Shown piece by piece: positions 1 through 25,743 of a stretch of 25,743 nucleotides of DNA. A model generated the notes under the pieces. It did not search any database. It was not told the origin of the DNA and worked only from the letters and a program-made list of their open reading frames with translations. A program made the position numbers and the translations under genes. Origin of the DNA: Chthoniobacterales bacterium (lineage in GTDB: Bacteria > Verrucomicrobiota > Verrucomicrobiia > Chthoniobacterales > JAFAMB01); the NCBI GenBank assembly GCA_051984705.1, contig JBPYFC010000264.1, positions 1 to 25,743 on the forward strand. Reading direction: 5' to 3'. Position 1 is the first letter of the stretch, and every line of letters begins with the position of its first letter.

Positions 1-54
1 TAGCCGATAGCGCGAAGAGAGGGTTTCGGTGGAAAAAGCGGGAGTAGTGATGTT

Positions 55-173
55 GTATCGGCGTATCTGCGTGTCGGCGTATCCGTAAACTTCTAGTCGC
101 CTCGGTTCGCCGCTACTCCCATACGCCGATACGCCGATACGCCGACACGCCGACACGCCCATACGCCGATACC
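55..173. repeat. Octamer tandem array CC[G/C]A[T/C]ACG with an inverted partner array
   Basis: Seven 8-nt units at 118-173 (cccatacg, ccgatacg x2, ccgacacg x2, cccatacg, ccgatacc). About four reverse-complement units at 55-85 (gtatcggc gtatctgc gtgtcggc gtatccg). Lies immediately downstream of the mutL stop. Confidence 0.9.
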
Positions 174-178
174 TCACC

Positions 179-2017
179 CTACACCTTCCTTCCAAACTTC
201 TTCTCCAGTTCCCCATAATTGATCTGGATCATGGTGGGCCGGCCGTGCGGACAACAGTACGGAAGTTCGCACGAGAGCAGATCCTGAATCAGCTTTTCCA
301 CTTCGGGAAGCCGCAGATCATCGTTCGCTTTGATGGCATGACGGCAAACCGTTTTTGCAATCACATCTTCACCCATTCTAAGTCGAGAGGTCGTTGTTGT
401 CATCGAGCGCAACTCGTCGACCAGTTGTCTGACCGCCATTGAAGGATCCTCTGTCCGGAAGAACTGCGGGATCCCATCTATTTTCAGAGTTGATTCACCA
501 AAAGGCTCCATGACGAAGCCCATCTTCTCGAGAGCGGGCGCGTTGCTAGTGATCCAATCATAGTCTTTCGGGGTGACCTGAACAGTGAGCGGAATCAGGA
601 GGCGCTGAACCGGTACACCGCCCTGCTCCATTTGGCGCCGCAACCTCTCGAAAAGAATTCGCTCATGCGCGGCGTGTTGATCGACCAGGACCAGGCCCTC
701 CTGATTCTCCATCAGCACGTATAGCTTGCCGAGTACGCCGAGGATTCGGAATTGTAGATCGGACCCGACTGCCAGCGCAGATGAATGGCCCTCTATCTCC
801 GCCGCGGCGTGGCTCTTCAGCGCCGTCGGCTCTTTCCATTCAGCGGAATGCGTTACCGCAGGATCCGTTACGGGCGATGCTGGCGAATAGAATTCTGACC
901 AGTCGCGACGCAGCGCAAACTGTTCGGTTCTCGGAATCAGCGAAGGATCATCTGCGGCGGCGGTCGCGGTGGGACTTACCGGTGCGACTGCGGAAGGCAT
1001 GTGAAACGTCTGGGTCCAGCGACCGCGATCGCTCTCCAAGCTCTTGCGAATACCTTCAGCAACCGCATCTCGAACTCTATCCGGCTCACGAAATCGCACC
1101 TCGCGCTTGGCTGGGTGTACATTGACGTCTACGGCCTCGCGATCCATCTCCAGAAAAAGGAGCGTAACCGCATATTGACCCTTCATCAGCGCTGTGTGGT
1201 AGCCTTCCCGGATTCCGTGCTGGATCGTAATGTTCTCGATCGGACGGCCGTTGACGAAAATGATTTGCTCCGCTCGCGTTGAGCGACTGATTCCTGCCTT
1301 TCCGATGAATCCGGACACACTAATCCCACCGATCGAGACCGCCTCTATTTCCAGGAGCTGTCCAACGAAATCAGATCCACGTAGGTCACGAACCCTGTCC
1401 CAAAGCCTCTTGGCGGGCGGTGCTTGGAACACCGTGTTCTGATCCCGTACAAAAACAAAACCGAGTCGCGGATGACCAATCGCCTGCAGCAACAACTGGT
1501 GTTGAATATGGCTCGTTTCTGTGTTGTCAGTTCGTAGAAATTTTCTGCGCGCCGGCAAATTGTAAAACCATGAGCGCGCTTCGATAAGTGTTCCAGGCGC
1601 TTCGCCAGATGACCGTACCGAATCGATCTTGCCGCCATTCACCAGAATCTCCGTGCCTTCCAAAGCATCGCGCGGTCGCGTTGCCATACGAAATCGGGAT
1701 ACGCTGGCGATGCTCGGCAAAGCTTCTCCCCGGAATCCGAGCGTCGCGATTCTGGAGAGGTCCTGGCCGGTCCGAATTTTGCTTGTGGCGTGCCGTTCGA
1801 GACTGAGCAGCGCATCGTCTCGGTCCATGCCAATGCCGTTATCGACCACGCGAATCACCGACATGCCACCACGGCCTATCGCCACCTCGATGCGGTCTGC
1901 TTCCGCATCAATGCTGTTCTCCACCAATTCCTTCACCACTGACGCAGGCCGTTCTACAACCTCGCCTGCCGCAACCTGACTTGCGACTTCGTCTGGCAAA
2001 AGAACTATTCGCCCCAT
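179..2017 (-). CDS. mutL: DNA mismatch repair endonuclease MutL
   Basis: GHKL ATPase motifs (GEVVERPASVVKELVENSIDA, DNGIGM, HATSKI, TLGFRGEALPSI), DVNVHPAKREVRF, C-terminal endonuclease motif DQHAAHERILFE, CPHGRP, and clamp-binding-like QRLLIP. Confidence 0.98.
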   Translation of the reverse strand: MGRIVLLPDEVASQVAAGEVVERPASVVKELVENSIDAEADRIEVAIGRGGMSVIRVVDNGIGMDRDDALLSLERHATSKIRTGQDLSRIATLGFRGEALPSIASVSRFRMATRPRDALEGTEILVNGGKIDSVRSSGEAPGTLIEARSWFYNLPARRKFLRTDNTETSHIQHQLLLQAIGHPRLGFVFVRDQNTVFQAPPAKRLWDRVRDLRGSDFVGQLLEIEAVSIGGISVSGFIGKAGISRSTRAEQIIFVNGRPIENITIQHGIREGYHTALMKGQYAVTLLFLEMDREAVDVNVHPAKREVRFREPDRVRDAVAEGIRKSLESDRGRWTQTFHMPSAVAPVSPTATAAADDPSLIPRTEQFALRRDWSEFYSPASPVTDPAVTHSAEWKEPTALKSHAAAEIEGHSSALAVGSDLQFRILGVLGKLYVLMENQEGLVLVDQHAAHERILFERLRRQMEQGGVPVQRLLIPLTVQVTPKDYDWITSNAPALEKMGFVMEPFGESTLKIDGIPQFFRTEDPSMAVRQLVDELRSMTTTTSRLRMGEDVIAKTVCRHAIKANDDLRLPEVEKLIQDLLSCELPYCCPHGRPTMIQINYGELEKKFGRKV

Positions 2018-2024
2018 GGCGGTA

Positions 2025-2030
2025 AGGATA
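2025..2030 (-). promoter_or_regulatory. Candidate -10 hexamer (TATCCT) for mutL, 7 nt upstream of the ATG
   Basis: Minus strand reads TATCCT-taccgcc-ATG. Matches 4/6 to TATAAT including -12T, -11A, -7T. No good -35 and no SD. Confidence 0.3.
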
Positions 2031-2120
2031 CAGGAGACAGGAGAAAGAATACAGAAGTTCTAGGGGGACCGTGCTCCTTGTTCCGTATTCTGTATTCCGT
2101 ATTCCGTATTCTGTATCCTA
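2026..2120. repeat. Heptamer tandem array TTC[C/T]GTA with a degenerate inverted partner
   Basis: Five units at 2081-2115 (ttccgta ttctgta ttccgta ttccgta ttctgta). Inverted degenerate units at about 2026-2056 (gatacag gagacag gagaaag aatacag). Located in the divergent mutL/iscA-like intergenic region. Confidence 0.88.
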
Positions 2121-2137
2121 GCGCTTTCGGCGCTGGT

Positions 2138-2166
2138 TTGACTTTCTCGGTCGGTGTCGGTTAATT
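2138..2166 (+). promoter_or_regulatory. Candidate sigma70 promoter for the Fe-S carrier gene
   Basis: TTGACT (2138-2143, 5/6) then 17 nt then TTAATT (2161-2166). The -10 is only 3/6 and lacks the -11A. The ATG follows after 9 nt with no SD. Confidence 0.4.
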
Positions 2167-2175
2167 GAGATTGGG

Positions 2176-2514
2176 ATGATCACTGTCACAGAATCTGCCA
2201 TTCGCCAGCTGCGGTCGCTCGTTGCGGACAACGCCGGCTACCGAGGCAAAGGGCTGCGAATCTTTGTCGAGACCGGAGGTTGCGCCGGGATGCAGTATGG
2301 TATGCAATTCGACCACGCCAAGGAAGGCGATCTTCATATCCAACGAGAAGGTGTAGAAGTATTGATCGATGCGTACAGCTCAGAATTCCTGAAAGATGCG
2401 ACGATCGATTTCACTGACGGCTTAACGGGTGCCGGATTTAAGATCACGAACCCAAACGCTACTCGGAGCTGCGGTTGCGGCAGCTCGTTTGAAATGTCCC
2501 GTGAGAGCCGCTGA
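2176..2514 (+). CDS. A-type iron-sulfur cluster carrier (HesB/IscA/ErpA/SufA family)
   Basis: 112 aa. MITVTESA start, GGCAGMQY first Cys, GFKITNPNA and C-terminal CGCG motif. The paralog subtype cannot be resolved by eye. Confidence 0.95.
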   Translation: MITVTESAIRQLRSLVADNAGYRGKGLRIFVETGGCAGMQYGMQFDHAKEGDLHIQREGVEVLIDAYSSEFLKDATIDFTDGLTGAGFKITNPNATRSCGCGSSFEMSRESR

Positions 2515-3988
2515 GGTCGCACGCTCGAGCAGAAAACCGCACCTGGAACCAGAGAGCGATAACCTCTTCGGGTGGATTGTCTTTATTCTGTTGTTGTGTG
2601 GCATCGCAGTCGCGTGCTGGATTGGCACCTTCTACATTTTTACTCACCCGGAGGAACCATTTGATTACCAGCTCCTTTCGAAACTGCACAAACTCGATCC
2701 GCCTAAACGATTCGAATTGACGGCAGCACCGGCTGGCGAATTTCTTCCTCCCGACAAATTGCTAGCTAGATATGGTGCGCTGACTGAGACACAGCTCAAC
2801 GAGGAGAGCAAGCAGCTGCTACGGTCGTATCTCAGAAATTATGACCATCAGGTCGGCAAGGTTTCTTACGCAACTGGCAAGTTCACGATCCTCGATAGTT
2901 ATCCTCTAGGCGACCGCAAGTTCATGGATTCCGGAATGGTCGTGATAGCCCAATCCGCGGATATTCCGACTATATTCATTGAGCACCTGTTTCCCGCTGG
3001 TCCAGACCACCGGAAGGCGGTGCAAAAGACTTTGACCACCGGGCTTGGGATTGAGTTGAGGCGATCCTTCGATTTGTCCGCGCTGATTCACGTAGAAAAT
3101 CTTGGCAACAGCCGGCTGCTCTTCACGTGCGTTCCTCTTTTGTACGGGCCATACGGCACAACGGAAAGCGGTTCGGGATTTCAACTTGATCCACCAAAAG
3201 CCCTTAACCTGAAAGCGGGCTTACCGGTGGTTTCGCAAAGCCAGATCCGTGACGCGGAACAGCGCTACGCCCAATACCGAAAAGCAATGGGGGGTTCCCA
3301 GGTCGCGTCTGCGAACAAGAACACCAAACCCGCACCCAGCCTGATCGGTTCAGAGCCAACACCGACTCCAACGCCAATCGCCAAAGCGACTCCGGTGATG
3401 CCGCTGCCAAAATCGGGAGGAAAGCTTTCCGGAAAACAGTTAGCGGCTAATGCCGCCGGATCTGTTCAGCCGGCCGCTTTAGCGCCATCGCGCCCACCGA
3501 AGTCTGCCTCTCCACAACAGGCACCGGCCGCAACGCCAGCACCTTCATTCGCAGCCGTGTCGACGACTACTCCTCACCTGCAACCTTTCCTCACGGCCTC
3601 CCCTACTCCCGCCACGACCGGTGGGGTGGGATCCTGGCAGATCTATCGGCCTAGCCAGATGCCTCGTGGCCGATTGGTTGATGTCGATCAGAGCGTTGAC
3701 CTGGCCGATAAAGGCGTGGGTGGAGATCCAATTTATCTTCGTGGAGGATTCGTGGTTACAGCTTCGAAAGACAATCGCGCTGTGCTTCGCCCACAACAAT
3801 CCTTGACGGACCGCGTGTTGAATCGAAGAAACGCCCGTGTCATCGCTGAATTCCCGAGCGGGGTGCCGACACCGCAAATCGGCCAGAATTTCCAGCGCGG
3901 TGCCGAGCGCCCCTTCCAGATTGTTGATGTACGAAAAGGGGCCGACGGCCAGGTCAACATTTACGTCCGCGAGATCACTAGCGAGTAG
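2501..3988 (+). CDS. Hypothetical bitopic membrane protein with a Pro/Ala/Thr-rich linker
   Basis: Long ORF (track 2429-3988). The start is uncertain; GTG at 2501, a 14-nt overlap with the upstream gene, is more plausible than an 86-nt overlap. One hydrophobic helix (FGWIVFILLLCGIAVACWIGTFYIF), a globular domain, a low-complexity linker at about 3300-3625, and a roughly 120-aa C-terminal domain. Confidence 0.8.
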   Translation: MRAAEVARSSRKPHLEPESDNLFGWIVFILLLCGIAVACWIGTFYIFTHPEEPFDYQLLSKLHKLDPPKRFELTAAPAGEFLPPDKLLARYGALTETQLNEESKQLLRSYLRNYDHQVGKVSYATGKFTILDSYPLGDRKFMDSGMVVIAQSADIPTIFIEHLFPAGPDHRKAVQKTLTTGLGIELRRSFDLSALIHVENLGNSRLLFTCVPLLYGPYGTTESGSGFQLDPPKALNLKAGLPVVSQSQIRDAEQRYAQYRKAMGGSQVASANKNTKPAPSLIGSEPTPTPTPIAKATPVMPLPKSGGKLSGKQLAANAAGSVQPAALAPSRPPKSASPQQAPAATPAPSFAAVSTTTPHLQPFLTASPTPATTGGVGSWQIYRPSQMPRGRLVDVDQSVDLADKGVGGDPIYLRGGFVVTASKDNRAVLRPQQSLTDRVLNRRNARVIAEFPSGVPTPQIGQNFQRGAERPFQIVDVRKGADGQVNIYVREITSE

Positions 3989-3993
3989 TCCAA

Positions 3994-4028
3994 AACTCGG
4001 AACTAGAAACGCGGAACCCGGAACCCTT
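3994..4028. repeat. Heptamer tandem array with AAC-N4 units between convergent genes
   Basis: aactcgg aactaga aacgcgg aacccgg aaccctt, i.e. five in-register 7-mers. The last one runs into the stop codon of the cysJ-like gene. Confidence 0.7.
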
Positions 4029-5178
4029 AGTACACATCCCGCTTGTAGCGCTTCGATTTTTTCAGCGCTTCGACATATTCGGCAGCCGCTTCTGGCGTCT
4101 TACCCCCCTCTTTCTCGATGATTTGATGCAAAGCCAGATCGACGTCCTTGGCCATTCGGGCCGCGTCGCCGCAAACGTAAAAATGGGCGCCTTCCTCAAG
4201 CCAGGCAAAGAGATCTTTCCCATTTTCCAACATGCGATGTTGCACGTAGATCTTGTACGCCTGATCCCGAGAAAAGGCCGTGTTGAACCGAGTCAGTATC
4301 CCCTCTTTTTGGAAGGCCTCAAACTCATCCTGGTAAAAGAAATCGGACTTCTTGCGTTGCTCGCCAAAGAAAAGCCAGTTTTTTCCAGTAGCGCCAACTG
4401 CTTTTCTTTCTTGCAGATAAGCACGGAACGGAGCGATCCCGGTTCCGGGTCCCACCATGATGATCGGGGTAGAATTATCCTCGGGCAGCCGGAATCCTTT
4501 CGCTACATGGACAAACATCGGAACGTGCGCGCCGCCGTTGATACGGTCAGCCAAATAGGTCGACGCTACACCCTTCCTTTTGCGGCCGTGGCTTTCGTAC
4601 CGAACCGTAACGATGATAAAATGCACCTGGTCCTGGAACCCTTTCAGGCTGGAAGCAACTGAATAGAGCCGCGGTTGCAGTTTCCTCAGCGTCAGCACAA
4701 GCTCGTCGGGCGTAAAATGGATCGAAGGCCGATCCACTAGGAAATCGATCAGCTCGAGTCCCCAGAGGCATTTGTCCAGCTCCTGCTTTCTCTCCGGCTG
4801 TAGAAGCGCTTTCAGATCCTCTTCGCCGGGCGATTTGTTTACAATCGCCTCCACGAATTGCTTAGAGGGCTGCGTGATAACGAAATGTCTAAGCAGTCCT
4901 TCCCGGATCGAGAAGGTCTCGCCCTCCTTGTTTGTTACCTTTTCGTCGCCGGTGAAATGAAGCGCGTGCAGGAGCTCCTCTACCAAAGCAGGATCATTTT
5001 GAGGAAAGACCCCCATGGAATCGCCGACCTCGTACTGGAGTCTCGATCCGGCCAGAGAAAATTCGTAGTGAACCGTTTCCTTTTCCGAACCTTCAAGATT
5101 CAGTCGTCTTCGCGTTAACAGTTTCGACGGGAACGGATTTTTTCGTGAGTATGGTGGGCTAGCCGGTGCTTCTGACAT
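4027..5178 (-). CDS. CysJ-like FAD/NADPH oxidoreductase (sulfite reductase flavoprotein family) lacking the N-terminal flavodoxin domain
   Basis: YSRKNPF start of the FAD domain, RLYSVASS, G.AS..L, MVGPGTGIAPFR, WLFFGEQ, AFSRDQ.KIYVQ, YVCGDA.RMAKDV and C-terminal RYKRDVY. Only 383 aa with no FMN-binding flavodoxin motif. Confidence 0.9.
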   Translation of the reverse strand: MSEAPASPPYSRKNPFPSKLLTRRRLNLEGSEKETVHYEFSLAGSRLQYEVGDSMGVFPQNDPALVEELLHALHFTGDEKVTNKEGETFSIREGLLRHFVITQPSKQFVEAIVNKSPGEEDLKALLQPERKQELDKCLWGLELIDFLVDRPSIHFTPDELVLTLRKLQPRLYSVASSLKGFQDQVHFIIVTVRYESHGRKRKGVASTYLADRINGGAHVPMFVHVAKGFRLPEDNSTPIIMVGPGTGIAPFRAYLQERKAVGATGKNWLFFGEQRKKSDFFYQDEFEAFQKEGILTRFNTAFSRDQAYKIYVQHRMLENGKDLFAWLEEGAHFYVCGDAARMAKDVDLALHQIIEKEGGKTPEAAAEYVEALKKSKRYKRDVY

Positions 5179-5187
5179 AAACTTGGG

Positions 5188-5215
5188 AAGGTATTTGGAG
5201 ATCGGAAGCGATCAA
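5188..5215 (-). promoter_or_regulatory. Weak candidate sigma70 promoter for the cysJ-like gene
   Basis: Minus strand: TTGATC, 16 nt, TACCTT, 9 nt, ATG. Confidence 0.25.
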
Positions 5216-5263
5216 GGGAGAATAGCGAAACCTAGAAACCACAGGTCCACACGGCCGCCTTCT

Positions 5264-5321
5264 GTCCTCGTCCTCCTCCTCTTCCTCGTCCTCGAGATCG
5301 AGAGCGAGAACGAGGAAGAGG
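5264..5321. repeat. Hexamer array (GTCCTC)n with inverted (GAGRAN)n forming a hairpin
   Basis: gtcctc gtcctc ctcctc ttcctc gtcctc, followed by gagagc gagaac gaggaa gagg. Perfect 12-bp pairing of 5278-5289 (cctcttcctcgt) with 5310-5321 (acgaggaagagg). Confidence 0.85.
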
Positions 5322-5361
5322 CATTATAGATCCCCGGGGCACTGTTTAATCTGCGGTTCCT

Positions 5362-6306
5362 TTACTTACCCACTTTCACTAGCGGATTAAGAAGGTCCTC
5401 AACGCTCACAACTCCAACCATTTTGCCGCTCGGGTCTACGACGGCCGCAAGATTATGCGGCGAGGCACGTAGCCGCCGTAAAGCGGCAAAGGCCTGTTCG
5501 CCGGTTTGAATTATCGCGATACGACGCAAATGGTCTCCGGCCTTGCCTGAGGGGGATCGATCCATAATGAAGTCAAAGACGTTCACGAGTCCGAGCGTTC
5601 TCCTGCCCGTGTCGACAATGGGAAAATTATCAATTAATAACTTGCGCGTGAGTTCTTTGAGTTCCTCTACCGTTGTGCTTGCTTGAACGGTTACAGCTCG
5701 CTCCAGAGGCACCATCACGTCGCGTACCTTCACGTTTCGGAAATCCACAACATTGTGAATCATCTGACGCTCAATACTGCTGAGCGCACCGGTTCGCTCG
5801 ATTTCGGTCGTGACATATTTCAGATCCTCCCGAGCAACCAGGATCTGTCGGGGCCGCTTCAGGCGAAGCAGCTTTCTTGCGACCCAGCCGCCCAGCCATG
5901 TCACTGGCATCAGGATACGAGAAACCCCATCCAAAAGAATCGCTACGGAGGCAAGCGCCGAGTAAGGCAATCGCCGAAAAACCGATTTTGGCAAAAGCTC
6001 CACTACGAATAGAAATAGCGGTAGCGCCACCGCTAGAGTGATTGGATAACCCATCAGGCCGAACCAGCCGACCAGCCTTTGAGCTAGAAGAACCAGTGCC
6101 GTGATATTCAATAAACTGGTCACGACAAGAACCGTAACCAGTAAACGAGCCGGTTGCTCAATCAGCTCTTGAAGCTGCGCCGCGGCCCGATCTTTTCGCC
6201 GGGCGAGCCGTCGGATTCGCAGGCGATTGAGCGAGAGTATGCCGGCCTCAGTTCCAGAAAACAGGAAAGAAATCAGCAGGCAGAATAATAACGCGATCCA
6301 TGTCAT
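5362..6306 (-). CDS. CNNM/DUF21 plus CBS-pair membrane protein (hemolysin/CorB-like), short form
   Basis: SFLFSGTEAGILSL, VVELLPKSV, E.G.LS..E..MI.NV.DF....V.DVMVP, and CBS-type AAVVDPSGKMVGVVSVEDLL. Ends without a CorC_HlyC domain. Confidence 0.92.
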   Translation of the reverse strand: MTWIALLFCLLISFLFSGTEAGILSLNRLRIRRLARRKDRAAAQLQELIEQPARLLVTVLVVTSLLNITALVLLAQRLVGWFGLMGYPITLAVALPLFLFVVELLPKSVFRRLPYSALASVAILLDGVSRILMPVTWLGGWVARKLLRLKRPRQILVAREDLKYVTTEIERTGALSSIERQMIHNVVDFRNVKVRDVMVPLERAVTVQASTTVEELKELTRKLLIDNFPIVDTGRRTLGLVNVFDFIMDRSPSGKAGDHLRRIAIIQTGEQAFAALRRLRASPHNLAAVVDPSGKMVGVVSVEDLLNPLVKVGK

Positions 6307-7565
6307 CAGTCTGCGCCCCTCCTTTTCGTAATGAGCACTTCAGTTACCCGTTTGCGACTACTCTGGCGGATTTCGAGTCGCAGAGGATCCATCTCAAGAG
6401 TCGCTCCAGGCCTTGGCACATACCCCAATTGAGTAAAAATCAGGCCTCCAATTGTATCCAGACCTTCCCGTTCTAGTGCCACACCGGTGATCTCGCTGAG
6501 ATCATCCAGGCGCGCATTTCCACTGGCGATCCACGTGCCGTCGCCGATCTCCTCGATTGTGAGAGATTCACCACCTCGAGGAACTGCGTCTTCGATAATT
6601 TCTTCGGCAATATCGTTGAATGTAACAATGCCTTCGGTACCCCCAAACTCGTCGACCACAATCGCCAAGCGCTGAGGATGAGTCAGAAACGCCCGAAGCA
6701 GGTCGAGCGCTCTCATTGTTTCAGGTACAAACGAGGGTGCTTCCAGATGCTCAGTGTAATGCTCTTGATGATCCAACAGGAACTTTTTTACATCGAGAAT
6801 ACCGAGTATTTCGTCCGGGCTGTCACCGTACACCGGCACCCTTCCGTGGCGCTTGAGACTGGCCTGCTGAATCACTGTTTCGTTTGAAAGAGTGTCCGGT
6901 ATCGTAAAGGCGTCGACACGAGGTGTCATGCAATCCTTCACAGTCTTGTCTCCGAGTTTGATGATCTCGCCAATCATCTCTCGTTCGTCGGGACTGAGTT
7001 GACCTTCTTCGACGCCTAGTTCTACCAGAGTGACCAGCTCATCATCGCTTAGCCGATCCTGCGGCACAGGATTTTCCTTTGCGAACAAGTCCGCAACCTT
7101 CTCGGCAAGTCGTTGTGACGATCGCGTAAACGGTCCGAGAATCGGCAGCAAAATTCTTAGCGTCCGGATGGCGGTTTTCGAAAATCGAAAAGGGTCCGCC
7201 AGGGCGAGCATTTTTGGAAGGATGTCACAGATGACAATAATTAATCCAAAGATCGCCAGCGCCTTTAGCCAGTCGGGCAAAGCGGATGAAACAGAATGCA
7301 CGAAAGCCCAGGCCAGAAGGATGAGTGGAATATTGATCAGGGTATCGGTAAGCAAAATCACGCTGAGGACTCCACGCCGATCGACCATCAGTTTTTCAAA
7401 TTGCTCGGCGGTCATGGCATCCCGTTCCTTCCATCGGCGGATCTGGAAGCCGGTGATCGAAAAAAGTGCTGTCTCCATGCCAGACACAAAAGCGGAAACC
7501 GCGGCTAGAAGAATCAGAATCAGCAGCATCGAGACCATTACGGTAGCCGTCTCCAACAAAAGCAC
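6306..7565 (-). CDS. CNNM/DUF21 plus CBS-pair plus CorC_HlyC membrane protein (HlyC/CorC family Mg2+ transporter-like)
   Basis: SAFVSGMETALFS, CDILPK, E.EMI..I..LGDKTVKDCMTPR, RVPVY, LAIVVDEFGGTEGIVTFNDIAEEII and C-terminal DTIGGLIF..LG.VP. The GTG start is uncertain because ATGs lie 9 and 12 codons later. The stop overlaps the next start (TGATG). Confidence 0.95.
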   Translation of the reverse strand: MLLLETATVMVSMLLILILLAAVSAFVSGMETALFSITGFQIRRWKERDAMTAEQFEKLMVDRRGVLSVILLTDTLINIPLILLAWAFVHSVSSALPDWLKALAIFGLIIVICDILPKMLALADPFRFSKTAIRTLRILLPILGPFTRSSQRLAEKVADLFAKENPVPQDRLSDDELVTLVELGVEEGQLSPDEREMIGEIIKLGDKTVKDCMTPRVDAFTIPDTLSNETVIQQASLKRHGRVPVYGDSPDEILGILDVKKFLLDHQEHYTEHLEAPSFVPETMRALDLLRAFLTHPQRLAIVVDEFGGTEGIVTFNDIAEEIIEDAVPRGGESLTIEEIGDGTWIASGNARLDDLSEITGVALEREGLDTIGGLIFTQLGYVPRPGATLEMDPLRLEIRQSSRKRVTEVLITKRRGAD

Positions 7566-7604
7566 TCAAGCAATCTTGTAGGGCGGCATCGTTGTTAACA
7601 TCCC

Positions 7605-7712
7605 GAGGTCTGCCCCCTTCAGGGCGGATTGTTGATGGCGCACCAACCCAGGGCTTCAGCCCTGGGTCCAGATATCGCCGACGACTCGCTCTGAAAAGCG
7701 CGGCAGATCCCC
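7605..7712. repeat. REP/REPIN-like palindromic element
   Basis: Perfect central hairpin acccagggc-ttca-gccctgggt (7646-7667). It is flanked by inverted degenerate arms tctgcccccttcagggcg (7610-7626) and cgctctgaaaagcgcggcaga (7688-7707). Confidence 0.7.
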
Positions 7713-7779
7713 AGGCGCGCGTAGCAAAATTTCAGGTTGAACGCCAGCGTCAACGCCCGACAATTCGAGTTGTTGTCTC

Positions 7780-8235
7780 ATGAAGAAGAGTCATCGCATC
7801 GCCTCCTACGTAGAAAGCCTCGATACCGGCTCGCACCCCGATCGGGATCCCCACTATGTCGGCTACTTTCTTTGTTTCAACGACCAGCGCTATTACGAAG
7901 CCCACGACGTGCTCGAACAGCTGTGGCTGAAATCCCACGGCGTACATCATCAATTTTTCAAAGGCCTCATTCAACTAGCTGGCGCTTTTGTTCATTTGAA
8001 AAAACAGTACTTACGACCCGAACACGCGAAAGATAGCCGGCGATTGAGGCCCGCCTACAGGCTGTTCAGAATTGCCCAATCCAATCTGGAACCGTTCGAA
8101 CCGAAATTCCTGGGTTTGGATGTAGCTGAAGCAACGCGTTTATGCGCGGCGAATATTGCTGCAATCGAGGAAAGCGAATTTCGAAAGAACCCCTGGAACC
8201 CGGAAAAAGCACCCCGGTTGACGATGAATCCATAG
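7780..8235 (+). CDS. DUF309 domain protein
   Basis: FN..RYYEAHDVLEQLW and FFKGLIQLAGAFVHL match the DUF309 pattern as I recall it. Confidence 0.88.
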   Translation: MKKSHRIASYVESLDTGSHPDRDPHYVGYFLCFNDQRYYEAHDVLEQLWLKSHGVHHQFFKGLIQLAGAFVHLKKQYLRPEHAKDSRRLRPAYRLFRIAQSNLEPFEPKFLGLDVAEATRLCAANIAAIEESEFRKNPWNPEKAPRLTMNP

Positions 8236-8319
8236 GATGGGCAGCAGGTGTTTAATCGATTGCCTTGCCAGTCAACCGCGATAAACTGTGCCCGGTTTAG
8301 CCTGAATTGGGAATAGAGT

Positions 8320-9261
8320 ATGTCGCAAGTTTTTCGAATTCTGTTCTTGGCGGTCATTCTGCTGGAGCTTGTGTCCGCTACGGAGGCACAAATAGCCGGA
8401 GCTTATATCGCAATCGATCACACCACTGGCTACGTCTTGGACGGCTATAAGGAGCGGGATAAACGCCCGGTCGCGGATTTGACAAAAATTGCTACCGCAA
8501 AGGTGGTTCTGGACTGGGCCGAGAAGACCGGAACAGATCTTGCCCAACAAGTAGTCGTGCCGCCCCAGGCTCTCACCGACATCGGGGGCGGGAATACGAT
8601 CGGTTTGCAGCAGAATGACCTTATAAGCTACCGCGATCTGATTTACGCAATGATGATGCAATCGGACAACGCGGCCGCCGAAACGCTCGCTTATTACGTC
8701 GGCTCCGCCCTCCGCTCGCAGGGCGGTTCGCAAGGTCTGAGCGCTGAGGAAACGTTCGTCTCGCAAATGAACGCTCTCGCCCGTCAATTAGGTATGGAGC
8801 GTACGCTTTTTATTAATCCACATGGTCTGGAACCACGTAAAGGACTGCAGCCTCATTCGACTGCGTCTGATATGTCGAAGCTGGCTCAGTACGCGATGAA
8901 AGACGCTGGCTTCCGCTTTTACGTGTCGCAAAAGGAACGGAAAGTCACAATTGTCCGTGCTGGCCGCCCTTGGTTTTACATGCTGCGCAACACCAATGAA
9001 CTGGTTGGCACCAACGGCATTGACGGCGTTAAAACCGGTCGCACTGCAAAAGCTGGCGATTGTATTATTCTGTCCTCGCAACGGGACCCCGAAGTGAAAC
9101 AGGAAGGCGCTACAACTCTGGTAACTCCACGGCGGGTCGACCTAGTCGTTCTGGCGGCTACCGACCGGACAGCGGTCGGCAACGAACTATTGAACAAAGC
9201 ATGGTCGCTCTATGATCAATGGGCCGCCGCGGGCCGGCCGCCGATGCCTGCAACGCGATAA
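8320..9261 (+). CDS. Peptidase S11 (D-Ala-D-Ala carboxypeptidase/PBP5-like) homolog with the catalytic Ser replaced by Asp
   Basis: Signal peptide-like N-terminus, PVADLTKIAT (motif 1, normally P.ASLTK), SDN (SxN), F.NPHGL, STA.DM and GVKTG (KTG). No C-terminal PBP5 domain. Confidence 0.88.
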   Translation: MSQVFRILFLAVILLELVSATEAQIAGAYIAIDHTTGYVLDGYKERDKRPVADLTKIATAKVVLDWAEKTGTDLAQQVVVPPQALTDIGGGNTIGLQQNDLISYRDLIYAMMMQSDNAAAETLAYYVGSALRSQGGSQGLSAEETFVSQMNALARQLGMERTLFINPHGLEPRKGLQPHSTASDMSKLAQYAMKDAGFRFYVSQKERKVTIVRAGRPWFYMLRNTNELVGTNGIDGVKTGRTAKAGDCIILSSQRDPEVKQEGATTLVTPRRVDLVVLAATDRTAVGNELLNKAWSLYDQWAAAGRPPMPATR

Positions 9262-9276
9262 AGTGAGCGAACCGAA

Positions 9277-9756
9277 ATGGATCCAATACTTCAGCTTCTA
9301 CAGCAAAATGCGTGCATGTCGCGCAAAGACATCGCAAATGCGGTGAATCTTTCCCTCGAAGAAGTCGAGCAACGCATTAAAGATTATGAGCAATCTGGTG
9401 TGATCCTAGCTTATCAAGCTGTGATCGACACTGAAAAACTGTCGAGTGACGACGTGATAGCATTCATCGAGGTCCGAATTACCCCAGAACGCGGCGGAGG
9501 ATTCGATCGACTCGCCGAGAGAATCGCCAAGTTCGATGAGGTGAAAAGCTGCTGGCTAATAAGCGGCGGATACGATCTCGCAGTCTTGGTCGAATGCAAA
9601 AATCTTCGAGCAGTTGCGCGGTTTGTGGCTGAAAAGCTCAGCACGGTTGAAGGGGTGCTTTCCACAGCAACCCGGTTCCGATTAAAGAATTACAAACAGA
9701 ACGGCGTCTTGTTAACTCAGCGAGAGCAGGTTGAGCGGCTTCCGGTCACGCCGTAG
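9277..9756 (+). CDS. Lrp/AsnC family transcriptional regulator (YugG/AlaR-like)
   Basis: N-terminal HTH (LQQNACMS...IANAVNLS.EEV..RI..YEQSGVI..Y), AsnC ligand domain (C.LISGGYDL) and YugG-type tail ending ERLPVTP. Paired with an aminotransferase, as in B. subtilis yugG-yugH. Confidence 0.93.
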   Translation: MDPILQLLQQNACMSRKDIANAVNLSLEEVEQRIKDYEQSGVILAYQAVIDTEKLSSDDVIAFIEVRITPERGGGFDRLAERIAKFDEVKSCWLISGGYDLAVLVECKNLRAVARFVAEKLSTVEGVLSTATRFRLKNYKQNGVLLTQREQVERLPVTP

Positions 9757-9763
9757 CACGCCT

Positions 9764-10936
9764 ATGGATCTGAGTCGTTATCTGGCAAACCATATTCGCA
9801 ACATCCCTCGTTCCGGGATCCGAGACTTTTTCGAGGTCGTTCAGTCGATGAGCGGCGTCATTTCCCTCGGTATTGGAGAGCCGGACTACGTAACGCCCTG
9901 GCGAATACGCGAAGCTGCGATTTTTGCGTTAGAGCAAGGAAAAACCGGCTACACATCGAACCTCGGTCTTGTTCAACTCCGCCAGGCAATCGCACGGTAC
10001 CTCCGGCAACAATATGCGGTTTGCTACGACCCGAAAACAGAGATCCTGGTGAGCGTCGGTGTTTCAGAAGCGCTCGACCTCGCGCTGCGCGCTCTTTTGA
10101 ATCCAGGTGACGAAGTTATTTTTCACGAACCCTGTTACGTTTCGTACAATCCAAGCATCGTTCTGGCCCATGGCAGAGGCGTTCCGGTCCAGACAAGAGC
10201 CGCCAGAGACTTCCGTCTAGACGCAATCGACATAGAGCGGGCCATCACTGCGCGATCAAAAATTCTTCTTCTGAATTTTCCAACCAACCCGACGGGAGGA
10301 GTCCTCTGCAATCAGGACCTCGAAGCCATTGCCGACGTTTGCGTCCGGCATGATCTCCTCGTCCTGTCCGACGAAATTTACAGTGGATTGGTTTACGACG
10401 GTGGTAAGCATGCCTCAATCGCCGCCTTGCCTGGGATGAAGGAACGGACGATCCTTTTAAATGGTTGCTCTAAATCCTTCGCGATGACGGGCTTTCGAGT
10501 CGGATACGCATGTGCACCGGCGCCTTTGATCGAGGCGCTGATGAAGGTACATCAATACGCAATCATGTGCGCATCCATCATGTCGCAGGAGGCAGCGATC
10601 GAAGCTCTGGAAAATTGCGACCGCGAAGTCGAGGCCATGCGGCGTGACTACGAACAACGGCGTAACTTTGTCATACGCCGGCTAAACGAGATGGGGTTAC
10701 CATGCCACGCTCCAAAAGGCGCGTTTTATGCCTTTCCGGACATCAGCGGCACCGGGCTTTCGAGCACAGAATTTTCGATGCGTTTACTAACATCGCAAAA
10801 GGTTGCGGTCGTCCCCGGAACAGCATTCGGAGCGCCTGGCGAAGGGTTCGTGCGCTGTTGTTTCGCCACGGGATTTGACAAGCTCAAAGAGGCCATGGAT
10901 CGGATGGAGGCGTTTGTAACGCCGACGCCGCCGTGA
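9764..10936 (+). CDS. PLP-dependent class I/II aminotransferase (YugH/AlaT-like)
   Basis: SGIRDFF, ISLGIGEPD, NFPTNPTG, SDEIY, NGCSKSFAMTGFRVG (PLP lysine), GAFYAF and VPGTAFG. Start moved to ATG 9764, 7 nt after the Lrp stop. Confidence 0.95.
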   Translation: MDLSRYLANHIRNIPRSGIRDFFEVVQSMSGVISLGIGEPDYVTPWRIREAAIFALEQGKTGYTSNLGLVQLRQAIARYLRQQYAVCYDPKTEILVSVGVSEALDLALRALLNPGDEVIFHEPCYVSYNPSIVLAHGRGVPVQTRAARDFRLDAIDIERAITARSKILLLNFPTNPTGGVLCNQDLEAIADVCVRHDLLVLSDEIYSGLVYDGGKHASIAALPGMKERTILLNGCSKSFAMTGFRVGYACAPAPLIEALMKVHQYAIMCASIMSQEAAIEALENCDREVEAMRRDYEQRRNFVIRRLNEMGLPCHAPKGAFYAFPDISGTGLSSTEFSMRLLTSQKVAVVPGTAFGAPGEGFVRCCFATGFDKLKEAMDRMEAFVTPTPP

Positions 10937-10944
10937 TCAGATAT

Positions 10945-11018
10945 TTGGAGGGGCGTTGCTTGCAACGCCCGAAACGGACGTTACGACGGGCGCAGGCGTT
11001 GCAAGCAGCGCCCTCCAA
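10945..11018. repeat. REP-like hairpin with internally palindromic arms
   Basis: ttggaggggcgttgcttgcaacgcc (10945-10969) versus ggcgttgcaagcagcgccctccaa (10995-11018): near-perfect inverted repeat with one substitution and one indel. The left arm contains ggcgttgc-tt-gcaacgcc. Confidence 0.8.
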
Positions 11019-11046
11019 TCTCCAATCGACTTACCATTCCCAATTT

Positions 11047-11784
11047 ATGGCTAGCAACGTAACGAAGGCGGTGGTTCTTGCTGCGGGGCGGGGCACGCGA
11101 ATGCGTGAGCTTACGAACGACCTGCCAAAACCGATGGTCATCGTCCGCGGTAAACCCGTTTTGCACCATATAATTGAGGGACTTGCGGCAGCGGGGCTAA
11201 ATCAAATTCTGCTCGTCGTGGGATATCGCAAAGAAGTTGTCCAAGACTATTTTGGCGACGGCTCAGAACACGGCGCCCGGATTGATTACGTTGAACAAGT
11301 CGTTCAGGACGGAACCGGAAAAGTTGTTGAGCTTGCCAAAGAGTTTTGCGGCTCTTCGCCTTTTGTACTGAGCTATGGCGATATACTCGTCCAGCCCTCC
11401 ACCTACCCTGCGTTCGCCAAACTCGGCAATGCAGAGATGATCTTGGCCGTTCGCCGATCCACAGAAATATCGAAAGGCGGTGCCGTTTACTTGAACTCGG
11501 CATTCGAAGTAGTTGATTTGCGCGAGAAACAGCAAGCGCACGAAGTAACCACTCCCTGGTACAATGCGGGAATCTACACCTTCAAAGAGAGCATTTTTTC
11601 CTACGTGTCGCGCTTGGAACGGTCTGCTCGCGGAGAATACGAGCTGACAGATGCGGTTCGAGCCATGGCACTCGAAGGCAAGAAGATCAAAGCTGTCGAA
11701 ATCAAAGGCGACTGGGCAGATGTACGCGATCCGGAGGTTTTGGCCGAGTTAAATCGCGCGTCGGTTGGGCACGAGCGCCAGTAG
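11047..11784 (+). CDS. Sugar-phosphate nucleotidyltransferase (NTP_transferase, RmlA/archaeal GlmU-like N-domain)
   Basis: KAVVLAAGRGTRM, LPKPM, Y..Q...DGTG, LSYGD, NAGIY, RGEYELTDA and W.DV. The likely start is ATG 11047 because the track extension runs through the REP hairpin. Confidence 0.9.
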   Translation: MASNVTKAVVLAAGRGTRMRELTNDLPKPMVIVRGKPVLHHIIEGLAAAGLNQILLVVGYRKEVVQDYFGDGSEHGARIDYVEQVVQDGTGKVVELAKEFCGSSPFVLSYGDILVQPSTYPAFAKLGNAEMILAVRRSTEISKGGAVYLNSAFEVVDLREKQQAHEVTTPWYNAGIYTFKESIFSYVSRLERSARGEYELTDAVRAMALEGKKIKAVEIKGDWADVRDPEVLAELNRASVGHERQ

Positions 11785-11796
11785 GGCTGAGCTTTA

Positions 11797-11818
11797 TCCG
11801 GCAGTCGCCGGACTTTTT
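11797..11818 (+). terminator. Possible intrinsic terminator after the nucleotidyltransferase
   Basis: tccggc-agtc-gccgga hairpin followed by cttttt. The stem is short. Confidence 0.4.
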
Positions 11819-11989
11819 CGACGGCAGCCCAAAGAACGTCGAGCTAGATCCGCCAATGGCGTGATCAATCCGGAGGATTGGATTTCGAAGCTTCTAGTCC
11901 GGCCAGGGCCGGATGGATGACCTTCCAGGTCGACGTCCGGATCATGGGCTTGAACGGCCCTTGTCTTCGATGCTTATTTGTATCGCAAC

Positions 11990-13618
11990 ATGGATATCGG
12001 CTTTGCACAGATTAATGCCACCGTCGGCGATATTGAGGGCAACTTGGAGCGTATCTACTCCGCTTACACGAAAGCCGTCGCGAACGGCGCACAGCTCGTT
12101 CTAACGCCGGAACTTGTCCTGACCGGATACCCACCCCAGGACCTCGTCTTTAAGTCGCGTTTCGTTCCGGAAACATTGGAAGCATTAGAAGAGCTGCATA
12201 ATCGGATCGGCACTGCACCTCTTCTGGTCGGATACGTCGATTTTAACCCGAACAAAACTGGTAAGCCATTTGTGAACGCCTGCGCCGTGCTGGTGAAAGG
12301 CGAACCGATTCGGAAGGTGTTTAAGACGCTTTTGCCAACATATGACGTATTCGATGAAGCACGCTATTTTGAACCCGCCCAGACGCAGGAGCCAATTGAG
12401 CTGCTGGGAACCAAAGTCGGGGTCACGATTTGCGAAGATGTCTGGACCGACAAATACCTCGAACGCGATCTCTACGCCCAGGATCCGGTCGGGACGCTGG
12501 TGGCAAAGGGCGCGCAGCTGATCGTGAACCTGAGCTCTTCGCCGTACAAAGTTGGCAAAGCTGCCCTACGACGGGAGATGGTTTCCGAGCTCGCTCTTCA
12601 ATACAGAATCCCTTTCTATTACTGCAACGCCATTGGCGGAAACGACGACCTGATCTTCGACGGAAACTCATTTGTCATCGATGCCCAAGGAAAAGTCACC
12701 TTGGCGATGGCGCCGTTCCAAGAAGAGATCGCTATCGCGAAGGCTACGGATAAACCTTGCTCGGTAGAGGACCCACTGCCTGAAGCCGAGATTTACGATG
12801 CGCTGGTTCTTGGTGTTCGAGACTACTTCGCAAAGTGCGGCTTTCGAACCGCTGTTCTAGGTTTAAGTGGGGGAATTGATTCCGCGGTCACGGCAGCGAT
12901 CGCCGTTGCCGCGCTGAGTAACCACAATGTCGTCGGCATCTCGATGCCGAGTACTTACTCCTCAAAGGGAAGCCTTGATGATGCTTACGCATTAGCTGAG
13001 AACCTGGGAATCGTGCGTCATGTTATTCCGATTAAGGAGCCATTCGACGTCCTGAAAAGCCAGTTTAAAGAAATTTTCGCCGGCAGGAATGAGGATGCCA
13101 CTGAAGAAAATATGCAATCCCGGCTGCGAGGCCTCATTCTGATGTCTCTGTCAAACAAGTTCGGCCACCTGCTGCTGACGACAGGAAACAAAAGCGAGCT
13201 GGCTGTTGGTTATTGCACGATCTACGGCGACATGTGCGGTGGCCTCGCCGTGATCAGCGACGTGCCAAAAACGATGGTCTATAAGTTAGCGGCCTGGATC
13301 AATCGCGAGCGCGAGATTATTCCGCCAAATTCAATCAGCAAACCGCCCAGCGCTGAATTGAAGCCCAACCAAAAGGATCAGGATACGCTTCCTTCTTATG
13401 ACATTCTCGACGCTGTGTTGAAACTCTACGTAGAGGAACACCTCAGCCCGGAAGACATCATCGGTCGTGGCTTCGATGCAGGCGTTGTCCGGTGGATACA
13501 GCAGCGGGTCGACATGAATGAATACAAACGGCGTCAGGCAGCAATTGGACTGAAAGTGACTACGCTTGCGTTCGGGACGGGTTGGCGTATGCCTATCGCC
13601 CAGCGATACCTGCGGTAG
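11990..13618 (+). CDS. nadE: Glutamine-dependent NAD+ synthetase
   Basis: Nitrilase-fold triad present (PELVLTGYPP, K.LLPTYDVFDEARYF, TICEDVW). Synthetase domain GLSGGIDSA, MPS.YSS, EN.QSRLRG, TTGNKSE, GY.T.YGD and PPSAELKPNQKDQD. ATG 11990 is preferred over TTG 11978. Confidence 0.97.
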   Translation: MDIGFAQINATVGDIEGNLERIYSAYTKAVANGAQLVLTPELVLTGYPPQDLVFKSRFVPETLEALEELHNRIGTAPLLVGYVDFNPNKTGKPFVNACAVLVKGEPIRKVFKTLLPTYDVFDEARYFEPAQTQEPIELLGTKVGVTICEDVWTDKYLERDLYAQDPVGTLVAKGAQLIVNLSSSPYKVGKAALRREMVSELALQYRIPFYYCNAIGGNDDLIFDGNSFVIDAQGKVTLAMAPFQEEIAIAKATDKPCSVEDPLPEAEIYDALVLGVRDYFAKCGFRTAVLGLSGGIDSAVTAAIAVAALSNHNVVGISMPSTYSSKGSLDDAYALAENLGIVRHVIPIKEPFDVLKSQFKEIFAGRNEDATEENMQSRLRGLILMSLSNKFGHLLLTTGNKSELAVGYCTIYGDMCGGLAVISDVPKTMVYKLAAWINREREIIPPNSISKPPSAELKPNQKDQDTLPSYDILDAVLKLYVEEHLSPEDIIGRGFDAGVVRWIQQRVDMNEYKRRQAAIGLKVTTLAFGTGWRMPIAQRYLR

Positions 13619-13890
13619 TGTCCTGCTTGCGAAGCAGCTGGGCTTTTGTTGCGGTCAAAATGGGCCCTCGGCCAAGCGCGAGGAGCGGAACGAATGCAAG
13701 TTAGTACGTGACCGACGAGCAACGCTGCCATAGGCCCATTTTCATCGCAACTCGAAGGGTCGTGGTGAATTCGCTGTTTTTCTTCGTTGCTCTCTCCTTA
13801 CATATGAATCTACATATGCTCGTCGCTCGCGCCTTGAAAAACAGCGAATTGACCGACGGCAAAAGCCCAGCTACTTCGCAAGCAGGACAC
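13618..13890. mobile_element. MITE-like non-coding element, 273 bp, with nested inverted repeats
   Basis: 31-bp terminal inverted repeats at 13618-13648 and 13860-13890 (30/31 match). Inner IR pairs 13648-13666/13733-13751 (17/19) and 13768-13782/13836-13850 (15/15). No transposase and no clear target-site duplication. Confidence 0.7.
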
Positions 13891-13904
13891 AGACCCATCT
13901 GGAA

Positions 13905-14780
13905 ATGAAAGACTACTTAGCCTCTCGCCAGCAAATCGTGGATGCGGCGCTGGAAGCGTACCTGCCTAAACCAAAGGTTAAACCCGAGACAATCCATAAG
14001 GCGATGCGGTATAGCTTGTTCGCCGGTGGAAAACGATTGCGGCCGATCCTTTGCATCGCAGCTGCAGAGTCCTGTGGAGGAAAGTCCAAAGATGCCATGC
14101 CGTTGGCGTGCGCCGTCGAATGCATTCACACCTATTCCCTCATTCATGATGACCTCCCCTGCATGGATAACGACGATTTCAGGAGAGGAATGCCAACCTC
14201 GCATAAAGTATACGGCGAAGGGATCGCAGTGCTCGCTGGGGACGCCTTACTTACAATCGCATTTGAATTAGCGTCGAACGCAACCGGATGGTCGCGCTAC
14301 CCAATTAGCGGCGTCGTCAATGAGCTCGCCGTAACCGCCGGAAGCAGACACCTGATCGCCGGTCAGGTTGCTGACCTCGAGAACGAGGGAAAAAAAGTCT
14401 CTCTCGCGACGCTCGAATTCATTCATGAATCCAAAACGGCGGCATTGCTGCGAACATCGGTCCGGTTAGGCGCGATGAGCGCTAACGCGGCGCCGCGCCA
14501 ACTCAGCAATATTTCCGAGTTCGGCCACAACCTCGGGCTCGCGTTCCAAGTCATTGACGACATCCTCGACGTTACACAGACAACTGAAAAGCTCGGCAAA
14601 AGCGCCGGAAAAGACCTTGCCGCTGAGAAAGCAACCTATCCGTCGGTGGTTGGCTTGGAGCGTTCCAGGAAGATCGCTCAGAGCCTGACTGAAAAAGCGC
14701 ATGCCGCGCTCAAACCGTTTGGGCGCAAGGCGGAGACACTGCACGGGCTGGCAGATCATCTCCTGGCGCGGGAATATTGA
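13905..14780 (+). CDS. ispA: Farnesyl/geranylgeranyl diphosphate synthase
   Basis: GGKRLRP, HTYSLIHDDLPCMDNDDFRRG (FARM), LAGDALL, GQ, KT, FQVIDDILD (SARM), GK..GKD and KATYP. Confidence 0.95.
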   Translation: MKDYLASRQQIVDAALEAYLPKPKVKPETIHKAMRYSLFAGGKRLRPILCIAAAESCGGKSKDAMPLACAVECIHTYSLIHDDLPCMDNDDFRRGMPTSHKVYGEGIAVLAGDALLTIAFELASNATGWSRYPISGVVNELAVTAGSRHLIAGQVADLENEGKKVSLATLEFIHESKTAALLRTSVRLGAMSANAAPRQLSNISEFGHNLGLAFQVIDDILDVTQTTEKLGKSAGKDLAAEKATYPSVVGLERSRKIAQSLTEKAHAALKPFGRKAETLHGLADHLLAREY

Positions 14781-14814
14781 GGTTCGCTCGGGTGCGCGAG
14801 CCTAAAATTTTCAT

Positions 14815-14843
14815 TTGTCACAGCAGGCTCACTGTGGCACTTT
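14815..14843 (+). promoter_or_regulatory. Candidate sigma70 promoter for rplU-rpmA
   Basis: TTGTCA (14815-14820), 17 nt, CACTTT (14838-14843) preceded by TG-N. Confidence 0.4.
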
Positions 14844-14869
14844 CCCGGCCTTTCCAAACATTCCGAGCC

Positions 14870-15184
14870 ATGGCATACGCAATAATTCGTTCCGGTGGTA
14901 AGCAGTATCGGGTAAGCCCCGGAGACACGATCAGTGTGGAAAAATTAGCGGCTTCCGCCGGCGATAAGGTAACCTTTGCGGATGTCCTCTTACACGCGGA
15001 AGGATCGAACGTCACTCCAGGGACGCCCCTGATCAGCGGAGCAAAGGTAACCGGTGAAGTCCTCGAACAGGTGAAGGACAAAAAAATTGTCGCATTCAAA
15101 TATAAGCGGCGAAAAGGGTACCACCGGACAGTCGGTCATCGTCGTCAGTTGACTCAGGTTAAGATCGAAACGATTGATCTTTAG
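14870..15184 (+). CDS. rplU: 50S ribosomal protein L21
   Basis: [35 protein letters not shown]. Start moved to ATG 14870. Confidence 0.98.
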
Positions 15185-15204
15185 TATCGAAAGGTTTTCG
15201 AAGT

Positions 15205-15477
15205 ATGGCGCACAAAAAAGGTCAAGGCAGCGTTAGAAACGGACGCGACAGCGTCAGCAAACGCTTGGGCGTAAAGAAGTTCGGCAGCCAGACTGTGGTT
15301 GCCGGTAACATTATCGTTCGCCAGCGCGGTACGAAGTTTTTGCCGGGGAAAAATGTAGGGCTTGGTCGGGACTATACGATCTTCGCTCTGGTAGACGGCA
15401 TTGTACGGTTCGATCAGAACGGTCGCCGGGTCAATGTCGAGCCGATCGAAGCGGCGCAGGTAAGCTCGAATAACTAA
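15205..15477 (+). CDS. rpmA: 50S ribosomal protein L27
   Basis: [23 protein letters not shown] and [11 protein letters not shown]. Short N-terminus with no Prp-cleaved extension, consistent with the absence of a prp/ysxB gene between rplU and rpmA. Confidence 0.99.
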
Positions 15478-15504
15478 TCCGGTAGCTGGATTCCCTCCCG
15501 ACGG

Positions 15505-15537
15505 AAAAAGCGCCTCGATAGTTGAGGCGCTTTTTTT
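15505..15537 (+). terminator. Intrinsic terminator after rpmA
   Basis: aaaaa-gcgcctc-gatagtt-gaggcgc-ttttttt: GC stem with a 7-T tract. The A-tract on the other side suggests it could work bidirectionally. Confidence 0.9.
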
Positions 15538-15576
15538 GTTTCATCTAACCCAGCGAATACCATAGACGGGCGAAGA

Positions 15577-16038
15577 ATGTTTAATGTTGTGCTAGTCGAA
15601 CCCGAGATTCCTCCGAATACCGGCAACGTCGCCCGTCTTTGTTTAGCAAGCGGAAGCCGGTTGCACCTGGTCAAGCCGTTGGGTTTTTCGGTGGACGATC
15701 GCCAGCTCCGTCGTGCCGGAATGGATTATTGGCATCAAGTGGATTTGCAATATTGGGAAGACTTGAACGCCTTTGAAACGGCTACACGCCCCCCAGCTCG
15801 GCGCTTTTTTTTTACTACCAAAACCGATCGGAACTATTGGGAGGCCGAGTTCGAGCCAGCCGACTATCTTGTTTTTGGGAGAGAAACGAGAGGCCTCCCG
15901 GAAAGCCTGCTCGACGCTCAATCCGAGAGCTGTCTAACCATCCCTATGCAGCCGGGAGCACGGAGCTTGAATCTGGCCACGGCTGTGGCTGTGATATTAT
16001 TCGAAGCGGTGCGCCAACTGGAACAGAAAAAGCGTTGA
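15577..16038 (+). CDS. trmL: tRNA (cytidine/uridine-34 2'-O)-methyltransferase, SPOUT family
   Basis: VVLVEPEIPPNTGNVARLC, LHLVKPLGF, LRRAGMDYW, LVFGRETRGLP and IPM...RSLNLATAV. Confidence 0.96.
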   Translation: MFNVVLVEPEIPPNTGNVARLCLASGSRLHLVKPLGFSVDDRQLRRAGMDYWHQVDLQYWEDLNAFETATRPPARRFFFTTKTDRNYWEAEFEPADYLVFGRETRGLPESLLDAQSESCLTIPMQPGARSLNLATAVAVILFEAVRQLEQKKR

Positions 16039-16706
16039 CTACCGAACCACAACTTGTCGCAAAAGACCTGCATCGGGCATTCAAGATCGGCGCCCGAAGA
16101 ATCGAGGTACTTCGTGGCATCAACCTCGAGATTCGGCGCGGAGAAGCAATTTTCCTTTGCGGCGCATCTGGAGCCGGCAAGACCACTTTACTCTATACGT
16201 TAGCCGGCTTGGAGCGGCCCGAATCCGGCGAGGTAACCTTTGAGGGCCACCGGCTTTACCGGAACGGGTCCTCAGCCGATGCGCGGATTCGAAACGAAAG
16301 GATGGGATTTGTTTTTCAAAGTTATTTTCTCCTGCCGGAACTCACTGCATTGGAGAACGTCGTTTTGCCATCGCTTATTAGAAATCGGCAGCAACAAGAG
16401 CGCGCGGTCGAGTATCTCGAGCGCGTGGGACTCAAAGATCGCCTGCATCATTTGCCTAGCGAATTGTCTGGAGGCGAACAACAGCGCACCGCGATAGCGC
16501 GCGCATTGATCAACGACCCTGCGATCATTTTTGCGGACGAACCGACTGGAAATTTGGATACAACCAACGGCGACGCCATTATGGAATTGCTGCTTGCTTT
16601 GGCGCGGGAGAAGCAGAAAACATTAGTCGTGGTTACACACGATCAGGAACGCGCTTTGGCCGGCGATCGATGTCTCCACATCCGCGATGGATTACTCACC
16701 GATTAA
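16035..16706 (+). CDS. ABC transporter ATP-binding protein, LolD/MacB-like
   Basis: Walker A GASGAGKTT, GFVFQSYFLLPELTALENV, LSGGEQQR.AIARAL, ADEPTGNLD and VVTHD. The likely start is TTG 16035, a TTGA overlap with the trmL stop; the track start at 15837 lies inside trmL. Confidence 0.92.
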   Translation: MTTEPQLVAKDLHRAFKIGARRIEVLRGINLEIRRGEAIFLCGASGAGKTTLLYTLAGLERPESGEVTFEGHRLYRNGSSADARIRNERMGFVFQSYFLLPELTALENVVLPSLIRNRQQQERAVEYLERVGLKDRLHHLPSELSGGEQQRTAIARALINDPAIIFADEPTGNLDTTNGDAIMELLLALAREKQKTLVVVTHDQERALAGDRCLHIRDGLLTD

Positions 16707-16717
16707 GCAACCTTAAT

Positions 16718-17599
16718 ATGTCTATGAACCTCAAAATCTATATCGACGGAAATTTCCTGGACCAGGCCGAGGCAAAGATTTCGGTGTTCGATCACGGCCT
16801 GCTTTATGGTGACGGGGTATTTGAGGGGATCCGCTTTTATAACAATCGCGTTTTTCGGTTCGAGGCCCACATTGACCGGCTCTGGGATTCTGCTCGAGCA
16901 ATCGCCTTGGAAATCCCAATGTCCAAATCCGAGATGGTTGCTGCGACCCTGGAGACGATCCGGCAAAATGACTTGCACGATGGCTATATCCGAACTGTTG
17001 TAACGCGCGGTATCGGCTCACTGGGACTCAGCGCCGATAGTTGCCGGCGGCCGAGCGTCATCATCATCGCAGCAACTATCTCTCTCTATCCGGAAGAGCT
17101 TTATCAGAAGGGTTTAACTCTGGCCACATGCTCAACCCGCAGACCATCCCCCGCGGCCCTCTCTCCGCGAGTAAAGTCACTGAACTACTTGAGCAACGTT
17201 ATGGCCAAGATCGAAGCGCAGATGGCAGGCGCAGGCGAAGGACTGATGCTGAACGAGCAAGGCTACGTTTCGGAGTGCACCGCTGACAACATTTTCATCG
17301 TCAAGAATGGGGTCATCTGGACACCTCCGTTGCACTCCGGGATCCTCGCCGGCATCACTCGCGAGGTCGTGATTGAGCTTGCCGGGCAACACAAGATACC
17401 TTGCATCGAGCGTGACCTGACCCGCTATGATATCTATACTGCCGACGAGTGTCTTTTGACAGGAAGCGGTGCAGAAGTCATTCCGGCCGTACAACTCGAC
17501 CGTCGGATTATCGGTACCGGAAAGCCTGGTCCCATTACACTGAAGCTCATCGAAAGCTTCCGCGAGTTGACACGTACGACCGGTACCCCGATCTATTAA
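16718..17599 (+). CDS. ilvE: Branched-chain amino acid aminotransferase (PLP class IV)
   Basis: ISVFDHGLLYGDGVFEGIRFY, RLWDSA, YIR.VVTRG, KSLNYL, E.LMLNEQGYVSECTADNIF, LAGITR and ADECLLTGSGAEV. Start is ATG 16718 or 16724. Confidence 0.95.
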   Translation: MSMNLKIYIDGNFLDQAEAKISVFDHGLLYGDGVFEGIRFYNNRVFRFEAHIDRLWDSARAIALEIPMSKSEMVAATLETIRQNDLHDGYIRTVVTRGIGSLGLSADSCRRPSVIIIAATISLYPEELYQKGLTLATCSTRRPSPAALSPRVKSLNYLSNVMAKIEAQMAGAGEGLMLNEQGYVSECTADNIFIVKNGVIWTPPLHSGILAGITREVVIELAGQHKIPCIERDLTRYDIYTADECLLTGSGAEVIPAVQLDRRIIGTGKPGPITLKLIESFRELTRTTGTPIY

Positions 17600-17650
17600 T
17601 AGGGCGCTTCAGATTTGGGATAGGCGTCCGATTAGAGGAGATGACAAGGC

Positions 17651-18139
17651 ATGATTTGTGACGTTTGCAAAACCAACACTGCAACGGTCTACCTGACGCA
17701 AATCGTCGACGGGAACATGAAAAAGATTAATCTTTGTGAATCATGTTCCAAAGATAAAGGGGTATCAGACCCAACGGGCTTCGCGCTGGCTGATCTTTTG
17801 CTCGGTCTTGGTGAATCGCAACAGGTCGAACAAGGGCCGCCGACTGAACATTGCCCCGTATGCGGTTTTACTCAAGCCGACTTCAAAAAGACGGGGCGCC
17901 TCGGATGCAGCGAGTGTTACCACACCTTTTCGGAAGGTTTGAACTCGTTGATTAAAGCGATGCATAAAGGAACAAGACATTCCGGTAAGGTACCGGCGCG
18001 TTTGTTTCGGCATCTAGCCCGTTCAGGGCAGCTTGGTGAGCTCAGACGCAATCTCGAAGAAGCCGTTTCCAAAGAGGACTACGAACAGGCGGCAAGTCTT
18101 AGAGACAAGATCAGGCAATTAGAAGAGGGGTTGTCATGA
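17651..18139 (+). CDS. mcsA: McsA, Zn-binding activator of McsB (four CxxC plus UVR-like coiled coil)
   Basis: CDVC, CESC, CPVC, CSEC, F.K.GRLGC..CY.TF, H.GKVP and AV..EDYE.AA.LRD.I. SD-like GAGGAG 10 nt upstream. Confidence 0.95.
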   Translation: MICDVCKTNTATVYLTQIVDGNMKKINLCESCSKDKGVSDPTGFALADLLLGLGESQQVEQGPPTEHCPVCGFTQADFKKTGRLGCSECYHTFSEGLNSLIKAMHKGTRHSGKVPARLFRHLARSGQLGELRRNLEEAVSKEDYEQAASLRDKIRQLEEGLS

Positions 18140-19242
18140 AGATCGCCGCGATACTGGCTACACCGGGCGAATGGCTGTCCACGCAGAACGGGCATCACCC
18201 GGTGGTTATCAGCAGCCGAGTACGATTGGCTCGCAATCTGGCGAAACTGCCTTTCCCGGGCTGGGCGAAAAAGACGGAACGCATCCGTATCCTCGACGAG
18301 ATAAGACCGGAAGTTGACGGGTTGGGCCAGATGCGCGGCGCATTCTCCGAACAGCTGAATGAGCTGTCGGCTCTGGAAAAACAAGTTCTAGTCGAACGGC
18401 ATCTGATCAGCCGGGAACACGCTGCCAAAGGCACGGGTAGCGCTGTGGTAATTGATGCGGCCCAGCGGGTCAGCATCATGATCAATGAGGAAGATCATCT
18501 GCGAATGCAAGCAATGAGCTTCGGGCTCAACCTGCAAAAAACCTTTGAGAACATAGACGAAGTGGATACCGCGCTTGAGGCACACCTCGATTTCGCATTT
18601 GATCCTACCCTTGGTTATCTGACCGCCTGTCCGACCAATGTAGGTACCGGGATGCGTGCGTCGGCGATGGTTCATCTCCCGGGGCTGGTATTGAGCGATC
18701 AGATCAATCAAGTGGTGAATTCAATCAATAAGATTGGTCTGGCCGTACGCGGCCTATACGGCGAAGGTACAGAAGCGATGGGTAACCTGTTCCAGGTATC
18801 CAATCAGACTACATTGGGTGAAAAGGAAGCCCAAATCATCGAGAGACTGAATAAAGTGATCGAGACGCTCATCCAAAGAGAAACCCAGGCGCGCGAAAAC
18901 TTGCTACAAACCAAGTCAACGATGTTGGCGGATCAAGTTGGCCGGGCCTACGGCATTTTGACCCACGCGCACTCGGTTTCCTCAAAAGAAGCGCTTAATT
19001 TGCTCTCCGTGATGCGGCTGGGGATTGACTTAGGGTTTTTCCCGGAAGACGCTTTGACAGTGATCAATTCACTTTTAATGGAAACGCAGCCGGCGCATTT
19101 ACAGCATCTTTCGCAGCAAAAACTGAGTGCGGAGGAGAGGGATCATTTACGTGCCGAGATCGTCCGTAAAAAGTTGAAAAACTTTCCCAAGCCCCATAAT
19201 ACTAATAAGCTGTCCGGCGGATCGGCGGCGGAAAGCCAATGA
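18136..19242 (+). CDS. mcsB: Protein-arginine kinase McsB
   Basis: [62 protein letters not shown] and [14 protein letters not shown] overlap with mcsA. Confidence 0.96.
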
Positions 19243-21716
19243 TGAATAATTTTACTCCACGTGCCCAACAGGTTTTGGCGCTCGCGCGCAAGGAGGCCGA
19301 CCGCTTCAATCATAATTATGTCGGGACAGAGCATCTTCTGCTGGGTCTGATCAAACTGGGACAAGGTGTCGCGGTCAATGTCCTCCAGAAAATGGGGCTC
19401 GATCTCGATACGGTGCGAATGGAAGTCGAAAAGCATGTGGGTTCGCATCCCGAGACCAAGATGGTTGGCAATATTCCTTACACGCCGCGGGTAAAAAAGG
19501 TCTTGGCACTGGCTGGTAAAGAAGCAAAAGCATTGAACCATTCTTACGTGGGAACCGAACATATTTTGTTGGGACTCTTGCGAGAAGGTGAAGGAGTAGC
19601 AGCCAGGGTATTAAAGAGTCTGGAAGTCGACATCGAACGAACGCGAAACGAAATCTTAAAAGAATTGGACCCGAATTTTACACCGCCGGAGAGCGAGGCT
19701 GAGGCCCCGCAGGAAGGCAACAAGAAAGATGTTAAGACGCCCGCTCTGCGCGCTTTCGGTCGCGATTTGACCGAGCTCGCGCGGAAGGACGAGTTGGATC
19801 CGGTTATCGGCCGTAAGGACGAGATAGAACGCGTGATTCAGATCCTCTGTCGACGTACCAAAAACAACCCGGTCCTTCTGGGGGAGGCGGGAGTCGGCAA
19901 AACAGCGATCGTGGAAGGACTCGCTCAGGAGATCGCTGCCGGTGATGTACCAGAATTACTCCGGGACAAGCGGGTGATTACGCTCGATCTGGCACTGATG
20001 GTTGCCGGAACGAAATATCGCGGCCAGTTCGAAGAACGCATCAAAGCGGTCATGGACGAGATTCGGCGTTCCAAGAATGTTATTCTCTTTATTGACGAGC
20101 TTCACACCATCGTGGGCGCAGGATCGGCTGAAGGAGCGATGGATGCCTCGAACATTATCAAACCGGCACTCAGCCGGGGCGAACTCCAATGCGTTGGGGC
20201 AACGACATTGAACGAGTACCGGAAGTACATCGAGAAGGATGCTGCGCTGGAGCGCAGGTTCCAGACGGTAAAGGTGGAAGCCCCGACCATCGAGGAGGCA
20301 GCGCAAATACTTCGAGGATTGCGTCCCAAATATGAAGCGCATCATAAGGCAAAACTGACCGACGAAGCTTTGGATGCCGCGGTAAGGCTCTCCGATCGTT
20401 ACCTAACCGGACGTTTTCTGCCCGATAAAGCGATCGATGTCATGGACGAGGCGGGCGCGCGTGCACGGATCAACGCCATGACTCGGCCGCCGGATGTCAA
20501 AGAAATCGAGAAAGAGATCGAGACAATTCGGAACGACAAAGAGGCGGCAATAAAGGCGCAAGATTTTGAGAAGGCTGCTGCACTGCGGGATTCGGAGAAG
20601 CAGGCGAAAGATAAGCTGGAGCGGATCCTGGATGAATGGCGCGAACGCCGCGAAGAACAGGAAGTCGTCGTTACTGCCGAAGATATCATGCACATCGTTT
20701 CGAAGTGGACCGGTGTGCCGCTCAATCGCATGGAAGAGAAAGAAGCTCAAAAGCTCCTGAAGATGGAGGACGAGCTCAAACAGCAAGTCATTGGTCAAGA
20801 TGAGGCGGTTGTCGCTATTAGCAAGGCTCTGCGACGGTCGCGTGCCGACCTGAAAGACCCACGGAGGCCGATCGGGTCATTCATTTTCCTCGGGCCAACC
20901 GGAGTCGGCAAGACGTTCCTCGCTCGTTCTCTAGCAGAATTCATGTTTGGCGACGCGGATGCGCTGATCCAGATCGACATGTCCGAGTACATGGAGAAGT
21001 TTACCGCCTCGCGTTTGATCGGCTCGCCACCGGGCTATGTCGGTTACGAAGAGGGTGGACAGCTTTCGGAAGCTGTGCGGCGGCGCCCATACTCGGTCGT
21101 GTTGTTCGACGAAGTAGAAAAGGCGCACCCGGATGTCATGCACCTGCTCTTGCAGATTCTGGAGGAAGGCAAGATCACAGACAGCCTTGGAAGAAAAATC
21201 GATTTCCGGAATACGATAATTATCATGACATCGAACGTTGGCGCTGAGCTGATCAAGCGCCAGACCTCGATGGGCTTTGGAGCGGTTGCCGGTCATGAAA
21301 CCTATGAGGCGATGCGGGAAAAGATCATGGAAGAGTCGAAACGTATTTTTAAACCGGAGTTCCTGAACCGGTTGGACGACATGATCGTATTCCACACGCT
21401 GGAGCGCGAAAGCTTGGCCAAGATTGTCGAACTTGAAGTCGCCAAAGTCGTTGAGCGGATCCGAGCCAAAGACATCAAGGTTCATCTTGATCCGAGCGCA
21501 GTAGAGTTTCTCATCGAGAAAGGATACGATCCGACCTACGGGGCGCGCCCAATGCGCCGGGCAGTCGAGAAGCATCTGGAAGACCCTCTGGCGGAGGAAT
21601 TGCTGCGTAGCAACGTCAAGCGGGGAGATACCCTGGATGTTATCGCGGTCGGCGAACACCTGACATTTAAGGCTCACCAGGCCGAGACCAGCGAGCCTGC
21701 CGCCGCGTCCAGCTAA
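19239..21716 (+). CDS. clpC: ATP-dependent Clp protease ATP-binding subunit ClpC
   Basis: Two Clp-N repeats with GTEH, NBD1 ([15 protein letters not shown]), a short coiled-coil M domain, NBD2 ([17 protein letters not shown]) and [11 protein letters not shown] overlap with mcsB. Confidence 0.98.
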
Positions 21717-21718
21717 GT

Positions 21719-21739
21719 CGCGGCACCTTCGGTGCCGCG
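21719..21739 (+). terminator. GC-rich hairpin right after the clpC stop (possible terminator or mRNA-stabilising stem)
   Basis: cgcggcacc-ttc-ggtgccgcg is a perfect 9-bp stem, but no U-tract follows (gttgtc). Confidence 0.5.
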
Positions 21740-21746
21740 GTTGTCA

Positions 21747-21774
21747 GTCGACGGTCGACCGTCTTCCGTCGACC
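21747..21774. repeat. Heptamer tandem array GTCGAC[C/G]
   Basis: gtcgacg gtcgacc gtcttcc gtcgacc, four in-register units. Confidence 0.65.
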
Positions 21775-21850
21775 GTTTGGTGGGCATTGAAGGCGCTTGG
21801 CGACGTGACTCTTTGTCAACCTTACCACCCCCACCCGCACCGCTCCATTC

Positions 21851-21879
21851 TTGAGATTCGTCCCGGCCAAGCGCACAAT
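21851..21879 (+). promoter_or_regulatory. Candidate sigma70 promoter for folP-cdaA-small ORF-glmM-bioD
   Basis: TTGAGA (5/6), exactly 17 nt, CACAAT (4/6, keeps -11A and -7T). The folP ATG follows after only 8 nt. Confidence 0.55.
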
Positions 21880-21887
21880 GGCTTAGG

Positions 21888-22736
21888 ATGCTTTGGAAAC
21901 TAAAGGATCGCACAATCGATCTTGGGAGATCAGGGATGGTTATGGGGGTGCTCAATACAACACCCGATTCGTTTTCCGATGGCGGAAAATACCTCAATCA
22001 AGACGCTGCGCTTCAACACGCTTCCGAAATGATCAGCGAGGGTGCCGCAATTCTGGATATCGGCGGTGAATCCTCACGACCAGGGGCAGATCCCGTGCCG
22101 GTCGAAGAAGAGATTCGTCGCGTCATTCCGACTCTACGAATAATACGATCCGCATTTCCAGAAATCATCCTTTCCGTCGATACAACGAAGTCAGCAACAG
22201 CCCGGGAAGCATTACTTGCCGGAGCCGACATCATTAACGATATCTCGGCTGCTACAGCAGATCCGGAGATGGCTGCCCTGCTCAAAGAATCGGGCGCCGG
22301 TATCATCCTCATGCATATGCAGGGGACGCCAAAAACGATGCAGATCAACCCGACATACTCCGATGTGGTTGCCGAGGTTTTCGAATTCCTTAAACAACGG
22401 ACTGAGGCATTAGTGGATCAAGGGATCGATCGCCAATGCGTTGCCATTGATCCGGGCTATTGCTTCGGGAAACTGCTTGCCCATAACATATCGCTGGCCC
22501 GCAATCTGAAGAAGTTCAAGGAGATCCGACGTCCAATAGTGGTGGGAGTCTCTAAGAAGAGCATGATCCCCCAGCTGTTAAGCCAGCCTCGGCTACCAAT
22601 GACAGACAGGATTTGGCCGACTGTTGCGTTTACCAGCATCCTGCGCGAGGAAGGAGCTCACGTCTTCCGAGTTCATGAAGTGAAACCAAACGTGGATGCT
22701 CTTCGGATGACGGAAGCAATCCTCTTCGATGAATAA
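21888..22736 (+). CDS. folP: Dihydropteroate synthase
   Basis: MGVLNTTPDSFSDGG, DIGGESSRPGA, SVDT, INDIS, LMHMQGTP, IDPG.CFGK, S.KS and RVHE. Several motif positions deviate from the usual consensus (see findings). Confidence 0.95.
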   Translation: MLWKLKDRTIDLGRSGMVMGVLNTTPDSFSDGGKYLNQDAALQHASEMISEGAAILDIGGESSRPGADPVPVEEEIRRVIPTLRIIRSAFPEIILSVDTTKSATAREALLAGADIINDISAATADPEMAALLKESGAGIILMHMQGTPKTMQINPTYSDVVAEVFEFLKQRTEALVDQGIDRQCVAIDPGYCFGKLLAHNISLARNLKKFKEIRRPIVVGVSKKSMIPQLLSQPRLPMTDRIWPTVAFTSILREEGAHVFRVHEVKPNVDALRMTEAILFDE

Positions 22737-23550
22737 TCCAGTCCTAGAATTCATCCAGAATAATTGGACCGCAGGGATTGAGATCGCGTTGTTGGCGGTC
22801 GCTATCTATTACGGCTACCTCTACTTCGGCGGCACACGCGGCGCCAAAGTGTTGACTGGGTTGGCGATTCTTTTCATTACCCTCACACTCATTTCGCAGA
22901 TCCTTAATCTGACAGTCATAGGCTGGCTTTTGCGCAGCCTCACCGCCTTCCTGGCGATTGCGCTGGTCATTATCTTCCAACCAGAGCTGCGACGCGCACT
23001 CGCTGAACTTGGTAGCAGCCATTTCTTTTCAACAGCCAGCCAAAAGAAAGAAACCATCGACGTCATTAGCGACGCCGTCTTCGAGCTGGCAAGCAACCAG
23101 ACAGGAGCCCTCATCGCAATCGAACGCGATACCGCAATTCGAAGCTTCGCAGAGAGCGGAGTAAATATTGATTGCGAAGTATCATCTGAACTTCTACTCA
23201 CGATTTTCTTCCCAAAAACGCCACTCCATGACGGAGGCGTGATTATTCGCAACGATCGAATCGTCGCAGCTGCTTGCATTTTTCCGGTCAGCCAGCGGGA
23301 AGATCTAGATCGTACAATGGGGCTGCGTCATCGGGCCGCGATTGGTATCACCGAGGAATCAGACGCAGTCGCCATAGTCGTATCAGAGGAAACCGGGAAC
23401 ATTTCGATCTGTTACCGAGGAAAGGTCGAACGCGGGTTAAAGCCAGGCCAATTCGAGAAGCGGTTGTCCGAGCTTTTGCTGCCCGAGGCTGAACATGCCG
23501 AAAATGAAGAAAATGAAACGTTGCACGAATCCGATACGACTCCACCGTAG
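22729..23550 (+). CDS. cdaA: Diadenylate cyclase CdaA/DacA (c-di-AMP synthase)
   Basis: Three N-terminal hydrophobic helices, IIFQPELRRAL, GALIAIER, IF.PKTPLHDGG (DGA-type motif), GLRHRAAIG (RHR motif) and IVVSEETG.IS. Confidence 0.96.
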   Translation: MNNPVLEFIQNNWTAGIEIALLAVAIYYGYLYFGGTRGAKVLTGLAILFITLTLISQILNLTVIGWLLRSLTAFLAIALVIIFQPELRRALAELGSSHFFSTASQKKETIDVISDAVFELASNQTGALIAIERDTAIRSFAESGVNIDCEVSSELLLTIFFPKTPLHDGGVIIRNDRIVAAACIFPVSQREDLDRTMGLRHRAAIGITEESDAVAIVVSEETGNISICYRGKVERGLKPGQFEKRLSELLLPEAEHAENEENETLHESDTTPP

Positions 23551-23567
23551 AGGCTAACGCCGAATCC

Positions 23568-23717
23568 ATGAAACGTCTTTTTCTAGAAAACTGGCGGGCA
23601 AAACTGATGGCCTTAATCGTGGCAACAGCGGTGTGGTATCTGATTAAACGAAATGTGGAAGTCAGCCCGGATCGGTGGCGGCTTGAACATCGGCCTGCAT
23701 TGACTCCAGGGGGCTAG
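23568..23717 (+). CDS. 49-aa single-pass membrane protein in the cdaR position (putative minimal CdaR/YbbR-anchor homolog); absent from the ORF track
   Basis: My translation: MKRLFLENWRAKLMALIVATAVWYLIKRNVEVSPDRWRLEHRPALTPGG*. ATG 17 nt after the cdaA stop and TAG 11 nt before the glmM start, so it fills the gap neatly. N-terminus resembles the CdaR pattern 'xxLxxNWxxKxxALxxAxxLW'. Confidence 0.75.
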   Translation: MKRLFLENWRAKLMALIVATAVWYLIKRNVEVSPDRWRLEHRPALTPGG

Positions 23718-23728
23718 GCTGATTTTGC

Positions 23729-25087
23729 GTGAGTAACCAAAGGCTTTTCGGCACAGACGGGGTCCGCGGTACCACGAACGTGGATCCGATTACAGTGCCA
23801 TCTGCCTTGCAGCTGATCCGCGCGGCGGTGGAAGTTCTCTGCGTCAAAGGGAGCCGCCCAAAGGCACTTGTCGGACGAGACACAAGAGCGTCCGGAGAGA
23901 TGTTGGAATCGGCCATTGCTGCAGGGCTGGCGTCCGCAGGAGTCGATATTGTTTTAGCGGGAACGGTGCCAACGCCGGCGATTGCCTACCTTACTGCAGC
24001 CCAGGAAGCCGCGTTTGGAGTAGTCATCTCAGCTTCGCACAACCCATTTGAAGATAATGGCATCAAGTTCTTTGGGCCGGATGGCTACAAGCTGAGCGAT
24101 GAGCAGGAGCAAGCCATAGAAGCTGCGTATTTCAGATCGAGCAATGCCATTCGCGATGTCGCTGCCAAGGACATCGGTCGGCTGTTCCATCTGCCTGATG
24201 CGGTCGAGCGATATGCGTCGCTCGCGATCGCTTCATTTCCAAGACCAGGATCACTGAAAGGATTAAAAATCGCTGTCGATACAGCAAACGGCGCGGCGTT
24301 TCAGACTACGCCTCTTGTCTTGTCGAATCTCGGAGCAACTCTTGAGCTGCGATCGGCAACGCCCGACGGATTCAATATCAATGCAGGATGCGGAAGCATG
24401 CACCCTGAATTGATCAGCCGTGTTGTATGCGAAACCGGGGCGAATGTCGGTATCGCTCACGATGGCGATGCTGATCGCGTCGTTTTCTGCGACGAGAAGG
24501 GCGAACCGCTGGACGGCGATGAACTTCTGGCAATCGCCGCTGTCGACCACCTCCGGCAAAATCGTCTGCGCAACAAGACATTGGTTGCAACAGTGATGAG
24601 CAACTTCGCTTTAGATGAGCTTCTGCAGAGCCATGGCGGTCGCGTGTTGCGCACCGCAGTAGGAGACCGACATGTCATCGACGCAATGGTCAAAAACCGG
24701 TTAAACCTCGGTGGCGAACAGAGTGGTCATCTCGTTTTTCGAGAGTTCGTGACGACCGGCGATGGTTTGATCAGCGCCCTGCAGATCCTGTCGATCATGG
24801 TTTCGACTGGAAAGCCGCTTAGCGAACTTCGCCTTCTTCTAAAGAAGTTTCCGCAAGTGCAGCGGAACTTGCATGTCCGGAGTAAACCCCCGATCGATCA
24901 GGTGCCGGGGCTTACGCAGGCAATTGGCATAGCCGAGAAAGCTTTAGCCGAGAAAGGACGTGTGTTGGTGCGCTATTCCGGCACCGAGCCACTCATCCGT
25001 TTGTTGCTGGAAGGTCCGGACCGAGTTCAGCTAGAGAAATTGGCAAATAACATTGCGCAGACAATTGAGGACCGTTTGAGCCCGTGA
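23729..25087 (+). CDS. glmM: Phosphoglucosamine mutase
   Basis: RLFGTDGVRG, VGRDTRASG, PTPAIAY, VISASHNPFEDNGIKFF (phospho-Ser loop), DGDADR, TVMSN, VGDR.V, GGEQSGH, GDG and RYSGTEP. GTG start. Confidence 0.97.
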   Translation: MSNQRLFGTDGVRGTTNVDPITVPSALQLIRAAVEVLCVKGSRPKALVGRDTRASGEMLESAIAAGLASAGVDIVLAGTVPTPAIAYLTAAQEAAFGVVISASHNPFEDNGIKFFGPDGYKLSDEQEQAIEAAYFRSSNAIRDVAAKDIGRLFHLPDAVERYASLAIASFPRPGSLKGLKIAVDTANGAAFQTTPLVLSNLGATLELRSATPDGFNINAGCGSMHPELISRVVCETGANVGIAHDGDADRVVFCDEKGEPLDGDELLAIAAVDHLRQNRLRNKTLVATVMSNFALDELLQSHGGRVLRTAVGDRHVIDAMVKNRLNLGGEQSGHLVFREFVTTGDGLISALQILSIMVSTGKPLSELRLLLKKFPQVQRNLHVRSKPPIDQVPGLTQAIGIAEKALAEKGRVLVRYSGTEPLIRLLLEGPDRVQLEKLANNIAQTIEDRLSP

Positions 25088-25716
25088 ACTATCTCGTCAC
25101 GGCGACAGATACTGGCGTCGGAAAAACGTTCGTTACCGTCGGGCTGATCAACGCTGCGCGTCTGGCTGGCATCGACTGTATCGGGATGAAACCAATCGCT
25201 GCGGGCGACAACAATGATACTCGCGCGATTATGGCCGCCCAACAGGGATGCGAACCAGAACATCTGGTTAGCCCGTTTTGGTACAGAACTCCAGTCGCGC
25301 CATACACAGCCGCAATGATTGAGAACCGGCCGGTCGATCTAACAGCAATTCGTAAAGCCTTTGAAGAGATTGCAAGCCGTCATCGCACTGTCTTGGTAGA
25401 GGGTGCAGGCGGCTTTCTGGTTCCTATTCTGGCAAGCTACGGTTTCAGGGATCTGGCCAAAGAGCTTGGCTTGTCCGTGATAGTAGTGGCCGCTAATCGA
25501 CTGGGCGTCATCAATCACACGCGACTGACCGTCGAATCGATCGGGAACGCAGGGCTCGAATGCTCCGCCGTAATTTTAAATCATCCGCCAGGGCCGGACG
25601 ATTTGTCGCAGCTGACAAACCAGAGCCTGTTGGAGCATCTATTGAAGATCCCAGTGTTGCGGGTCGAAAAGGATCAAAGCGATTTTTCGGAGTTGGTAGA
25701 GCAGCTGGCATTGTGA
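25084..25716 (+). CDS. bioD: Dethiobiotin synthase
   Basis: VTATDTGVGKT, GMKPIAAG, VLVEGAGGFLVP and LGVINHTRLT. GTGA overlap with the glmM stop. Confidence 0.93.
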   Translation: MNYLVTATDTGVGKTFVTVGLINAARLAGIDCIGMKPIAAGDNNDTRAIMAAQQGCEPEHLVSPFWYRTPVAPYTAAMIENRPVDLTAIRKAFEEIASRHRTVLVEGAGGFLVPILASYGFRDLAKELGLSVIVVAANRLGVINHTRLTVESIGNAGLECSAVILNHPPGPDDLSQLTNQSLLEHLLKIPVLRVEKDQSDFSELVEQLAL

Positions 25717-25743
25717 ATGGGCTCCGTCGAGCTTCCAGGTCGA

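Follow-up and report, generated by a model that had tools for sequence, protein, structure and literature searches.

The window analyzed here, a stretch of 25,743 nucleotides from a Chthoniobacterales bacterium, carries toward its end a run of closely spaced genes on the forward strand. The first is folP, which encodes dihydropteroate synthase (21888..22736; PF00809, 270.5 bits) and whose 3′ end overlaps the start of cdaA by 8 nt. cdaA (22729..23550) encodes a membrane-bound diadenylate cyclase of 273 aa, with a three-helix membrane domain (PF19293) at residues 17-86 and the DAC domain (PF02457) at residues 115-232. Both domains expected of a CdaA are thus present, and the protein scores 237.7 bits against TIGR00159, above the equivalog cut-off of 188.8. 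Farther downstream, glmM (23729..25087) begins with GTG and encodes a phosphoglucosamine mutase with all four PGM/PMM domains and a TIGR01455 score of 537.5 bits, again above the equivalog cut-off (447.55). Its stop codon is overlapped by 4 nt by a gene for a bioD-like ATP-binding protein (AAA_26; 25084..25716; PF13500, 127.3 bits). A sigma-70-like match upstream of folP (21851..21879, forward strand; TTGAGA-17-CACAAT, 9/12) is a possible operon promoter; it is the sole promoter match in 21500-25743, a count within chance expectation and hence weak evidence.

Between cdaA and glmM lies a small gene that we refer to as mini-cdaR (23568..23717, forward strand). It is an intact ORF of 49 codons running from ATG to TAG, with no in-frame start codon upstream. 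Only 17 nt separate the cdaA stop from its ATG and 11 nt separate its TAG from the GTG of glmM, so that, as the initial annotation had described, the ORF fills the gap between cdaA and glmM. That annotation also held that no remnant of a YbbR domain could follow the ORF, which is correct for this window because glmM starts too close by. We found no terminator-like site between cdaA, mini-cdaR, and glmM, and the three genes therefore appear to form one operon. A possible Shine-Dalgarno sequence, GAGG (23550..23553, forward strand), overlaps the cdaA stop 14 nt before the mini-cdaR ATG, a spacing longer than optimal that alone is no evidence of translation. At the other end of the gene, the last codons (Pro-Gly-Gly) contain GGGGG at 23709-23713, a possible ribosome-binding site for glmM, which may account for the genus-specific C-terminal ‘PGG’ of the peptide.

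The encoded peptide has three parts. Residues 1-12 (23568..23603) form a basic segment (K2, R3, R10, K12) that includes the conserved N8, W9, and K12 and is predicted to be cytoplasmic by homology to CdaR. Residues 13-26 (23604..23645) form a hydrophobic run of 14 residues with K12 and K27 on either side, in agreement with the single hydrophobic helix between basic residues reported initially; this putative helix core carries a conserved face, L16-A19-W23(-I26). Residues 27-49 (23646..23714) make up a basic, proline-rich tail that varies between families and would be periplasmic, again by homology. Since the hydrophobic run is only 14 residues long and both of its flanks are basic, we take the topology from homology alone.

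Scans of the 49-aa protein against Pfam and NCBIfam gave no matches even at lax thresholds, and PF07949, the YbbR domain, was not matched at E values up to 1 (Pfam) or up to 10 (NCBIfam). The ORF had been called hidden, a description that does not hold: gene callers at JGI/IMG, ENA, and Logan predict exactly this protein. Proteins of this type are labeled ‘hypothetical protein’ in public records. Some NCBI records name a 50-aa Akkermansia protein (the cluster of our locus L123:1501-1650) a ‘YbbR domain-containing protein’, yet it is too short to hold such a domain.

How widely is this small gene conserved? A tblastn search with the 49-aa query found a match in 35/40 related genomes (E 1e-6 to 1e-29), including 23/24 from its own family, and the matches extend to most of the order’s other families. 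At every locus fetched, the relatives’ gene lies between cdaA and glmM and encodes 46-63 aa. Among genome contigs, 345 loci encode mini-cdaR, and the carriers are Chthoniobacterales, Candidatus Udaeobacter, and Spartobacteria MAGs, from soil. We then searched a phylum sample of 300 genomes with a profile built from 26 of the mini proteins (A1). Within the class Verrucomicrobiae, the matches were ORFs of 44-75 aa directly after cdaA, and the cdaA-glmM slot holds a 50-aa form in Akkermansia and a 44-aa form in Methylacidiphilum. A 50-aa anchor-only form also occurs outside the Chthoniobacterales, Akkermansia, and Methylacidiphilum groups (L198:1724-1873, genome G363, family f76). One further match (genome G043, L153) is sited away from cdaA, and we took it to be due to chance.

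Some members of the family are arranged differently from the one in the window. In several Chthoniobacterales families, the small gene begins, in a different frame, about 100 nt before cdaA ends; for example, the mini gene at L024:1501-1647 overlaps cdaA at L024:738-1610, and L027 and L028 are alike. Library-wide, 350 clusters at 50% identity match the mini profile at E ≤ 1e-3. The sole long match among the best 150 of these 350 (P0127, 323 aa) joins a mini start to part of GlmM through an out-of-frame Arg/Pro-rich stretch; a frameshift in the assembly is the probable cause, rather than a real fusion of the mini protein with GlmM.

The gene is under strong purifying selection. In a codon analysis of 81 distinct mini-cdaR sequences, synonymous sites were saturated (pS 0.6-1.0), pN was 0.06-0.24, and variability at the three codon positions was 0.19, 0.07, and 0.38. 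No stops or frameshifts were found in the relatives’ genes. The conserved short ORF that the initial annotation had proposed to look for in the cdaA-glmM gap of relatives is therefore present in most of them, with a dN/dS of 0.04-0.18 where measurable. Transcription finds modest support in a 436-nt contig from a soil metatranscriptome, which comes from a relative about 95% identical and reaches from the 3′ end of cdaA across the whole mini ORF into the start of glmM; DNA may contaminate RNA libraries, and the contig does not bear on translation. Compared with the ORF in the window, its frame is intact, and five of the eight differences are synonymous. The other three change amino acids, all conservatively and all in the tail (residues 27-49).

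These data also bear on whether the ORF could be a recently truncated and decaying cdaR, an ORF arisen by chance, or a conserved element that works as RNA or in regulation. In favor of such readings, the ORF is short, lacks a family match, and has suboptimal Shine-Dalgarno spacing. However, saturated synonymous sites, low pN, and variation concentrated in third positions exclude a chance ORF, a decaying remnant, and an element that acts purely at the RNA level. The ORF moreover belongs to an equal length class across the order and in other orders, and its relatives are free of stops and frameshifts. We found no YbbR match anywhere in the window’s own genome, which is 61% complete, or in eight genomes from the order with a completeness of 98-100%. 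Recent truncation, which had been offered initially as the alternative to a minimal regulator, is rejected because the short form is common to the whole order, Akkermansia, and Methylacidiphilum, and no decay was seen. The domain-less gene is an old state, and we give this whole group of explanations next to no weight. With its intact frame, conserved position, and selection on the protein, we regard mini-cdaR as a real gene with near certainty.

What is the origin of this protein? When the mini profile was run on other classes, its top match genome-wide was, in more than 20 genomes, the N-terminus of a protein of 304-356 aa encoded right after cdaA (E 4e-6 to 1e-3 per genome). All ten of these proteins that we scanned carry PF07949 (45-92 bits), and some are named ‘CdaR family protein [Kiritimatiellae]’ or ‘YbbR-like domain-containing protein [Lentisphaerae]’ by their sources. 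Proteins found in this way were selected by the mini profile itself. For a non-circular test, we ranked the phylum sample by YbbR score and kept the top 30 loci, which without exception adjoin cdaA. The mini HMM alone gave weak matches to these unselected CdaRs (E 3e-5 to 0.02 for 9/30), so a profile-profile comparison was needed. The target comprised the first 65 residues of the 21/30 CdaRs with cleanly called ORFs, picked only by YbbR score. Aligned to it with hhalign, the mini alignment matched over 30 columns with a probability of 94.8, an E value of 5.3e-8, and a score of 40.6. The reversed target scored 13.0, and 29 column shuffles reached at most 13.3. Composition alone can raise the score between two membrane helices; 30 shuffles that kept the hydrophobic block in place scored at most 24.2, which argues against that here. 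The likeness of the N-terminus to CdaR that was noted initially is thus borne out on 21 CdaR N-termini, all from the same phylum.

The mini protein has the N-terminal single membrane anchor with the conserved motif of the CdaR family, and its gene stands directly after cdaA and before glmM. It lacks the defining feature of the family, at least one YbbR domain. With the domain missing but the anchor motif and gene order present, mini-cdaR is best described as a CdaR ortholog and not as a member of PF07949. By this comparison of profiles and gene order, it is very probably the ortholog of the CdaR anchor.

The competing explanation is that an unrelated small membrane protein took the slot between cdaA and glmM, and that its likeness to CdaR reflects convergence or helix composition. 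The lack of any Pfam or NCBIfam match and the weak HMM-only scores against unselected CdaRs would fit such an origin. So would the library search, in which no full-length CdaR appeared among the best 150 of the 350 matches; these were nearly all of 36-146 aa, and ten longer ones that we scanned had no family match. For this reason, the case for homology rests on the profile-profile comparison, synteny, and intermediates. A search with the full-length CdaR alignment returned only proteins of Kiritimatiellia, Lentisphaeria, and Verrucomicrobia and no Bacillota CdaR. Against convergence stand the margin of the hhalign score over the block-preserving shuffles, the fact that the top genome-wide matches to the mini profile are N-termini of CdaRs beside cdaA, the conservation of K12, L16, A19, and W23 in mini, one-, two-, and three-domain forms, and the occurrence of one- and two-domain intermediates in the same slot. 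We therefore consider an unrelated origin highly improbable.

The intermediates trace how a CdaR could become so short. In Kiritimatiellia and Lentisphaeria, the slot after cdaA holds the CdaR of 304-356 aa, with three YbbR domains. A broader profile (A2), run against 150 genomes sampled across the class, revealed shorter forms in the cdaA-glmM slot of other Verrucomicrobiae families. Two-domain forms consist of the anchor and two YbbR domains (217-231 aa; 66-73 bits), and one-domain forms consist of the anchor and a single YbbR domain (130-158 aa) whose scores of 19-30 bits straddle the Pfam cut-off of 22.3. Three, two, one, and no YbbR domains in one conserved slot constitute a reduction series, and mini-cdaR is its end point. 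The orthologous slot, the profile match, this series, and purifying selection together uphold the initial proposal that the lineage keeps only the transmembrane module of CdaR.

A first tree of CdaA suggested several origins of the domain-less state, a result we rejected because ORFs had been miscalled in four rows and the tree contained some very long branches. Once eight rows affected by either problem had been taken out, a branch with an SH-aLRT support of 93 had all 51 domain-less rows on one side. On this tree, a single loss of the domains within the class Verrucomicrobiae is possible. In another class, which otherwise has three-domain CdaR, one genus (genome G245) encodes a 55-aa anchor-only form after cdaA (L143:2694-2858), and its genome gave no YbbR match, so a separate, independent loss is likely there.

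The distribution of the gene follows the type of cyclase. A DAC domain is present in 146/151 genomes of the class, and these domains are of differing kinds. Families f17, f18, f19, f21, f23, and f71 encode, instead of CdaA, a soluble 452-aa cyclase composed of PTS_EIIA_2, DacZ_P, and DAC (for example, L207:1226-2581 in genome G092). The mini profile had no match in families with this DacZ-like cyclase (f18, 0/11; f19, 0/7; f71, 0/6). In genomes that appear in both our DAC and mini tables, the mini match lies about 60-400 bases downstream of the DAC match on the same strand. The absence of the small gene where the cyclase is soluble indicates that it travels with membrane-bound CdaA and not with c-di-AMP synthesis generally.

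Two other features of these cyclases deserve mention. The diadenylate cyclase fused to EIIA suggests that signaling of the PTS(Ntr) type is tied to c-di-AMP. In other Verrucomicrobiae families, CdaA is 477-537 aa long (L211:1419-2849, reverse strand, P0174; L209:1677-3287, reverse strand, P0175) and continues past the DAC domain with one more membrane helix, its fourth, and an outer, beta-rich region of 200-260 aa. The protein resembles a fusion of CdaA and CdaR, but its C-terminal extension gave no match to YbbR (Pfam), the mini profile, or the CdaR N-terminal profile.

What could a CdaR without YbbR domains do? The effect of CdaR on CdaA differs between the species studied, and both activation and inhibition have been reported. 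A joint alignment of 28 minis, 19 intermediates, and 21 full-length CdaR N-termini shows which residues the family has kept in all three groups: K12 (99%), A19 (96%), W23 (79%), L16 (75%), L13 (75%), and N8 (65%). W9 is kept in 96% of the minis, and P34 and W37 in the tail are conserved only inside the mini family. Conservation follows a helical period, with a moment of 2.08 compared with 0.82 on average after permutation; 0.24% of permutations reach the observed value. Given their 12-16-19-23 spacing, the conserved residues share one face of the helix with a small residue at its center, and K12-L16-A19-W23 looks like a surface for helix-helix packing.

CdaR binds and modulates CdaA (PMC10117814, PMC10636490). 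In published work, its YbbR domains are directed to the outside, and in B. subtilis the outer portion of the protein is said to sense the wall (PMC10117814; PMC10636490; bioRxiv 10.64898/2026.09.06.749708). In Chlamydia, c-di-AMP output needs a balance of DacA and YbbR (PMC12422730). In the mechanism we propose, the folP-cdaA-minicdaR-glmM operon would produce a 49-aa single-pass inner-membrane protein with a basic cytoplasmic N-terminus, a helix, and a tail of about 22 residues that takes the place of the YbbR sensor domains. The conserved face of the helix may pack against the three-helix membrane domain of CdaA and thereby stabilize or tune the cyclase. The protein would then act as a constitutive subunit or a membrane sensor rather than as a cell-wall sensor. 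We lean toward an action of mini-cdaR on CdaA through this conserved face. A complex prediction for CdaA and the mini protein, made with separate alignments and without control runs, scored 0.01 against a mark of 0.32, which speaks neither for nor against binding.

A true remnant of CdaR might also have been kept for another role, namely the membrane insertion or stability of CdaA, its localization, or translational coupling between cdaA and glmM. The gaps of 17 nt and 11 nt, the G-rich possible ribosome-binding site for glmM in the last codons of the ORF, and the overlap with the 3′ end of cdaA in several relatives are all in keeping with coupling or stability, and work in Chlamydia suggests that membrane DacA without YbbR is harmful (PMC12422730). 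However, pure coupling would not preserve the amino acids of one helix face phylum-wide. Stabilization of CdaA, for its part, is hard to separate from regulation and overlaps with the explanation we prefer. A separate role of this kind therefore seems to us unlikely, although it is the most credible of the alternatives. We place the probability that mini-cdaR is a domain-less CdaR ortholog working on CdaA as proposed at about 0.75.

Why keep a helix when everything else has been removed? Strong selection has maintained the helix throughout an order of bacteria abundant in soil, and likewise in Akkermansia and Methylacidiphilum; its retention after the loss of all sensor domains suggests that CdaR acts on the synthase through this part. 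A more speculative extension, which we hold tentatively and at less than even odds, is that the membrane helix is the effector module of every CdaR and is by itself enough to bind CdaA and set its activity. If so, the YbbR domains would be separable sensory modules, lost in several lineages, and a CdaR reduced to its helix might couple c-di-AMP to the tension, thickness, or lipid state of the membrane, or be an obligatory subunit of the cyclase. mini-cdaR thus offers a minimal system for asking whether the helix alone binds and tunes CdaA, with K12, L16, A19, and W23 as the residues of interest. Carriers such as Akkermansia and Methylacidiphilum can be grown, and the series of three, two, one, and no domains allows comparative experiments. 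There is also a consequence for annotation, in that such genes are labeled ‘hypothetical protein’, wrongly labeled ‘YbbR domain-containing protein’, or missed through length cut-offs.

Full-text literature searches turned up no description of a CdaR without YbbR domains. New in this analysis are the series of domain losses, the profile comparison with shuffle controls, the helix face conserved across all forms, and the co-occurrence with CdaA and not with the DacZ-like cyclase. Among known small membrane proteins, MgrB (47 aa), which acts on PhoQ, is likewise a one-helix peptide of about 50 aa working on a larger membrane signaling enzyme (PMC8404706). The likeness to mini-cdaR lies in a possible shared mechanism; the two are not homologous. 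MgrB acts largely via its periplasmic part, and its gene lies outside the operon of its target, unlike mini-cdaR.

The CdaR proteins of Bacillota (B. subtilis, L. monocytogenes, S. aureus, and S. pneumoniae) resemble mini-cdaR in being encoded with cdaA and glmM and in having a single N-terminal membrane helix, and they are known partners and modulators of CdaA (PMC10117814, PMC10636490, bioRxiv 10.64898/2026.09.06.749708). They differ in carrying four YbbR domains outside the cytoplasm and a disordered region with a reported role in peptidoglycan sensing. The mini-cdaR protein lacks all of these, its chain stopping about 22 residues beyond the helix; its sequence likeness was measured on CdaRs of its own phylum. 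Closer in lineage is the DacA-YbbR pair of Chlamydia trachomatis, which belongs to the same GTDB phylum and likewise joins a cyclase to a single-pass partner, in a two-gene operon (PMC12422730). The chlamydial YbbR is of full length, unlike mini-cdaR, and linkage to glmM has not been shown for it. The CdaRs of Kiritimatiellia and Lentisphaeria, from the same GTDB phylum too, share with mini-cdaR both the slot and the motif N-x-x-x-K-L-x-x-L-x-L-A-x-x-x-W and differ from it in their three YbbR domains. The one- and two-domain CdaRs of other Verrucomicrobiae families (L187-L206) share the slot and the anchor motif of mini-cdaR and have kept one or two of the YbbR domains that it has lost.
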